Assembly: GCA_031423695.1 (NCBI GenBank)
Contig: JANPGB010000286.1
Coordinates: 1 to 53,423 of the forward strand
Source of the DNA: Verrucomicrobiota bacterium
Lineage (GTDB): Bacteria > Verrucomicrobiota > Verrucomicrobiia > Limisphaerales > CAIQOK01
Direction: 5' to 3'
DNA length: 53,423 nucleotides
Shown here: positions 1 through 53,423 of the stretch, piece after piece
How positions within the stretch are numbered: position 1 is the first letter of the stretch
How the letters are laid out: each line of letters begins with the position of its first letter
Program-made: the position numbers and the translations under genes
Notes under the pieces: generated by a model
Seen by the model: only the letters and a program-made list of their open reading frames with translations
Databases searched by the model: none
Told to the model about the DNA's origin: nothing

Positions 1-281
1 TCAATCGCGCGACGGAAGGCATCCGTGCAATCGGCCACCCCATCGCCCTTCGCGCCGTAACCGGTGATGTCAAAATCCTGCGCGGGAAACGTGGGCGGTT
101 TGATGCGGGCGAGAATCTCCGGCACCCTGGCCCAGGCAGCGGCGGCGGTCGCGGCGGATTTCTTGGCTTCCGCATCTTTCAGAAAGGTGACGGCGGCGGC
201 GCTGGCGTAGAAATTGGCGAAGAAGAGTGCGGAACAGGCCACGGAGCCGGCCATCCGGCGGAATGAATGGATTGCGATCAT
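1..281 (-). CDS. 5' part of a secreted pectin-lyase-fold / GH28-like glycoside hydrolase (continues off the left edge)
   Basis: Own minus-strand translation from ATG at 281: MIAIHSFRRMAGSVACSALFFANFYASAAA (signal-like), then FDITGYGAKGDGVADCTDAFRRAI. That is the N-terminal motif typical of GH28/pectate-lyase-superfamily proteins. It is absent from the ORF track because the window edge truncates it. Confidence 0.5.
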   Translation of the reverse strand, partial: MIAIHSFRRMAGSVACSALFFANFYASAAAVTFLKDAEAKKSAATAAAAWARVPEILARIKPPTFPAQDFDITGYGAKGDGVADCTDAFRRAI

Positions 282-460
282 GGGTTGTATGATCAGGGCG
301 CGCAGCCCGTTTTGGAATTCAAATCCGCTGCAAATGGCTTTGAGAAATGTGCATGCCGGGCATGGCTTCCGAAAGCCGGCCTTATTACCACTTGCCACAG
401 GACGGCGGCCCCTCGCACACTTCAGCACCTGAACGCATTCATCACTGAAAGGGAAAACCT

Positions 461-3400
461 ATGGAAGCTTTGATCGTTCTGCTTGTTCTCGCGGTGATTC
501 TCCTGCCGCTGGGCCTCGCCATCGCGGCCATGGTGCGCGCCTCGCAAGTCCGCAACCGCAGCGAAGAGCTAGCCCGCCGCCTGGGTGAACTTGAACTTGA
601 GGTTTACCGGCTCAAAAATGCAACGCCGACGCCAGCCGCAACTGAACCGGCCCCGACGCCGGCCAAAGTTTACCGCGTCCCCACGCACGAGGAAATCGTC
701 GAACCTCAAAAGGTCGGCGCACCTGCCACTCCGCCCCCCACGCCGGTCGCACCTCCGCCGTTTTCAATTCCGCCAACCAAGCCAGTGCACGTCAATCTTC
801 CGCCGCTGACGGCATCCGCGCCACCGCCCCCGCCAGTCATGCCCAGGCCCGCCGTTGCTTCGCCGCCCCGCAAGCCCGCGCCGGCCATCAACTGGGAGCA
901 GTTCATGGGCGTGAAACTGTTCGCGTGGGTGGGCGGTCTCGCGCTGTTCCTCGGCGTGGCGTTCTTCATTAAATACTCCTTCGACAACAACCTTATCTCG
1001 CCGGAACTACGAGTCGCGATTGGTTTCATCACCGGGCTTGGTCTGCTGGTCGGTGGCGTGGTGATGTCGCGTAAAAATTATCCCGCGCTCTCGCAGACAC
1101 TCTGCGCCACCGGCACCGTCATCCTCTACGCCGTCACATTTGCGTGCCGCTCAATCTATCACTTCGAGTTCTTCGGCCCGGTGCCGACTTTCCTGCTGAT
1201 GGTGCTCATCACGACGACCGCGTTCTTTGTCGCCGTGCGGCTCAACGCCCTCGTCGTCGCCATCCTCGGCATGTTGGGCGGCTTCCTCACCCCGCTGCTG
1301 CTCTCGACCGGCCAGGACAATCCACTTGGACTCTTCGGTTACATCGCCATCCTCGACACCGGGTTGGTCATTGTTGCGTTGAACCGCCGCTGGTTTTTCC
1401 TCACCGCCCTGGCCGCGCTCGGCACGGCCATCATGCAAATCGGCTGGGCGGACAAATTTTTCGAGGCCGAAAAATATTTTGAAGGCAACAAGATTGGTGT
1501 CGCGCTTGCCGTGCTGCTGGGCTTCAACGCGCTCTTCCTCATCGGCGCCTGGTGGGCCAAGCTTCGCGAAACGGCAGATCCGAAGCATTTCCTTGCCGAT
1601 AAGGCCCCGGCCTACTGGCTTTCGGGTTCCGTGCTGGGCCTGGTCGCCGTGACGTTCCTGTTCACGGCCTGGTTCCTGGATTTCCCGACGCTCGCCCAGC
1701 GACCGTGGCTGATGTTCGGGTTTGTGTTCCTGGTGGATTTGATCGTCGCCGCGTTGGTGCTGCTGGATGAAAAACTTTCCGCCGCCCAATCCGCCGCCGG
1801 TCTCGCGGCGTTCGGGTTGCTCGGCTTCTGGACGCAAAACTCCCTGACCAACGAGCTACTCAACCCCGCGCTCGTGTTTTATTTTATCTTCGCAATTTTC
1901 CACTCGCTGCTGCCCACGATTTTCAAACGCCTGCGCGGTGCGGCCCACCAGACCTGGCCCGGCCATCTTTTCCCGATCATCGCACTGGTGCTCGTGCTGG
2001 TGCCGATTTTCAAGCTCGCCGAAGTCTCGTTCATTGTCTGGCCGTTCATCCTGTTCGTGGATGTGCTGGCCATCATCGTCGCCGTGATGACGGCCCGGCT
2101 GCTGCCCGTGTTTGCCGTGCTGCTGCTGACGCTGGCGGCGACCGGCCTGCTCATCTTCAAAATTCCGGCGGAGCTGACGGGCATGCCGGCCTCGTTTTAC
2201 CTGCTCGGCGCGTTTGCGGTGTTCTTTGTCGCCGTGAGCGTCTGGGCGGTGCGCAAATTAAAACCCGAAGCGTTCGGGCGCGGCTTTAAGCTCAACGATG
2301 ACTTCGCTGATCCCGACAATCTCGCCGCCATGCTGCCCGCCGCTTCGGCGGCGCTGCCGTTTCTGCTGCTCATCATGGCCAGCATGCGGCTGCATCTGAC
2401 GAACCCATCGCCGCTCTTTGGGCTCGCGCTTTTGCTGGTGGTGTTGCTGTTTGGCCTGACCAAGATGTTTTCATTCGACGCATTGCCGGCGGTGGCGCTG
2501 GCTTGCACGGCGGCGCTGGAATGTGCGTGGCATTTCAACTGGTTCGACCCAGCCAATGCCAATCAGCCGATCAATCTGGTTCTAATCTGGTATCTGATTT
2601 TCCTCGGTGTGTTCACGCTATTCCCGTTCGTGTTTCTAAAACAGTTCCGCGATAAAACGATTCCGTGGGCAGCGGCGGCGCTGATTAGCCTGCCGCAATT
2701 CCTGCTGATCTACCGCTTCGTCCGCGCGGTGCATCCGAATGAAATGATGGGCCTGCTGCCTGCCGTGTTTGCGATTCCATCGCTGCTCGGCCTGGTTGTG
2801 GTGTTGAAAAAGATTCCGGCGGAAACCAAGGCGCGGATGACGCAACTCGCGTTCTTCGGCGGGGTGGCGCTGTTCTTTATCACGCTCATCTTTCCAATCC
2901 AGTTCGACCGGCAATGGATCACGCTCGGCTGGGCGCTGGAGGGCGCGGCGCTGCTGTGGCTGTTCCATCGGGTGCCACATCCCGGCTTGCGGCTGGTGGG
3001 CGCGGGTTTGCTGGTCGCGGCGTTCATCCGGCTCGTCAATCCCGCCGTGCTCGAATATCAAGTGCGCAGCGCGACGCCGATCTTCAACTGGTTCCTATAC
3101 TCCTACGGCATCGTGACGGTCTGCCTGTTCGTCGGCGCAAAACTGCTCGCGCCGCCGCGCCATCTGGTTTTGAAAACCAACGTGCCGCCCATCCTCGCCG
3201 CGCTCGGCACGGTGCTGGCCTTTCTCCTCATGAACCTCGAGATCGCCGACTACTTCACCACGCCCGGCGCGCGGGTGCGGTTTGAGGCCGGCGGCAACTT
3301 CGCGCGCACGATGACCTACACGATTTCGTGGGCGCTGTTTGCGCTGGTGCTGATCGTGATCGGCATCGTCCGCCGGCTTCCCGCTGCGCGTTACTCGGCG

Positions 3401-3586
3401 CTGGGTTTGTTAAGCGTGACGCTGATCAAACTTTTCTTCCACGACCTCGCGCACCTGAACCAGCTCTACCGAATTGGCGCATTCATCGGCGTGGCGGTGA
3501 TTGCCATGCTGGCCTCGTTCGCCTATCAACGCTTTTTCACCGCCGCCGACAAAGCCAAGGAAACAAAAGATGAAACGCCTCAATGA
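461..3586 (+). CDS. Large polytopic membrane protein, DUF2339-like
   Basis: 1041-aa ORF with an ATG start preceded by gaaaggga. It has an N-terminal TM, a coiled-coil (RRLGELELEVYRLKN), a Pro-rich linker, then more than 20 hydrophobic segments. The block NWEQFMGVKLFAWVGGLALFLGVAFFIKYSF resembles DUF2339. Confidence 0.75.
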   Translation: MEALIVLLVLAVILLPLGLAIAAMVRASQVRNRSEELARRLGELELEVYRLKNATPTPAATEPAPTPAKVYRVPTHEEIVEPQKVGAPATPPPTPVAPPPFSIPPTKPVHVNLPPLTASAPPPPPVMPRPAVASPPRKPAPAINWEQFMGVKLFAWVGGLALFLGVAFFIKYSFDNNLISPELRVAIGFITGLGLLVGGVVMSRKNYPALSQTLCATGTVILYAVTFACRSIYHFEFFGPVPTFLLMVLITTTAFFVAVRLNALVVAILGMLGGFLTPLLLSTGQDNPLGLFGYIAILDTGLVIVALNRRWFFLTALAALGTAIMQIGWADKFFEAEKYFEGNKIGVALAVLLGFNALFLIGAWWAKLRETADPKHFLADKAPAYWLSGSVLGLVAVTFLFTAWFLDFPTLAQRPWLMFGFVFLVDLIVAALVLLDEKLSAAQSAAGLAAFGLLGFWTQNSLTNELLNPALVFYFIFAIFHSLLPTIFKRLRGAAHQTWPGHLFPIIALVLVLVPIFKLAEVSFIVWPFILFVDVLAIIVAVMTARLLPVFAVLLLTLAATGLLIFKIPAELTGMPASFYLLGAFAVFFVAVSVWAVRKLKPEAFGRGFKLNDDFADPDNLAAMLPAASAALPFLLLIMASMRLHLTNPSPLFGLALLLVVLLFGLTKMFSFDALPAVALACTAALECAWHFNWFDPANANQPINLVLIWYLIFLGVFTLFPFVFLKQFRDKTIPWAAAALISLPQFLLIYRFVRAVHPNEMMGLLPAVFAIPSLLGLVVVLKKIPAETKARMTQLAFFGGVALFFITLIFPIQFDRQWITLGWALEGAALLWLFHRVPHPGLRLVGAGLLVAAFIRLVNPAVLEYQVRSATPIFNWFLYSYGIVTVCLFVGAKLLAPPRHLVLKTNVPPILAALGTVLAFLLMNLEIADYFTTPGARVRFEAGGNFARTMTYTISWALFALVLIVIGIVRRLPAARYSALGLLSVTLIKLFFHDLAHLNQLYRIGAFIGVAVIAMLASFAYQRFFTAADKAKETKDETPQ

Positions 3587-5762
3587 TCGAAGCACCACGC
3601 CTCCCAGCCACGGAGTGGCGGCAGGTAATAGCCCACGGCGTGAGCCGTGGGGAACGGCCATACAAACGGGCCGAGCCGCGGAGCAGCGAAAGAATTTTGA
3701 AGACGACGCTTTCTTTCGCCCCTGCCGGGGCTTGATCTATTTCAAATCCTCAACCCACGGCTCGCACCGTGGGCTACTCTCTGACGCTGCTCCGCAGCTA
3801 CTGTTGGCGCTGCTGACCTTCTTAAATTTTTCCCTGAACGCCGCGACTTTGCCCGCGGACTGGCGGCGCGAACAATCCTTCACCCTCTCCACCGCCGGCC
3901 TTACGAAGTTGAGCCTGCCGGTGGAAACGCTCGATGCCGCGCTGACCGCGCTCGAAGACTTGCGGCTCTACGATGACGCGGGGAACGAGGTGCCGTATGT
4001 AATCGAACGTCCCGTACCGACCGTGAAGATCGTGCGGACGGTGAAGTCCTTTCAGGTCGCGATGCAGGCCCGCGCCACAGTCATCACCATCGAAACCGGT
4101 CTCGGGCAACCGCTCGACACCGTCACGCTGGAGACGCCCGCGCTGGATTTCCTCAAGCCCGTGCGTGTGGAAGCTTCCGCCGATGGCCGTACCTGGCAGA
4201 AGCTCGCGCAAGGCCAGCCGGTCTTCCGCCAGCCGAATGGCGCGAGCCGGTTGCAGCTCAACTTTTCCTCCGGTGTCTGGGCGTGGCTGCGGCTGACCGT
4301 GGATGATCAGCGCACGGCTGCAATTCCATTCACGGGTGCCCGCGTTCAGGCGACCGTCACGGAATCGGCGCCTGTCGAATGGTCCCAGGCCCGCATTTCC
4401 GAAAGCCAAGAAAACCCCGGCGAGACCCGGCTCGCGTTGAATCTCGGAGCCGCGAACCTCAGCGTGGCGAACGTGTGGATTGCGACGGACGAACCGCTCT
4501 TCTCGCGCCACGTCACCCTGGCTGTGCCGCAAATCACGGAGGCCGAGATTCGTGAACAGGCCGTCGGGCAGGGTGCGGTTTATCGTGTCGCCGTCGAAGG
4601 GCAACCGGCGTCGGAAAATCTCTCAGTGCCCCTGGAGCAGCAGGTGCGCTCGCGCGAGCTGCTGGTATTCGTCAAAAACGAAAACAACCCGCCGCTGCCA
4701 ATCAAGTCGGTGCGGATCGAGCGGCGTCCGGTCTATCTCGTGTTCCTTGCGAAACAGGCCGGCACGTTTCATCTGCTCACTGGCAACGACCATTGCCCCG
4801 CGCCGAAATATGATCTTGCCGCGCTGGGCATGAACCTGAAATCCGTGGCCGTCTCTCCAGTCAAGATTTCGGCGCCGGCGGACAGCGCCAGCTATCGCGC
4901 GCCGGAAGTTTTGCCAGGCGTCGAGGATGGCGGCACGGCGCTGGACGTGGCGGATTGGAAATTTCGCCAGCCCGTCAAGCTGGCCCGTTCTGGCGCGCAG
5001 CAGCTTGAGCTCGGCCTTGAAGCGCTTTCCCAGGCCCAGCCGGGACTGGGCGATCTGCGATTGTTGCGCGGCGGAAAACAGGTCCCCTACCTGCTCGAAC
5101 ACACGTCCATCAGCCGCGCCATTCCGCCGGCGGTAACGGCAACGACCGACGCGAAAGATCCCAAGCTCAGCCGTTGGATCCTCAAACTGCCGCACGCCAA
5201 CCTGCCGGTCACGCGGCTCACCTGTGTGGCGCGCACGGCCCTGTTTGAGCGGGAGATCCGTGCGTACGAAGAGGTCGCTGATCAACGCGGAGAAAAGTAT
5301 CGACGCGCTCTGGGCGCGGCTTCCTGGGTTCAAATGCCCAACCGCACGAGCAAAGAATTTGTTCTGACGCTGAGCGGCCCGTTGCAATCCGACACGCTGT
5401 TTCTGGAAACCCACAACGGCGACAACGCCCCGATCAACCTCGAGAATTTTCAGCTGTTCCATCCCGTGTCGCGCGTGGTCTTCAAGGCCGCCGCCGGCGA
5501 TGATTTTTTTCTCTACTACGGCAACCGGCGCGTCGCCGCGCCGCGCTACGATCTGAGCCTGGTTGCCGGACAATTGCTGGCGGCGGAAAAATCCGCTGCC
5601 ACGTTGGCCGCGCGGGAGCAGCTCAAGAAATCGGCGTGGGGTGAAAACCGGATGCCCGGCCAGGGAGGCGTGTTGTTCTGGGGGATTCTCGCCGTCGTGG
5701 TCGTGGGGCTGCTCGTGGTCATTTCTCGGCTGCTGCCCAAGGCATCGCCACCGCCGTCATAG
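3570..5762 (+). CDS. DUF3999-like exported protein with a C-terminal TM anchor; start uncertain (ATG 3570 or TTG 3804)
   Basis: Long ORF. It carries two DLRL-x-GxxVPY motifs (LEDLRLYDDAGNEVPYV and LGDLRLLRGGKQVPYL) and a C-terminal anchor (VLFWGILAVVVVGLLVVISRLL). ATG 3570 has aagga upstream and overlaps the previous stop. A family-A repeat at 3628-3780 lies between this ATG and the hydrophobic signal core LLLALLTFLNFSLNAA. Confidence 0.7.
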   Translation: MKRLNDRSTTPPSHGVAAGNSPRREPWGTAIQTGRAAEQRKNFEDDAFFRPCRGLIYFKSSTHGSHRGLLSDAAPQLLLALLTFLNFSLNAATLPADWRREQSFTLSTAGLTKLSLPVETLDAALTALEDLRLYDDAGNEVPYVIERPVPTVKIVRTVKSFQVAMQARATVITIETGLGQPLDTVTLETPALDFLKPVRVEASADGRTWQKLAQGQPVFRQPNGASRLQLNFSSGVWAWLRLTVDDQRTAAIPFTGARVQATVTESAPVEWSQARISESQENPGETRLALNLGAANLSVANVWIATDEPLFSRHVTLAVPQITEAEIREQAVGQGAVYRVAVEGQPASENLSVPLEQQVRSRELLVFVKNENNPPLPIKSVRIERRPVYLVFLAKQAGTFHLLTGNDHCPAPKYDLAALGMNLKSVAVSPVKISAPADSASYRAPEVLPGVEDGGTALDVADWKFRQPVKLARSGAQQLELGLEALSQAQPGLGDLRLLRGGKQVPYLLEHTSISRAIPPAVTATTDAKDPKLSRWILKLPHANLPVTRLTCVARTALFEREIRAYEEVADQRGEKYRRALGAASWVQMPNRTSKEFVLTLSGPLQSDTLFLETHNGDNAPINLENFQLFHPVSRVVFKAAAGDDFFLYYGNRRVAAPRYDLSLVAGQLLAAEKSAATLAAREQLKKSAWGENRMPGQGGVLFWGILAVVVVGLLVVISRLLPKASPPPS
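3628..3780. repeat. Nested-palindrome element, family A, copy 1 (reverse orientation relative to copy 2)
   Basis: Terminal hairpins are cccacggc-gtga-gccgtggg (3632-3651) and cccacgg-ctcgca-ccgtggg (3754-3773). The reverse complement aligns along its length with 39031-39176, including the internal caagccccgg..ggggcg and ctttcgc blocks. Confidence 0.7.
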
Positions 5763-5834
5763 GAGCGCGGACAGCCTTGTCCGCAGAAGCTTTTCCACGG
5801 GCGGGAAATTGCGGGCAAGGCTGCCCGCGCTCCT
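5761..5834. repeat. Inverted-repeat hairpin between convergent gene ends (family D-like); possible bidirectional terminator
   Basis: aggagcgcggacagccttg (5761-5779) matches the reverse complement of caaggctgcccgcgctcct (5816-5834) at 18 of 19 positions. Each arm also holds its own 7-bp hairpin (gcggaca/tgtccgc and gcgggca/tgcccgc). There is no U-tract. Confidence 0.55.
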
Positions 5835-5858
5835 GAAAACTCCCGCGCCTCCGAGAGC

Positions 5859-6443
5859 CTACTCCGATTCATCGGGCGACGGCCGCGTGCCGCCCAGAAC
5901 TTTCAGGGCGAACTGCTCGTAAGGTGTCAGTACCCGGCCATGCGCGAGCGTCTCGTGAACAGCTTGGAGGCTCATGCAAAAATCCAGATCGTGCAGCGGG
6001 CGGTCGCGCAGGATGCGCTGCTTCCAGCGCGGTTCCTCGGTGACTTCCTGAATCTCCGCGGCGCTGCCGGGACGGAAGGACATCAGCCAGTGGTCGCGCT
6101 TGATGAAGCCCTCGGTTTCGCCCTTGGCCTCAAACCAGCCGTCGCAGAGCAGCAGGCACACGGATTTGCCTTGGTTGGAACCGATCCGATAGAAAACCAC
6201 GCGCGCTTCAAAGTCGCAGAAATGCGCGTAGGCGATCTGCTCCGCATCCGGCGGCGGCGGAGTGATCTGGGTCTGGAAGCCGAGCTTGAAGCCGTCTTTC
6301 GCGGACGGATCCTTTTCAAAGCAGAGGTTTTCGTCGAAGATCCAGACGAGGTCCGTCGGCAGCTGGCGCTGGCCCAGGAGGATTTTCCATTCGTTCAAGG
6401 CGTCCCGGAACGACGGACGGGCGAATTGAGGGAGGTTCGGCAT
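5859..6443 (-). CDS. Hypothetical protein, apparently translationally coupled to the upstream epimerase gene
   Basis: 194-aa ORF with an ATG start 3 nt after the epimerase stop (TAA-TTT-ATG on the minus strand). I recognise no family. Confidence 0.65.
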   Translation of the reverse strand: MPNLPQFARPSFRDALNEWKILLGQRQLPTDLVWIFDENLCFEKDPSAKDGFKLGFQTQITPPPPDAEQIAYAHFCDFEARVVFYRIGSNQGKSVCLLLCDGWFEAKGETEGFIKRDHWLMSFRPGSAAEIQEVTEEPRWKQRILRDRPLHDLDFCMSLQAVHETLAHGRVLTPYEQFALKVLGGTRPSPDESE

Positions 6444-6446
6444 AAA

Positions 6447-7418
6447 TTAAAAGGCGGTCTGTTTGAACCAGTCCACGAACACGGGGATGCCTTGTTCGAT
6501 CTTGGTATGGGGGTTGTAGCCCAGCCGGGCCTGAGCCTTGGAAATATTGGCGAACGTCAGCGGCACGTCGCCGGGCTGCATGGGCTGGCGGTCAATGATT
6601 GCCTTCTTGCCGAGGGCGCTTTCCAGCAGCTCGATCATGTAGCTCAGCTTCACGACCTGCGATTCGCCGAGGTTGAAAATTTCATAACCAAATTCCTGCT
6701 GCGTACAGGCCAGGATGCCGTCGAGGATGTCGCCGACAAAAGTATAGTCGCGCGCGGTCGAGCCGTCGCCGAAAACCGGAATCGGTTTTCCCGCCGTGAT
6801 GAGCTTCGCGAATTTGTAGATCGCCAGATCGGGGCGCTGACGGCGGCCATAGACCGTGAAGAAGCGGAGCATCACCACATCCATGCCGTAGATGTGATGA
6901 TAAACGTGGCCCAGCGCCTCGCAGCACAGCTTGCTCGCGGCGTACGGCGAAATGGCGGAGAAGATCGGATCGCTTTCCGAAAACGGCACCTTGGAATTCA
7001 GGCCATAGACCGAGGAGGTGGAGGCGATGGTGATTTTTTTGACGCCAGCATGGCGCGCGGCTTCGAGCACGTTGACCGTGCCTTCGACGTTCACGCGCTG
7101 GTAAAGGACCGGGTCAAGCAGGCTCGGCCGGACACCCGCACGGGCCGCGAGATGAATGATCTGGTCGAACTTCACGCTGGCGAACAACTGGTCCAGCGCG
7201 GCGCGGTCGGTGATCGTGCCTTTGACAAAAGTGAACGGCAGCCCGAGCGCCTGGATTTCCGCGAGGTTGCGCTGCTTGAATTTCGGATCGTAGAAATCGT
7301 TCAACTCGTCAAAAGCCCAGACCGCATGGCCCGAACGAAGCAGCCGCTCGCACAGATTCGATCCAATAAAGCCGGCGCCACCGGTGACGAGAAAGTTCAC
7401 GCCGGGAAAATTAGACAA
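6447..7418 (-). CDS. NAD-dependent nucleotide-sugar epimerase/dehydratase (UDP-glucuronate 4-epimerase-like)
   Basis: Carries TGGAGFIGSNL (Rossmann fold), YAASK (catalytic YxxxK) and MLRFFTVYGRRQRPDLA. The start is either TTG 7418 or GTG 7400 (MNFLVTGGAGFIGS). Confidence 0.9.
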   Translation of the reverse strand: MSNFPGVNFLVTGGAGFIGSNLCERLLRSGHAVWAFDELNDFYDPKFKQRNLAEIQALGLPFTFVKGTITDRAALDQLFASVKFDQIIHLAARAGVRPSLLDPVLYQRVNVEGTVNVLEAARHAGVKKITIASTSSVYGLNSKVPFSESDPIFSAISPYAASKLCCEALGHVYHHIYGMDVVMLRFFTVYGRRQRPDLAIYKFAKLITAGKPIPVFGDGSTARDYTFVGDILDGILACTQQEFGYEIFNLGESQVVKLSYMIELLESALGKKAIIDRQPMQPGDVPLTFANISKAQARLGYNPHTKIEQGIPVFVDWFKQTAF

Positions 7419-7550
7419 GGATGATGCAGGTGTCGAGCGTCGAGCGGTGGTGGAACTCGCACCGGGATGTCGCCGCGCGACAGCCCCACCACTTCACCAG
7501 GAAATTTTTCTGCTGCCCAACGCCGAAGCCCTGCTGTAACCTCCCGGTGC

Positions 7551-8612
7551 ATGAACATTTCGGAGCATCGCTCGGCCATTGACGCCCTCGACGCGCAACT
7601 CGTCAAACTCCTGAACGAGCGCACCCGGCACGTCCTGGCCATCGGCGAGATCAAACTCAAGGCCGGCGAGGAAATCTACGCGCCCCACCGCGAAAGCGCC
7701 GTCCTGCAGCGCATCTGCAAGTCCAACGCCGGCCCAATCACCAATGAATCCCTCCGCGCGATCTACCGTGAAATCATGTCCAGCGCGCTCTCGCTGGAAA
7801 AATCCCTGACCATCGCCTACTTCGGTCCGGAGGCCACGTTCACGCATCAGGCCGCCATCCGCCGTTTCGGTTCCAGCCTGCGCTACTCGCCGCACCGGAC
7901 CATTGCCGACGTGTTCGCCGAGGTCAGCAAGAACCGCGCGGACTACGGCGTCGTGCCCGTGGAGAACTCCACCGAAGGCGTCGTCACCCACACGCTCGAC
8001 ATGTTCGTGGACAGTGATCTGAAAATCGTCGCGCAGATTGTCCTGCCCGTGCAGCAATGCCTGTTGAGCAAATCGCCGCGCACGAAAATCAACAAGCTGT
8101 TCGTCCATCCGCAATCGCTCGCCCAGTGCCGCGGCTGGATTCAAAACAACCTGCCCGCCGCTGAAATCATCGAGACCTCCTCCAACGCGCGTTCCGCCGA
8201 GCTGTCCGCCAAGGAGAAGAACACCGCCGCCATCGCCGGCGTGCTGGCCGCCGAGAAGTACGGCCTGAATGTGCTGGAGCTGGACATCCAGGACAACGCC
8301 GCCAACGCCACCCGCTTCCTTGTGCTGGGCCGCCAGTGCAGTCCGCCCACCGGCAAAGACCGCACCAGCCTCATGGTCAGCATCGCGGACACGGTCGGCG
8401 CGCTGCATCACGCGCTGGCTGCCTTCCGCCGCGCTCGCATCAATCTCACCAAGATCGAATCGCGCCCCAGCAAGCGGAAGGCGTGGGAGTATTTCTTCTT
8501 CATTGACTGCGACGGCCACCAGCACGACCGCAAAGTCGCGCGCGCCATCGAGGCGTTGGGCAAGGAATGCAGTTTCGTCAAGGTCCTCGGCTCGTATCCG
8601 AATTCCGAATAG
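7551..8612 (+). CDS. pheA: Bifunctional chorismate mutase / prephenate dehydratase
   Basis: From in-frame ATG 7551: MNISEHRSAIDALDAQLVKLLNERTRHVLAIGEIK (chorismate mutase). This is followed by IAYFGPEATFTHQAA, PVENSTEGVV and a C-terminal ACT-like region. The track ORF start at 7467 is an upstream extension. Confidence 0.9.
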   Translation: MNISEHRSAIDALDAQLVKLLNERTRHVLAIGEIKLKAGEEIYAPHRESAVLQRICKSNAGPITNESLRAIYREIMSSALSLEKSLTIAYFGPEATFTHQAAIRRFGSSLRYSPHRTIADVFAEVSKNRADYGVVPVENSTEGVVTHTLDMFVDSDLKIVAQIVLPVQQCLLSKSPRTKINKLFVHPQSLAQCRGWIQNNLPAAEIIETSSNARSAELSAKEKNTAAIAGVLAAEKYGLNVLELDIQDNAANATRFLVLGRQCSPPTGKDRTSLMVSIADTVGALHHALAAFRRARINLTKIESRPSKRKAWEYFFFIDCDGHQHDRKVARAIEALGKECSFVKVLGSYPNSE

Positions 8613-8682
8613 TCGTGTCCTGTTTATTGCGGATGCCCTGTCGGCACATTTCGCTTATCAAGCCACGCCGAAGCTGCTACAC

Positions 8683-9393
8683 ATGGGTCTCATGCAAGGC
8701 GAGCAAACCGAAAACCGTTACTTCATCTGGGGAATTGATGAATGTTCCTATGGCCCGGCCGAACTGGCGACCCTCGTGAATTGGATTAAAGATGAGCGGG
8801 TGCTGCCCGACACCTGGGTCTTCACCCGCGGTGACAACTCCTGGCGGCAGGCCCGCGACATTGCGGAGCTCAAAATGTTTTTCAGCCGCACCACGAGCAC
8901 GGCGACCGGCGGAACCGCCCAGCCCGGCATGACGCCCGGCGCCTTGCGGCGGATAAAAATCCTCGCGGAACTCAGCGATCCCCAGCTCGCTCACCTGTCG
9001 GATTACTTGGAGAAGCAGCGCGTGACCCAATGGTCGGTGGTCGTGAGACAAGGGGAAAAAGGCGACGCCATGTTTTTTATCCTCGAGGGCGAGCTGCGCG
9101 CCCGCGTCATGGCCGGCGAACGTGAAACGATTCTTTGCACCTTCGGCCCCGGCGAAATTTTCGGCGACATGGCGCTGTTCGATCACGGCCCGCGTTCGGC
9201 GGACGTGGTGGCCAATGTGGACAGTACGGTCGTGAAATTATCCGCCGCGCAATTCGAGCGCCTGACGAAAGAGGCTCCGGCGCTCGCCGCGCCTTTTCTG
9301 CAGGCCACTGCCAGGACTCTCGCCGCCCGGATTCGCGCGGACAACAAGCGGCTGGACCGGGTGACGCAGCAGTTCAGCGCCAGTCCGCGCTGA
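8683..9393 (+). CDS. GYF_2 (DUF4339)-like N-terminal domain fused to a cyclic-nucleotide-binding domain
   Basis: In-frame ATG at 8683. YFIWGIDECSYGPAELATLVNWIKDERVLPDTWVF is GYF_2-like. GEKGDAMFFILEGELRA...FGPGEIFGDMALFDHGPRSADVVA is the cNMP-binding signature. Confidence 0.8.
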   Translation: MGLMQGEQTENRYFIWGIDECSYGPAELATLVNWIKDERVLPDTWVFTRGDNSWRQARDIAELKMFFSRTTSTATGGTAQPGMTPGALRRIKILAELSDPQLAHLSDYLEKQRVTQWSVVVRQGEKGDAMFFILEGELRARVMAGERETILCTFGPGEIFGDMALFDHGPRSADVVANVDSTVVKLSAAQFERLTKEAPALAAPFLQATARTLAARIRADNKRLDRVTQQFSASPR

Positions 9394-9408
9394 GGCTTCG
9401 TTAAATTT

Positions 9409-9476
9409 GCAGGAGACGACGTGAGGGGCTTTGGCTGACCCTGGAAGAAATTTGAGACTCGTTACCTCGTCCCCCA
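9409..9476. repeat. Degenerate hairpin related to family E
   Basis: gcaggagacgacgtgaggggct (9409-9430) and gagactcgttacctcgtccccca (9454-9476) pair imperfectly (about 14 of 22). The arm resembles gtaggagccgacgtaaggaggctc at 51509. Confidence 0.35.
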
Positions 9477-9536
9477 CAAAAGAGGGCACCGCTTCGGGAT
9501 TGAAAAGGAAGTGCTTTATCCACATCTTGGGCCGCG

Positions 9537-10508
9537 ATGAGTCCACTCGTACAGGCCCGCCAAGTCTTTGACATTGAAATCGCCGCCCTCAAGGCGGTGC
9601 GGCGGGAGCTCGACGGCGCGTTTGCAGCGGCGGTGGAAACCATCGTGCAGGCCGTCAAGCGCCGGGGAAAAATCGTCATCGTCGGCATCGGCAAGTCCGG
9701 CAACATCGGCCAGAAAATCGCCGCCACCCTCACCAGCACTGGCTCCACCAGCGTCGTCCTCAACAGCGTGGACGCGTTGCATGGCGATGTCGGCGTGGTC
9801 AACGACGGCGACGTGATTCTCGCGCTGAGTTATTCCGGCGAGTCGGAGGAGCTGTTGAACCTGCTGCCCGCGCTCAAGCGGTTTTCCGTCCAGATCATTT
9901 CCCTGACCGGCAATTTGAAATCCTCGCTCGCCCGGCACAGCGACGTTTCGCTCAACGTCAAAGTGCCCAAGGAGGCGTGCCCGTTCAACCTCGCGCCCAC
10001 GTCCAGCACCACCGCGATGCTCGTGATGGGCGACGCGCTCGCAATGGCCGTGTTGCAGGCGCGGGGTTTCAAGCAGAGCGATTTCGCCCGGTACCATCCC
10101 AGTGGTGCGATCGGCCGCGCGCTGTTGCTGCGCGTCGGCGACATCATGCGCACGGGCGAGCGCAACGCGGTCGCGAAAGCCAATCTCACCGTCAAGGAGG
10201 CGCTGCTGGTGATGACGCGTGCCAAGTCGGGCAGCCTGGCCATCGTGGATGCGCGCGGCAAACTGGCGGGGGTGTTCACGGACGGTGATTTCCGCCGGCA
10301 CATGGCCAGCGACGACAACTTGCTGGCGCAGCCGTTGAAAAAATTGATGACGCGCCACCCGATTTGCATCCGCGATGATGCGCTGGCGGTGGAGGCGTTG
10401 AAGATTTTCAACGAACGGAACATCGACGACCTGATCGTGGTGAACGCCCGGCGGGAGCCGGTGGGCCTGGTGGACTCGCAGGATTTGCCGAAACTCAAAA
10501 TCGTATGA
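9537..10508 (+). CDS. kdsD: Arabinose-5-phosphate isomerase (SIS plus tandem CBS domains)
   Basis: GKIVIVGIGKSGNIGQKIAATLTSTGSTSVVLNSVDALHGDVGVV is the KpsF/GutQ signature. CBS repeats follow at the C-terminus. Confidence 0.9.
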   Translation: MSPLVQARQVFDIEIAALKAVRRELDGAFAAAVETIVQAVKRRGKIVIVGIGKSGNIGQKIAATLTSTGSTSVVLNSVDALHGDVGVVNDGDVILALSYSGESEELLNLLPALKRFSVQIISLTGNLKSSLARHSDVSLNVKVPKEACPFNLAPTSSTTAMLVMGDALAMAVLQARGFKQSDFARYHPSGAIGRALLLRVGDIMRTGERNAVAKANLTVKEALLVMTRAKSGSLAIVDARGKLAGVFTDGDFRRHMASDDNLLAQPLKKLMTRHPICIRDDALAVEALKIFNERNIDDLIVVNARREPVGLVDSQDLPKLKIV

Positions 10509-11284
10509 CCCGTTACGCTGAAAAAATTATGAACCTGGCTTGCCGACTAATAGTCGCCACCACCCTTGGCCTTCTCGCACCCATGAACACCCATGCACAA
10601 TCCACCAGCGGGACGCTGGCCACCGAACAGCTCCACTGGAAAGTCACGCAGTCCGGCGAACTGTCCTATCTGGTTTATCTGCCGAAGGATTATTCCGCCA
10701 CCAACGGCCAGCGCTGGCCGCTGATGCTGTTCCTACACGGCGCGGGCGAACGTGGTTCGGACGTGCAACGCGCCGGCGTCCACGGACCGATGAAACTGGT
10801 CAAGCAGGGTACCAATTTTCCGTTCATCATCATCGCGCCGCAATGCCCCGAAAAGCAGATCTGGCAGAGCGAACCGTTGCTCCAGTTGCTCGACCAGGTC
10901 GCGGCGAAATATGCGGTGGATCCGAAACGGATCTACCTCACCGGCCTGAGCATGGGCGGTTACGGCACCTGGCAGCTGGGCCTGCGGCATCCCGAAAAAT
11001 TTGCGGCCCTCGTGCCGATCTGCGGGGGTGCCAATGTGATCGAGGCCCTCCTCGGCCCCGGCGACAAGGGCCAAGCGTTGCTGAGTCTGCCCATCTGGGC
11101 GTTTCACGGCGCGAAAGATGACGTGGTGCCGCTGGACGAATCCGAGCGCATCGTGAACGGGCTGAAAAAGCGCGGCGTGCGGGATGTGAGGCTCACGGTT
11201 TATCCCGAAGCCAAACATGATTCGTGGACGGAGGCTTACCAGAATCCCGCGCTCTATGAATGGCTCGCAAAACAATCCCGCTGA
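10505..11284 (+). CDS. Secreted alpha/beta-hydrolase (phospholipase/carboxylesterase family)
   Basis: Signal-like MNLACRLIVATTLGLLAPMNTHA; PLMLFLHGAGERGSD; nucleophile elbow GLSMGGYG; FHGAKDDVVP. The ATGA overlaps the kdsD stop, and ATG 10529 is an alternative start. Confidence 0.8.
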   Translation: MTRYAEKIMNLACRLIVATTLGLLAPMNTHAQSTSGTLATEQLHWKVTQSGELSYLVYLPKDYSATNGQRWPLMLFLHGAGERGSDVQRAGVHGPMKLVKQGTNFPFIIIAPQCPEKQIWQSEPLLQLLDQVAAKYAVDPKRIYLTGLSMGGYGTWQLGLRHPEKFAALVPICGGANVIEALLGPGDKGQALLSLPIWAFHGAKDDVVPLDESERIVNGLKKRGVRDVRLTVYPEAKHDSWTEAYQNPALYEWLAKQSR

Positions 11285-11309
11285 AACGAAACCAAGCAAC
11301 TCAAACATC

Positions 11310-11993
11310 ATGCGCTCCCTGCTGGTCGTGATTTTCTCAGCCCTGTCCCTCACGCTGGCGGTCGGCGTGGAAGTGATCGGCCTGCCGTCCGTTGAAGTTT
11401 CCAACTCCCGGGCCGTGGTGCGCTGGCGGACGGATGTGTCCGCCGGGACCCGGCTCCAGATTTCGCCCCCGGCGACGATCCTCCCCGGCGACAAGACCCC
11501 GGACACCGACCACACCGCCACCGTCACCTCGCTCAAGCCCGGCGTGAAATACACCGTCAAGGTCGGCACTGCGCGCGTCTGGCTCGCCACAAATGAGTTC
11601 ACCACCTCCGGAACCACGGCACCGCCGCCCGTCACGGAAAACCGCGCTGCCGAACATGCCAAACCCGCCCCGCCCGCCGCCCCGCCCACCCGAAAAATCT
11701 GGGGCAACCTGCCGTCGCTCCAGGATCACTTCGACCGGCATGGAAAAGATTTTGGCGCAAAAAATCCCGACGACTACGCGCGCCAGGCGTGGGAATTTCT
11801 CCAGCGCGCGAAGACCGACGGCCTGCCCGCCAAGGTGGACGACGAGGGCGTGCTGCGAATTTTTGATCCGAAGTCAGGCGCGTTTGGTTCCTATAATGCG
11901 GACGGAACCGTCAAAACATTTTTCAAGCCCGGCAGCCGCGATTACTTTGAACGCCAGCCCGGCCAAAAGGTGAAACTTAAAACCAAACCCTGA
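11310..11993 (+). CDS. Secreted protein: signal peptide, FN3-like domain, Pro-rich linker and a C-terminal BECR-like (RNase-toxin-like) domain
   Basis: In-frame ATG at 11310 gives MRSLLVVIFSALSLTLAVG. VEVSNSRAVVRWRTDV...TVTSLKPGVKYTVKV is FN3-like. The linker is APPPVTENRAAEHAKPAPPAAPP. The C-terminus reads LQDHFDRHGKDFGAKNPDDYARQAWEFL...VLRIFDPKSGAFGSYNADGTVKTFFKPGSRDYFERQ. Confidence 0.7.
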   Translation: MRSLLVVIFSALSLTLAVGVEVIGLPSVEVSNSRAVVRWRTDVSAGTRLQISPPATILPGDKTPDTDHTATVTSLKPGVKYTVKVGTARVWLATNEFTTSGTTAPPPVTENRAAEHAKPAPPAAPPTRKIWGNLPSLQDHFDRHGKDFGAKNPDDYARQAWEFLQRAKTDGLPAKVDDEGVLRIFDPKSGAFGSYNADGTVKTFFKPGSRDYFERQPGQKVKLKTKP

Positions 11994-11994
11994 C

Positions 11995-12264
11995 ATGAAG
12001 CACCTTTGTCCGGTTTGCGGCTATCCTCATCTGACCGAATCACCGCGTAGCCCGAGCGGTGGCGGCTCGTTTGAAATCTGTCCGAGTTGCGGATTCCAGT
12101 TCGGTGTCAGCGACGCCGACCGGGGATTTACCCACGCCCAATGGCGCACGGCCTGGAAAAAAGGCGGACTAAAATGGTCGAGCCAGCAAAAGCCGCCGCC
12201 CAAGTGGGATGCCGCCGCGCAACTCCTGCTTCTGCCAATCGAAAAGTCCCGCCGCAAAAAATGA
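11995..12264 (+). CDS. Small zinc-ribbon (CPxCG...CPxCG) protein, Cys_rich_CPCC-like
   Basis: 89-aa ORF starting 1 nt after the previous stop. It has CPVCGYPHL...FEICPSCGFQFG, then W-rich RTAWKKGGLKWSSQQKPPPKWDAAAQL. Confidence 0.65.
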   Translation: MKHLCPVCGYPHLTESPRSPSGGGSFEICPSCGFQFGVSDADRGFTHAQWRTAWKKGGLKWSSQQKPPPKWDAAAQLLLLPIEKSRRKK

Positions 12265-12279
12265 CCGCTGGCAATTGTG

Positions 12280-12354
12280 GTAGGGCGCGTCACGCCGTGC
12301 GCGCCGCTGTTCCTGCCAACCTAGCCCCGGCGCGCGCGGAGCGACGCGCCCCAC
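12280..12354. repeat. GC-rich hairpin element, family H, copy 1
   Basis: gggcgcgtcacgccgtgcgcgccg (12283-12306) pairs imperfectly with cggcgcgcgcggagcgacgcgccc (12328-12351). It is framed by gtaggg...cccacc and sits just after the stop at 12264. Confidence 0.5.
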
Positions 12355-12421
12355 CAACGGCTGCTCCTGATTTCTTTCCGCTCGTAACCGCCGCCTCTTC
12401 TGGTGCATCGTGGTGATACGA

Positions 12422-14584
12422 ATGAAACCGTTCGCGCGCATTTTTCTGCTGACCTTCGGGGTGGCCGGAATTTCCGGGTGCCATCCGTTCGTCACCAAAC
12501 TTGAAACGACCAACACCGTGAACACCAACGCCACCAACCCCGCGCATACCAACCGCCTCGCGCGCGAAAAATCCCCCTACCTCCTCCAGCACGCCCACAA
12601 TCCCGTGGACTGGTTTGCTTGGAATGACGAGGCGTTCGAAAAAGCCCGCCGTGAAAACAAACCCATCTTCCTGAGCATCGGTTACTCGACCTGCCATTGG
12701 TGCCACGTCATGGAGCGCGAGTCGTTCGAGGACGAAAAGATTGGCGCATATCTCAACGCCCACTTCGTCAGCATCAAGGTGGACCGCGAGGAGCGGCCCG
12801 ACGTGGACAAGATTTACATGACCTTCGTGCAGTCCACGACCGGCTCCGGCGGCTGGCCGATGAATGTTTTCCTGACCACCGATCTGAAACCCTTTTACGG
12901 CGGCACGTATTTTCCGCCGGATGCACGTTATGGGCGGCCCAGTTTTCTGCAACTGCTGGAACACATCCACCAGCTTTGGGAAACACGGCGCGACGACTTG
13001 AACGCTTCCGCCGCCGAAATCCACACCCGGCTGGAAGGGATGGCGGAAACCAAGGTCAGCAATGCTCGGCTCGCACTCACCGCCGCCGTGCTGCAACAGG
13101 CCGGCCTGCGCTTCAAGGAATCTTACGATCCGCGCAACGGCGGCTTCGGGAGTGCGCCCAAGTTCCCGCAGCCAAGCCAGCCTCAACTGCTGTTGCGGTA
13201 TGCCCGGCGTTTTCAGGACGAGGAGGCGCAGGGCATGGTGCTGCACATGTGCGACAAGATGGCGGCGGGCGGGATTCACGACCAGCTCGGCGGCGGCTTT
13301 TCGCGCTACTCGGTGGATGCCGAATGGCTCGTGCCGCATTTCGAAAAGATGCTCTACGACAACGCGCAGCTCGTGCAGCTCTATCTGGACGCCTTTCTCG
13401 TCAGCGGCGAAGCGCGGCACGCGGCGGTGGCGCGGGACATCCTCGATTATGTGCTGCGCGACATGACGCATCCCGACGGCGGGTTTTATTCCGCCGAAGA
13501 CGCCGACAGCGAAGGCATCGAGGGAAAATTCTACTGCTGGACGCGCGCGGAGTTGTCCAGGCTGCTGACGACCGAGGAATTCAACGTGGCCGTCCGTTGC
13601 TTTGGCATCACCGAAAACGGGAACTTCATTGACCACAGCCATCCGCAGCCGCTGCCGAATCAAAACGTGTTGAGTATTGTCGAGCCGCCAACTGCCAGCG
13701 ACGAAGCCTTGTTCAATTCCGCCAAGGCAAAAATGCTCGGCGTCCGCAATCACCGCATCCGCCCGCATCTGGACGACAAGGTTCTCGCGTCCTGGAACGG
13801 CCTGATGCTCGGCGCCTTCGCCCGCGCTTCCGTCGTGCTGGGTGAGGAAAAGTATCGCGCGGCGGCGGAGAAAAACGTGGCGTTCCTTCAGGCAAATCTC
13901 TGGGACGCAAAATCCAAAACCCTTTACCACCGCTGGCGCGACGGCGAGCGCGACCAGGTGCAACTGCTCGAAGCCTACGCGTCGCTGTTGGCCGGAGTGA
14001 TCGAACTTTACGAAGCCACGCTGGAACCGAAGCATCTCGAATTTGCCAACGACCTCGCTCAAGCGATGCTCGCAAAGTTTTACGACGCGGAACACGGCGG
14101 CTTCTGGCAGAGCGCGGCAGATGCGAAGGATTTGATTCTGCGCGTGAAGGAGGATTACGACGGCGCGGAGCCTTCCGGCAATTCCGTCGCGCTGCTGGCG
14201 CTGCTGAAGCTGGGGGCGATCACGGGGCGTCAGGAATTTTCCGGGGCCGCCGAGAAAAGTCTGCGGCTGTTCGCGGAGCGCTTGCAGCAGGTACCGCAGG
14301 CCGTGCCGTACATGTTGCAGGCGCTGGATTTTTCGTTGCAGGAACCGAAGCGGGTCGTGGTGGTGGGAGACATGGATTCCACGGATTTTCACGGATTGTT
14401 GCAAGCGGCCCATTCGGTTTATCAACCAAACAAGGTGGTGCTGGGGAATGTCGGTGCGGTGGAAGAATTCGCGCGAACTTTGTCGGCAAAAGAGAAGCCG
14501 CTCGTTTATCTCTGCGCGGGCAATGCCTGTCAGGCACCGACGAGTGAGGTGGCCGAAGTGAAGAAAAACTTGTCGCCGCCTTAG
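12422..14584 (+). CDS. Thioredoxin-domain (DUF255) / YyaL-type protein with an N-acylglucosamine-2-epimerase-like alpha-toroid; lipoprotein signal
   Basis: [20 protein letters not shown] (lipobox); [54 protein letters not shown]. The track start at 12410 is GTG and the ATG is at 12422. Confidence 0.9.
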
Positions 14585-14630
14585 GAGCGCTGGAGGATCA
14601 AAGATTTGTAGCCTATCGAGATTAGGCCGT

Positions 14631-15101
14631 TCATCTGACAAAAGAAGGAAACCCATAGTGTGATTTGCCATCAAACAGATAGTCGGTCGAAAGGCTTTTC
14701 GATCGGCTGACGTCCCATTTCCCGGACTGCTTGACCCAAACATCCTCAAAGGAATCAATCGCCTCTATTTTGACAACCTTCTTGGTTTCGGGATCAGTGG
14801 CCAAAATACTATCGTTATACTCTACCACGACGACTGCCGTGTCGTCTTGCAATGAAAACTTTTTGATGGTTCTTAGCTGACGCATTGATTTGTCATCTAC
14901 CTTGAAGGCGGTTGGCCAATGTAAAACAAAAGGATGTTTGGACGTTCCTGATGCATATAGGGGAGAGCAATAGATGTCCATAATCGTCTGGCGTGCCTGT
15001 GCGACGGCATCATTCTCCGCCACTGGCGCTGAGGAATCACCTGCAAATCGCGCGCAACCCGAAAACAAAAGGGCAGCGAGAAAAGTGCAAATAGGCTTCA
15101 T
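14631..15101 (-). CDS. Small lipoprotein, hypothetical (NTF2-like by composition), in an AT-richer islet
   Basis: ATG at 15101 gives MKPICTFLAALLFSGC (lipobox). The segment is visibly AT-richer than its flanks and is flanked by 18-bp direct repeats. Confidence 0.6.
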   Translation of the reverse strand: MKPICTFLAALLFSGCARFAGDSSAPVAENDAVAQARQTIMDIYCSPLYASGTSKHPFVLHWPTAFKVDDKSMRQLRTIKKFSLQDDTAVVVVEYNDSILATDPETKKVVKIEAIDSFEDVWVKQSGKWDVSRSKSLSTDYLFDGKSHYGFPSFVR

Positions 15102-15287
15102 ACACAATTAAGACACATCTGGAGTCATTGTCTTAGACGAATTCAAGTCGTTCGTGCGCATCGGCCTAACAGTGAGTTGACGCCTCGATTTGCAGCCTAT
15201 CAAGTTTCATGTTTGGACGTTATTTCCGACGCAATGGGTTGTCGAACCCAAAGTTTTTCCCGCGATGCTGCAGTCACGAGGAACATC

Positions 15288-15455
15288 GTAGCGGCAGGCA
15301 TCCTTGCCTGCCGTAGAGCCGTGGCTTCCAGCCCGGCGGAAAAAACTCACTGCCACCCGAACGCTAGAAACTTTCGGGAGCGCTCACGCATTCGTCCGTC
15401 TGTTCCGGGCGGCAGGATGCCGCCCTCTACGTCAGGCAAGGATGCCTGACGCTAC
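15288..15455. repeat. MITE-like element, family D
   Basis: The left end gtagcggcaggcatccttgcctgccgtagag matches the reverse complement of the right end ctctacgtcaggcaaggatgcctgacgctac at 29 of 31 positions. Each end is itself a hairpin (ggcaggcatccttgcctgcc). Confidence 0.7.
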
Positions 15456-15465
15456 GCCCCCGTCT

Positions 15466-16026
15466 TTAATTTTGCGACAAGTCCTCTGGCATTTCGGAAA
15501 GGAGTTTATATTTCCAGCCCATCCGGCCGAGGATGTGTTTCCACAGCTTGGCGGGGTCGCTTTCGAAGACCAGCTCCAAAGAGGCTGGATGCGTCAGCCA
15601 GGCTTCGCGCTTCATTTCGTCCTCCAACTGCCCCGCACTCCAGCCCGCGTAGCCGGCGAACATTTTGACTTTGCGCGTTGGGGAAAAAGATTCGCCCAGG
15701 TCCACCAGTTCGTCCAGCGAGTGACCGAGACTGAGGTTGGGCATGACGGTTGCGTCGGGAATGAACGCGTCGCTGTGCAGATAACTCAGGGCGGCCGGCT
15801 GCACCGGGCCGCCGAGGTAAAGCGGGAGTTCCTTGAGCGTGTCCGGCAGATCGGCCACAACCAGTTCGCCGACCTTGCTTTTGGCGGATCGGTTGAGCAC
15901 CAGGCCGAACGCGCCCTCGGCATCGTGCTGGCAGATGAGAACGACCGTCCGCTGGAAGAAGGAACCGCTCAGTTGCCCGCTGTCCAGCAGCAACTGGCCT
16001 TTGAGATATTGTCCCGGCTCGCTCAT
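15466..16026 (-). CDS. YqgE/AlgH family protein (UPF0301)
   Basis: LKGQLLLDSGQLSGSFFQRTVVLICQHDAEGAFGLVLNR...LYLGGPVQP...FAGYAGWSAGQLEDE. The ATG is at 16026 and the track start at 16038 is TTG. Confidence 0.85.
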   Translation of the reverse strand: MSEPGQYLKGQLLLDSGQLSGSFFQRTVVLICQHDAEGAFGLVLNRSAKSKVGELVVADLPDTLKELPLYLGGPVQPAALSYLHSDAFIPDATVMPNLSLGHSLDELVDLGESFSPTRKVKMFAGYAGWSAGQLEDEMKREAWLTHPASLELVFESDPAKLWKHILGRMGWKYKLLSEMPEDLSQN

Positions 16027-16124
16027 ATTGTGCCGCAATCTGCCTCATGACGCGGCCGCTGGCAACGGCGGGATTGCGGAGACGCCGGGGGGTGCGATTG
16101 AAGGTGGGCGGGGGCGGGTTTTGA

Positions 16125-16145
16125 CTCCTCCTCCTCCTCCTCCTC
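16125..16145. repeat. (CTC)7 microsatellite
   Basis: Direct read: ctcctcctcctcctcctcctc. It lies in the yqgE-tkt intergenic region and is followed by gaggacgagaacaacgacgaggacgaa low-complexity sequence. Confidence 0.8.
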
Positions 16146-16231
16146 GAAATCCCTTGTAAGACCGAGGGCGAGGACGAGAACAACGACGAGGACGAACCGT
16201 TGCGCCAGTGCATCCAGAATCCGTTGCGGAC

Positions 16232-18067
16232 TTACAGCGACTTGACCTTTTTGACAATCGCCGCCGCATCAATGCCGAAGTGCGCGAGCAATTCCTCCGC
16301 CTTGCCGGAGCGGGGGATGCCGTGGACGGCGAGCTTGTGGACTTTGATTCCGTCCGCGCTGAGTTCGCCCGCGACCGCGTCGCCCAGGCCGCCCTCGGCG
16401 TAATGGTCTTCCACGGTGATGACGGTGTTCTTCGTTTTTTGCGCGGCCGCCTGGATGACGTCCTTGGCCAGCGGCTTGATGCTGTAAGCGTCAATGACGG
16501 TGATGCCGATGCCCTCCGCCTTCAAAGTGTCCGCCGCTTTCAAAGCCTCGAACAACGTCACGCCCGCCGCGACGACGGTGACTTTGTCCCCCGCATTCTG
16601 CCGCACGACTTTCGCGCCGCCGATGGGAAACTGTTCGTCGTTGCCGTAGATCACCGGCGTCTTGGGACGCGAGGTGCGCAGGAAGCAGACGCCCTTTTTC
16701 AAAGCCATCTGTTCGAGCAGCTTTTCCGTGCTGACGGCATCGCTCGGATACAGGACCGTGCTGCCGGCCACGGCGCGCATCATGGCGAGATCTTCCAGCG
16801 CCATCTGCGACGGGCCGTCCTCCCCGATGCTCACCCCGACGTGCGAGCCGACGAGCTTGAGGTTCGTCTGTGAAATACCCGCGACGCGGATCTGGTCGAA
16901 GGCGCGGGTGAAAAATGTGGCGAACGTGGACGCGAACGGCACCTTGCCGCGCGCGCCGAAACCGGTGGCCACGCCGACGAGGTTTTGTTCCGCGATGAAG
17001 CATTCGGTGGAGCGTTCCGGGAACTGCTTGAAAAACTTTTCCGCGTAGGTGGAATTTTTCGTGTCGCCGTCCAGCGCGACGATCCGCTGATCCGCCGCGC
17101 CAAGGCGGGCCAGGGCGGTGCCGTAGGCTTCGCGCGTGGCGATCTTGTCGCCAAGCTTGTAGCTGATCGGCGGAAAGCCGGCGGGCGCTGCGTTGTTGGG
17201 CGCGGGCAGCTGCGTCGGTGCGGCGATAGTCACGTCCAAACCGGTTTTGGCTTTGGGTTCGAGTTCCGTGTACGCGACGGCCGCTTCTTCCTGGCTCAGC
17301 GGCTTGCCGTGCCAGCCGTCTTTGTCCTGCATGAGCGACACGCCCGCGCCTTTGAAGGTCCGGGCCAGAATGACGAGGGGTTGCTCGCCGAGGCCGTCGG
17401 CGGCGAGGACTTCGAGAATTTCCTCCATGTCATGGCCGTCAATCACCTCGGTGCGCCAGCCAAAGGCGGCGAAACGTTTCTGGTAAACTTCAATGGCGGG
17501 GCCGAACGCGGTCTCCTGGCTCTGGCCGAGGCGGTTCACATCCACTATGGCGACGAGATTGTTCAGCTTGCAGACGCCCGCGAGCGAGGCCGCCTCCCAG
17601 ACCGCGCCTTCCGCGATTTCGCCGTCACCGAGCAGCACGTAGGTTTTGAAATCGAGATGGTCGAGCTTCGCGCTCAGCGCCATGCCGACGCCCACGCTCA
17701 AGCCCTGGCCGAGCGAGCCGGTCGCCACGTCCACGAACGGCAGGCGCGGGGTGGGATGGCCTTCCAGGTCGTTGCCGAACTGGCGGAGTTTCAAAAGTTC
17801 GCTGACGGGAAACAGACCGAGTTCCGCCCAGACTGCGTAGAGCAGCGGCGCGGCGTGGCCCTTGGAAAGAATGAACCGGTCGTTGTTGTGAAAGTGAGGA
17901 TTTTTCGGGTCGAACTTCATGTGCGCGAAAAACAGCGCCGCGACCACGTCCGCCGCCGAGCAGCACGAGCTGGGATGCCCGCTTCCGGCCGCCGTCGTGG
18001 CTGCGATGGAGTGGATGCGCAGCTGGTTGGCAATGCCCTGGATTTTCTCGATATTGATGTCGTTCAT
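16232..18067 (-). CDS. tkt: Transketolase (about 610-aa single-chain form)
   Basis: GSGHPSSCCSAADVVAALFF...RFILSKGHAAPLLYA, GSLGQGLSVGVGMA and a C-terminal pyrimidine-binding region (FIAEQNLVGVATG). Confidence 0.9.
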   Translation of the reverse strand: MNDINIEKIQGIANQLRIHSIAATTAAGSGHPSSCCSAADVVAALFFAHMKFDPKNPHFHNNDRFILSKGHAAPLLYAVWAELGLFPVSELLKLRQFGNDLEGHPTPRLPFVDVATGSLGQGLSVGVGMALSAKLDHLDFKTYVLLGDGEIAEGAVWEAASLAGVCKLNNLVAIVDVNRLGQSQETAFGPAIEVYQKRFAAFGWRTEVIDGHDMEEILEVLAADGLGEQPLVILARTFKGAGVSLMQDKDGWHGKPLSQEEAAVAYTELEPKAKTGLDVTIAAPTQLPAPNNAAPAGFPPISYKLGDKIATREAYGTALARLGAADQRIVALDGDTKNSTYAEKFFKQFPERSTECFIAEQNLVGVATGFGARGKVPFASTFATFFTRAFDQIRVAGISQTNLKLVGSHVGVSIGEDGPSQMALEDLAMMRAVAGSTVLYPSDAVSTEKLLEQMALKKGVCFLRTSRPKTPVIYGNDEQFPIGGAKVVRQNAGDKVTVVAAGVTLFEALKAADTLKAEGIGITVIDAYSIKPLAKDVIQAAAQKTKNTVITVEDHYAEGGLGDAVAGELSADGIKVHKLAVHGIPRSGKAEELLAHFGIDAAAIVKKVKSL

Positions 18068-18181
18068 GAAGCGCGCAGCCTACCAGCGGGAGGTGAAAGG
18101 AAAAGCAGAATGTTCCATTGCCGGGACCACGCCGGCAAACTTTGGCCTTTGAACCGGCGGATTTTTTCATACCTTCTCCGC

Positions 18182-18868
18182 ATGGTAAATTCAGGCAAAG
18201 CAAGAAAAGCGGCGTTCAAAATGATTTTGATCACGCTGATCGCCCTGCTGGTGCTGCTGGCGGCGGCGGTGCTGGGCTGGCTGATCTCCACCACCATCGT
18301 GGCGGTGTGGGGGATTTTCCTGGCGGTGTGGGTCGTCTTCGCGCTCTTCACGCTCTACTTTTTCCGCGACCCGACGCCCCGCGTGCCGACGGACCGGAAC
18401 CTGGTGGTCTCGCCCGGCCATGGCAAGGTGGACGTGGTGGACACCACCAGCGAACCGGCCTTCATGGGCGGCGAGTGCCAGCGCGTTTCCATTTTTCTCT
18501 CCGTCTTCGATGTGCATGTCCAGAACGCGCCGGTGGGCGGCCGGGTCGCGCATTTCAAATACACCGAGGGCCAGTTCCTCAACGCGATGAAGACCGAATC
18601 CGCCACCCAGAACGAAAACGTGCTGATCGGATTTGAAGCCAATGAACCCAAGGGCACCAAGCTCGGCATCCGTCTGATCGCCGGCCTGATCGCCCGGCGC
18701 ATCGTGCCGTGGGTGGAGAACGGCACCGCCGTGGCGCGCGGCGACCGCATCAGCCTGATCCAGTTTGGCTCGCGCGTGGACGTGTACCTGCCGCGCTCGG
18801 CCAGCATCAAAGTCAAGATCGGCGACCGCGTCGTCGGGGGCGAAACCGTGCTCGCGGTGCTGGACTGA
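18182..18868 (+). CDS. psd: Phosphatidylserine decarboxylase proenzyme (short membrane-anchored type)
   Basis: In-frame ATG at 18182 (alternative 18221). N-terminal TMs, then VSPGHGKVDVV, RVSIFLSVFDVHVQNAPVGG and QFGSRVDVYLP (GS cleavage motif). The track ORF from 16985 is an antisense extension. Confidence 0.85.
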   Translation: MVNSGKARKAAFKMILITLIALLVLLAAAVLGWLISTTIVAVWGIFLAVWVVFALFTLYFFRDPTPRVPTDRNLVVSPGHGKVDVVDTTSEPAFMGGECQRVSIFLSVFDVHVQNAPVGGRVAHFKYTEGQFLNAMKTESATQNENVLIGFEANEPKGTKLGIRLIAGLIARRIVPWVENGTAVARGDRISLIQFGSRVDVYLPRSASIKVKIGDRVVGGETVLAVLD

Positions 18869-18878
18869 GGAACCTTCC

Positions 18879-19733
18879 ATGTCCCCGCCTTCGAACCCAC
18901 CTCCGGCCGAGCCCAAGCTGAAGATTTATTTCCTGCCGAACCTGCTGACGGCGGGCAATTTGTTCTGCGGCTTCGTGGCGCTGACGAAAATTGTGGAGGC
19001 GGACATTCCCTCGGGGGATTTTTCCAAGATCAAATACGCGCTCGGTTTTATTTTGCTGGCGTGCATCTTTGATCTGTTCGACGGCCGCGTGGCGCGCATG
19101 GGCGGCTGCGAAAGCCCGTTCGGGCGTGAGTTTGATTCGCTCGCGGACCTCGTTTCCTTCGGCGTGGCCCCGGCGTTTCTCGTGCATCGGGTGGTATTGC
19201 ATGATGTTTTTCTGAGCACGCCGCTGGGCGACCATCCCGAATGGGGTTGGTTCATCGCTTCGATTTATCTGCTGTGCGGTGCGTTCCGGCTCGCGCGGTT
19301 CAACTGTCTGGCGACGATGGCGGGCACGGGCGGAGGCAAGGAATTCCTGGGCTTTCCGATTCCCTCGGCGGCGGGCCTGGTCGCCTCGCTCACGCTGCTG
19401 ATCATCCAGCTCAATGAAAAGGACAAGAGCCTCGGCAAATGGAACTACCTGCTCGTGGTCGTGCTGCTGTTTCTCTCGGCCATGATGGTGAGCACGGTGA
19501 AATATCCCACGTTCAAATCGCTCGGGTTGCGCTCGACCAGCACTTTTGCCAAGGCGATCTGCGCCGCGATGTTTCTCGGGCTCATCCTGGTGCTGCAGGA
19601 AAAGATTCTTTACTACGTTCTGCCCGCGTTCTTCACTCTGTATCTGGTTTACGGTTTTGTCCGGCCGTACATCTCGCGGAAAATGCGCCACGAAATTGAA
19701 GAAGAGGACGACGACAACGCCACGGCGGAATGA
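18879..19733 (+). CDS. pssA: CDP-diacylglycerol--serine O-phosphatidyltransferase
   Basis: In-frame ATG at 18879. LPNLLTAGNLFCGFVAL and DLFDGRVARMGGCESPFGREFDSLADLVSFGVAP match the CDP-alcohol phosphatidyltransferase motif DGxxARxxxxxxxxGxxxDxxxD. Confidence 0.85.
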   Translation: MSPPSNPPPAEPKLKIYFLPNLLTAGNLFCGFVALTKIVEADIPSGDFSKIKYALGFILLACIFDLFDGRVARMGGCESPFGREFDSLADLVSFGVAPAFLVHRVVLHDVFLSTPLGDHPEWGWFIASIYLLCGAFRLARFNCLATMAGTGGGKEFLGFPIPSAAGLVASLTLLIIQLNEKDKSLGKWNYLLVVVLLFLSAMMVSTVKYPTFKSLGLRSTSTFAKAICAAMFLGLILVLQEKILYYVLPAFFTLYLVYGFVRPYISRKMRHEIEEEDDDNATAE

Positions 19734-19739
19734 TCTCTC

Positions 19740-20429
19740 ATGGGCGAGCTGCCACCCATCTTGCTGGCGGGATTGACCGGCTGCGTCAGCGGCCTGCTGC
19801 TGGCGATTCCCGTCGGCCCGGTCAACCTCACCATCCTGAATGAAGGGGCGCGGCACGGCTTCCGTTGCGCCCTCCTCATCAGCCTGGGTGCGCTGGTCAT
19901 GGAGGTGGTCTATTGCTTCATCGCGTTCACCGGCCTGGCCTCCTTTTTTTCGCACGGCTATGTCCGGGTGGTGATGGAGCTGTTCAGCTTTGTGTTCATG
20001 CTGTGCCTGGGGATGAAATTCCTGCTGACGAAATCGGCGAACGTGTCCGTCCCGCTGGGCGCGGCGGCGCATAAGCTCGAGGAGCAGATCGAGGTGCGGC
20101 TGCATCCGCACTCGGCGTTCATGATCGGCTTCGTCCGGGTGCTGGCCAATCTGGGCGTGCTGGTTTTCTGGGTCGTGCTCGCGGCAAACTTCATCGCCCA
20201 CGAATGGGTCACGCCGGACTGGCCGGGCCGGCTGGCGTGTGTGGCGGGAGTCGCCGTGGGGATCGGCGGCTGGTTTTTAGCTTTGAGCTACGGCGCATCG
20301 CGCGGGCATGGCCGGATCAGCGAGCGGACCCTCCTGCGGATGGCGCACTGGTCCGGTCTGGGATTGTTGGTGTTCGCGCTGGCCCAGGGCGGCCACCTCG
20401 CCTGGCAACTGGTGAAACACAAGTGGTGA
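19740..20429 (+). CDS. LysE/RhtB-type amino-acid exporter family protein
   Basis: 229 aa with about 6 TMs. The N-terminal IPVGPVNLTILNEGARHG is LysE-like. Confidence 0.7.
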   Translation: MGELPPILLAGLTGCVSGLLLAIPVGPVNLTILNEGARHGFRCALLISLGALVMEVVYCFIAFTGLASFFSHGYVRVVMELFSFVFMLCLGMKFLLTKSANVSVPLGAAAHKLEEQIEVRLHPHSAFMIGFVRVLANLGVLVFWVVLAANFIAHEWVTPDWPGRLACVAGVAVGIGGWFLALSYGASRGHGRISERTLLRMAHWSGLGLLVFALAQGGHLAWQLVKHKW

Positions 20430-20529
20430 AACGGAATCCATCCCGGGCCGTCCCGCGTGAATCCGCCGGTGAATTTGATTGAGCAAGACCGGGGAATAAG
20501 GTATCAAACAGGCTCGAATTTAAGCGCGC

Positions 20530-21507
20530 ATGGAAGAACAACCAACAGCCGGGGTCCTGGACCAGTTTCAGACGGAGTTCGTCGAATTCTGGGGCCGCCT
20601 GCCGAACAAGGGGTTCTTCCTGGCGTTGCTGGCGGGCTGGCTGGCGCTGTTTCATTTCTTTGGCAATCCCACGCTGGGCTACGTGGACACCCCGTCGCTG
20701 TTCCGGTGGATGATGAACTCCTACACCGCGCGCGACCTGGAAGGAAACTTGGGGGACGACAGCATCGGGATGTGGGTGCCGGCGCTGGTGCTGGGCCTGA
20801 TCTGGTGGAAGCAAAAGGAGCTGGTCGCGCCGACGATGAAAACCTGGGGGCCGGGTCTGGGGCTGGTGGTGGCGGGCGTGTTCTTTCATGTGGTCGGTTT
20901 TTTTATTCAACAGCCGCGGCTTTCGATCGTGGGGATGCTCACGGGCATTTATGGTTTGATGGGGATGGCGTGGGGCTGGCAGTGGTTGGTGCGGGTTTTC
21001 TTCCCGTTTTTCCTGCTCGTTTTCTTGATTCCTTTTTCCACCCTGATTGAACCCATCACGTTTCCGCTGCGGCTGCTGGCCTCCAAGATCGTCGAGGGCA
21101 TCTGCCAGACGGTGCTTTCCATTGACGTGGTGCGCGAGGGCACGATGCTCAAGGATCCGCTGAACAAATATCACTACGAAGTGGCGGCGGCGTGCAGCGG
21201 CATCCGCAGCCTCGTGGCCATCGGCCTGATGGCCACGGTGGGGGCGTTCATGAGTTTCAAGCAATGGCGGCGGCGCGCGGTGCTGTTCGCGCTGATCATT
21301 CCGCTGGCGGTGGCCGGCAACGTTCTGCGGCTGCTGACGATCATCCTCGCGGCGGAATTTGGCGGGCAGGAAGCCGGCAATTATGTGCATGAGGGCGGGC
21401 CCGGCGGAATGCTGAGCCTGCTGCCTTACGTGCCGGCCATTTTTGGATTGATGTATGTCGGTCGCTGGCTGGAAGAGCCCAGGAAGGCGGCGGCAAAATC
21501 CGCATGA
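20530..21507 (+). CDS. Exosortase (EpsH family transpeptidase)
   Basis: Polytopic membrane protein with YEVAAACSGIRSL (catalytic Cys motif) and GNVLRLLTIILAAEFGGQEAGNYVHE (Arg/His motifs). Confidence 0.85.
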   Translation: MEEQPTAGVLDQFQTEFVEFWGRLPNKGFFLALLAGWLALFHFFGNPTLGYVDTPSLFRWMMNSYTARDLEGNLGDDSIGMWVPALVLGLIWWKQKELVAPTMKTWGPGLGLVVAGVFFHVVGFFIQQPRLSIVGMLTGIYGLMGMAWGWQWLVRVFFPFFLLVFLIPFSTLIEPITFPLRLLASKIVEGICQTVLSIDVVREGTMLKDPLNKYHYEVAAACSGIRSLVAIGLMATVGAFMSFKQWRRRAVLFALIIPLAVAGNVLRLLTIILAAEFGGQEAGNYVHEGGPGGMLSLLPYVPAIFGLMYVGRWLEEPRKAAAKSA

Positions 21508-22244
21508 ACAAACAGAAATGGATTTTGCTGGCGGCCACGCTGGCGCTCATCTCGACCACCGGCGCGCTGCTGCATCACCTCAAGACCAATCAGCGGCTGG
21601 GCACCCCCGGAATCAAGGCCACGCCCCGACCCGGCACCACAGTCATGCAGATTGAGCTGCCGGCGAACGTCCTGGATTTTACCTCCGAAAAACTGGACCA
21701 GGACGGCATCGTGACCAACATGCTGCCCAAGGACACGAGCTTCGCCTCCCGCCGCTACCGCACGACCACCAACGAATTCGGGATCACTGCCAACATCGTG
21801 ATGATGGGCAAGGATCGCACGAGCATTCACAAGCCGGAGTATTGCCTGCCGGGTCAGGGCTGGCGGATTGAGTCCAAGACCAATGTGGATCTGACCATCG
21901 ACGGCCCGCTTCCCTATCAGTTTTCCGCGGCGAAATGGGTCATCGGCAACTCCTTCAAAGGTGAAAACGGCCAGGTGCAGGAAATTCGGGGGCTTTATGT
22001 GTTCTGGTTTGTAGCCGATAACGAACAGACGCCGGATCATTGGACGCGCATCCTCTGGCTGGCGCGCGACCTGTTGCGGCATGGCGTGCTGCAACGCTGG
22101 GCCTATGTCAGCTACTTCACGGTCTGCTATCCCGGCCAGGAGGAGGCGACGTTTGAGCGCATGCAAAAGCTCATCGCCGCCTCGGTGCCGGAATTTCAAC
22201 TGCCGCTGCGCCCGGCCGGCTCAACCGCCGTGGTCCGACGGTAG
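21504..22244 (+). CDS. EpsI family exosortase-associated protein
   Basis: The ATGA overlaps the exosortase stop. It has an N-terminal TM and HKPEYCLPGQGWRI (EpsI hallmark H-x-P-E-x-C-L-P-G-x-G-W). Confidence 0.8.
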   Translation: MNKQKWILLAATLALISTTGALLHHLKTNQRLGTPGIKATPRPGTTVMQIELPANVLDFTSEKLDQDGIVTNMLPKDTSFASRRYRTTTNEFGITANIVMMGKDRTSIHKPEYCLPGQGWRIESKTNVDLTIDGPLPYQFSAAKWVIGNSFKGENGQVQEIRGLYVFWFVADNEQTPDHWTRILWLARDLLRHGVLQRWAYVSYFTVCYPGQEEATFERMQKLIAASVPEFQLPLRPAGSTAVVRR

Positions 22245-22344
22245 TTCCGCGGAACAACCGCCCCGGCAAACCGGCGCGCGTGAAAAATTGCACGCCGTCC
22301 TGAGATTGGTTGGGTTTTAAGTTCTAAAGTCATAATTTTTTAAA

Positions 22345-23742
22345 ATGCTGCGTCGAGATCGGCTAGTCCAGATGCAAATCCATCAGATGATGGACGCGGG
22401 CATTTTTGCGTTCAGCTTCTGGCTGGCGTATCAGTTGCGGTCCAGCCTCTTCGTACTGGAGCTGTTCGATCTGCCTGAAGTCACCCCGTTCGCCCAATTC
22501 GCCTGGCTGCTGCTGCTCGTGATTCCCGCCGCGCCGTTCGTGCTGGAGTCCCAGGGGTTTTACCAGCGGTCGATTTTTTGTCCGCGCAGCACGACCCTGT
22601 GGCAACTGCTCAAAGCCTGTTCGCTGATGGCGCTGGGGTTGGTGGTTGCGATGTTTTTGCTGCGCACGCAAGAGCCTATCGCGCGCGGGGCGATTGTCTG
22701 GTTTGCCGCCGTCAGCCTCGCGTTGATGTTTCTCAAGGAGGAACTGTTTCGCAATCTGTTCCTGCGGCAGCTTTCGCGTTCGCAGCACAAGCGCCGCTAT
22801 CTGCTGGTGGGCACCCAGGATGAGATCCTGCGGATGCGCAGTGAGTTGAAAAAGCGGGACGTGGCGGGGATTGAAATCCCCGGGGAACTGAACCTGAGCG
22901 AGATCTCGGTGGACTATCTGGTCGAACTGCTCCACGAACATTCCGTGAACGGCGTCATCGTCAGCGCCAAACACGCCTACTTCGAGCATGTCGAGGCCGC
23001 CATCCGCGCCTGCGAACTGGAGGGCGTGGAGGTCTGGCTGGTGGCGGACTTTTTCAGCACCCAGATTTCCCGCATGAGCTTCGATGAATTCCTGGGCCGG
23101 CCGGTGATGGTTTTCCGCACCGCGCCCGAGGCCTCCTGGCAAAGCGTCGCGAAATCGGCCCTGGACTTCTTCGGCTCGCTGTTCTTGTTGATCCTTTCCT
23201 CGCCGCTGTTCCTCGTCATCCCGGCCCTCATCAAGCTGACCTCCAAAGGCCCGGTCTTTTTCCGCCAGCAACGCTCCGGCTTGAACGGCCGGCCTTTCAC
23301 CATGTTCAAGTTCCGCACGATGGTCAGCGACGCCGAGCAGCGCAAACATGAGTTCGAAGCCCTCAACGAAATGAGCGGGCCGGTCTTCAAGATCGCCAAG
23401 GATCCGCGCATCACGCCTATCGGCCGCTTCCTCCGCAAGTTCAGCCTCGATGAATTCCCCCAGCTTTACAACGTGCTGCGCGGCGACATGAGCCTGGTCG
23501 GGCCGCGGCCGTTGCCCGAATACGAGGTCAAGCGGTTCGACGACTGCTCGCATCGTCGCCGCCTCAGCGTCAAGCCCGGCCTGACCTGTCTCTGGCAGGT
23601 CAGCGGCCGCAACGAAGTCAAGTCCTTCGATGACTGGGTGCGGCTTGATCTGCAATACATAGACACCTGGTCCTTCTGGCTTGACGTCAAAATCCTGCTG
23701 CGCACCATCCCCGTCGTCCTCTTGGGCACGGGGGCGAAGTGA
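22345..23742 (+). CDS. Polyprenyl glycosylphosphotransferase (WbaP/EpsB-type priming sugar transferase)
   Basis: N-terminal TMs plus a C-terminal bacterial sugar transferase domain: PLFLVIPALIKLTSKGPVFFRQQRSGLNGRPFTMFKFRTM...DEFPQLYNVLRGDMSLVGPRP. Confidence 0.9.
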   Translation: MLRRDRLVQMQIHQMMDAGIFAFSFWLAYQLRSSLFVLELFDLPEVTPFAQFAWLLLLVIPAAPFVLESQGFYQRSIFCPRSTTLWQLLKACSLMALGLVVAMFLLRTQEPIARGAIVWFAAVSLALMFLKEELFRNLFLRQLSRSQHKRRYLLVGTQDEILRMRSELKKRDVAGIEIPGELNLSEISVDYLVELLHEHSVNGVIVSAKHAYFEHVEAAIRACELEGVEVWLVADFFSTQISRMSFDEFLGRPVMVFRTAPEASWQSVAKSALDFFGSLFLLILSSPLFLVIPALIKLTSKGPVFFRQQRSGLNGRPFTMFKFRTMVSDAEQRKHEFEALNEMSGPVFKIAKDPRITPIGRFLRKFSLDEFPQLYNVLRGDMSLVGPRPLPEYEVKRFDDCSHRRRLSVKPGLTCLWQVSGRNEVKSFDDWVRLDLQYIDTWSFWLDVKILLRTIPVVLLGTGAK

Positions 23743-23855
23743 GAACCTGCAAAGTGAATTGTGACGAGTGAAAAGCAAAATATTCTCGCGACAGGCGTTG
23801 CCCGCATCACGTTCCGCGTTTCACGCCTCAGCGGCACACAAGCAAACCAATCCCC

Positions 23856-24818
23856 ATGACCACAAAAATTAATTCCCGCAACCAGCCCCCCACCTCCGTC
23901 GTCACCGGCGCCGCCGGCTTTCTCGGCTCGCACCTGACCGACCTCCTGCTCGCGCGCGGGCACAAGGTCATCGGCATTGACAATTTTGTCACCGGCAGCG
24001 TGGACAACATCGCGCATCTCGGCGGCAACAAGAACTTCAAATTCCTCGAGCAGGACGTCACGGAATTCCTGTTTCTCGAAGGCCCGGTGAACTACGTCTG
24101 GCATTTCGCGTCGCCGGCCAGCCCGATTGATTATCTTCAGATCCCGATCAAAACCCTCAAGGTCAGTTCGCTCGGCACGCACAAGGCGCTGGGTCTGGCG
24201 AAGCACAAAGGCGCGCGGTTCTTCATCGCCTCGACCTCGGAGGTGTACGGCGATCCGCTCGTGCATCCACAGCCGGAGGAATACTGGGGCAACGTCAACA
24301 CCATCGGCCCGCGCGGCTGTTACGACGAAGCCAAGCGTTTCGCCGAAGCGCTGACGATGGCGTATCATCGCGAGCACAAAGTCGAGACGCGCATCGTGCG
24401 AATCTTCAACACCTACGGCCCGCGCATGAGAATCAACGACGGCCGCGTCGTCCCGGCGTTCATCAGTCAAGCGTTGAAGAACAAACCCATCACCATCTTT
24501 GGCCAGGGCACGCAGACGCGCAGCTTTTGTTACTACGCGGATTTGATCGAAGGCATCTATCGCCTGATGATGAGCGATTACGATCTGCCGATGAACATTG
24601 GCAATCCGACCGAGCTGACGATGCTGCAGTTCGCCGACCAGATCATTCGCGCGACCGGTTCAAAGAGCAAAGTGGTTCACAAGCCGTTGCCGCAGGACGA
24701 TCCGAAACAACGCAAGCCGGACATCACGAAGGCGAAAAGGATTTTGAAATGGGAACCGAAAGTGGCGCTCGCGGAGGGGTTGACCAAGACGATTGAATAT
24801 TTTCGGACGAAGGTTTGA
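23856..24818 (+). CDS. uxs: UDP-glucuronate decarboxylase (UDP-xylose synthase)
   Basis: [13 protein letters not shown]; [15 protein letters not shown]; [29 protein letters not shown]; [13 protein letters not shown]. Confidence 0.9.
24712..24818 (+). repeat. 107-bp direct repeat, copy 1 (functional 3' end of uxs)
   Basis: Identical to 25314-25420 except for 5 mismatches (hand alignment). Confidence 0.9.
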
Positions 24819-24827
24819 TTATGCCTC

Positions 24828-25082
24828 TCAGTCATCCGCCGGTTGAATGTGAGTGATTTTGACTTCGCAAACGGCGTGATCGGACCAGAACGTGATGGCA
24901 TGTCGGCCGACAACTTTCACTTGAACCACCCGACCCGTTGCATCCTTCTCGGAAAAATCACCGGCGGTGTTTGGACTTCCCGCCAAGGAACGAATGAAGC
25001 TCATCACCGTTTCGCGCTGCCATCCCCGGCGTGGAGCTGAAACCAAGGCGGCTTCGTTGATGTAAACCGCGTAAGGCCGCAT
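24828..25082 (-). CDS. RelE/ParE-like toxin candidate
   Basis: 84-aa ORF starting 3 nt after the upstream small gene. Its layout resembles ParE/RelE: N-terminal YAVYINEAAL, central SLAGSPNTAGDF, C-terminal GRHAITFWSDHAVCEVKITHIQPADD. Assigned by eye only. Confidence 0.5.
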   Translation of the reverse strand: MRPYAVYINEAALVSAPRRGWQRETVMSFIRSLAGSPNTAGDFSEKDATGRVVQVKVVGRHAITFWSDHAVCEVKITHIQPADD

Positions 25083-25085
25083 GAC

Positions 25086-25283
25086 TCAGTTCTTGTCCAG
25101 GCGGCGTTCGCACTCTTCCGGCGTGAGCCAGTGGGATTTGTCGGAATCATTAAGACGGTCGGCGACCTCGCTGCGATGCGCGTCGTCGTGGGCGTAGCGA
25201 AGCTGGAGCGTGTAGGAAATCAACTCCGCCTGTTCCTGTTCATTCAGTCGAGCCACTTCCGATTTCAATTGCTCAAAGCTCAT
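25086..25283 (-). CDS. Antitoxin candidate (addiction-module-component-like helical protein)
   Basis: 65-aa acidic helical ORF: MSFEQLKSEVARLNEQEQAELISYTLQL...WLTPEECERRL. It lies immediately upstream of the toxin-like ORF on the same strand. Confidence 0.5.
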   Translation of the reverse strand: MSFEQLKSEVARLNEQEQAELISYTLQLRYAHDDAHRSEVADRLNDSDKSHWLTPEECERRLDKN

Positions 25284-25313
25284 GCGGTTATTCTATACCG
25301 AAAGCGCACTGGT

Positions 25314-25420
25314 GCAAGCCGCACATCACGAAGGCGAAAAAGATTTTGAAGTGGGAACCGAAAGTGGCGCTGGCGGAAGGGTTGACCAAGACGATTGAAT
25401 ATTTTCGGACGAAGGTTTGA
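25314..25420 (+). repeat. 107-bp direct repeat, copy 2 (orphan uxs 3' end fragment)
   Basis: In the uxs frame it encodes [34 protein letters not shown]-stop. There is no upstream coding continuity. Confidence 0.9.
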
Positions 25421-25429
25421 GGCGGCGGA

Positions 25430-25897
25430 TCAAGCTGCCGAGCTAGTATCTGGCCGGGAGAGGGAAGCTTTGCAGGCTGCTTTCGAACCAGGCGACCCAC
25501 GAAATTCAGTCCTCCAATTTCCGTGCTTCAGCGCTTCACAGCCCGCGATGTTCAACAACATGGAAATGCACAATACGGCAAAGACCCACTTAAACGCAGA
25601 ATGCCGCTTTGCGCGTAAACTCCAGCTCGTCAGAGCGAAATAATAAAGCCAGCCCAAGCTCGCTGAAATTGGAGCTGCATACTGGCTGCTTGGATTAGCA
25701 GAGGTCAGAAACAACAAAGCGGGCAAGCCAATTGGAGTGCACATCGGTGGGAGTAGGATGACCTCCCAAGTGCAAGGTCCTCCCTCGACGAACGCCATTG
25801 TAATTATGGCAACAGCCCAAGCCGCTGCACATAGCCAAAGCCTCCGAGAAAGTGGAATGTGTTCTGATTGCTCCATGCCAATTGCGCCAGCTAACAA
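25430..25897 (-). CDS. Hypothetical small membrane protein (about 4 TM); start and extent uncertain
   Basis: ORF in an AT-richer stretch with four hydrophobic segments (LWLCAAAWAVAIITMAFV, LLPPMCTPIGLPALLFL, LGWLYYFALTSW, WVFAVLCISMLLNIAG). I recognise no family. Confidence 0.4.
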   Translation of the reverse strand: MLAGAIGMEQSEHIPLSRRLWLCAAAWAVAIITMAFVEGGPCTWEVILLPPMCTPIGLPALLFLTSANPSSQYAAPISASLGWLYYFALTSWSLRAKRHSAFKWVFAVLCISMLLNIAGCEALKHGNWRTEFRGSPGSKAACKASLSRPDTSSAA

Positions 25898-25957
25898 GGA
25901 TTCGGCGGCGCGTTGTTCATTCTATCCTTTTCCATATTTCCGACTTTGCGCCGCTCC

Positions 25958-26479
25958 TCACTTCTTATCAAGTTTGCTTTCCTTTTCAGCACGGCGTCGC
26001 GGGCGCTGCTTGGCGGAGATGGATTTGATGATCGTTTGGCCACTGCCTTTCTTTGAAAGCAGGGTCTTCGCTTTCGCGGCGGCGGTTCGCATCAGCGCCA
26101 ACACTTGGGGAGACTTGAGCGGCGCGGCGGTGGGGAGACGGATGAAACGGTTTTGCTTTCCGCTACCGAGCAGAAGCTTCGCGGGATCCGGCAGCGACGC
26201 GCCCTGATAAAACGACAGGATGACTCCGTTCGCCGCCGCCGCGAGCGAGACGATGGCATCCGACGCGCGCTCCGTGGTCGCATAGCCGATGACAAAGAAG
26301 TTGTAGTTGTCGTAAACGAGTTCGTTGGCGGTCGGCAGGAGCTGGCGAAGTTCCGTGCGGCACTGGCGCATCACCTGCGCGACCTTGGGATCGAACTTGG
26401 CGAGGAAGGCCGCGACTTGTTTCGCGGGCGCGCTGGGCGATCCATCCCTTTTCATGTTTTCGACTTTGGGCCGGGCCAA
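25958..26479 (-). CDS. DUF1801 (YdhG-like) domain protein with a basic C-terminal tail
   Basis: 173-aa ORF. FLAKFDPKVAQVMRQCRTELRQLLPTANELVYDNYNFFVIGY resembles DUF1801. The tail is KQRPRRRAEKESKLDKK. Confidence 0.55.
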   Translation of the reverse strand: MARPKVENMKRDGSPSAPAKQVAAFLAKFDPKVAQVMRQCRTELRQLLPTANELVYDNYNFFVIGYATTERASDAIVSLAAAANGVILSFYQGASLPDPAKLLLGSGKQNRFIRLPTAAPLKSPQVLALMRTAAAKAKTLLSKKGSGQTIIKSISAKQRPRRRAEKESKLDKK

Positions 26480-27098
26480 ATGTTTTGTCCACGGAAAATG
26501 AATCGACTGTTGGTGTCACGTCGGGCCTGTGGCCCGATTCCGTCGGCGCACGTGAACCCGCGCAATTATGTTGAATGCCTCCTCCATTCATCAGTCTTTG
26601 CGTCCAATGGCGCAGAGACCACTCCGCTAGTTCATTCTCACCACCAATTTCACTCCGCGCGGGGTCGCGGCCCGAAGAAGCAGTGGGAAGATTTTTCCGC
26701 AGCGGCAGAATTTTCCTGGCGGGGTTGGCCACAATGCGGGTTTTCCAGGCTTTTGGCGCGCGAACCGGGCTGGCACGCTCGCAGCTAGACACGGCTACCA
26801 TGAATCCAAACCATCAACTTTCGCCCCTCCTGGCCATGGGGCAAAAACTCCCGGTGCCAATCTGGATGTTTGAAGTCGCGGCCGTGGCCGTGGCCTCAGA
26901 GCGGGCGGGCCATCTTGCAAACCGCGACGCGTTGCGCGATGACAAGGGGCTCGCCGAAGGCTCGCGCCACGCCCAGCGCCCGCCCGGTTGGTCGCCCCTG
27001 AACGACTTCTGAGCCAGCCCCGCGCTCGAGGTTGCGCGCCGGACACCATGCCGGGTCTTCAGCGCCCGCCAGCAGGCCGGCGCCGGAGCGAAGGGGCT

Positions 27099-27869
27099 TC
27101 ACATCCCCATGATCTGATAGCCGCCATCCACGTAGATGACCTGGCCGGTGATGGCCGCCGCGCCGTCGCTGGCGAGAAAGGTTCCGGACGCGCCGAGTTC
27201 TTCCGGCAAGACATTCCGTTTCAACGGCGCGTGGGCTTCATAGTGCTTGAGCATTTCGTTGAAACCGGAAATGCCGCGGGCGGCCAGCGTGTTGACCGGC
27301 CCGGCGCTGATGCAGTTCACGCGGATTTTTTTCGGACCGAGATCGTACGCGAGATAACGGGTGCTGGCTTCCAGCGACGCCTTGGCCACGCCCATGACGT
27401 TGTAATGGGGCACCACCTTTTCCGCGCCGTAATAACTCATCGCCACGATGCTGCCGCCGTCGGTCATCAACGGTGCCGCGCCGCGGGCGAGCGCGACGAG
27501 CGAATACGCGCTCACGTCGTGCGCGATGCGGAAGGCCTCGCGGCTCGTATTCACAAATTCGCCTTCCAGCGCCTCTTTTGGCGCGTAGGCCACGGAGTGC
27601 AGGAGCAGGTGGAGTTTCCCGAATTTCGCGCCCGTCTCGGCAAACACGCGGGCGATGTCCTCGTCCTTGGTCACGTCGCACGGCATGATGAGCGTGTCCG
27701 CGCCGAAGGTGCCGGCCAGTTCCTCGACGTTTTCCTTGAGGCGTTCGCCCTGGTAGGTGAAGGCGAGTTTGGCGCCGGCCTTGGCCCAGGCCTGCGCGAT
27801 GGCCCAGGCGATGGAGCGTTTGTTGGCGACACCGAAGACGATTCCGAGCTTGCCGGCGAGTAGAGACAT
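27099..27869 (-). CDS. fabI: Enoyl-[acyl-carrier-protein] reductase (NADH)
   Basis: LAGKLGIVFGVANKRSIAWAIAQA...SYYGAEKVVPHYNVMGVAKASLEA...RVNCISAGP. Confidence 0.92.
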   Translation of the reverse strand: MSLLAGKLGIVFGVANKRSIAWAIAQAWAKAGAKLAFTYQGERLKENVEELAGTFGADTLIMPCDVTKDEDIARVFAETGAKFGKLHLLLHSVAYAPKEALEGEFVNTSREAFRIAHDVSAYSLVALARGAAPLMTDGGSIVAMSYYGAEKVVPHYNVMGVAKASLEASTRYLAYDLGPKKIRVNCISAGPVNTLAARGISGFNEMLKHYEAHAPLKRNVLPEELGASGTFLASDGAAAITGQVIYVDGGYQIMGM

Positions 27870-28046
27870 AGTTTTGTAAAAACGTTAAAGGATTGAACCG
27901 TTAATGGTGCCGTAAGCAGTAGAGAAATTTCGCTCATGGCGCAAGGGAAGAAAGGGGGCTTCCCCGGGGTTGGCGCACACCGACCGCTGCCACCTCCGCT
28001 CACCATCTTGACATCGGCAACGGCTTGGCAAACACTCCCCGACCCT

Positions 28047-29852
28047 ATGGCCGAGCCTAAAGAAAGTCCGCTGATGGAAAAAATCGTGTCGCTGTGCAAG
28101 CGGCGCGGCTTCGTTTTTCAATCCTCCGAAATCTACGGCGGCATCAACGGCTTCTGGGATTACGGCCCGCTCGGCGCGGAACTCAAGCGCAACGTCAAGG
28201 AACTCTGGTGGAACACCATGACCCGCCAGCGCGACGACGTCGCCGGCCTCGAAGCCACCATCATCATGTCGCCGGAAATCTGGAAGGCGTCAGGGCACGT
28301 CTCGACGTTCAGCGATCCGATGTGCGATTGCCTGCTGACGAAGAAGCGTTTTCGTGCGGATCAAGTCGATCCGCAAAGCGGCACCGCTTATCACTACGCC
28401 GGGGCCAAAGATTCGGTTTCTGGCAAAGAAGTCTCCGACGCTTTTGTGGCACTGCTCGCCCCCGGCAAACCGCCGGAAAGCGTCCGCAAAATCGCAACTC
28501 AATATTACCAACAGCGCGGCCTACAGAATGTGGAGTTGCTGGGCGAGCGCACGGAGAAGGTCGAAAACTCGACGCGCTTCAACCCGGAGAATGGCGCGCA
28601 GCTCACCGATCCCCGCCCGTTCAACCTGATGTTCAAGACCTACGTCGGCCCGGTGGAAAGCGAGGATGGCATCGCCTACCTTCGCCCCGAAACCGCGCAG
28701 GCGATCTTCGCGCAGTTCAAAAATGTCTTGGACACGTCGCGGCAGAAAGTTCCGTTCGGCGTCGCGCAGGTCGGCAAGGCGTTCCGCAACGAAGTCACGC
28801 CGCGCAATTTCACCTTCCGCTCGCGCGAGTTCGAGCAGATGGAGCTGGAGTTTTTCATCAAGCCCGACGAGGTGATTGAAGCCATCCACGGCTCCGTCGT
28901 GACCGTCCCCGAGACCGGCCATCCCGGCGAGCCGCAGCCGAACTGGGGCTGGCAGGCGTGGCACCAATACTGGGTCGAGGAGCGCGTGCGTTTTTACGAA
29001 GGCATCGGGCTGTCGCGCGCCACGCTGGGTTTCCACCGGCAGACGCCGCAGGAGCTGGCGCACTACGCCCGCGCCTGCGTGGACATTTTGTTCAAGTTCC
29101 CGTTCAGCAAGAAGGACGAGCAGGGCAGCGTGGCCGGCGACGAACTGGAAGGCATCGCCGCGCGCGGCGACTTCGATCTGAGCCAGCACCAGCGTTTTTC
29201 CGGCAAGCCGATGGGCGTGTTTGATGACGAGTTGCGCGCTTCATGGGGCAAGCTGCCCAAGGAAAAGCAGGACGCGTTGTGGAAACGTTACTTCGATCAC
29301 CGCAAAAATTACCTGACCAAATCCGCCAAACCGGACGAAACGGCGGAGCAAATTTCCAAGCAGGCGACCGAAGACGCGAATGGTCTGGCCAAGGGCCAAT
29401 ACATCCCGCACGTCATCGAACCGAGTGCGGGCGTGGATCGTTTGATTCTCGCGCTGATCGCCAACGCCTATTCGGAGGTCGTCAAGACCGACGACAAGGG
29501 CAAGAGCGAGACGACCTACGTGATGAAATTTCATCCGCGCGTCGCGCCAATCAAGGTCGGCGTGCTGCCGCTGTTGAAGAACAAGCCGGAGCTGGTGGCC
29601 AAAGCCCTCGCGGTGCGCGAACTGTTGCGGCCGTGGATGAATGTTTATTTCGACGACGGCGGTTCGATCGGCAAACGCTACGCGCGCCAGGACGAGGCCG
29701 GCACGCCGTTCTGTGTCACGATTGACTTCGACACCCTCGGCGAAAAGCCGGAGCTGCTCGACACCGTGACCATCCGGCATCGCGACGACGGCCGGCAGGA
29801 ACGCCTTCCAATCAGCGAGCTGTTGAACCGGCTGCTGGCGGAAATTCGCTGA
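28047..29852 (+). CDS. glyQS: Glycine--tRNA ligase (dimeric class II type, long form)
   Basis: In-frame ATG at 28047 (alternative 28074). IVSLCKRRGFVFQSSEIYGGINGFWDYGPLGAELKRNV; FRNEVTPRNFTFRSREFEQMELEFF; IEPSAGVDR; C-terminal anticodon-binding domain. Confidence 0.9.
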   Translation: MAEPKESPLMEKIVSLCKRRGFVFQSSEIYGGINGFWDYGPLGAELKRNVKELWWNTMTRQRDDVAGLEATIIMSPEIWKASGHVSTFSDPMCDCLLTKKRFRADQVDPQSGTAYHYAGAKDSVSGKEVSDAFVALLAPGKPPESVRKIATQYYQQRGLQNVELLGERTEKVENSTRFNPENGAQLTDPRPFNLMFKTYVGPVESEDGIAYLRPETAQAIFAQFKNVLDTSRQKVPFGVAQVGKAFRNEVTPRNFTFRSREFEQMELEFFIKPDEVIEAIHGSVVTVPETGHPGEPQPNWGWQAWHQYWVEERVRFYEGIGLSRATLGFHRQTPQELAHYARACVDILFKFPFSKKDEQGSVAGDELEGIAARGDFDLSQHQRFSGKPMGVFDDELRASWGKLPKEKQDALWKRYFDHRKNYLTKSAKPDETAEQISKQATEDANGLAKGQYIPHVIEPSAGVDRLILALIANAYSEVVKTDDKGKSETTYVMKFHPRVAPIKVGVLPLLKNKPELVAKALAVRELLRPWMNVYFDDGGSIGKRYARQDEAGTPFCVTIDFDTLGEKPELLDTVTIRHRDDGRQERLPISELLNRLLAEIR

Positions 29853-30346
29853 TGTCTGATCCCGCAAAAACGGAAACGTCATCCATCCGGCAGCGCGCCC
29901 CGACGCTCTACCTCATCATTGCGATCAAGCTGTTGAAGGGCGTCGCCCTGCTGCTGCTGGCCCTGGGCGCCTACAGCCTTTCGGACAACAACCTGCCGGA
30001 GGATTTTCGCCGCTTCCTGGAGTTTCTCCATTTCGACCCGGAGAAAAAATTCTTCACCGACCTCGCCGAAAAGGTCGAAACCATCACGCCCGACAACCTC
30101 GTCTGGCTGGCGCGCGGCACCGTGCTCTACAGCCTGTTTTCCCTGGTGGAGGCGGTGGGCTTGTCCTTCCGCGTGTCGTGGGCCGGCTGGCTGGCCATCG
30201 GCGAATCTGCCTTCTTCATCCCCATCGAGTTTCATGAATTGATGCGCGGTTTTTCCTGGACCGTGCTGGCCATCCTGCTGTTGAACATCCTGATCGTCTG
30301 GTATCTCTTCCAGAACCGCGGCCGCCTGTTCCGGCATCATCATTGA
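29852..30346 (+). CDS. DUF2127 family membrane protein
   Basis: The ATG overlaps the glyQS stop (TGATG). LYLIIAIKLLKGVALLLLALGAY...LYSLFSLVEAVGLSFRVSWAGWLA...FIPIEFHEL. Confidence 0.8.
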   Translation: MSDPAKTETSSIRQRAPTLYLIIAIKLLKGVALLLLALGAYSLSDNNLPEDFRRFLEFLHFDPEKKFFTDLAEKVETITPDNLVWLARGTVLYSLFSLVEAVGLSFRVSWAGWLAIGESAFFIPIEFHELMRGFSWTVLAILLLNILIVWYLFQNRGRLFRHHH

Positions 30347-30416
30347 TTTTTTCCGGCGTGACCGGTGGAAATTAATTTGGCAACGTCCCCCCCAACGCGC
30401 CCGAAAACATTTGAAC

Positions 30417-31862
30417 ATGAACGCCGAACTGCCTTTCGAGATTTCCGAATTCGAACACCTGCTGCAAAAGCCCAACAGCGACGCTTCAGGCTTGGCCAGC
30501 TTTTTCACGGCGGGCGAAATCTGGGTCACCCGCGTCCCCGCCCGGCTCGATGTCATGGGCGGCATCGCGGATTATTCGGGCTCCAACGTCTGCGAATCCG
30601 TCCTCGGCCGCGGTGTGTTGATGGGGCTCCAGTCGCGCACCGACCGCACCCTGCGCATCCGCACCATGCAGGCCGGCATCCGCTCGCTGCCCATCGAAAC
30701 GCGCGTGTCGCTCGACTTTTTCAAATCCGGCGACGGCCTCGCAGGCTACGCGGAAATCCGCGCGCTTTGCCAGGCCAATCCGCTCGCCAACTGGGCGGCC
30801 TACATTGTCGGCAGCATCTTCACGCTGCTCAAAGAGGAGGGCGTGAAACTTCCCTACGGTTTCAATCTGCTCCTGTTGAGCGCGGTGCCGATGAACGTCG
30901 GTATCGGCAGTTCCGCCGCCGTGGAGATCGGCACGCTGAGTTCGCTCAACGCCTATCTTGGTTTGAAACTTTCGCCCTCGCGCATCGCCCGGCTCGGTCA
31001 GATGTCCGAGAACCACGTCGTCGGCGCGCCCTGCGGCATCATGGATCAAACCGCCATCACCAGCGGACGCCAGGGTTGTCTCACCCACATTCTCTGCCGC
31101 CCCGGTGAGGTGAAGGGCGAGGTGCAGATTCCGCCGGGCACCGCGTTCGTCGGCATCAACTCCATGGTCCGCCATTCTGTCGCCGGCAGTCCGTACAGCG
31201 ACACCCGCATCGGCGCGTTCATGGGCAAGAAGATCATCAACGAACTCCGCGCCCAGACCGGTCGCAGCCCGCTCGACTACCTCACGGAACTGTCTGTCGC
31301 CCAGTTCAACTCCGAATATGCCGCGCAACTTCCCATCGAACTGGTCGGCTCCAAATTTCTCGCGCACTACAAAACCCACGACGATCCCGTCACCAAAATC
31401 CAACCCGACGCCACCTATTGCGTGGCCGGCCCCACACGGCATCCAGTCGAGGAAAACGAACGCGTGCTCAAGTTCATGGACGCCTTGCGCGCCGCGAAGA
31501 CGGGTGATGAATCCCCGCTCATCACCGCCGGCGAATGCATGTATGGCGCGCACGACAGCTACAAGAACAACTGCCATCTCTCGACCGAGGAGGTGGATTT
31601 TCTCGTGGACGCCGTCCGGCAACGCGGAACCAAGTCCGGTCTTTACGGCGCGAAGATCACCGGCGGCGGCACTGGCGGCGCGGTGGCAGTGTTCGGCAAA
31701 GTGGACGCGCTGAAAAAGCACATCCCCGAAATCGCCACGGAATATTCCCGCCGCATCGGCGTGATGCCGGACATCTTTGAAGGCACCTCGCCCGGCGCGA
31801 TTGAATTCGGCGCACGCCGCTATGCGTTTGGCGCGAAGGGGTGGCAGCGGTTTGAGGTTTAG
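30417..31862 (+). CDS. GHMP sugar-1-kinase, plant L-arabinokinase-like
   Basis: VTRVPARLDVMGGIADYSGSNVCE resembles the arabinokinase/galactokinase motif. VPMNVGIGSSAAVE is the GHMP ATP motif. GAKITGGGTGGAVAVF is also present. ATG at 30417; the track start at 30411 is TTG. Confidence 0.8.
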   Translation: MNAELPFEISEFEHLLQKPNSDASGLASFFTAGEIWVTRVPARLDVMGGIADYSGSNVCESVLGRGVLMGLQSRTDRTLRIRTMQAGIRSLPIETRVSLDFFKSGDGLAGYAEIRALCQANPLANWAAYIVGSIFTLLKEEGVKLPYGFNLLLLSAVPMNVGIGSSAAVEIGTLSSLNAYLGLKLSPSRIARLGQMSENHVVGAPCGIMDQTAITSGRQGCLTHILCRPGEVKGEVQIPPGTAFVGINSMVRHSVAGSPYSDTRIGAFMGKKIINELRAQTGRSPLDYLTELSVAQFNSEYAAQLPIELVGSKFLAHYKTHDDPVTKIQPDATYCVAGPTRHPVEENERVLKFMDALRAAKTGDESPLITAGECMYGAHDSYKNNCHLSTEEVDFLVDAVRQRGTKSGLYGAKITGGGTGGAVAVFGKVDALKKHIPEIATEYSRRIGVMPDIFEGTSPGAIEFGARRYAFGAKGWQRFEV

Positions 31863-31937
31863 AGCCTTGAAACACACAAAATGACATGAAAAATTATGCA
31901 TTCCTTACGTGTATTTCGTAGTTAATTGTTTTGTCCT

Positions 31938-32309
31938 ATGCTTTGGGAAGACCAAGAATTAAACCACGCTACTCCCGAAACAAAATTCCCCGAGGTTTTT
32001 TTCACGAGTCTTGAATTGCCTAGTCTCGCAGAAAGAAAGTCGGGTGACTATTTGTTGGTGGATCAGGAGAAGCTAGACGCGATGATTAAAACGGGTGAAC
32101 TGGGTAGCCGAACAAAGGGGGTAAGAATTAAAAGGCTTTGTATGTTTTTCCGTTTATTTTGCAGTCTTGGACCAGGTGAAGAGCATTATCCAACTTTAGG
32201 AGTCATGCATTTCTGGAGTAATTCTGTCAGCAAGTATGCCATCTTTTGTTTTTCTCCAAATAACGACTGGCTGAAGGTCCTTGTGGTTACTGCATCAGCC
32301 CCCGCTTGA
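31938..32309 (+). CDS. Orphan ORF in an AT-rich insert (weakly supported)
   Basis: The only sizeable ORF in the visibly AT-rich 31870-32305 segment. I recognise no family. It overlaps the start of the next gene. Confidence 0.3.
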   Translation: MLWEDQELNHATPETKFPEVFFTSLELPSLAERKSGDYLLVDQEKLDAMIKTGELGSRTKGVRIKRLCMFFRLFCSLGPGEEHYPTLGVMHFWSNSVSKYAIFCFSPNNDWLKVLVVTASAPA

Positions 32310-32311
32310 AA

Positions 32312-33451
32312 ATGAATTCACAATCCATCGTCCGTAAAGCCGTCATCCCCATCGCCGGACTCGGCACCCGGCATTTTCCCGCGTCGCACGCGGTGAAGAA
32401 GGAGATGTTTCCCGTCGTCGGCCCGGACGGCATCGCCCGCGCGCTGTTTCACTACCACCTGCTCGAACTCGACGCGGCGGGCATTGAGGAAATCTGCATC
32501 ATCGTCCAGCCCGGCGAAGACGAAATGGTGCGCGACTATCTGCGTGGCCCGAGCAGCGACTATCTCAAGCGGCTGGAGAAATATCCGGCGCTCTTGCGCG
32601 AAGCCGAGCAGATGAAAAACTTCGCCGACCGCGTCACCTTCGCCGTGCAGCGCGAGCAGGAGGGCTACGGCCACGCGGTTTACCAGACCAAACAGTTTGC
32701 CGCTGGTGAAATGGTGTTGCTGGGTCTCGGCGATCATCTGTTTCGCGGCGCGCCGGTTGAGTCTGCTCCCTCTCCCCGCCCAAGCGGGGAGAGGGCTGGG
32801 GTGAGGGGAGTTGAAATAATTGCTCCTCCTCACCATGAACCTGCCTGCGACTTTGGGACTCTCTCTCCCCCCGAGGAACGAGTGGGGAGCGAGCTGGAGA
32901 GAGGGGCCGCTCAACAAAAACTTACGGCCTCCTCTCCCCAGCCCTCTCCTCCCTCGGGGGAGGAGAGGGAGAAAAAAACAGCCCACGCCACAAGTAAATC
33001 TCCCTATCAAGAACTCGCGGAGATGGCGAAAGTTTCGCAAGGTCGCAGCGTCTCCGCCGTAAACCGCATTTCCGCCGGTGAACTGAAAGGCTACGGCACC
33101 ATCGCCGGCCAGCGACGCGCGCAAAACCCAAGGCTGATTGACGTTTCGCTCATCATTGAGAAACCCGCCGTCGCCATTGCCAAAGAAAAACTTCACGTCA
33201 ACGATCTGCCGGACGAAACGTGGCTGGGCTGGTTCGGGATGCACCTGCTCTCGCCGAGCATCTACGACGTGCTGGGCGAAATGATCCGCGACAACATCCG
33301 CGACAACGGCGAATTTCAACTCACCCGCGCCCAGGAAATCCAACGCCAGCGCGAAGGCTATCTCGCACTGGAGATGACCGGTGCGCGGCGCTTCGACTTC
33401 GGCGTGCCCGATGATTTCGTCCGCAGCGTGCAGGCGTTCCGGCAGGGGTAG
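32312..33451 (+). CDS. UTP--sugar-1-phosphate uridylyltransferase-like (GalU/UDP-sugar pyrophosphorylase family) carrying an in-frame repeat insertion
   Basis: KAVIPIAGLGTRHFPASHAVKKEMFPVV (nucleotidyltransferase G-loop) and QREQEGYGHAV...LLGLGDHLF. About 69 repeat-derived codons follow (SPRPSGERAGVRG...SPPSGEEREK). The family then resumes with VSAVNRISAGELKGYGTIAG. Confidence 0.8.
   Translation: MNSQSIVRKAVIPIAGLGTRHFPASHAVKKEMFPVVGPDGIARALFHYHLLELDAAGIEEICIIVQPGEDEMVRDYLRGPSSDYLKRLEKYPALLREAEQMKNFADRVTFAVQREQEGYGHAVYQTKQFAAGEMVLLGLGDHLFRGAPVESAPSPRPSGERAGVRGVEIIAPPHHEPACDFGTLSPPEERVGSELERGAAQQKLTASSPQPSPPSGEEREKKTAHATSKSPYQELAEMAKVSQGRSVSAVNRISAGELKGYGTIAGQRRAQNPRLIDVSLIIEKPAVAIAKEKLHVNDLPDETWLGWFGMHLLSPSIYDVLGEMIRDNIRDNGEFQLTRAQEIQRQREGYLALEMTGARRFDFGVPDDFVRSVQAFRQG
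32766..32971. repeat. MITE-like element, family C, copy 1 (inside a CDS, in frame)
   Basis: The left arm is ccctctccccgc-ccaa-gcggggagaggg-ctggggtgagggg (32768-32808). The right arm is cctctccccagccctctcctccctcgggggaggagaggg (32931-32969). The arms are inverted copies and each contains its own hairpin. Confidence 0.75.
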
Positions 33452-33511
33452 GGTGGGCGTTGTCGCGCTGCGACGTGGAACGCCGCTCGTCGCAGCGCGA
33501 CGAGTCCCACC
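33448..33511. repeat. GC-rich hairpin element, family H-like, copy 2
   Basis: Perfect 14-bp stem gtcgcgctgcgacg (33462-33475) / cgtcgcagcgcgac (33488-33501), framed by gtagggtggg...cccacc. It overlaps the stop codon at 33449-33451. Confidence 0.6.
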
Positions 33512-33556
33512 AGATTTCCCGTGACCGTTTCACCGGAGTGCGTATTATTTCCCGCG

Positions 33557-34312
33557 ATGACCATCATCGAAGCCCATAAACTGCTCGAACAGTTCCGCGC
33601 CGGCGGCGTCAGCCGCGAGAAGGTCGTGCAATCCTTTCAAGCCGCGCCGCTGGCCGATCTGGGCTTCGCGCAGGTGGACACGCATCGCGCGCTGCGTAGC
33701 GGTTTTCCGGAAGTGATTTTTGGCGCGGGCAAGACGCCCGATCAAGTCGTCGGCATTGCCGCCAAGCTGGTGGAACGGGAAGAACGCGTACTCGTCACCC
33801 GCGTGACGCCGGAACACGCTAAAGCCGTCCGCAAAAAATTTAAGTCGGTCATCCATCACGAACTGGCCCGCTGCCTGACCATTGATAAAAAACCTCTGCC
33901 GAAACGCAGCGGAACCATCGCGGTGATCTGCGCGGGCACCAGCGATCTGCCGGTGGCGGAGGAGGCGGCGATCACCGCCGAGATCATGGGCAACCGCGTG
34001 GAACGCATCGTGGATGCCGGCGTCGCCGGACTGCATCGGCTGCTTGCGCGATTGGAAACCCTTCAGCGCGCAAACGTGCTGGTGGTCGTGGCGGGGATGG
34101 AGGGCGCGCTGCCCAGCGTGGTCGCAGGCTTGGTGTCCAAGCCGGTCATCGCCGTGCCGACCAGCATTGGCTACGGCGCGAGTTTTGGCGGATTGGCGGC
34201 GCTGCTTGGCATGTTGAACAGCTGTGGGAGCGGCGTGACGGTGGTGAATATTGACAACGGGTTTGGGGCCGGCTTTGCGGCCAGCCAGATCAATGCTTTG
34301 GCCGGAGATTAA
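33557..34312 (+). CDS. larB: Nickel-pincer cofactor biosynthesis protein LarB (AIR-carboxylase-like)
   Basis: In-frame ATG at 33557. DTHRALRSGFPEVIFGAGKTP; IAVICAGTSDLPVAEEA; VVVAGMEGALPSVVAGLVSKPVIAVPTSIGYGASFGGLAALLGMLNSC. Confidence 0.85.
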   Translation: MTIIEAHKLLEQFRAGGVSREKVVQSFQAAPLADLGFAQVDTHRALRSGFPEVIFGAGKTPDQVVGIAAKLVEREERVLVTRVTPEHAKAVRKKFKSVIHHELARCLTIDKKPLPKRSGTIAVICAGTSDLPVAEEAAITAEIMGNRVERIVDAGVAGLHRLLARLETLQRANVLVVVAGMEGALPSVVAGLVSKPVIAVPTSIGYGASFGGLAALLGMLNSCGSGVTVVNIDNGFGAGFAASQINALAGD

Positions 34313-34318
34313 TCAACC

Positions 34319-35779
34319 ATGAAATCACTCTATCTCGATATTTTCAGCGGCATCAGCGGCGACATGTTCATTGGCGCGCTGATTGACCTCGGCGCGGATG
34401 CCGACAAGCTGACGCGGACGTTGGGCAAACTCAAACTGGACGGCTACCATCTGCATGTTTCCCGCCAGCACAAGTCCTCCATCGAAGGGGTGAAGTTCGA
34501 CGTGCACCTGGCGCATGGTCACGAACACGGCCATGGTCACGAACACGGGCATGGTCACGAACACGGGCATGGACATGGCCACAATCATCAGCATCATGAC
34601 CACAGCCACGGGCACAATCCTGCACCTGGCCACGGCCATAGCCACGCCCACGGCCACGAACATTTTCATGAACCGCCGCCGCCGCCGGATCTGGATTTCG
34701 AGCCGGATCCCGATCACGTGGACTACATTGACCCTGAGCAGCAGCATCTTCAGCACGACGACAGCCGCAACTTTTCGGAAATCAAGAAGCTGATCGCCAA
34801 AAGCAAACTCTCGGCGTGGGTGAAGCAAAAGTCCGTTGCCGTATTTCAGCGCATCGCCGAGGCGGAGGGAAGAATCCACGGGATGCCGGCGGCGAAAGTT
34901 CATTTCCACGAAGTCGGCGCGGTGGACTCCATCGTGGACATCGTCGGGGCCTGTATCGCGCTCGAGTTGCTCGGCAAACCCCGGGTGGTGGCCTCAACCG
35001 TGATCGAGGGCGTCGGCTGGGTGGATTGCGAACACGGACGCTTTCCCATTCCTGCGCCCGCCACACTGGCCATCCTCGGCGCGCGCGGCGTGGGCGTAAC
35101 GCAATGTGAAGAACCGCACGAGCTCATCACCCCGACCGGCGCGGCGCTGCTGGCCGAGTTTGCCGAAAGCTTCGGCCCGATGAACGGGCTGGTGGCGGAG
35201 AAGATCGGCTTCGGCCTCGGCACGCGGGACAATCACACGCGCCCGAATGTGCTGCGCGCGGTGCTGGGCACGGCGTCCACAGTCCAAAGCCCAAAGTCTA
35301 AAGTTGCGGCCGCTGGCGCTTCGGCGCTTGATTGGGAAACGGACCGCGTGGCGGTGCTCGAAACAAATCTCGACGACCTCAACTCGGAAATCCTCGGCCA
35401 CTTCGTCGAAACCGTCCTGGCAGCGGGGGCGTTGGATGTGTTTTACAAGCCAATCCAGATGAAGAAAAACCGGCCCGGGGTTTTGCTCACGGTCCTGTGC
35501 GGCGAGGCGGACGCAGACAAGTTCAGCGAACTGATACTGCGCGAGACGAGCGCGTTCGGGGTGCGTCGGCACCTGTGCGAGCGGCGGAAGTTGAAACGGG
35601 ATTTCACCGAGATCAAAACCGCGTACGGCAAGGTCACGGTGAAACTCGGAAAACTCGGCGGCAAAGTCATCCAGGCCGCACCGGAATTCGAGTCGTGCAA
35701 AAAAGCCGCCGCCACGGCCGGGGTTCCGGTGAAACTGGTTTATGAAGCGGCGGGCAAAGCCTTGAACGCGGTCAAGTAA
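34319..35779 (+). CDS. larC: Nickel insertion protein LarC (DUF111) with an extended His-rich tract
   Basis: MKSLYLDIFSGISGDMFIGALIDLG; HGHEHGHGHEHGHGHEHGHGHGHNHQHHDHSHGH; HFHEVGAVDSIVDIVG; C-terminal KKNRPGVLLTVLC. Confidence 0.85.
   Translation: MKSLYLDIFSGISGDMFIGALIDLGADADKLTRTLGKLKLDGYHLHVSRQHKSSIEGVKFDVHLAHGHEHGHGHEHGHGHEHGHGHGHNHQHHDHSHGHNPAPGHGHSHAHGHEHFHEPPPPPDLDFEPDPDHVDYIDPEQQHLQHDDSRNFSEIKKLIAKSKLSAWVKQKSVAVFQRIAEAEGRIHGMPAAKVHFHEVGAVDSIVDIVGACIALELLGKPRVVASTVIEGVGWVDCEHGRFPIPAPATLAILGARGVGVTQCEEPHELITPTGAALLAEFAESFGPMNGLVAEKIGFGLGTRDNHTRPNVLRAVLGTASTVQSPKSKVAAAGASALDWETDRVAVLETNLDDLNSEILGHFVETVLAAGALDVFYKPIQMKKNRPGVLLTVLCGEADADKFSELILRETSAFGVRRHLCERRKLKRDFTEIKTAYGKVTVKLGKLGGKVIQAAPEFESCKKAAATAGVPVKLVYEAAGKALNAVK
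34514..34567 (+). repeat. 3 x 18-bp tandem repeat encoding (HGHEHG)3 inside larC
   Basis: Direct read: catggtcacgaacacggc / catggtcacgaacacggg / catggtcacgaacacggg. Confidence 0.85.
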
Positions 35780-35788
35780 CCTGGCCGC

Positions 35789-36895
35789 TCACCGGTTTTT
35801 CACGAACAATTTTCCGGGCAGCTGTTTCACCGCCCGCTTCATCTCCAGTCCCAGCAGCGCCACGCTCACCGCCGAACTCGGCAGACCGCTGCGGCGGATG
35901 ACTTCGTCAATGGTGGATTCCTCGGGCGTCAGCGCGTCGAACACCTTCTGCTCGTTGCCGCTCAATTCCAGCGCGGGCAGCACGCCGGTTTCGCCCGCGC
36001 CCGGCGGACGGTTGCTGGCTGGAAACAAATATTCGAACTCGCTCAACACATCCTCGGCGCCCTCGCAGAGTTTCGCGCCCTTCTTGATCAGCTCGTGGCA
36101 GCCTTTGCTGCGCGGCGAATCAATCCGCCCCGGCACGGCAAACACCTGCCGGCCCGCCTCCACCGCCATGTTCGCCGTGATGAGCGCGCCGCTGGTCAGG
36201 TTGGCTTCCACCACGACCGTGCCCAGCGTCATGCCGGCGACGATGCGGTTGCGGATGGGAAAACTTTGCTTGTCCGCCGGGCGGTTGAAGGGAAATTGCG
36301 TGATGACCGCGCCGTTCTCGGTGATGCGCTGGAACAGGTCGGCGTTTTCGGGCGGGAAAATCTAATTGATGCCCGTGCCCAGCACCGCCACCGTGCGGCC
36401 CTTCGCCGCGAGCGCGCCTTGATGCGCGGCGGTGTCAATGCCGCGCGCGCCGCCGCTCACGACCGTGACGCCGACGTAGGCGAGCTGATACGCCAGCTTG
36501 CGCGCGGTCTCGATGCCGTAATGCGTCGTCATTCGTGATCCAACCAGCGCCACGGCGTTGTTGTCCTTGGCCGTCAGCGCGCCCTTCACGTAGAGGACGA
36601 TGGGTGGGTCGTAAATTTGCCGGAGCAGGGCGGGATAGGTTTCGTCGGCTTGCGTGAGGACATGGCAGCCAAATTCCCGAATGCGCCGGAGTTCGCCGGC
36701 CAGGTCTGCGGACTTTTCCCAAAGGGAAATGTTTTCGGCGGTGTCTTCGCCGATGCCGCGCACTTGCAGCAGCTGTTGCTTTGAAGCCTTGAGAATCGCG
36801 GGCGCCTCGCCGAAATGGTCCAGGAGCTGGCGCACGCGCACCGGGCCGACGCCTTCGATGAGATTCAGCGCGATGAGAGCTTCCCGGGATTCCAT
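35789..36895 (-). pseudogene. dprA: DNA-processing protein DprA/Smf interrupted by one in-frame TAG (36362-36364)
   Basis: Track ORFs 36362-36982 and 35789-36232 are in the same frame (offset 573 nt). My translation across the gap reads GTGIN-TAG-IFPPENADLFQRITENGAVITQFPFNRPADKQSFPIRNRIVAGMTLGTVVVEA. This is the conserved DprA core with no frameshift. The ATG is at 36895 (MESREALIALNLIEGVGP). Confidence 0.75.
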
Positions 36896-36968
36896 GCTTG
36901 GGGAATATCGGGTTTCGGTTGGAGGCGCAAGCAGTTCCTCAGTCGCCCAAAGACTCGGAGGGAGTTGC

Positions 36969-37126
36969 ACCGCGAAACACACGAACTACACGAAAAAACA
37001 CAGAACAAGTCGGACGAAGCGCCACTTGCCTGACCGAAACACACATCCGGATTTGGAAACTCAGGATATGCTAAAAAGCTGAACGCCTTCCGCTCCCCAT
37101 TTTGTATAGTTCGTGTGTTTCGCGGT
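36969..37126. repeat. MITE-like element, family F (22-bp terminal inverted repeats)
   Basis: accgcgaaacacacgaactaca (36969-36990) matches the reverse complement of tatagttcgtgtgtttcgcggt (37105-37126) at 21 of 22 positions. This symmetry explains why two spurious track ORFs both begin with MCFAV. Confidence 0.75.
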
Positions 37127-37142
37127 TAAAATTCAGTCCGAC

Positions 37143-37892
37143 TCACTCGCCCTGTTCCAACGACGCCAGCACTTCGGGGTCGCGCACGTCCACCCAGCGG
37201 CCCTCGATTTTCAGGCCGGCGATCCGGTGATGCGTCTCCAGCAGGGCATTGATGGCGTCGGTCAGTTCATATTCGCCGCGCGGGGATTTGTGCAGCTTGG
37301 CGGTGAACTCGAACAGCGAGGATTTGAAGATGTAGATGCTGGCGTTGTACCACACTGGTTGACCGGGCTTGAGCCAGCCGTCCTCGCGCAACTGCTCAAC
37401 CTGTTCCGCCGTGGGTTTCTCCACAATCCGCAACAGACAGAACTGATCGTCAAAGAAATCCAGCCCGCCCTTGGTCACATCCTGACCCCCGGTAACGGTC
37501 GTGAGGCCGGAAAAATAGCCCTCGTTGAAGCGATGGATCATTTGCTGATACGTCTCCGGCTTTACCAGGATGTCGCCGTAGGTGAGCAGAAAGGACGAAG
37601 TGCCGATGAATTCCTTCGCCAGTTCGGGCGCCTTGCCCGTGCCGTCCTGGACAACCTGGCGGCCGTAGGCGATCCGCACCTTCCATTTCGAGCCGTCCCC
37701 GAAATAATTCTCGATGACCTCGGCGCGAAAGCCCGTGACGATGAAAATGTCGTGGATGCCGGAGGCGATCAGGCCCAGGAGGATATGTTCGAGGATGGGT
37801 TTGCCCTGCACCAGGAGCATGGGTTTGGGCAGCTCGTTGGTGAGCTCCCGCATGCGGGTGCCTTTGCCGGCGGCGAGAATGACTGCTTTCAT
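37143..37892 (-). CDS. Sugar-phosphate nucleotidyltransferase (NTP_transferase family)
   Basis: MKAVILAAGKGTRMRELTNELPKPMLLVQGKPILEHIL...LLTYGDILV. Confidence 0.85.
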   Translation of the reverse strand: MKAVILAAGKGTRMRELTNELPKPMLLVQGKPILEHILLGLIASGIHDIFIVTGFRAEVIENYFGDGSKWKVRIAYGRQVVQDGTGKAPELAKEFIGTSSFLLTYGDILVKPETYQQMIHRFNEGYFSGLTTVTGGQDVTKGGLDFFDDQFCLLRIVEKPTAEQVEQLREDGWLKPGQPVWYNASIYIFKSSLFEFTAKLHKSPRGEYELTDAINALLETHHRIAGLKIEGRWVDVRDPEVLASLEQGE

Positions 37893-37985
37893 TTCCCACA
37901 GGTGAACACAGTTGGCAACGGATGAAAAAGAAAAAATTCTCGAAACTTGTGCGCACGGATGCGGTCGTGCATTGCCATTATTTTT

Positions 37986-38091
37986 TCTCCCTCTGCGCCC
38001 CCGAGGGAGAAGGGGTCGGGGTGAGGCGGCATCATTGTTCCAGCCAAATTCTTCTCACCCCAACCCTCTCCCCGCCTGGCGGGGAGAGGGA
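37986..38091. repeat. MITE-like element, family C, copy 2 (short, intergenic)
   Basis: The left arm is tctccctctgcgcccccgagggagaaggggtcggggtgagg. The right arm is cttctcaccccaaccctctccccgcctggcggggagagggag. These are the same arms as at 32766-32971. Confidence 0.75.
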
Positions 38092-38162
38092 GTCCGAACA
38101 GTTGCCACCGCGCGCCACGATAAGAGATTGCTTCCGCGCCGGTCAAAAGCTCAAATACTCCC

Positions 38163-38942
38163 ATGATGGCCAAACGAGTCATTCCCTGTCTCGACGTTCA
38201 CGACGGCAAAGTCACGCGCGGCGTCCAGTTCGGCGTCGCCGAAAAGGGCGGCCTGCGCAACGTGGGCGATCCCGTCGAGCTGGCCCTGCGCTACAACGAA
38301 CAGGGCGCGGACGAAATGGTGTTCTTCGACATCACCGCCACCGCGCACGGTCGCGGCACGATGGTCGAGGTGATCGAGCGCGCCGCCGACCAATGCTTCA
38401 TGCCGCTCACCGTCGGTGGCGGCATCAAATCCGTGGACGACATGTACACGATGCTCCGCGCGGGGGCGGACAAGATCAGCATCAATTCCAGCGCGCTCGC
38501 CCGGCCCGAACTCATCCGCGAAGGCGCGGAGAAATTCGGCAGCCAGTGCATTGTCGTGTCGATTGACGCAAAGCGCACCACGCCGGGCGTGGACCAATGG
38601 GGCGTGTTCTCGCACGGCGGCCGCAAAGACACCGGCCTCGACGCTGTCGAATGGGCCAAGCGCGCCGTGGCGCTCGGCGCGGGCGAGATTGTGTTGAACT
38701 CGATTGACGCGGACGGAATGAAGACCGGCTTCGACCTCGTCATCACCCGCCGCGTCAGCGAATCCGTGGGTGTGCCGGTGGTGGCCAGCGGCGGCGCGGG
38801 CAGATTGGAACACATGGCCGAAGTGCTGGTGGAAGGCCGGGCCGACGCCGTCCTGGCCGCGAGCATTTTCCATTTTGGGACTTACACCGTGGGGGACGTG
38901 AAGAAGTTTTTGGCGGAGAAGCAAATTCCGGTGCGGCTCTAG
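38163..38942 (+). CDS. hisF: Imidazole glycerol phosphate synthase, cyclase subunit
   Basis: [20 protein letters not shown]...[13 protein letters not shown]...PLTVGGGI...GADKISINS...[14 protein letters not shown]. Confidence 0.95.
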
Positions 38943-39030
38943 GTGCTCCTAGCCACGGACGAACGCTAGTCCAAAGATTTGTCCAGGCCAAGCGCCGCGG
39001 CACTGACGGCGCCGGAGGCGCGGTGGAAAG

Positions 39031-39176
39031 TAGCCCGAGGTGAAACCGTGGGCTTGGTGGTCAAAAGAAATTCAAGCCCCGGATGGGGCGGGAGAAAATC
39101 ATCAACGAACATTCCTTTCGCCTCCGCCGCCGCTTTATTTGTTTGCGCATGTTTGCCCTCGGTTTCACCGTGGGCT
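39031..39176. repeat. Nested-palindrome element, family A, copy 2
   Basis: The ends are tagcccgaggtgaaaccgtgggc and gccctcggtttcaccgtgggct. It aligns with the reverse complement of 3628-3780. Confidence 0.7.
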
Positions 39177-39352
39177 CTTTTCGGACGTTGTTGAAATCCT
39201 TCATGCATTCCGTTTACAAGACGCCACAAGGGGGATTGTGGAGGGGTTGAAGCCGATCCGGAGCAGTGCGCCGGAAGCAATGACTGGCCAGATTCGCAGG
39301 GCGCGTCCGTCGGCGGTCTCGCTCGCCAGTGAAACGCAAAGGTTCCGCCACC

Positions 39353-39802
39353 TCAGCGACGGGGTCGCAGCAGGATGGCCTTCTTGTCCGTGCCTTCCAC
39401 TTCCACGCTGTGCGTCTCCACGCCCGGATCATCCTTGAGCGCATGGTGGATGATGCGGCGGTCGAAGGCGCTCAACGGTTCGAGCTCCACCACGTCGCCC
39501 CATTTGCGGACTTTTTCGGCGGCTTCCTGGGCCTTCTTGAGGAGCGCTTCGCGGGCCTGCGCGCGGTAGCCGCCCACGTCCACCAGAACTTTCGGCGCGG
39601 TGGGATCCTGCTGAAAGAGCAGCCGGTTGGTGATGTATTGCAGGTCGGAAAGGGTCTGGCCTTGGCGGCCGATCAGGCGGCCCGAGTCGTCGTTTTTGAC
39701 CTCGAGCAGCACGCCGTCATCGAGGGCATGCTCTTCGACGGTGGACGGGAAGCCGAGCAGTTCCAGGATTTTTTCCAGGGTGGCTTTCGGTTGGGCAGTC
39801 AT
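39353..39802 (-). CDS. jag: Jag/KhpB-type RNA-binding protein (KH plus R3H domains, short form)
   Basis: LIGRQGQTLSDLQYI (KH-like GxxG) and LEPLSAFDRRIIHHAL (R3H). It lies downstream of yidC. Confidence 0.85.
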   Translation of the reverse strand: MTAQPKATLEKILELLGFPSTVEEHALDDGVLLEVKNDDSGRLIGRQGQTLSDLQYITNRLLFQQDPTAPKVLVDVGGYRAQAREALLKKAQEAAEKVRKWGDVVELEPLSAFDRRIIHHALKDDPGVETHSVEVEGTDKKAILLRPRR

Positions 39803-39843
39803 GATTCGTTAAGGGTTGGAGGTGTTCAGTCGGGCGGCAGAAA

Positions 39844-41643
39844 TTATTTGCTCTTTTTCAGGGCCGGCTTCGCGACGACGGCGGTGACGGGCTCGGTCTT
39901 GATCATTTTGGTCTGGAGGATCGTCAGCAGGTTGCTAACGGTCCAGTAGAGCGCCAGGCCGGCCGAGTTATTGTAAAAGAACACCATGAACATGAGCGGC
40001 ATGTAGCGCATCATTTTCTGCTGCGCGGGATCCATGCCGGGCGACGGCGGGGTGAGATGCGCCTGCCAGAGCATGGTCGCGCCCATCAGCAGCGGGAGCA
40101 GGTTGAAGGGCAGCCCCATGCCCGGGACGCCGATCACGGGGATGAAATCCAGTCCGGGAATATTGAAGAGCGTGTCGGGCTTGGACAGGTCGGCGATCCA
40201 GAAGAAGCTCGCGCCGCGCAGCTCGATGGCGGTGCGCACCATGAACACGAAGCCGAAGAACACCGGCATCTGGAGCAGCATCGGCAGACAGCCGCCGAGC
40301 GGGCTGACCTTGTTCTCCTTGTAGAACTCCATCACCTTCTTGTTCATCTTGACCGGGTCTTCCTTGTATTTTTCCTGGATCAACTTCATCTGCGGCTGGA
40401 GCGCCTGCATGCGTTTCATGGAGCGCGTGCTCGCCTGCGTGAGCGGCCAGAAGAGCAGCTTGATGATGATCGTAATGGCGATGATGGCCCAGGCGTAGGA
40501 GAGCGACAGCACATCGTGCAGCCAGTTCATCCCGAGCAGGAGCGCCTTGGCAAAAAATCCAAAAAAGCCGCCGAAGCCCATGACCAGGTCAACCTCGTTC
40601 TTGAACCGGTCGGCGATGCGCGCCAGCGTCTGGTATTCCTTCGGCCCGGCAAAAAAGTCGAAACGCCGCTCCACCACGCCGCCCGGCACCAGCGTTACCG
40701 CCGGATACACCAGCATGGTCTCAAAACTCTTGAGCGGCGCGGAGTTTGAAAAGCTGTTGGGGCCCGTGAGTTGTCGCGGCAGGGTGATTTGCTCCGAGAC
40801 AATCTGCTGCGCCGGCTCGGCCGGCATGGTGATGAGAGCGAAAAACTGGTTCTGAACGGCGGCCCACACGACATTGCTCGCGCCCGCCTCGTAGCGGGTG
40901 CGCGGTGTGCCCGGAAAGCAGCCGAGATAACGATTGTCAAACCAGGCCTCGGTAATCTCCTGCTTCTTGGCACCGTCGTGCCACATGAGCCCCATCGCCT
41001 GGCCTTTGTCATCCGGATCCATCGGCGTCGGCGCGCCGATCACCCATTGCTGAGGAGCGAGGGCCAGCGGTTGTGCGGAGGTGTTCTCCAGCCGCGCCGT
41101 GGCGTGCAGGAGATAGTTGGTGCTCAACTCAAACTCCTTCACGATCCGCAGGCCGTTCGGGAGCAGCTGCTCGGCGTGCACACCGCCGGCCGTGCGGGTG
41201 AGCGCAAACACGCCGTCGCCTTGGACCGCGGCATCCCCAGCCAAAGCCAGCACCGGCACCGGCACATGGGTGTTCAGCGAGGCCAGATTGCTGGGGAGTG
41301 GCGGCTTCTGGTGTTGCCGCGAAATTTCTTCCGGGTAACGGACCAGTTCGATCTCCTTCAGGCCGCCGCCGTGCGTGGTGAAGATGTAGCGCGCGTTTTC
41401 ATTGGTCACCACCAGCAGTTCCTCCGGCGCGCCGGGGTGCGCGATGAAAGCGGCCGCCGAGGCCGCGGGTGTTGCCAAGACCGCGGGAGCCGCGCTGGCC
41501 GCGGCGGCGGGCTGGCTGGCGGCCGCGTTTGTGCCGGCGGGCAGCGCCGTCCGCGGTGGGGTGAATTTCGGGATTACGACCGTAACCCACAACACCAGCG
41601 TGCCCAGGCACGCGGCAATGACAATAATTGATTTGCGATCCAT
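39844..41643 (-). CDS. yidC: Membrane protein insertase YidC
   Basis: 599 aa with an N-terminal TM and a large periplasmic domain. The C-terminal core reads YAWAIIAITIIIKLLFWPLTQASTRSMKRMQALQPQM...GCLPMLLQMPVFFGF. Confidence 0.9.
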   Translation of the reverse strand: MDRKSIIVIAACLGTLVLWVTVVIPKFTPPRTALPAGTNAAASQPAAAASAAPAVLATPAASAAAFIAHPGAPEELLVVTNENARYIFTTHGGGLKEIELVRYPEEISRQHQKPPLPSNLASLNTHVPVPVLALAGDAAVQGDGVFALTRTAGGVHAEQLLPNGLRIVKEFELSTNYLLHATARLENTSAQPLALAPQQWVIGAPTPMDPDDKGQAMGLMWHDGAKKQEITEAWFDNRYLGCFPGTPRTRYEAGASNVVWAAVQNQFFALITMPAEPAQQIVSEQITLPRQLTGPNSFSNSAPLKSFETMLVYPAVTLVPGGVVERRFDFFAGPKEYQTLARIADRFKNEVDLVMGFGGFFGFFAKALLLGMNWLHDVLSLSYAWAIIAITIIIKLLFWPLTQASTRSMKRMQALQPQMKLIQEKYKEDPVKMNKKVMEFYKENKVSPLGGCLPMLLQMPVFFGFVFMVRTAIELRGASFFWIADLSKPDTLFNIPGLDFIPVIGVPGMGLPFNLLPLLMGATMLWQAHLTPPSPGMDPAQQKMMRYMPLMFMVFFYNNSAGLALYWTVSNLLTILQTKMIKTEPVTAVVAKPALKKSK

Positions 41644-41648
41644 GAAAA

Positions 41649-41942
41649 TTATGAGTGGGCGGGAGCCGGGGACAGTTCGGAGTTCGGAGTTGAGGGTTCG
41701 GAGTTTTTAGGAACCGGATCGTGCCCGCAGTCGCCCCACGGATGGCAGCGGCACAGGCGTTTCACGGCGAACCATGAACCCCTCGCCGCACCGTGGGTCT
41801 GGAGCGCTTCCAGCGCGTAGGCCGAGCAGCCCGGCGTGAACCGGCACTGCGCCAGCGGGCCGCACAAAAAGCTTTTCGCCGGCGAGAGCGTCCAGCGATA
41901 CAGCCGCACGGAAAAAATCAAGATGGTTTGAACCAGAGTCAC
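41649..41942 (-). CDS. yidD: Membrane protein insertion efficiency factor YidD
   Basis: [65 protein letters not shown]. Confidence 0.85.
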
Positions 41943-41948
41943 AATTGT

Positions 41949-42332
41949 CTATTGGGCGGCGTCCTTGAGCAATCCCGCGCGGCGCAGGGTGGCCAGATAA
42001 TCTGCTTCCACCCCGGAAAAAGCCTTGGCGGTGATGGACTGGCGCGCGACCAGCACCAGGTCCAGCGGCCGGGCCAGCTGGTGTTGGTGGAGCCGGAACG
42101 CCTCCCGCATCAGCCTGCGGGCGCGGTTGCGAACCACCGCGTTGCCGATCCTGCCGCTGGTCACCACGCCCAGACGCGAAGGCGAGCCCGCCGGCAGGGC
42201 GAGCCAGTTGGCGATCAGGCAGCCCAGCACCAGACGGTGGCCCTCCTGGCGCACCTTGGAGAAATCGCGACCCTGCTTGATGCGCATCGCCGGGATGAAC
42301 TTCAGGCGCTGAGGGGTCGCAGCCGACATCAC
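41949..42332 (-). CDS. rnpA: Ribonuclease P protein component
   Basis: Position directly after rpmH. Basic protein with GVVTSGRIGNAVVRNRARRLMREAFR (RNR motif). Confidence 0.85.
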   Translation of the reverse strand: MMSAATPQRLKFIPAMRIKQGRDFSKVRQEGHRLVLGCLIANWLALPAGSPSRLGVVTSGRIGNAVVRNRARRLMREAFRLHQHQLARPLDLVLVARQSITAKAFSGVEADYLATLRRAGLLKDAAQ

Positions 42333-42341
42333 GCAGGCGGA

Positions 42342-42479
42342 TTAAACCGGCGTCAGGCGTTTGCGGCCCACCCGGCGGCGGTTGGCCAGGGTGGCCTTGC
42401 CGTTCTTGGAACTGTTACGATTGAGAAAACCGTGCTGGCGTTTGCGGCGCATTTTCGACGGCTGATACTGTCGTTTCAT
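42342..42479 (-). CDS. rpmH: 50S ribosomal protein L34
   Basis: From the internal ATG at 42479: [45 protein letters not shown] (45 aa). Confidence 0.9.
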
Positions 42480-42786
42480 AAATAAAATTTTCCATTGCCC
42501 GTAAAATCCTGCCGAACATCGGCCCAACTGGGACTTCTCCGAAAACCGGAACGCAGGAGAATAGCAGCGAAGGGCTGGGTGTCAAGCAGCCCGCGGTCCT
42601 CCGCGGTGTGATGGGTGATGGCGGGCCTGACGGATGAGTTTGGCGGGTTGGGAACCCCGCTGCAAAGCACGGGCAGCAAGCTCCAGAGATGGCCCGCACG
42701 TCAAGCGGCCACGCGGAACATTCAACCCCTGGCGCTTGGGAGATGAAGTTTCTTTGGGGCTTGGAGGCTGGTTCGTGGAGTTGTTC

Positions 42787-43572
42787 TCACAGGGCCTTCA
42801 CCAGTGCCGCCACGCGCCGGGCATCGACGGGATTCGCCAGTCTGCCGTCCTGCTTCAGCGACGAGCCGACGATGAAGCCGTCCGCCTTGGGCAGGAATTG
42901 ATGGATGTTTTCCGCCGTCACGCCGCTGCCCAAAAGAATCTTTGCGCGGGGACATGCGCGGCGGACGCGCTCCACGTCGGCGAGATCGGCGACCTTGCCG
43001 GTGCCGGTGCCGGAGACAATGAGCGCATCCGCCAGCCCGCGTTCCAGGGTGTCGCTCGCGGATTCTTCAATCTCCCAGTCGCCCAGCGGCACGGCGTGTT
43101 TGACATGGACGTCGGCAAAAATCTGCGCCAGCGGCGCGACGCGCGTGCGGTAACGCAGCGTGCCGTAGGCGTCGCCTTCGATGAGCCCCTGGTCCGTGAG
43201 CATCGCGCCCGTGTGAACATTGACGCGGATGAACCCCCCGCCGCACGCGGCGCACAGCGCGAGCGCGGCGCGGGCGTCATTCCGTAGCACGTTGAATCCG
43301 ATCGGCAGCTTCACCGCCGCGCGAATCGCGCAGCCCGCCGCCGTCATGGCGGCAATCGTCTCTGGAGCCACGCCGGATTTCGTGAACGGCACATCGCCGA
43401 AATTCTCGATGAACACGGCCTGCGCGCCGCCCTGTTCGTACGCCCGCGCGTCCGCCACGGCGGATTTGATGAGGGTTTTCAAGTCCCCGCCCCAGCGCGG
43501 CGCGCCGGGCAGGGGGAGGAGATGAACCACGCCGATGAGGACTTTGCGGTGACCGGTGAAGAGGGTTTTCAT
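42787..43572 (-). CDS. BtpA/SgcQ family TIM-barrel protein
   Basis: LIGVVHLLPLPGAPRWGG...AVFIENFGDVPF...GFNVLRNDARAALALC...FIRVNVHTGAM...DVHVKHA. Confidence 0.75.
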   Translation of the reverse strand: MKTLFTGHRKVLIGVVHLLPLPGAPRWGGDLKTLIKSAVADARAYEQGGAQAVFIENFGDVPFTKSGVAPETIAAMTAAGCAIRAAVKLPIGFNVLRNDARAALALCAACGGGFIRVNVHTGAMLTDQGLIEGDAYGTLRYRTRVAPLAQIFADVHVKHAVPLGDWEIEESASDTLERGLADALIVSGTGTGKVADLADVERVRRACPRAKILLGSGVTAENIHQFLPKADGFIVGSSLKQDGRLANPVDARRVAALVKAL

Positions 43573-43587
43573 TTTGGTTTTGGCAGC

Positions 43588-44310
43588 TCAGTTTGGCAAT
43601 TCTGGTGGCGGTTCGGTGGATTTGGTTGCGCGCAGTTGCTTCAGCGCCGCCAGCGCGGCCTCGCTTTCCGCTAGCTTTTTGCTTTTGCCCGCTCCGCGCG
43701 CCAGTTCGACGCCGGCATGATGCACCGTGCATTCGAAAATCCGGTCATGGTCCGGGCCCGTGGCGGAGACAACGTGATACTGCGGCGCCACCGGCGAGGC
43801 GGCCTGGAGCAGTTCTTGCAATTCCCCCTTGGGATTGTCGAGGTTTGGCAATTCCACCAATTCGCTCAACGCGCTGTGAAATTCTCGCAGGATGAATTCG
43901 CGGGCGGCTTCGACTCCGCCATCCAGAAAAACCGCCCCAACCACCGCCTCGTACCCGTCCGCCAGGGCAGAGGCCCGCTCCCGGCCGCCGCTGCTTTCTT
44001 CACCCCGACTGACCAGCAGGTGGCGGCCGAGGTCCAACTGGCGGCCGCGCTCGGCCAGTGCCCGACGGTTGACCAGCTTGGCGCGGGCCTTGGTCAGCGG
44101 GCCTTCGCCAAATCCGGGAAACTTATCGTAAAGCTCGCGCGTGAGGATGAGCTGGAGGACCGCGTCGCCGAGAAATTCCAACCGCTGGTTGGTCTGCGTC
44201 GGGGCGCCGTGTTCGTGCGCGATGGACGGATGTGTGAGCGCGAGCCGCAGCAGTTCGGCGTCGCGAAAGGCGTAGCCAAGCCGGTTTTGGAGTTCCTCGT
44301 TGGCAGCCAC
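43588..44310 (-). CDS. rnc: Ribonuclease III
   Basis: LALTHPS...NQRLEFLGDAVLQLILTRELYDKFPGFGEGPLTKARAKLVN, plus a C-terminal dsRBD (GPDHDRIFECTVHHAGVELARGAGKSKKLAESEAA). Confidence 0.9.
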   Translation of the reverse strand: MAANEELQNRLGYAFRDAELLRLALTHPSIAHEHGAPTQTNQRLEFLGDAVLQLILTRELYDKFPGFGEGPLTKARAKLVNRRALAERGRQLDLGRHLLVSRGEESSGGRERASALADGYEAVVGAVFLDGGVEAAREFILREFHSALSELVELPNLDNPKGELQELLQAASPVAPQYHVVSATGPDHDRIFECTVHHAGVELARGAGKSKKLAESEAALAALKQLRATKSTEPPPELPN

Positions 44311-44319
44311 GGCGGCAAT

Positions 44320-44916
44320 TTATTCTGCCCTGGATTCCGCCACCGCTTCTGGAGCGGCCGCGTCCACGGGCGCGGGAATTTCGACGGACGGCTGGGTTGC
44401 CGGCGGATTGAGGCCGTGTTCGAGCAGGGCGGCAACGTCGTGCTGCACCTGCTCAAGCTGGTTCAGTTGGAGATTCGGATCCACGATGGTGAAGATGTCG
44501 CCGGTCTTGGCCTGTTCGTAAATGAAGACGCGCAGACCGTCGCGGGTGAACTGGTCCTTGATTTTCAGGAGCCGCTTGCGTTCCAGCATGACGGCCAGGA
44601 TGTAGGCGGCGGGAATGTTTTTCGGGTCATTCAGCTCGATCAACTTGCGCAGGACGGTCTCGGCGGTTTCTTTCTGGATGGCCTCCGGCGCATGGGCGGG
44701 CGGGGCATTGTAAACGCCCTGCCAGTGCGAAACGAAACCCTTGCGGTCGCGCGCCTCGTTGAATTGCTTGTCCCAGCAGGCGACGCAAATATCGGAGCGC
44801 CGCAGCTCGGATCGCTCCTCGAACAGCATCGTGTGATAGGACTCCTTGTCGGCAAAGGTTCGGGCGCAGGCTTCACAGCCGTGGGCGCGGGATTGAATGT
44901 TCCAGTCGGTTATCAA
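44320..44916 (-). CDS. Hypothetical protein with an N-terminal 4-Cys zinc-ribbon-like motif, directly upstream of rnc
   Basis: 198-aa ORF 9 nt upstream of rnc on the same strand. It has CEACARTF...x21...CVACW. I recognise no family. Confidence 0.65.
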   Translation of the reverse strand: MITDWNIQSRAHGCEACARTFADKESYHTMLFEERSELRRSDICVACWDKQFNEARDRKGFVSHWQGVYNAPPAHAPEAIQKETAETVLRKLIELNDPKNIPAAYILAVMLERKRLLKIKDQFTRDGLRVFIYEQAKTGDIFTIVDPNLQLNQLEQVQHDVAALLEHGLNPPATQPSVEIPAPVDAAAPEAVAESRAE

Positions 44917-45088
44917 GATTGCTGCTGATCATAGCGCGTCCTTTGATGGGTCTGCAATCTCATTTGAACGGACACAGCCGCCGGAACCGTCCCTTCCCGT
45001 TCGGATTCTGGGGATTTAATGACGTGAATTGGAGTTGCGCTGGTCCACCAGTTCGCTCTTATTTGGTCACTACGCAATCGAACGAATC

Positions 45089-46765
45089 ATGAGCACTCAA
45101 TACACCATCGGTCTGGACTACGGCACGAACTCGGTTCGCGCCCTCATCGTCAACGTCGCCAACGGCGCGGAAGTCGCCGCCGCCGTCTGGGGCTACTCAC
45201 ACGGCACTGCTGGCGTCGTGCTCGGCCGCGACCCGAATCTGGCCCGCCAGCATCCCGCCGATTACCTGAAAGGCGCGGAGCTCACCATCCAGCAGGCGCT
45301 CGCCACGGCGAAGAAAACCGTGCGCGGCTTCAGCGCCAGCCAGGTCATCGGCATCGGTGTTGACACCACCGGCAGCACGCCGTTGCCGGTAGGCAAGGAC
45401 GGACAACCGCTCGTCTTCCAGAAAAAGTTTGCAAACAATCCGGCGGCGATGGCGTGGTTGTGGAAAGATCACACCGGCATTGCCGAGGCGGCGGAAATCA
45501 CCGCGCTCGCTAAAAAGATGCGCCCGCAATATCTCGCCAAGTGCGGCGGCACGTATTCGAGCGAATGGTTCTTTAGCAAAATTTTGAAATGCCTCCGCAC
45601 CGCGCCGGAGGTTTTCAACGCCGCGCATTCGTGGATTGAGCTGTCCGACTTTGTCCCCGCCGCGCTGACCGACACGCTTGCGCCGGACAAGTTCACCGCC
45701 GGTATCTGCGCCGCCGGCCACAAGGCGATGTATAGCGCGAGTTGGGGCGGCTATCCCGACAAACAATTTCTCGCGAAGCTTGATCCGAAGCTCGGCGCAT
45801 TGCGCGATCGTTTGACGAAGCGCGTGCTCGCCGTGGATTCCGCCGCCGGAAAACTGACGGCGGCCTGGGCGAAGAAAACCGGCCTGTCGGCGGGCATTCC
45901 CGTGGCGGTCGGCGCGTTCGACGCCCACACCGGCGCGATTGGCGCGGGCGTCAAACCCGGCACGCTCGTGAAGATCATCGGCACGAGCACCTGCGACATC
46001 AGCGTGCGCGTGAACACCGCCAAGCTCGCGGACATCCCCGGCGTCTGCGGCATCGTGGACGGCAGCGTCGTCCCCGGTTACTTCGGCATCGAGGCCGGGC
46101 AATCCGCGGTGGGCGACATGTTCAACTGGCTGGTGAATTACATCCAACCCGGCGGCACAAAGGCCGGTTCGCACGAGGAGCTCACCAAGGGCGCGTTGAA
46201 ACTTCAGCCCGGCGAAAGCGGCCTGCTCGCGCTCGACTGGAACAACGGCAATCGCACGATTCTCGTGGACCAGCAGCTCAGTGGTTTGATTCTCGGCCAG
46301 ACGCTTTACACCACGCCGGCGGAAATTTACCGCGCGCTCATCGAGGCGACGGCTTACGGCGCGCTGACCATCATCAACCGCTACGAGGAATACGGCGTGA
46401 AGATTTCCGAGGTGGTGAACTGCGGCGGCATCGCCGAGAAAAGCGCGCTCGTCATGCAGACCTACGCGGACATCACGGGTCGTCCGATGAAGATCAGCCG
46501 CTCGGCGCAAACCTGCGCGCTGGGTTCGGCGATTGCCGCCGCGGTCATTGCCGGGGCGCACAAGGATTTTGCGTCCGCGCAAACGGCCATGACCGGTTTG
46601 AAGGCGAAAGTCTATAAGCCGAATCCGAAAGCCCACGCGGTTTACAAGGAGCTATACGCGCTCTACAAACAGTTGCACGACGCCTTCGGCACGAAGGAAT
46701 GGAACGGCAATCTGTATGGTGTGATGAAGAAGCTGATTGAAGTTCGGAGTCGCGTGAGGAAATGA
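45089..46765 (+). CDS. araB: Ribulokinase (FGGY family)
   Basis: In-frame ATG at 45089. MSTQYTIGLDYGTNSVRALIV...GVDTTGSTPLPV...GGTYSSEWFFSKILK...GGIAEKSALVMQTYADITGRPM. Confidence 0.9.
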   Translation: MSTQYTIGLDYGTNSVRALIVNVANGAEVAAAVWGYSHGTAGVVLGRDPNLARQHPADYLKGAELTIQQALATAKKTVRGFSASQVIGIGVDTTGSTPLPVGKDGQPLVFQKKFANNPAAMAWLWKDHTGIAEAAEITALAKKMRPQYLAKCGGTYSSEWFFSKILKCLRTAPEVFNAAHSWIELSDFVPAALTDTLAPDKFTAGICAAGHKAMYSASWGGYPDKQFLAKLDPKLGALRDRLTKRVLAVDSAAGKLTAAWAKKTGLSAGIPVAVGAFDAHTGAIGAGVKPGTLVKIIGTSTCDISVRVNTAKLADIPGVCGIVDGSVVPGYFGIEAGQSAVGDMFNWLVNYIQPGGTKAGSHEELTKGALKLQPGESGLLALDWNNGNRTILVDQQLSGLILGQTLYTTPAEIYRALIEATAYGALTIINRYEEYGVKISEVVNCGGIAEKSALVMQTYADITGRPMKISRSAQTCALGSAIAAAVIAGAHKDFASAQTAMTGLKAKVYKPNPKAHAVYKELYALYKQLHDAFGTKEWNGNLYGVMKKLIEVRSRVRK

Positions 46766-46767
46766 TT

Positions 46768-47400
46768 TTTAGCCACGGATGGACACAGATGAAACACGGA
46801 TAAAGCAAAGTGAGCAAAGTGACCGAACCGCTCTTCATAGCAACCGAACGCTTTGACCCGACTGATGGGGAAAAGTGGCGGAAGTATTTTGAGTGGGCAA
46901 AAATTCCTGTACTGAAAGAAATCGTAAGTTTGGATACGTGTCTTTGCGGACACCTCATCAAAGACCTTTTGGATGATGATTGGAAGCACATTGTCTGCGA
47001 AGATTTTCGCTTAAGTTATTTCAAAGATTTGGATTATCTTTTACAGCGAGTTCTCGATGTGAAGCGCAGAAACATTCTTGGATTATACAGAAACCCTGTC
47101 GAACACATTGCAACCACACCGGCCAATCGCGATTTCAATTTTGTTGGATATGATTTGATTGAAGAGACAACTCAAATAAGCGCGTTAACAAATTGCGGTG
47201 GCTTTCCTGACGCGTTCAGCAATCAGGAGTTGAATTTTTCAGGCTTGATTTCAGAATTTGAGCGCGCAAGTGCAGTGAGGCAATTATTGATTGAAAAGTA
47301 TCCAGAAGAGGCACACGCCGATTGTGAAATGTATGCGGTTTGGAGATTAAGCGAATGAGTTTTTATCCGTGTTTCATCTGTGTTCAATCTGTGGCTAAAG
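46768..47400. mobile_element. Inverted-repeat-bounded cassette (family G arms) carrying one AT-rich ORF, filling the araB-araD spacer
   Basis: The left arm tttagccacggatggacacagatgaaacacggataaag (46768-46805) matches the reverse complement of the right arm tttatccgtgtttcatctgtgttcaatctgtggctaaag (47362-47400) at about 34 of 38 positions. The arms start 3 nt after the araB stop and end 10 nt before the araD ATG. Confidence 0.5.
46810..47358 (+). CDS. Hypothetical protein (passenger ORF of the IR-bounded cassette)
   Basis: 182-aa ORF with a GTG start, visibly AT-richer than the neighbours. It is the only long ORF between the arms. I recognise no family. Confidence 0.55.
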   Translation: MSKVTEPLFIATERFDPTDGEKWRKYFEWAKIPVLKEIVSLDTCLCGHLIKDLLDDDWKHIVCEDFRLSYFKDLDYLLQRVLDVKRRNILGLYRNPVEHIATTPANRDFNFVGYDLIEETTQISALTNCGGFPDAFSNQELNFSGLISEFERASAVRQLLIEKYPEEAHADCEMYAVWRLSE

Positions 47401-47410
47401 AAAATTTATT

Positions 47411-48103
47411 ATGCTCGAAAAATTGAAAGCTGAAGTCTGCAAAGCAAACCTGGATCTGGTGGCCGAAGGATTGGTCATCCAGACTTGGGGCAATGTCAGC
47501 GGCCTGGATCGCGAACGCGGTCTCATGGTCATCAAACCGTCCGGCGTGCCTTACTCCGAGATGCAACCCAAGCACATGGTTGTCGTCGCGCTAGCCACTG
47601 GCAAGGTCGTCGAAGGCAAGCTCAAGCCCAGCTCGGACACGGACACGCATCTGGTGCTGTATCGCGCGTTCCCGAAAATCGGCGGCGTGGTGCATACCCA
47701 CAGCCTTTACGCGACGGCATGGGCGCAGGCGTGCAGGGGGCTCGCCGCTTACGGCACGACGCAGGCGGATTACTGGTATGGCGACGTGCCGGTGACGCGC
47801 AAGCTGACACCCGCCGAGATCAAAAATGATTACGAGGCGAACACCGGCGAGGTCATCGTGGAGACGTTCAAGGGCCTCGACCCGTTGCAGCATCCAGCAG
47901 TGCTGGTGGCGAGCCACGGGCCGTTCACCTGGGGCAAGTCCGTGCATGACGCGGTTCACAACGCGAGCGTGCTGGAATTTGTGGCGCGGCTGAACAGCGA
48001 AATGCTGCGCGTCAATCCGAAGATCAAGCCGATGCAGCCGGTGCTGCTCGACAAACATTTCATGCGCAAACACGGGCCGAAGGCGACCTACGGACAGAAA
48101 TGA
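47411..48103 (+). CDS. araD: L-ribulose-5-phosphate 4-epimerase
   Basis: MLEKLKAEVCKANLDLVAEGLVIQTWGNVSGLDRERGLMVIKPSGVPY...GGVVHTHSLYATAWAQA. Confidence 0.92.
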   Translation: MLEKLKAEVCKANLDLVAEGLVIQTWGNVSGLDRERGLMVIKPSGVPYSEMQPKHMVVVALATGKVVEGKLKPSSDTDTHLVLYRAFPKIGGVVHTHSLYATAWAQACRGLAAYGTTQADYWYGDVPVTRKLTPAEIKNDYEANTGEVIVETFKGLDPLQHPAVLVASHGPFTWGKSVHDAVHNASVLEFVARLNSEMLRVNPKIKPMQPVLLDKHFMRKHGPKATYGQK

Positions 48104-48129
48104 AATCCGAATGACGAAATCCGAATGAC
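48102..48129. repeat. 2 x 14-bp tandem repeat (gaaatccgaatgac)
   Basis: Direct read, overlapping the last two bases of the araD stop codon (48101-48103). Confidence 0.7.
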
Positions 48130-48138
48130 GCAGATTGC

Positions 48139-49314
48139 ATGAGCCTGAAATTTTTAATTTTCAAACGCGCCCGGCATGGCAATCCCAAAGGGATTGCGAC
48201 CTCCAGCCCAAGGTTGCGAGGCGCGAGCTACCTTGGGTTGCTGTTTGAAAGTTTTTCTGCCCCAACGGGGTTGCGTTGTGTTTTCGCGGCCCGGCCACAA
48301 CCCCGTTGGGGTTGTTCACTCTTGCTATCCGCATTTCCCAGGGTAGCTCGGGCCTCGCAACCCTGGGCTTTGTGCCGGAATCCCGTTGGGATTCTTGCTT
48401 TGTTTGTGCTGATGTTGGTTCTAAACATCAGCCATGCCGCCGACACGAACTCGGTTTTTCTCTTCTCCTTTTTCCGTGAGCCGAACGGGCAGGGTGGCTT
48501 GCAACTGGCAACGAGCGCGGACGGATTGAAATGGACGGAGATCAAGCCGCCCGCCGGAGCTTCTTTCATCAAACCGGAAGTCGGCGGCAGGCTGATGCGT
48601 GATCCCAGTCTGGCACTCGGGCCGGACGGCACGTTTCACATGGTCTGGACGACCAGTTGGGGACGTCCGCCGGTGTTTGGCTATTCCAGTTCCAAGGATC
48701 TGATTCACTGGACGGAGCAGCGCGCGATTCCCGTGATGGAGGACGCGCCGGACGCTAAGAACGTCTGGGCGTCGGAACTTTTCTACGACGCGAAGAAGGC
48801 GCAGTGGTTAATTTTCTGGGCCAGCACGATTCCCGGAAAATTTCCCGAGACGGAAAATTCCGGCGACAACAACCATCGCATCTACTGCGTGACCACGAAG
48901 GATTTCCAGACGTTCAGCAGGACGCGATTGTTTTACGACGGCGGCTTCAACGTGATTGACGCCATGATGCTTCCGGCGAAAGGGAGGTTTTATCTCGTCG
49001 TGAAGGATGAGACGAAGAACCCGGTGAAGAAAGATCTCCACCTCGCGGTCAGCGACAAAGCGGAAGGCCCGTTCAGCAAGGCCGGCCCCGCGATCAACGG
49101 GGATTGGGTCGAAGGTCCGACGGCGCTTCAGATCGGCGGCGAGTACTACATTTATTTTGACCATTACACGAACCCCAAGTATTACGGAGCGGTGAAATCA
49201 CCCGACTTGGAACACTGGCAGGACATTTCCGCTCAAGTGTCGTTTCCCAAAGGCATCCGCCACGGCACGGCTTTGAAAGTTCCCGCAGGCGTGGTGCAGA
49301 ACCTTCTGAAGTAA
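48139..49314 (+). CDS. GH43-like five-bladed beta-propeller glycoside hydrolase (arabinan/arabinoside-related by context); start uncertain (ATG 48139, or TTG 48400 / GTG 48406 / ATG 48412)
   Basis: The mature part reads LMRDPSLALGPDGTFHMVWTTSW...NVWASELFYD...WVEGPTALQIGGEYYIYFDHY. The first 85 or so codons of the long ORF are read through the family-B repeat. Confidence 0.75.
   Translation: MSLKFLIFKRARHGNPKGIATSSPRLRGASYLGLLFESFSAPTGLRCVFAARPQPRWGCSLLLSAFPRVARASQPWALCRNPVGILALFVLMLVLNISHAADTNSVFLFSFFREPNGQGGLQLATSADGLKWTEIKPPAGASFIKPEVGGRLMRDPSLALGPDGTFHMVWTTSWGRPPVFGYSSSKDLIHWTEQRAIPVMEDAPDAKNVWASELFYDAKKAQWLIFWASTIPGKFPETENSGDNNHRIYCVTTKDFQTFSRTRLFYDGGFNVIDAMMLPAKGRFYLVVKDETKNPVKKDLHLAVSDKAEGPFSKAGPAINGDWVEGPTALQIGGEYYIYFDHYTNPKYYGAVKSPDLEHWQDISAQVSFPKGIRHGTALKVPAGVVQNLLK
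48179..48396. repeat. MITE-like element, family B (multi-hairpin, mirror-symmetric)
   Basis: Symmetric series: atcccaaagggat; cccaaggttgcgaggcgcgagctaccttggg; ccccaacggggttg; caaccccgttggggttg; cccagggtagctcgggcctcgcaaccctggg; atcccgttgggat. Confidence 0.75.
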
Positions 49315-49339
49315 GAAATCGTTTCAACCAATCCCAACT

Positions 49340-50488
49340 GTGAAAAATACAATGATCGAGACCCTGCTACTTATCGGAGCCGTGGTTTGTGTCGCCGGAC
49401 TTGTCGGCTGTGCGGTGACCGGCGGTTCGGCCGGCTATGTCGGCAGACAACCCTTCGGCAAGACGGCGGATGGAAAGGCCGTGGACCTGTTCACCTTGCG
49501 CAACGCGAAGGGTTCCGAGGCGCAGATCATGACTTACGGCGGCATAGTCACGTCGCTGAAAGTCGCCGACAAGAATGGCAAGCTCGGCGATGTCGTCCTG
49601 GGTTATGATCACCTTGAGGGTTATATCAAAAGCACGCCCTATTTCGGCGCGCTCATCGGACGCTACGGCAACCGCATCGCCAACGGGAAGTTCACGCTGG
49701 ACGGCCAGACCTACACGCTGCCGCAGAACAACGGGGCCAACTGTCTCCACGGCGGCCTCAAGGCCTTCGACAAAGTGGTCTGGGAAGTGGTCCGTTCCCG
49801 CGCCACCGACAAGGAGGCTTCGCTGGAACTCGGTTATCTGAGCAAGGACGGTGAGGAGGGCTTTCCCGGAAATCTGAAGGTCACCGCGACCTACACGCTC
49901 ACGGAAGACAACGCGCTGCGGCTGGATTTCTCCGCCACCACGGACAAGCCCACCGTGGTTAATCTCACGCATCACTCCTACTTCAACCTCGCCGGCCAGG
50001 GCGATGTGCTGAATCACGAAGTGACGATCAACGCGGACAAGTTCACGCCGGTCAACACCAACCTGATCACCACCGGCGAACTGCGCCCGGTCAAGGACAC
50101 TCCGTTTGATTTCACCACGCCGCACAAGGTCGGCGAGCGCATCAACGCCGCGGATGAGCAGCTCAAGTTCGGCAATGGCTACGATCACAACTGGGTGGTC
50201 AACAAAAAGCCCGGCGAGCTGGCGTTTGTCGCGCGCGCTTATGAACCGACCAGCGGCCGCGTGATGGAAGTTTTCTCGACCGAACCCGGCACGCAGTTTT
50301 ACACCGGCAACTTTCTCGACGGCACCATCACCGGCAAGGGCGGCTGGACGTATCAATTCCGCAACGGTCTCTGCTTCGAGCCGCAGCATTATCCCGACTC
50401 GCCGAACCATCCGGAATTTCCCACCACCGTCCTGCGCCCCGGCCAGACTTTTAAAAACACCATCCGCTACAAGTTTTCCGTCCGATAA
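49340..50488 (+). CDS. galM: Aldose 1-epimerase (mutarotase), lipoprotein-type signal
   Basis: LLLIGAVVCVAGLVGC (lipobox); GALIGRYGNRIANGKFTLDGQTYTLPQNNGANCLHGG; LTHHSYFNL; GLCFEPQHYPDS. Confidence 0.9.
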   Translation: MKNTMIETLLLIGAVVCVAGLVGCAVTGGSAGYVGRQPFGKTADGKAVDLFTLRNAKGSEAQIMTYGGIVTSLKVADKNGKLGDVVLGYDHLEGYIKSTPYFGALIGRYGNRIANGKFTLDGQTYTLPQNNGANCLHGGLKAFDKVVWEVVRSRATDKEASLELGYLSKDGEEGFPGNLKVTATYTLTEDNALRLDFSATTDKPTVVNLTHHSYFNLAGQGDVLNHEVTINADKFTPVNTNLITTGELRPVKDTPFDFTTPHKVGERINAADEQLKFGNGYDHNWVVNKKPGELAFVARAYEPTSGRVMEVFSTEPGTQFYTGNFLDGTITGKGGWTYQFRNGLCFEPQHYPDSPNHPEFPTTVLRPGQTFKNTIRYKFSVR

Positions 50489-50509
50489 ATCCTCAACCCA
50501 ACCCACGCA

Positions 50510-51499
50510 ATGAAACCCAACCAAATCAAGCTGTTCACCCTCGCGCTGGCCCTGGTGCTCGTCGCCCCCGGCTGTGGCAGACAAGAAGCTGCATCCGACG
50601 GCGCGGCCAAACCGGCGGCCGGCAAGAAACTCAAGCTCGCGTTCGTCTCGAACAACGCGGCGACCTTCTGGACCATCGCCCGCACGGGCTGTGACGCGGC
50701 CGCGAAAGACCTCGGCAATGTGGACGTGGATTTCCGCATCCCCTCCACCGGCAGCGCCGCCGAGCAGCAGCAGATTCTCGACGACTTGGTCGCCAAGGGC
50801 GTGGACGGCATCGCGGTCAGCTCAATCGCGCCGAAGGATCAAACCGATTTTCTCAACAAGATTGCCGCTCAAACGCTGCTCATCTGCGTGGACAGCGATG
50901 CGGCGGACAGCAAACGCGTCTGCTACATCGGCACCGATAACTTTTCAGCGGGCGTTCAAGCGGGCAAACTTATTAAAGAAGCGCTGCCCAACGGCGGCAA
51001 GATCATGGTCTTCGTCGGCTACGCCGACGCGCAGAACTCGAAGGACCGTTTCGGCGGCATCAAAAAAGAACTGGAAGGCTCGAAGGTTGAAATCATTGAC
51101 CTTCGCACCGATGACACCGATGCCGTCCGCGCCCAGAAAAATGCCGAGGATACGCTGGTGAAGTATTCCGATGTTTCCATGCTCGTCGGCCTCTATGATT
51201 ACAATGGCCCGGCCATCCTCAACGCCGTGCGCGGTGCGAACGTGCAGGGCAAAGTAAAAATTGTCTGCTTCGACGAAAAAGCCGAGACGCTTGATGGCGT
51301 GGCCAGCGGCGACATCTACGGCACGGTCGTGCAGCAGCCGTATGAGTTCGGCAAACAGTCCATCACCAAGATGGCGAAGTATCTTGGCGGCGACAAAGAA
51401 GCGCTCGCGGGCGGTAAACAAATCGTGGCCACGCGCAGCCTGAAGAAGGACGACATCGCGGCGTTCAAGGCCGACCTGGCGAAAATTCTTGGAAAGTGA
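50510..51499 (+). CDS. Sugar ABC transporter substrate-binding lipoprotein (ribose/arabinose/xylose PBP type I)
   Basis: LALALVLVAPGCG (lipobox); KLAFVSNNAATFW; GTDNFSAGVQAGKLI. Confidence 0.85.
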   Translation: MKPNQIKLFTLALALVLVAPGCGRQEAASDGAAKPAAGKKLKLAFVSNNAATFWTIARTGCDAAAKDLGNVDVDFRIPSTGSAAEQQQILDDLVAKGVDGIAVSSIAPKDQTDFLNKIAAQTLLICVDSDAADSKRVCYIGTDNFSAGVQAGKLIKEALPNGGKIMVFVGYADAQNSKDRFGGIKKELEGSKVEIIDLRTDDTDAVRAQKNAEDTLVKYSDVSMLVGLYDYNGPAILNAVRGANVQGKVKIVCFDEKAETLDGVASGDIYGTVVQQPYEFGKQSITKMAKYLGGDKEALAGGKQIVATRSLKKDDIAAFKADLAKILGK

Positions 51500-51508
51500 T
51501 CAATACTT

Positions 51509-51586
51509 GTAGGAGCCGACGTAAGGAGGCTCAAACTGGATTTGCATCTCACGATTTAATTAGAGCCTCCTTACGTCGGCTCCTGC
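51509..51586. repeat. Perfect 22-bp-stem hairpin (family E) between the binding-protein and ATPase genes
   Basis: aggagccgacgtaaggaggctc (51511-51532) is the exact reverse complement of gagcctccttacgtcggctcct (51563-51584). The loop is 30 nt. The ATPase ATG is at 51594. Confidence 0.85.
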
Positions 51587-51593
51587 AAAATTT

Positions 51594-53117
51594 ATGAGCG
51601 CCACACCGCTTCTCTCCATGCGCGGAATCGGCAAACGATTCCCCGGCGTCATCGCGTTGGACAACGTCTCGCTCGACATCGGCGCGGGTGAAGTCCTCGC
51701 GTTGTGCGGCGAGAACGGCGCGGGCAAGTCCACGATGATGAAAATCCTTGGCGGCGTCTATCAGCCGGACGCCGGGGAAATTCTCATGGACGGCGTGGCG
51801 GTGAAGATCAACAACGTCACCGACTCCATGAAGCTGCGCGTGGCGTTCATCCATCAGGAGTTGAACGTGCTCGACAACCTCGACGTGGCGGCGAATGTTT
51901 TTCTCGGCCGCGAGCCGAAAAATGCGCTGGGCCTGATTGATTTCAAAAAAATCCACGACGACACGGAGCCGTTCTTGAAGCGGCTTGGACTCGACATCTC
52001 CAGCCGGACGCCGCTGGAAAAACTTTCCCTTGCGCAGAAACAGATGGTGGAGATCGCCAAGGCGCTGTCGCTGAATTCGCGGATCATCATCATGGACGAG
52101 CCGACGTCGTCGCTGACGTTGCAGGAGACCGAACGGCTGCTTGAACTCGTGCTCGAATTGAAATCGCAGGGCGTGAGCGTGGTCTATATCTCGCACCGCC
52201 TGGGCGAGGTGAACCACATCGCCGACCGCGTCGTGGTGTTGCGCGATGGCAAAAATGCCGGAGCGTTGGCTCGCGCCGAGATCAGCCACGACAGCATCGT
52301 GAGCCTGATGGTCGGACGCGAAATCAAAAGTTCCTACACCGCCTCCATTGGCAAGAAGACGCCGGGATATTTCAAAGTCCGCAACGCGCGCTCCGGCCGT
52401 TACCCCGCCAGGACGGTCGAATTCGATGCGACGCGCGGCGAGATTTTGGGATTTGCCGGACTCGTCGGTGCCGGGCGGTCGGAGATTGTCAAGGCGATGG
52501 TCGGCCTCGACAACGATGGCAGCGCGGAAGTCACGATTGGTGACGAAAGGATTTTCATCAGGTCGTCGGCGGACGCCATCGGCCACGGCATTTATCTCGT
52601 GCCCGAAGACCGGCGCGGCGAAGGCCTCGTCACCGGCATGAGCGTGCGCGAGAACACCACGCTGCCGTCGCTCGAAAAATATTCCACTTTCAACCTCATC
52701 AGCCGCGAGCGCGAGCGCAAGGTCACCGACGAACAGATCAAATCGCTGAACATCAAGACGCCCGGCGGCGAAACGCTGGTGCTGAACTTGAGCGGCGGCA
52801 ACCAGCAGAAAGTCGTCCTCGGCAAATGGCTTTCGATGAATCCCAAGGTGATGATTCTCGACGAGCCGACGCGCGGCATTGATGTCGGCGCGAAGGCGGA
52901 GATTTACCGGCTCATGCGCGAACTCGCGGATCGCGGCGGTGTGATTCTGATGATCAGCAGCGACATGGAGGAAGTCCTGAACGTCAGCGACCGCGTGGCC
53001 GTGATGCACGAGGGCAAAATCACCGGCATCCTCGAACGCGCGGATTGCAACGAGGAAAACGTGATGAACCTCGCCGTCGGCAAAACCATCGCAGCGGCGA
53101 AGGCGGCGGTTAATTAA
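51594..53117 (+). CDS. Sugar ABC transporter ATP-binding protein (tandem ABC domains, RbsA/AraG/MglA type)
   Basis: Walker A GENGAGKST; signature LSLAQKQMVEIAKAL; Walker B IIIMDEPT; second signature LSGGNQQKVVLGKWL; Walker B VMILDEPTRG. Confidence 0.9.
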   Translation: MSATPLLSMRGIGKRFPGVIALDNVSLDIGAGEVLALCGENGAGKSTMMKILGGVYQPDAGEILMDGVAVKINNVTDSMKLRVAFIHQELNVLDNLDVAANVFLGREPKNALGLIDFKKIHDDTEPFLKRLGLDISSRTPLEKLSLAQKQMVEIAKALSLNSRIIIMDEPTSSLTLQETERLLELVLELKSQGVSVVYISHRLGEVNHIADRVVVLRDGKNAGALARAEISHDSIVSLMVGREIKSSYTASIGKKTPGYFKVRNARSGRYPARTVEFDATRGEILGFAGLVGAGRSEIVKAMVGLDNDGSAEVTIGDERIFIRSSADAIGHGIYLVPEDRRGEGLVTGMSVRENTTLPSLEKYSTFNLISRERERKVTDEQIKSLNIKTPGGETLVLNLSGGNQQKVVLGKWLSMNPKVMILDEPTRGIDVGAKAEIYRLMRELADRGGVILMISSDMEEVLNVSDRVAVMHEGKITGILERADCNEENVMNLAVGKTIAAAKAAVN

Positions 53118-53124
53118 TTTTTAC

Positions 53125-53423
53125 ATGAAAAAAGAAATTGGCATCTCGGTATTGTTGTTCGCGCTGTGCGCGGTGACTTCGATCATGAATCCGAAGTTCC
53201 TGTCCGCCGTGAATCTGGTGAATACGGCAAATCTCATCGGGCTTTACGGCGTGTTCAGCCTCGGCCTCGGTCTGGTCATCATCACCGGCGGCATTGATTT
53301 GTCCGTCGGCTCGATGTGCGCGCTGACCGGCGTGATTCTCGCGATGGGCGTGACGGAATGGCATTGGTCATGGCCGGTGGCGACGCTGGTGGTGCTGGGC
53401 ATTTCCGGTTTGCTGGGTTTGGC
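53125..53423 (+). CDS. Sugar ABC transporter permease, 5' part (continues off the right edge)
   Basis: Own translation from ATG 53125: MKKEIGISVLLFALCAVTSIMNPKFLSAVNLVNTANLIGLYGVFSLGLGLVIITGGIDLSVGSM... ITGGIDLSVGS is typical of RbsC/AraH-type permeases. It is not in the ORF track because the window end truncates it. Confidence 0.8.
   Translation, partial: MKKEIGISVLLFALCAVTSIMNPKFLSAVNLVNTANLIGLYGVFSLGLGLVIITGGIDLSVGSMCALTGVILAMGVTEWHWSWPVATLVVLGISGLLGL

Follow-up and report, generated by a model that had tools for sequence, protein, structure and literature searches.

In-frame hairpin elements at a recurrently occupied codon junction of a GalU-like nucleotidyltransferase gene in a Limisphaerales bacterium

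Results

The host gene and its neighbour

The window, by which we mean the whole stretch of DNA that was analysed (53,423 nt), belongs to an uncultured, free-living Limisphaerales (Verrucomicrobiota) bacterium of soil or freshwater. Two of its genes concern us here:

30411-31862, plus strand: ORF, GHMP-family sugar kinase gene, upstream of the host gene
32312-33451, plus strand: ORF, GalU-like sugar-1-phosphate nucleotidyltransferase gene (the host gene), 379 aa including the insert

Insert-free orthologues of the GalU-like protein are about 298 aa long. The host protein belongs to the NTP_transferase family PF00483 (E = 5.8e-10; 39.6 bits, gathering cut-off 21.2) and falls below the cut-off of the GalU equivalog TIGR01099 (101.8 vs 326.8 bits), whose match spans the N-terminal half, interrupted by the insert. 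It resembles GalU (PDB 5vct, 3juk, 2e3d) in its fold (TM 0.70-0.80), its N-terminal GxGTRxxPxT-type motif and the LGD-type strand that comes before the insertion point. As the identity to GalU is just 22-29%, the equivalog score lies under the cut-off, the motif is GDH instead of the usual ADD or PDD, and the gene is paired with a GHMP kinase gene, the substrate of the host enzyme is probably a sugar-1-phosphate other than that of GalU. The kinase gene adjoins the host gene in most related loci (given L numbers below), synteny across its region is 91% at the nucleotide level, and PF00288 (GHMP_kinases_N) was found on the syntenic gene of L001 and L086. The gene pair suggests a sugar-1-kinase and a nucleotidyltransferase that may act together in salvage.

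A composite insertion of 80 codons

A first-pass annotation of this DNA had proposed that a single repeat element, framed by inverted arms, sits within the host gene and adds about 69 codons without breaking the ORF. The ORF 32312-33451 is indeed open through the element and the added length is a multiple of three, but compared with empty-site orthologues the gain is 240 nt, or 80 codons. Proteins P0006-P0008 and loci L001 and L002, with 95% amino-acid and 90.6% nucleotide identity to the window, read GAPV|SPY with nothing between, and the DNA alignment with L001 and L002 gives the empty site as GCGCCGGT|ATCGCC. With the two gene halves as tblastn queries the gap in the window was 240 nt, and the blastn breakpoints were 32757|32998, the boundaries being ambiguous by about 1 nt. 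Of 159 loci having both gene halves, 127 are empty at this site, among them homologues from Planctomycetota and Fibrobacterota. The idea that the segment is ancestral protein sequence was rejected, as the site is empty in the closest and in the most distant homologues; measured against the closest orthologue, 32759-32998 has been inserted, in agreement with the annotation's reading of the element. Its parts are as follows:

32759-32998, plus strand: entire insertion, as defined by comparison with orthologues whose site is empty; 240 nt (80 codons), no frameshift and no stop
32766-32810, plus strand: left arm unit; hairpin CCCTCTCCCCGC-CCAA-GCGGGGAGAGGG (32768-32795), then CTGGGGTGAGGGGAG
32811-32834, plus strand: spacer loop (32811-32822) and truncated inverted arm stub CTCCTCCTCACC (32823-32834)
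32835-32927, plus strand: inner piece private to the window allele, forming a long hairpin by itself
32928-32971, plus strand: right arm unit, inverted; CCTCCTCTCCCCAGCC and hairpin CCCTCTCCTCCC-TCGG-GGGAGGAGAGGG (32942-32969)
32970-32998, plus strand: A-run and tail AGAAAAAAACAGCCCACGCCACAAGTAAA, the tail common to C1 and D-type alleles

The inverted arms (32766-32806 and 32931-32971) are 41 nt long and 85% complementary, and each carries its own perfect 12-bp hairpin. One hairpin sequence had been quoted for both arms; a hairpin is present in both, but that of the right arm is CCCTCTCCTCCC..GGGAGGAGAGGG and differs from the quoted one by compensated changes. The insertion extends past the inverted repeat by 7 nt leftward and by a 27-nt tail rightward. 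The left arm unit is identical or near-identical in L003, L087, L004 and L088, and the arm stub CTCCTCCTCACC pairs with GGGGTGAGGGGAG, as seen in the single-strand fold and by comparison with the 138-nt alleles L003 and L087.

This 138-nt form is the version of the relatives, inside which the window allele adds 102 nt. The inner piece is missing from L003, L087 and L004, and in the window and the fetched loci (about 1.05 Mb) we found no other copy of its 93 nt. It holds a degenerate third arm unit (about 32858-32908) that is oriented like the left arm and aligns locally with it at a score of 29, compared with a shuffle mean of 13.6 (p about 0.002); derivation of the piece by direct duplication of the right arm and tail was rejected in favour of this degenerate third arm in left-arm orientation. 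In the repeat search of the window the third arm also appeared, as the third member of repeat family D1. The tail AGAAAAAAACAGCCCACGCCACAAGTAAA resembles the right terminus ACGCCCATGCCACT of an F-type hairpin, with an exact 9-mer, GCCCATGCC, common to L084 and L086, and looks like a remnant of an older, different (F-type) hairpin element. The insert is not a single element but has three to four hairpin units clustered in it, followed by a tail, and the window allele, a C-type doublet with a further degenerate arm unit, is the most elaborate seen.

The single-strand fold of the insert is highly stable (-128.9 kcal/mol; z = -6.2), and the values for the hairpins span about -74 to -129 kcal/mol. 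No Rfam family reached its gathering score between 30000 and 40000 at E up to 1, where only sub-threshold microRNA-type matches fell on the hairpins, and the terminator scan found no terminator-like site within the element on the coding strand.

Copies of the family-C unit elsewhere

The second, shorter and intergenic copy reported by the annotation is present:

37981-38091: second family-C doublet, shorter and oppositely oriented, in the intergenic space of two divergently transcribed genes

Its neighbours are a minus-strand gene (37143-37892) and hisF, from 38163 onward. The arm motif would not be expected from chance alone (0 matches in 100 shuffles). The family-C unit of about 45 nt, with stems of 8-14 bp, at most one mismatch and compensated variants, occurs both as singlets (L010 6213-6257, L073 4906-4950, L076 4896-4940) and as inverted doublets, two of them in the 53-kb window and others in L003-L006, L008 and L087-L089. 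The spacers of the doublets vary in length and sequence and the units are conserved. Three alleles at the junction within the host gene (L007, L093, L094) are one-armed. No target-site duplication was found at junctions of C-, F-, D- or E-type elements, including F-type copies inside and outside the gene. At the family-C insert, an old duplication may have decayed.

Reading frame and selection

All 24 unique insert alleles that were recovered as DNA are multiples of three in length; there are 14 different lengths, the shortest 15 nt and the longest 240 nt. Read in the host frame, the 18 inserts that are at least 51 nt long are all stop-free, whereas in each of the other frames 11 of the 18 contain a stop, and no shuffled set was stop-free across all 18. 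The 240-nt insert itself has 2 and 3 stops in its other two frames. The flanking coding sequence gives a dN/dS of 0.046 between the window and L001 and of 0.09-0.14 between insert-bearing pairs, at dS 0.46-0.81. The host gene is under strong purifying selection in the lineages that carry inserts, and the window protein keeps every family-invariant residue.

From the frame and stop statistics we infer that transcription and translation of the gene run through the insert and give the protein 80 extra residues, a stretch which is probably disordered (78% P/S/G/E/A/R/K/Q) and whose unique tryptic peptides would include GVEIIAPPHHEPACDFGTLSPPEER, VGSELER and LTASSPQPSPPSGEER. We consider it likely that this is a real in-frame insertion, translated and tolerated. 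The annotation had left the choice between a tolerated loop and a cryptic pseudogene, and the dN/dS values together with the frame and stop statistics favour the former.

That the window allele is a cryptic pseudogene, its ORF open by chance and its enzyme killed by 80 extra residues, above all since it gained 102 nt of its own, is improbable. It is conceivable in that the window insert is the longest of all alleles seen and lies near the GDH motif in sequence, 8 residues past a catalytic-type Asp, and in that the elements are stop-poor, about 40% of the off-frames being open too. Moreover, the inner piece is unique to the window, and as the 102-nt addition may be recent, purifying selection along the whole branch does not prove the window allele active. 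However, the low dN/dS between the window and L001 and the intact family-invariant residues speak for a working enzyme; shorter versions of the insert persist at a dN/dS of about 0.1 over the dS range given above, and the added 102 nt are in turn divisible by three and bring no stop into the host frame.

Conservation of the arms

In orthologous inserts the arms are as conserved as the coding sequence of the enzyme, with p-distances of 0.085 (left) and 0.15 (right) compared with a host pS of 0.48, and their stems stay paired through compensated differences. In the C2 trio, spacer and tail differ by about 0.43-0.47 against a pS of 0.39-0.40. Spacer and tail thus appear to drift at the synonymous rate, with staying open as their apparent sole constraint. 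Because the arms are conserved with compensated stems while spacer and tail drift, it seems that what maintains the arms is either selection acting on the nucleic-acid structure or gene conversion with other copies as donors, and not a need for a particular peptide. The arm distances of 0.085-0.15 are also about the value expected from protein-level constraint alone.

Co-option, in which the arm peptide (SPSPRPSGERxGVRG ... PSPP..EEREK) would now have a function in the enzyme, such as that of a flexible linker or an interaction motif, would account for arms that are conserved like host coding sequence next to a spacer and tail that are not, and for arm peptides that recur across many orthologues. 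We nevertheless regard it as very improbable: in C2 alleles translation of the right arm follows another frame and gives PPHPALSPxGGEG, so that DNA is conserved and peptide is not, the differences between copies lie in hairpin loops or are compensated stem changes and do not fall at synonymous sites, unrelated elements put unrelated peptides at the same place, and the closest relative has no insert at all.

We give hardly any credence to removal of the insert at the RNA level (intron-like) or to ribosomal bypassing, despite very stable hairpins (-128.9 kcal/mol) of the kind found in some bypass and self-processing elements, since there would then be no reason for 24 of 24 lengths in multiples of three that are stop-free in the host frame alone, no family reached an Rfam gathering score, and six unrelated element families would have to share one property. 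Just as far-fetched is an assembly artefact, a repeat-induced misjoin that put the element into the gene: assemblers do have trouble here, public contigs L060, L098 and L099 ending inside elements at the junction, but the same element, junction and flanks recur in assemblies (L003, L087, L004, L088, L089) that different studies made independently, the gene is collinear with L001 on either side of the insert, and frame retention would be unexpected.

Structural position of the junction

An AlphaFold model of the insert-bearing protein built on 29 sequences was unusable (pLDDT 42.7), and the insert-free orthologue P0006 was modelled instead from 94 sequences (pLDDT 80.5, pTM 0.83); by Foldseek this model has a TM of 0.70-0.80 to 5i1f, 5vct, 3juk and 7b1r. 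The junction V148|S149 lies in a coil (145-149) between a strand (141-144) and a helix (150-159), 8 residues after the conserved catalytic-type Asp, and model confidence is locally lower in this coil. Placement of the insert between secondary-structure elements and outside the core, on which the annotation had made its tolerated-loop reading depend, is therefore what the model predicts. HMMER aligns an indel at the same spot between the host family and Burkholderia GalU. The insert would project from the loop that follows the catalytic LGDHLF strand, a loop that the enzyme may be able to lengthen.

One junction, many hairpin families

The hairpins that occupy the junction in different lineages, all within about 6 nt of each other, come from no fewer than six unrelated families, namely C (C1/C2), D, E, F, L095-type and L096-type. 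At least 16 changes between empty and occupied states are counted on an unbootstrapped neighbour-joining DNA tree of 140 alleles. The rest of the protein carries no other long insert in the 29-sequence alignment. That unrelated hairpin families nest repeatedly at one codon junction is our main point of interest.

We tentatively favour a combined cause, a tolerant loop and a first palindrome that attracted others. The junction would be the only loop of the protein in which extra residues are tolerated, and a first palindrome there, probably an F-type hairpin, would then have drawn further palindromic elements; excision or allelic replacement would restore short scars and empty sites. The nesting part of this proposal is based on short matches, the 9-mer of the tail described above and an F-arm 8-mer, GCCCGTGC, carried by the short +15 and +18 alleles. 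REP sequences are known targets for other elements (PMC10969869).

Selection alone, with hairpins inserting at random and only in-frame events in a permissive loop surviving, with no targeting and no nesting, is a possible but somewhat unlikely account. All surviving inserts are in frame and open, the junction is a coil of locally lower model confidence, and the E-, L095- and L096-type alleles carry no F remnant, their exact insertion points differing by a few nt. On the other hand, surface loops are numerous in an alpha/beta enzyme of about 300 residues and yet long inserts are found at this junction only, the C1 and D tails resemble the F terminus, and palindromes of REP type are known landing sites for other elements. 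In addition, a deletion endpoint (L069) and two +1 frameshifts (L011, L016) lie within 8 nt of the junction.

It is rather doubtful, though worth considering, that the site is targeted actively and serves as a landing pad where a shared single-strand (RAYT/IS200-like) machinery inserts and precisely excises several families of REP-like hairpins and selection keeps only the in-frame states. An inverted repeat, TTCGCG/CGCGAA, which brackets the empty junction, was considered as a target and rejected as too weak (5.5 vs 4.7 bp at controls).

In the SPY[Q/R]EL motif, Q in place of R is strongly associated with insert alleles (Fisher p = 5e-8). As insert alleles were not found to share a recombined local segment (proximal/distal distance ratios 0.887 and 0.884, permutation p = 0.49), we do not put this association down to local recombination.

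Discussion

The annotation had called the element a MITE, a label that holds in part. Like a MITE it has terminal inverted repeats (the 41-nt arms, and alike in the intergenic copy) and is small, multi-copy and transposase-free, the basic element being 138 nt (240 nt here) without an ORF of its own; it thereby resembles RU/ERIC (PMC2759123) and the Coxiella elements QMITE1 and QMITE2 (PMC5896051), which are small, non-autonomous and hairpin-forming and overlap or fuse with annotated ORFs. Unlike those of a classic MITE, however, its terminal inverted repeats are not flanked by a visible direct target-site duplication, and the filled site, compared with the empty one, has no duplication of its flanks. 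The intragenic cases in PMC2759123 and PMC5896051 are, moreover, mostly overlaps with gene ends or hypothetical ORFs, whereas here an internal loop of an enzyme under purifying selection is affected.

REPINs are doublets of REP sequences that form hairpins and are mobilised by RAYT transposases (PMC3337134, PMC3116915). The family-C elements share with the REPs and REPINs described by Bertels and Rainey (PMC3337134, PMC3116915) a unit of about 45 nt with an imperfect-palindrome core, which occurs as singlets, inverted doublets with variable spacers that form hairpins, as in the definition of PMC3337134, conserved units, the lack of a target-site duplication and the existence of more complex unit clusters. 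The one-armed alleles look like the excision products in PMC3337134. Judged from the 53-kb window and the gene-centred loci, the architecture fits REP singlets and REPIN doublets better than a MITE. Two differences are that REPs are by definition overwhelmingly extragenic, whereas the window copy and the orthologous alleles are intragenic and in frame, and that REPINs are best characterised in Pseudomonas and enterobacteria.

In mode of action, as distinct from membership of a sequence family, the closest parallel is with the Rickettsia palindromic elements (RPEs), which PMC10969869, summarising the work of Ogata and colleagues, describes as elements of about 100-150 bp inserted in frame in protein-coding genes. 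Like RPEs, these are short palindromes inside unrelated housekeeping or metabolic genes that remain functional, in frame, apparently translated with the host protein and placed where the fold is predicted to tolerate them; frame and stop statistics, selection on the host gene and the coil of the model all point to such an insertion at a tolerated position of a functional gene. They differ in that the host is a free-living member of the Verrucomicrobiota and not an obligate intracellular alphaproteobacterium, in that the sequence families are presumably unrelated, and in that RPEs are described as encoding a conserved peptide, whereas here the arm DNA is conserved and the arm reading frame varies between alleles. 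In-frame palindromic insertions are thus already known, and the notable addition is the multi-family hotspot; in the literature searched we found no report of many unrelated families with rapid turnover at one codon junction.

Selfish palindromes lying in frame within genes have mostly been Rickettsia cases and have been viewed as a curiosity of reduced genomes. Our results point to the same outcome in Verrucomicrobiota that are free-living and uncultured, and the population-genomic evidence for what appear to be translation and tolerance is unusually clean. Annotators should expect such inserts, at which matches to Pfam and GalU models stop and metagenome assemblies break.

A single codon junction can be colonised repeatedly by unrelated hairpins and appears able to revert to the empty state, which raises testable questions on target choice by REP-like elements, on precise excision and on the disordered load that an enzyme loop carries. 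If the junction is indeed a landing pad, mobile hairpins would be a reversible generator of variation in the length and sequence of a surface loop in a conserved sugar-nucleotide enzyme, REP-type elements, which are regarded as strictly extragenic, would regularly find a place within genes of Verrucomicrobiota, and the locus would offer a natural system in which to watch insertion, nesting and precise excision.

Anatomy of the insert

The open reading frame at 32312-33451 stays uninterrupted through the repeat, as the first-pass annotation had read it. In a domain profile search it matches PF00483 (NTP_transferase) and scores 101.8 bits against the GalU model TIGR01099, below the cut-off of 326.8, and a sequence search gives bacterial UDP-glucose pyrophosphorylases as its relatives of solved structure. 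Named homologues and related contigs come from Verrucomicrobiota, chiefly Limisphaerales. A GHMP-family kinase gene adjoins the nucleotidyltransferase gene both in the window and in related loci (L-numbers), and this adjacency suggests a sugar-1-kinase and nucleotidyltransferase pair.

Features of the gene and its surroundings
31863-32311: gap between the kinase and nucleotidyltransferase genes, 449 nt, 42% G+C against 60% window-wide; the syntenic position in L001 holds a 291-aa HEAT-repeat gene, replaced in the window and with no detectable remnant in this interval
32312-33451, plus strand: GalU-like nucleotidyltransferase gene
32759-32998: insert
33521-34312: LarB-like gene (AIR carboxylase family in syntenic loci), adjoining the next
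34319-35779: LarC-like nickel insertion protein; an 18-nt tandem repeat at 34513-34663 codes a long His-rich run (HGHEHGHGHEHG...) near its N-terminus
37981-38091: second, shorter copy of the element
15287-15456, 36969-37126, 51507-51588 and 46780-47386: further inverted-repeat elements in a window rich in hairpin repeats of several families; arms of 25-32 nt, 93-96% complementary, 24-557 nt apart; the 15287 family resembles the L095-type element listed below
24712-24818 and 25314-25420: 107-nt direct repeat, 95% identical, 602 nt apart
39008-39052, minus strand: sub-threshold match to Acido-Lenti-1 RNA (Rfam; 25.8 bits, gathering score 37, E = 0.016)

The closest orthologous proteins (P0006-P0008, 298 aa, about 95% identical) read GDHLFRGAPV/SPYRELAEMAK, the V directly abutting the S at the junction marked here by a slash. 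Over the empty-site DNA of L001 and L002 (GCGCCGGT/ATCGCC) the window has a surplus of exactly 240 bases, 32759-32998, and blastn breakpoints (32757/32998) are concordant with these alignment-defined ends. The insert thus adds 80 codons rather than the roughly 69 first estimated, a multiple of three, and overhangs the inverted repeat by 7 nt on the left and 27 nt on the right. Of the 159 loci that yielded both gene halves, 127 have an empty junction, and as these include Planctomycetota and Fibrobacterota homologues, the empty state is ancestral and the segment is an insertion rather than ancestral protein. The observation is confirmed with corrected boundaries.

Within 32766-32971 lie two inverted arms of 41 nt with 85% complementarity, and each contains a perfect 12-bp hairpin of its own; the hairpin sequence originally quoted for both holds for the left arm, and the right carries the compensated variant CCCTCTCCTCCC/GGGAGGAGAGGG. 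Arm-motif matches numbered 0 in 100 shuffles of the window, and the insert folds at -128.9 kcal/mol (z = -6.2 against shuffled controls). The second copy lies between a minus-strand gene starting at 37892 and hisF at 38163, and is therefore intergenic as described. A 138-nt version occupies the same junction in the relatives L003 and L087, and is predicted to form three consecutive hairpins (-73.9 kcal/mol, z = -6.5).

Order of parts in the 138-nt version (L003, L087)
Left arm: hairpin followed by GGGGTGAGGGG
Spacer: after the left arm
Right arm: CCCCTCACCCC followed by the right-arm hairpin
3' end: A-run and tail

Compared with this version the window has 102 nt of extra internal DNA (about 32835-32936), 93 nt of which (32835-32927) have no further copy in the window and fetched loci, about 1.05 Mb in total. 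These 93 nt contain a degenerate third arm unit, oriented like the left arm, to which it aligns locally with a score of 29 (shuffled sequences average 13.6; p about 0.002). The window insert is a small cluster of arm, truncated inverted arm, degenerate arm, inverted arm and tail. The unit that recurs, a hairpin of about 45 nt, is found as singlets in L010, L073 and L076 and elsewhere as inverted doublets with variable spacers, and filled versus empty-site alignment shows no visible target-site duplication at the C-type insert. Such units fit Bertels and Rainey's definitions of REP singlets and REPIN doublets (PMC3337134) more closely than that of a classic MITE, and the one-armed alleles L007, L093 and L094 look like the central-excision products described there. 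Of the tolerated MITE proposed earlier, a real, in-frame and tolerated insertion stands, while the single MITE gives way to a composite, REPIN-like element.

Unrelated hairpin families at one codon junction

In orthologues this junction is occupied, to within about 6 nt, by unrelated hairpin elements.

Element families at the junction
Family C (C1 and C2): window, L003-L008, L087-L089, L093, L094; arm units of about 45 nt
Family D: L084; 27-bp perfect arms
Family E: L085; 16-bp arms
Family F: L086/L090, L091/L092; termini AGTGGCAC...GTGCCACT
L095-type: L095; 21-24 bp arms
L096-type: L096; compound hairpin

Besides family C, at least five mutually unrelated families occupy the window-equivalent 32758/32999, all in frame (L084, L085, L086/L090, L091/L092, L095, L096), and further alleles comprise the protein-only types P0020 and P0100 and short alleles of +5/+6 residues. 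F-type hairpins with the same termini also lie free of the junction (L033 2783-2848; L091/L092 892-974); the internal stems of these copies differ in a compensated manner and none has a target-site duplication, so the F family is dispersed through these genomes. A neighbour-joining tree of the DNA of 140 unique alleles, built alongside a protein tree, requires at least 16 empty/occupied changes, and at least 20 when element type is counted; the window is grouped there with four C1 alleles, a D, an E and two empty alleles, one of them its sister L001. No long inserts were seen elsewhere in the protein in an alignment of 29 sequences.

Some public metagenome contigs start inside an F-type or C2-type element at the junction (L060 1-38, L098 1-76, L099 1-175), as is expected where repeats or strain heterogeneity break assemblies; in L099, possibly a chimera, the right arm is joined to unrelated coding-looking sequence. 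In one MAG (L069 3150-3420) the GHMP kinase gene runs, after about codon 95, into the nucleotidyltransferase gene some 8 nt short of the junction, either a deletion of about 2.5 kb ending at the hotspot or a misassembly.

Reading frame and selection

In DNA retrieved irrespective of reading frame, each of the 24 unique insert alleles has a length divisible by three, with 14 different lengths of 15-240 nt. All 18 inserts of at least 51 nt are free of stops in the host frame; in each of the alternative frames, 11 of the 18 have one or more. Selection for an open, translated insert would predict this pattern; an insert that is skipped or left untranslated predicts neither the multiples of three nor the stop-free host frame. 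Flanking codons give a dN/dS of 0.046 between the window and L001 and 0.09-0.14 for insert-bearing pairs at dS 0.46-0.81, and the window protein keeps all family-invariant residues. Between the tolerated loop and the cryptic pseudogene first considered, these values, together with the retained residues and in-frame alleles, favour the tolerated loop. The gene appears alive, and we infer that its insert is translated.

Frame changes are confined to four MAGs labelled MFD, which we take to be long-read assemblies. In two of them, L031 and L053, the shift precedes the junction. The species-representative MAGs L011 (about 4430-4446) and L016 (about 4430-4443) each have one surplus base, T in one and G in the other, which lies outside any homopolymer about 6 nt before the junction and shifts the frame; imprecise excision may have left it, or it may be an error of assembly.

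Comparison of orthologous inserts gives 0.085 (left) and 0.15 (right) differences per site for the arm units, against 0.48 at host synonymous sites, whereas the spacer and tail of the C2 trio differ by about 0.43-0.47 plus indels at a host pS of 0.39-0.40. As spacer and tail diverge like host pS, they drift neutrally, limited by staying open, while the arms are held. The raw rate alone is compatible with constraint on the arms as protein, a reading that is disfavoured: the arm differences lie in hairpin loops or are paired stem changes (C:G versus T:A at one stem position, GC/GC versus CAT/ATG at the top), and the right arm is in a different frame in C2 and C1 alleles, which points to constraint at nucleic-acid level, or to gene conversion by copies elsewhere, rather than to a conserved peptide. 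Stems are 8-14 bp with at most one mismatch in 24/24 units that could be registered.

Position in the protein and choice of junction

The model of the insert-bearing protein is unusable (pLDDT 42.7); that of an insert-free orthologue (pLDDT 80.5, pTM 0.83) matches GalU structures at TM 0.70-0.80. In the latter the junction (V148/S149) falls in a predicted coil of five residues (145-149) that links strand 141-144 to helix 150-159, in a stretch where model confidence dips. HMMER places an indel at this position between the host family and Burkholderia GalU. The junction is 8 residues past the conserved GDH Asp, presumably the counterpart of the metal-binding Asp of GalU enzymes. The insert peptide is 78% P/S/G/E/A/R/K/Q, a composition typical of disordered protein.

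A permissive loop and the nesting of elements probably combine to make this junction a hotspot. The loop would accept extra residues, and elements may land on an earlier palindrome, REP-type palindromes being known targets for other elements (PMC10969869). Signs of nesting are the tail common to C1 and D alleles, AGCCCAYGCCRCA, which corresponds to the F-type hairpin's right terminus; the ending ..CGCCACGGTTATT of C2 tails, shared with C1 tails and the F terminus of L060; an exact 9-mer common to L084 and L086; and an F-arm 8-mer in the +15/+18 alleles. Against a simple story, the E-type, L095-type and L096-type alleles have no F-like remnant, testing insert alleles for a common recombined segment around the junction gave a negative result, and the short inverted repeat bracketing the empty site hardly exceeds in length those at control positions. 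In addition, the codon three residues after the junction, SPY[Q/R]EL (33008-33010), is Q in 24/38 insert alleles versus 17/112 empty ones (Fisher p = 5e-8, ignoring phylogeny); the R codon forms part of a 6-bp inverted repeat, TTCGCG/CGCGAA, around the empty site.

Relation to known systems

The closest functional parallel is with the Rickettsia palindromic elements, short palindromic repeats in frame in metabolic genes and thought to be compatible with fold and function (PMC10969869); structurally the junction elements resemble REP/REPIN sequences, and intragenic MITEs are known in enterobacteria (PMC2759123) and Coxiella (PMC5896051). Given these parallels, an in-frame palindromic insert is no new category. 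The literature searched, with incomplete coverage, gave no report of repeated multi-family occupation of one codon junction. New here are the phylum, the families of element, quantitative support for in-frame retention, the contrast of conserved arms with a neutral spacer within coding sequence, and the way unrelated families have repeatedly occupied, and turned over at, a single codon junction.

Follow-up and report, generated by a model that had tools for sequence, protein, structure and literature searches.

The 633-bp feature between the araB-like and the araD-like gene of this Verrucomicrobiota contig is best read as a promoterless accessory cassette that sits in a REP/MITE-like hairpin slot and is expressed by operon read-through, and we assign this reading a probability of roughly 0.6. 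In the window, i.e. the whole stretch of 53 423 nt that was analyzed, the single gene of this cassette is called X (Table 1). A comparison with close relatives points to the hairpin position as a conserved slot with varying cargo, both at the araB|araD and at the sufB|sufC junction. We describe the hairpin as acting like a slot for exchangeable genes because relatives carry different small genes, or none, at the same place. The preliminary description of this DNA had proposed that a MITE had taken up a passenger gene or that the loop of a palindromic element had received one; these two origins are not fully separable, and we favor the slot as a third description.

The core of the two arms is a 25-nt inverted repeat (46780–46804 and 47362–47386) with 96% complementarity. 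When one indel is admitted the pairing reaches 46760–46804 and 47362–47407, which corresponds to about 45 nt and a local-alignment score of 60 (z = 16 compared to shuffles). By eye we counted 35 matches in 39 columns between the 38- and 39-nt arms, so that the earlier estimate of about 34 of 38 inverted positions is fair. The arms are built of three CACRGAT heptamers, which are phased with a spacing of 10–11 nt. The 53-kb window contains three clusters of at least two such units (shuffles: mean 0.02), and in its non-coding sequence they are found only at the cassette ORF; the third cluster, at 14380, has two units, falls within coding sequence and was attributed to chance. No direct repeat was observed outside the arms in the window. 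Unrelated palindromes are located in further spacers of the window (3627–3778, 15287–15456, 36965–37130, 48205–48369 and 51507–51588). The element at 36965–37130 lies between the largest ORFs of the window, which are on the minus strand, and its arms resemble the CACGAAA-type arms around a 112-aa cargo at the araB|araD junction of another contig (L216); it shows that the source genome has further elements of the same build.

Table 1. Positions of the cassette, its host genes and a related element in the window
Feature	Position	Strand	Remarks
Left arm	46768..46805	+	Three phased CACRGAT units: CCACGGATGGA CACAGATGAAA CACGGATAAA; begins 2 nt past the araB stop codon; pairing extends to 46760
Right arm	47362..47400	-	Inverted copy of the left arm; pairing extends to 47407
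Cargo gene X	46819..47358	+	179 aa; alternative GTG at 46810 gives 182 aa; family motif SALTNCGGF
araB-like FGGY sugar kinase, upstream host gene	45089..46765	+	Pfam FGGY_N, FGGY_C; 558 aa from ATG 45089
Diverged araB 3' tract	46720..46765	+	7 of 9 araB differences from the empty allele
araD-like L-ribulose-5-phosphate 4-epimerase, downstream host gene	47411..48103	+	Pfam Aldolase_II; source names of close homologues
Empty hairpin element, sibling arm type	36965..37130	.	ACCGCGAAACACACGAACTACACGAAAAA ... inverted copy, 104-nt loop

The ORF at 46810–47358 is present as described before (a single ORF of 182 aa with a GTG start), but a second GTG at 46819, which yields 179 aa, is favored as the start by the homologues and by P0001, a 99% identical copy for which a gene of 179 aa was called. 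Rechecking the coordinates of the araB stop codon (46763–46765), the arms (from 46768, to 47400) and the araD ATG (47411) confirmed the distances given earlier between the cassette and both host genes; the close homologues on the araD side carry the source name L-ribulose-5-phosphate 4-epimerase AraD. The cassette is also AT-richer than its flanks, as had been noticed: the G+C content is ∼0.40 within the cassette and ∼0.60–0.65 in araB and araD, and GC3 amounts to 0.43 for the X ORF compared to 0.81 for araB and 0.79 for araD.

Two contigs (L218 and L219) were found to carry an empty allele, in which araB and araD are separated by a gene-less spacer of 78 nt, while L212 carries the occupied allele. 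A one-residue AraD variant (P0333) had led to the empty allele. All comparison sequences are metagenomic contigs or MAGs, and ‘same species’ refers here to ∼99.6% identity over ∼7.5 kb. The flanks of the empty-allele contigs and of the window are ∼99.6% identical, with differences at 1 nt upstream of araB, at 9 of 1677 nt in araB (L218) and at 20 of ∼4090 nt downstream. That contigs so similar lack the cassette agrees with the earlier view of it as an insertion, and by sequence comparison the cassette is shown to be an accessory allele. It had further been argued that removal of the cassette restores a normal operon junction. A gene-less allele does exist, but its junction is not bare: within the 78-nt spacer lies a short hairpin that belongs to a sibling repeat type and is built of CGCTAAT/CGCGAAT units. 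Since these units differ from the arms of the occupied allele, a simple insertion into the hairpin of the empty allele did not happen here, and the event in this species was a replacement of the whole spacer; this event does not bear on how X originally came to lie in a loop. Of the nine araB differences, seven are crowded into the 3'-terminal 46 nt of the gene (46720–46765), where the coding changes are synonymous except for one V->I and the stop codon is TGA versus TAA (reading of the two sequences), and the first differences on the araD side follow at 47425 and 47515. This clustering at the 3' end of araB indicates an allele replacement by recombination, and in our interpretation the tract 46720–46765 forms the left portion of a segment that was imported by recombination along with the cassette. 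In a distant member of the Verrucomicrobiota (L027, AraD 74% identical), in which X is likewise located just upstream of araD, a 45-nt duplicate of the araB end after the cassette starts at the equivalent of position 46721.

Closely related araB|araD junctions (AraD 92–97% identical) carry other genes in place of X: an ORF with an Mrr_cat domain next to a right arm (L214), which matches the PADLOC models PDC-S02 and mREase_IV, a weakly HSDR_N-like ORF next to a short arm (L215), the 112-aa ORF between CACGAAA-type arms (L216) and another ORF next to a right arm (L220); all four contigs end inside the cargo. The position of X is accordingly not conserved among relatives, being polymorphic within the species, while L027 shares the placement. 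These alleles also bear on the explanation that X belongs natively to the arabinose operon and acts in sugar catabolism. Such a role would fit the orientation shared with the operon genes, the tight spacing, the lack of a promoter-like site of its own and the placement in L027. It is, however, already contradicted by the absence of X from near-identical contigs of the same species, by its replacement with unrelated ORFs in close relatives, by the occurrence of the family in suf, lut, trp, mur, RtcB and two-component operons and by the GC3 of 0.43 compared to ∼0.8 for the flanking genes, and we regard it as hardly tenable.

A similar variation in cargo was observed at sufB|sufC. X occupies this junction in several contigs (L001–L009, L012, L013 and L213; for L012 and L013 the downstream gene was assigned to SufC by blastp clustering, not by Pfam). 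In L119, whose SufB is 94.5% identical over 273 aligned residues, the cargo is instead a GxxExxY/PDDEXK_3 nuclease, and the arms around X and around this nuclease begin at nearly the same position, a few nucleotides apart at most. For at least one sufB|sufC junction this shows that the cargo differs between genomes.

The same arm type was found at 120 or more metagenome loci, in agreement with the expectation that the arms are the halves of a palindromic repeat element and occur elsewhere. Among the loci listed (574 kb) there are at least 45 inverted arm pairs, mostly hairpins with loops of 0–125 nt, neighboring arms face each other in 49 of 59 cases, and X is encoded at 0 of 120. From 138 metagenomic arms we derived the outer-end consensus TTARC-CACRGAT. 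Next to the arm ends, TA is common without being constant (T 0.52, A 0.66 at positions -4 and -3); it could belong to the palindrome itself, and a clear target-site duplication did not emerge. Between the same arms we also observed other cargo, namely GxxExxY genes (L119, L120 and L158) and a 326-aa ORF (L192). In a small sample of 44 ORFs on the inner side of unpaired arms, PDDEXK_3 is the only recurrent family, and none of these ORFs indicated a parent element combining the same ends with a transposase. The only transposase near an arm in the sample is of the IS630 type (L180) and was rejected as parent element because its own terminal repeats differ from the arms. Our literature search returned nothing specific on the arm sequences or on related descriptions. 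The arms are thus shown to represent a repeat family of general occurrence, independent of X.

Alternatively, the arms could have no functional link to the cargo: palindromic repeats would accumulate in any AT-rich spacer, and hairpins and foreign genes would share the permissive operon spacers by coincidence and through weak selection. The many unrelated spacer palindromes of the window would be expected in this case, as would the armless state of X in most phyla and the fact that arm sequences differ between cassettes at one site. On the other hand, inverted arms directly abut X on both sides in the window copy and in L001–L006, L012, L013 and L015, i.e. at three different junctions, and by reading of the alignments also in L213. 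They abut the GxxExxY genes and the ORFs of 326 and 112 aa in the same manner, and the non-coding CACRGAT clusters of the window are restricted to the X ORF. We therefore consider a mere coincidence improbable.

X had been taken for an orphan gene, which is contradicted by a profile search that returned relatives in 1932 clusters at 90% identity from many phyla (559 clusters at 50% identity). From this number of clusters and from dN/dS values of 0.05–0.18 we conclude that X is a real gene under strong purifying selection. The domain and structure checks that had been suggested for the protein gave no assignment: X and 37 diverse relatives match no Pfam, NCBIfam, PADLOC, PHROG or PDB sequence profile, and although the AlphaFold (AF2) model of X is confident (pLDDT 93.4), a Foldseek search against PDB and the viral collection BFVD returned no match with E < 0.1 (best PDB match E 2.3, TM < 0.25). 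An hhalign probability of 0.2% against PDDEXK_3 led us to reject the idea that X is a divergent PD-(D/E)XK nuclease. X matches none of the PADLOC models of known anti-phage defence, and the plasmid, phage and viral collections contained no match. A conserved partner gene was not found among its neighbors, which are heterogeneous.

One could also assume that X itself is the mobility enzyme, a new transposase or recombinase of an autonomous element that ends in the arms, with the gene-less hairpins as its non-autonomous MITE derivatives, comparable to RAYT genes and the REPs around them. The inverted arms around X do belong to a family with many gene-less hairpins, as in the REPtron/TIRtron arrangement (PMC3733652), each of the best 80 genome loci of X is from a different assembly, which fits a single-copy gene like RAYT, and a new fold would allow an unfamiliar activity. 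However, X is missing from all 120 listed arm loci, the same arms carry unrelated cargo, and most X genes are armless, those of Mesorhizobium even sharing the same neighboring genes. In addition, no HUH, DDE or recombinase signature is found in X in any profile library, and Y1_Tnp matches neither X nor the 37 relatives, which makes a mobility enzyme very improbable. A Y1_Tnp gene is located 3.8 kb from X in L007, with no arms around it.

Apart from ara and suf genes, X adjoins trpA, RNase HII, murG|murC, RtcB, lutA|lutB and histidine kinase|response regulator pairs, at all these junctions in the same orientation as the upstream gene and 9–53 nt downstream of it. Most X genes outside the closest Verrucomicrobial clade, for example those of Mesorhizobium and Acidobacteriota, have no flanking inverted repeat, and the family is thus able to reside in operons in an armless form. 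The Mesorhizobium copies are surrounded by a 15-nt inverted repeat, which we judged to be chance because its right copy overlaps the ORF of a neighboring MFS transporter. Counting hairpins next to X at 79 loci revealed no enrichment (6 observed, 7 expected). The X gene of L020 is located between two copies of another type of palindromic element. Where arms are present the loop is almost filled by the ORF, with distances of 0–14 nt between ORF and arm in most copies, and in L010, L027 and L217 the ends of host genes are duplicated beside the cassettes.

In T4-like phages, free-standing homing endonuclease genes are located between conserved genes. Our cassettes are similar in their presence/absence polymorphism between close relatives at an intergenic site and in the short diverged flank beside the insert. 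X and the nuclease-type cargos might be selfish genes that target palindromic hairpins in a homing-like manner: the product of X would recognize or cut the empty hairpin or cruciform, repair from the occupied allele would copy the gene in together with co-converted flanks, and the arms would be the resident target and would not belong to the mobile unit. A conserved slot with changing cargo is in line with this explanation, as are the three other cargos of PD-(D/E)XK type (PDDEXK_3/GxxExxY, Mrr_cat and the weak HSDR_N match), the duplicated host-gene ends, the arrangement in L020 and the nearly filled loops; the diverged tract beside the cassette is as in co-conversion, and ordinary homologous recombination gives the same pattern. 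Nevertheless, X has neither a detectable DNA-binding domain nor a recognizable LAGLIDADG, GIY-YIG, HNH or PD-(D/E)XK nuclease domain in Pfam, NCBIfam, PHROG, the PDB fold search and the hhalign comparison to PDDEXK_3, its fold has no match, and, in contrast to the phage genes, it is absent from the phage and viral collections searched. Together with the lack of hairpin enrichment next to X and the different hairpin type of the empty allele, this leaves homing an unlikely explanation, if a less remote one than the other alternatives to the slot reading.

Turning to expression, we found no promoter-like site on the + strand and no terminator-like site inside the cassette, and co-transcription of X with the ara operon is for this reason plausible, judged from sequence; no Rfam family matches the cassette region. 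In a shortened construct the predicted RNA pairing of the arms reaches -61 kcal/mol (z = -13.9), and in a fold of 46740–47430 (691 nt) the arms pair across the whole ORF with the long-range stem kept. X would lack a promoter of its own and be transcribed by read-through from the ara operon, and in the ara transcript the arms would form a stem of ∼45 bp that encloses the ORF and could serve as a substrate for double-strand-specific RNases.

The slot reading can be set against several known systems. Mobile insertion cassettes (MICs) and passenger-carrying MITEs are reportedly exemplified by MIC231 of Bacillus cereus; the qnrS2 cassette of Aeromonas plasmids is another example (PMC5444012). As in these elements, one or a few passenger genes are enclosed by terminal inverted repeats with no transposase inside, and gene-less copies of the repeats exist. 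In contrast, we detected neither a parent insertion sequence with these ends nor a clear target-site duplication for the elements described here, whose arms each consist of three 7-nt units in a phased array and which lie in operon spacers directly after stop codons; one site also carries different cargo in close relatives. REP sequences, BIMEs and REPINs are short intergenic palindromic repeats, often in facing doublets that form hairpins (PMC3733652, PMC2817692, PMC3116915, PMC3333891), and in REPtrons/TIRtrons the repeat is present in inverted orientation on both sides of a gene (PMC3733652). Our elements share this arrangement around a gene, the short intergenic palindromes in facing doublets and the probable transcription with neighboring genes. 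They differ in that no Y1 (HUH) transposase is encoded between the arms, that the cargo varies (X, PD-(D/E)XK nucleases and others) and that the GTAG/CGTC tag (PMC3733652) is absent, the outer end being TTARC-CACRGAT. The insertion sequences IS1397, ISKpn1 and ISPpu9/ISPpu10 target REP hairpins (PMC1525189, PMC12288879) and thus also place a foreign segment in the middle of a palindrome, flanked by its halves, but they are complete elements with a transposase and ends of their own, whereas here a bare ORF is found with only 0–14 nt extra in most copies. Integron cassettes resemble ours as promoterless single-gene units with an imperfect palindromic site and an external promoter that are exchangeable at a fixed site; here, however, arms are present on both sides instead of one 3' attC, arrays are absent, the sites are inside housekeeping operons, and no integrase was observed among the genes called or scanned near X homologues. 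The Correia repeat-enclosed elements of Neisseria are small palindromic spacer elements without an ORF that have TA at their ends and are co-transcribed with their neighbors, forming long RNA hairpins which are cut by RNase III. They are similar to our elements as small palindromes in spacers and differ in the missing ORF and in the TA flanks, which are only partly conserved here.

We propose that short operon spacers of Verrucomicrobiota, and of some Planctomycetota and Acidobacteriota contigs, contain REP/MITE-like palindromic elements, each arm consisting of about three phased 7-nt units with the outer end TTARCC. Plain hairpins make up most copies, and a single small gene is located in the loop of a minority. 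At the junctions examined the element starts 2–13 nt past the upstream stop codon, and the cargo is co-oriented with the host genes where visible and usually AT-richer than the flanks. The cassette would have entered this lineage by homologous or homology-facilitated recombination with a diverged donor that already bore X at araB|araD, and movement between slots (suf, ara, trp and lut) would use the arms either as recombination handles or as ends for a transposase acting in trans; no mobilizing enzyme or transposase for the arms was found in our sample. More tentatively, the spacer hairpins of Verrucomicrobiota and relatives may represent an undescribed cassette-exchange system and X a new conflict-system protein instead of a metabolic one. 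In such a system fixed slots would follow housekeeping genes directly after their stop codons, with the arms as exchange handles, and small promoterless genes expressed by read-through would be swapped between strains and slots. The cargo would comprise PD-(D/E)XK nucleases, antitoxin-like genes and the new-fold X family, with a role of X in defence, counter-defence or addiction.

The proposal can easily be tested, several cargo states being already known among near relatives at both araB|araD and sufB|sufC. For metagenome assembly, such slots would explain recurrent contig breaks inside operons. The X family is widespread, unannotated and without a structural neighbor, and its recurrent placement inside operons calls for a functional explanation. 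If the slot reading is true, small accessory genes would spread without plasmids, phages or a transposase of their own by riding the intergenic hairpins of essential and catabolic operons, whose promoters they would borrow.

The preliminary description had placed an orphan gene between 38-bp inverted repeats in the araB-araD spacer. That the two arms are inverted copies was borne out by a repeat finder, which returned a 25-nt core with 96% complementarity. With one indel the pairing spans 46760-46804 and 47362-47407 (z = 16 compared to shuffles), and each arm contains three CACRGAT units with a spacing of 10-11 nt. In the 53-kb window, clusters of this unit were observed in both arms and at 14380, compared to a shuffle mean of 0.02; the cluster at 14380 lies within coding sequence and was taken as a chance match. 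The claimed AT-richness of the ORF, here called X, was confirmed as well: G+C is ~0.4 inside and ~0.6 outside the cassette, and GC3 is 0.43 for X and 0.81 and 0.79 for the flanking genes. The reading as an insertion-type cassette in a palindromic element within an operon stands, while the term 'orphan' does not, as a profile search found 1932 clusters of the X family at 90% identity. The phenomenon behind the cassette is wider than the preliminary description recognised.

Features of the cassette in the window, junctions at which X was found elsewhere, and other cargo at the araB-araD junction of relatives
Feature	Position	Details
araB-like FGGY kinase gene	TGA stop 46763-46765	domain match
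Left arm	from 46768	TTTAGCCACGGATGGACACAGATGAAACACGGATAAAG
X ORF	46810-47358	sole ORF between the arms; GTG at 46819 gives 179 aa, preferred by homologues
Right arm	from 47362	TTTTATCCGTGTTTCATCTGTGTTCAATCTGTGGCTAAA; inverted copy of the left arm
araD-like class II aldolase gene	start 47411	relatives named L-ribulose-5-phosphate 4-epimerase
X junction		sufB, X, sufC
X junction		lutA, X, lutB
X junction		trpA, X, nucleotidyl transferase
X junction		RNase HII, X
X junction		GlmU-like, X
X junction		RtcB, X
X junction		murG, X, murC-murB
X junction		histidine kinase, X, sigma-54 response regulator (Blastocatellia)
araB-araD cargo, L214		Mrr_cat domain protein; also PADLOC PDC-S02 and mREase_IV
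araB-araD cargo, L215		ORF, weakly HSDR_N-like
araB-araD cargo, L216		112-aa ORF, CACGAAA-type arms
araB-araD cargo, L220		further, different ORF

We retrieved contigs of close relatives via the similarity of AraD. The 21.8-kb contig L218 encodes an AraD (P0333) near-identical to that of the window (identity rounds to 100%), and contig L219 encodes the same protein. Both carry an empty allele, in which araB ends with TAA and a 78-nt spacer, ATTTAACCGCTAATGAACGCTAATTGACGCTAATAAAAATTCATTCGCGTGAATTCGCGGTTCAAAAAAATCAATTTT, leads to the araD ATG. This spacer is a short gene-less hairpin, constructed like the arms but from CGCTAAT/CGCGAAT units, with a modest predicted RNA stem (-15.9 kcal/mol, z = -2.2). 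The occupied allele of the window is also carried by L212 (GCA_031375975.1), and the cassette is an accessory allele. Comparing the window with L218 we observed 1 difference in the aligned stretch upstream of araB, 9 in the 1677 positions of araB and 20 in ~4090 positions downstream. Of the nine in araB, seven are located within 46720-46764, all synonymous by reading except one V to I exchange and the stop codon, and the next differences follow at 47425 and 47515. From this clustering we infer that the segment from ~46720 to ~47425 was replaced from a diverged relative; the event in this species is best read as recombination, not as a simple insertion into the resident hairpin.

In relatives whose AraD is 92-97% identical, other ORFs lie at the junction, followed by the right arm and araD. 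All four of these contigs (L214, L215, L216 and L220) break off inside the cargo, an assembly effect of a population-variable site. The slot, i.e. the hairpin position in the operon spacer, is conserved in position and differs in cargo. In L217 (AraD 89% identical; 132-600) the araB stop is followed by a gene for a 66-aa Phd/YefM-like antitoxin, a second copy of the araB 3'-end (~110 nt) and the arm-like AACCACTGATGCACACGAAGTAAAA; a 454-aa TPR-like ORF and a GH28 gene then precede araD. Duplicated ends of host genes were found beside a cassette at two further loci, three in total. At positions 469-574 of L027, X and the right arm precede a 45-nt copy of the final 14 araB codons (MMKQLIDIRNRVRK) with the stop, after which comes araD; the copy starts at the equivalent of window position 46721, and the diverged tract of the window starts at 46720. 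In L010 (3976-5044, equal to L016) lutA is followed by X with decayed arms, then by a 79-aa ORF, a gene-less hairpin and lutB. The 79-aa ORF is a fusion of the first ~80 nt of lutB and the last ~160 nt of lutA, and the CACGGAT hairpin is intact, with a GC-rich loop of ~140 nt that is itself palindromic. This arrangement looks as if a circular lutA'-X-lutB' fragment had integrated by a single crossover. In its record L010 is titled 'uncultured Bifidobacterium sp.', which is at odds with the content of the contig. Duplicated ends would be expected from a single crossover of a circular fragment composed of a host-gene end and the cassette, or from homology-facilitated illegitimate recombination.

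The neighbours of X vary by locus, and no recurring partner gene was found beyond closely related genomes. At the Verrucomicrobial and Planctomycete loci examined, X lies shortly downstream of a co-oriented gene, with a gap of 9-53 nt in the listed cases. In Mesorhizobium it is located on the opposite strand, with a prolyl oligopeptidase gene and an MFS transporter gene on either side, a synteny common to the species. In a Planctomycetia MAG (L020), X lies outside any single hairpin, between two direct copies (5880-5975 and 6553-6645) of a ~95-bp palindromic element, GAAAAGGTGACAGCCACC...GGTGGCTGTCACTTTTT, which differs from the arms. At the sufB-sufC junction we observed arm-X-arm or a one-armed X in L001, L007, L012, L013 and L213, and arm-GxxExxY-arm in L119, the SufB of which is 94.5% identical to that of L001 over 273 aligned residues; the arms of L119 and of the X loci start within a few nt of the same point after the sufB stop. 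Among the suf-located copies the identity of X tracks that of SufB and SufC (X 83% and SufB 91% for L001 and L213; 75% and 86% for L001 and L007), which suggests that X has long been resident in the suf slot. The ara-located X of the window nests among these copies (80% identical to L001), which implies at least one move of X between slots. The window's X differs from the nearest copies by a synonymous divergence of ~0.9, so this move was not recent.

CACGGAT-type arms around X were found only in the closest Verrucomicrobial relatives (the window, L001-L006, L012, L013, L015 and L213, the last assigned by reading alignments); L007 has the left arm alone. X genes further removed lack flanking inverted repeats, and hairpins in general are not enriched beside X (6 observed versus 7 expected at 79 loci). 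Scanning metagenome contigs for the triple-unit arm returned at least 120 loci, and the 120 listed (574 kb) encode no relative of X. Of 59 instances of neighbouring arms at the listed loci, 49 have the arms facing each other. These loci contain 45 facing pairs with loops mostly of 0-125 nt, a few of 180-412 nt and one of 1023 nt; the consensus of the outer end is TTARC-CACRGAT. L010 and L024 have gene-less arm pairs near X; in L018, L026 and L038 the arms near X are single or paired. The arms are a general palindromic repeat. In this unbiased sample of listed loci, a 131-132-aa GxxExxY / PDDEXK_3 protein is encoded in the loops of L119, L120 and L158, and PDDEXK_3 is the sole recurrent family among the 44 ORFs inward of unpaired arms. 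Locus L192 is an AT-rich, arm-bounded element of 1077 bp with a 326-aa ORF that gave no match. Repeats nested within repeats were seen as well: a motif of the GCAGAGGCGCAGAG / CTCTGCGCCTCTGCG type lies between X and the right arm in L001 (4196-4240) and, in L194 (2483-2991), within the loops of two CACGGAT hairpins arranged in tandem.

Hairpin repeats of several families are abundant in the window itself. A second AT-rich stretch (31863-32310, G+C ~0.42-0.45) occupies another operon spacer, flanked by a gene of 483 aa with its end at 31862 and by an ORF of 381 aa that starts at 32306. Within the stretch is a 127-aa ORF with a TTG start (31926-32309; no PADLOC or NCBIfam match), preceded by the degenerate hairpin-like sequence GAAACACACAAAATGACATG...TTACGTGTATTTCGTAGTTAA, and could be another filled or decayed slot. 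At 36965-37130 we observed a gene-less 166-bp palindromic element with 31-nt sibling-type arms, ACCGCGAAACACACGAACTACACGAAAAA, and a 104-nt loop; the arms are similar to the CACGAAA-type arms of L216, and the minus strand carries the largest of the neighbouring ORFs. In the region 48100-48400 two tandem GAAATCCGAATGAC units directly follow the araD stop. Next come palindromes of other families that are nested in one another (48181-48393), with one pair of 28-nt arms at 48205-48232 and 48342-48369; they fall in the called 5' part of a 391-aa GH43 ORF. The L218 orthologue is called as 300 aa with a later start, so the true GH43 start is probably downstream of the repeats. A low-GC patch (14600-15100, ~0.44-0.46) with an apparent minus-strand ORF follows the stop of a plus-strand gene. 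Five further long palindromes of unrelated sequence (3627-3778, 5761-5834, 15287-15456, 39032-39176 and 51507-51588) have arms of 22-32 nt and loops of 20-106 nt.

The architecture is shared with MITEs or mobile insertion cassettes carrying a passenger gene and with REP/REPIN elements, REPtrons or TIRtrons (PMC3733652). In most of the defining tests that could be run the cassette departed from both groups. No parent transposase for the arms was found at the listed arm loci. No clear target duplication was seen at the cassette; TA is frequent beside the arm ends. An IS630-type transposase (L180), the one transposase among the 44 inward ORFs of the listed arm loci, was rejected as parent, having different terminal repeats of its own. 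Unlike in REPtrons (PMC3733652) the gene between the arms is not Y1, and unlike REP the arms have no GTAG or CGTC tag. Near descriptions are insertion sequences landing in REP hairpins (PMC1525189, PMC12288879), Correia elements, free-standing homing endonuclease genes and integron cassettes, the last ruled out by arms on both sides and no array. The literature searched contained no description of these arms or of such an arrangement; as its coverage was incomplete, the evidence of novelty from this is weak.

We propose that X would be transcribed by read-through from the host operon. A search of the cassette found neither a promoter-like site on the plus strand nor a terminator-like site, and wherever the host genes are visible the cargo has their orientation. 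In the transcript the arms would pair and enclose the X ORF: arm pairing in a shortened RNA construct was calculated at -61 kcal/mol (z = -13.9), and the fold of a 691-nt RNA retains the long-range stem around the ORF. The RNA stems of Correia elements and of 23S rRNA intervening sequences are substrates of double-strand-specific RNases, and the paired arms may likewise be such a substrate. Exchange between strains would use the flanking homology, and movement between slots would use the arms.

A word-indexed search returned 338 relatives of X (64-99% identity among the matches listed); every one that has a name is 'hypothetical', and Verrucomicrobiae MAGs are the source of many. When the 50%-identity representatives were searched exhaustively, 559 clusters were obtained, and in species-representative genomes relatives are encoded at 234 loci, in Verrucomicrobiota, Planctomycetota, Acidobacteriota, Mesorhizobium/Rhizobium, Gemmatimonadota, Chloroflexota, Myxococcota and others. 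X was absent from the 72,556 plasmids, 50,697 phage records and IMG/VR contigs searched. None of 38 diverse members matched Pfam, NCBIfam, PADLOC or PHROG models or PDB sequences. An AlphaFold model was computed from 55 sequences; it is confident (pLDDT 93.4, pTM 0.89) and has no significant structural neighbour in PDB (best E 2.3) or BFVD (0.14), with query-normalised TM-scores of at most 0.25 for the best matches. Conserved residues in the closer set include W20, D39, C43, D54, W55, G110, D112, S121, C126-G-G-F, H166, C169 and W175; across the wider set, invariance is limited to G110, S121 and G142, with C126 close to it. Values of dN/dS of 0.05-0.18 indicate strong purifying selection. The G+C of X is lower than that of its flanks at nearly all of ~90 loci; the gene is conserved and protein-coding, and its composition is foreign. 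The low G+C extends to the suf-located copies, the divergence of which tracks SufB; selection for AT-richness or repeated re-introduction are possible causes of this lack of amelioration. X has no nuclease signature. The company of small PD-(D/E)XK nuclease domains and an antitoxin-like gene in the slots hints that X may have a role in a conflict system.
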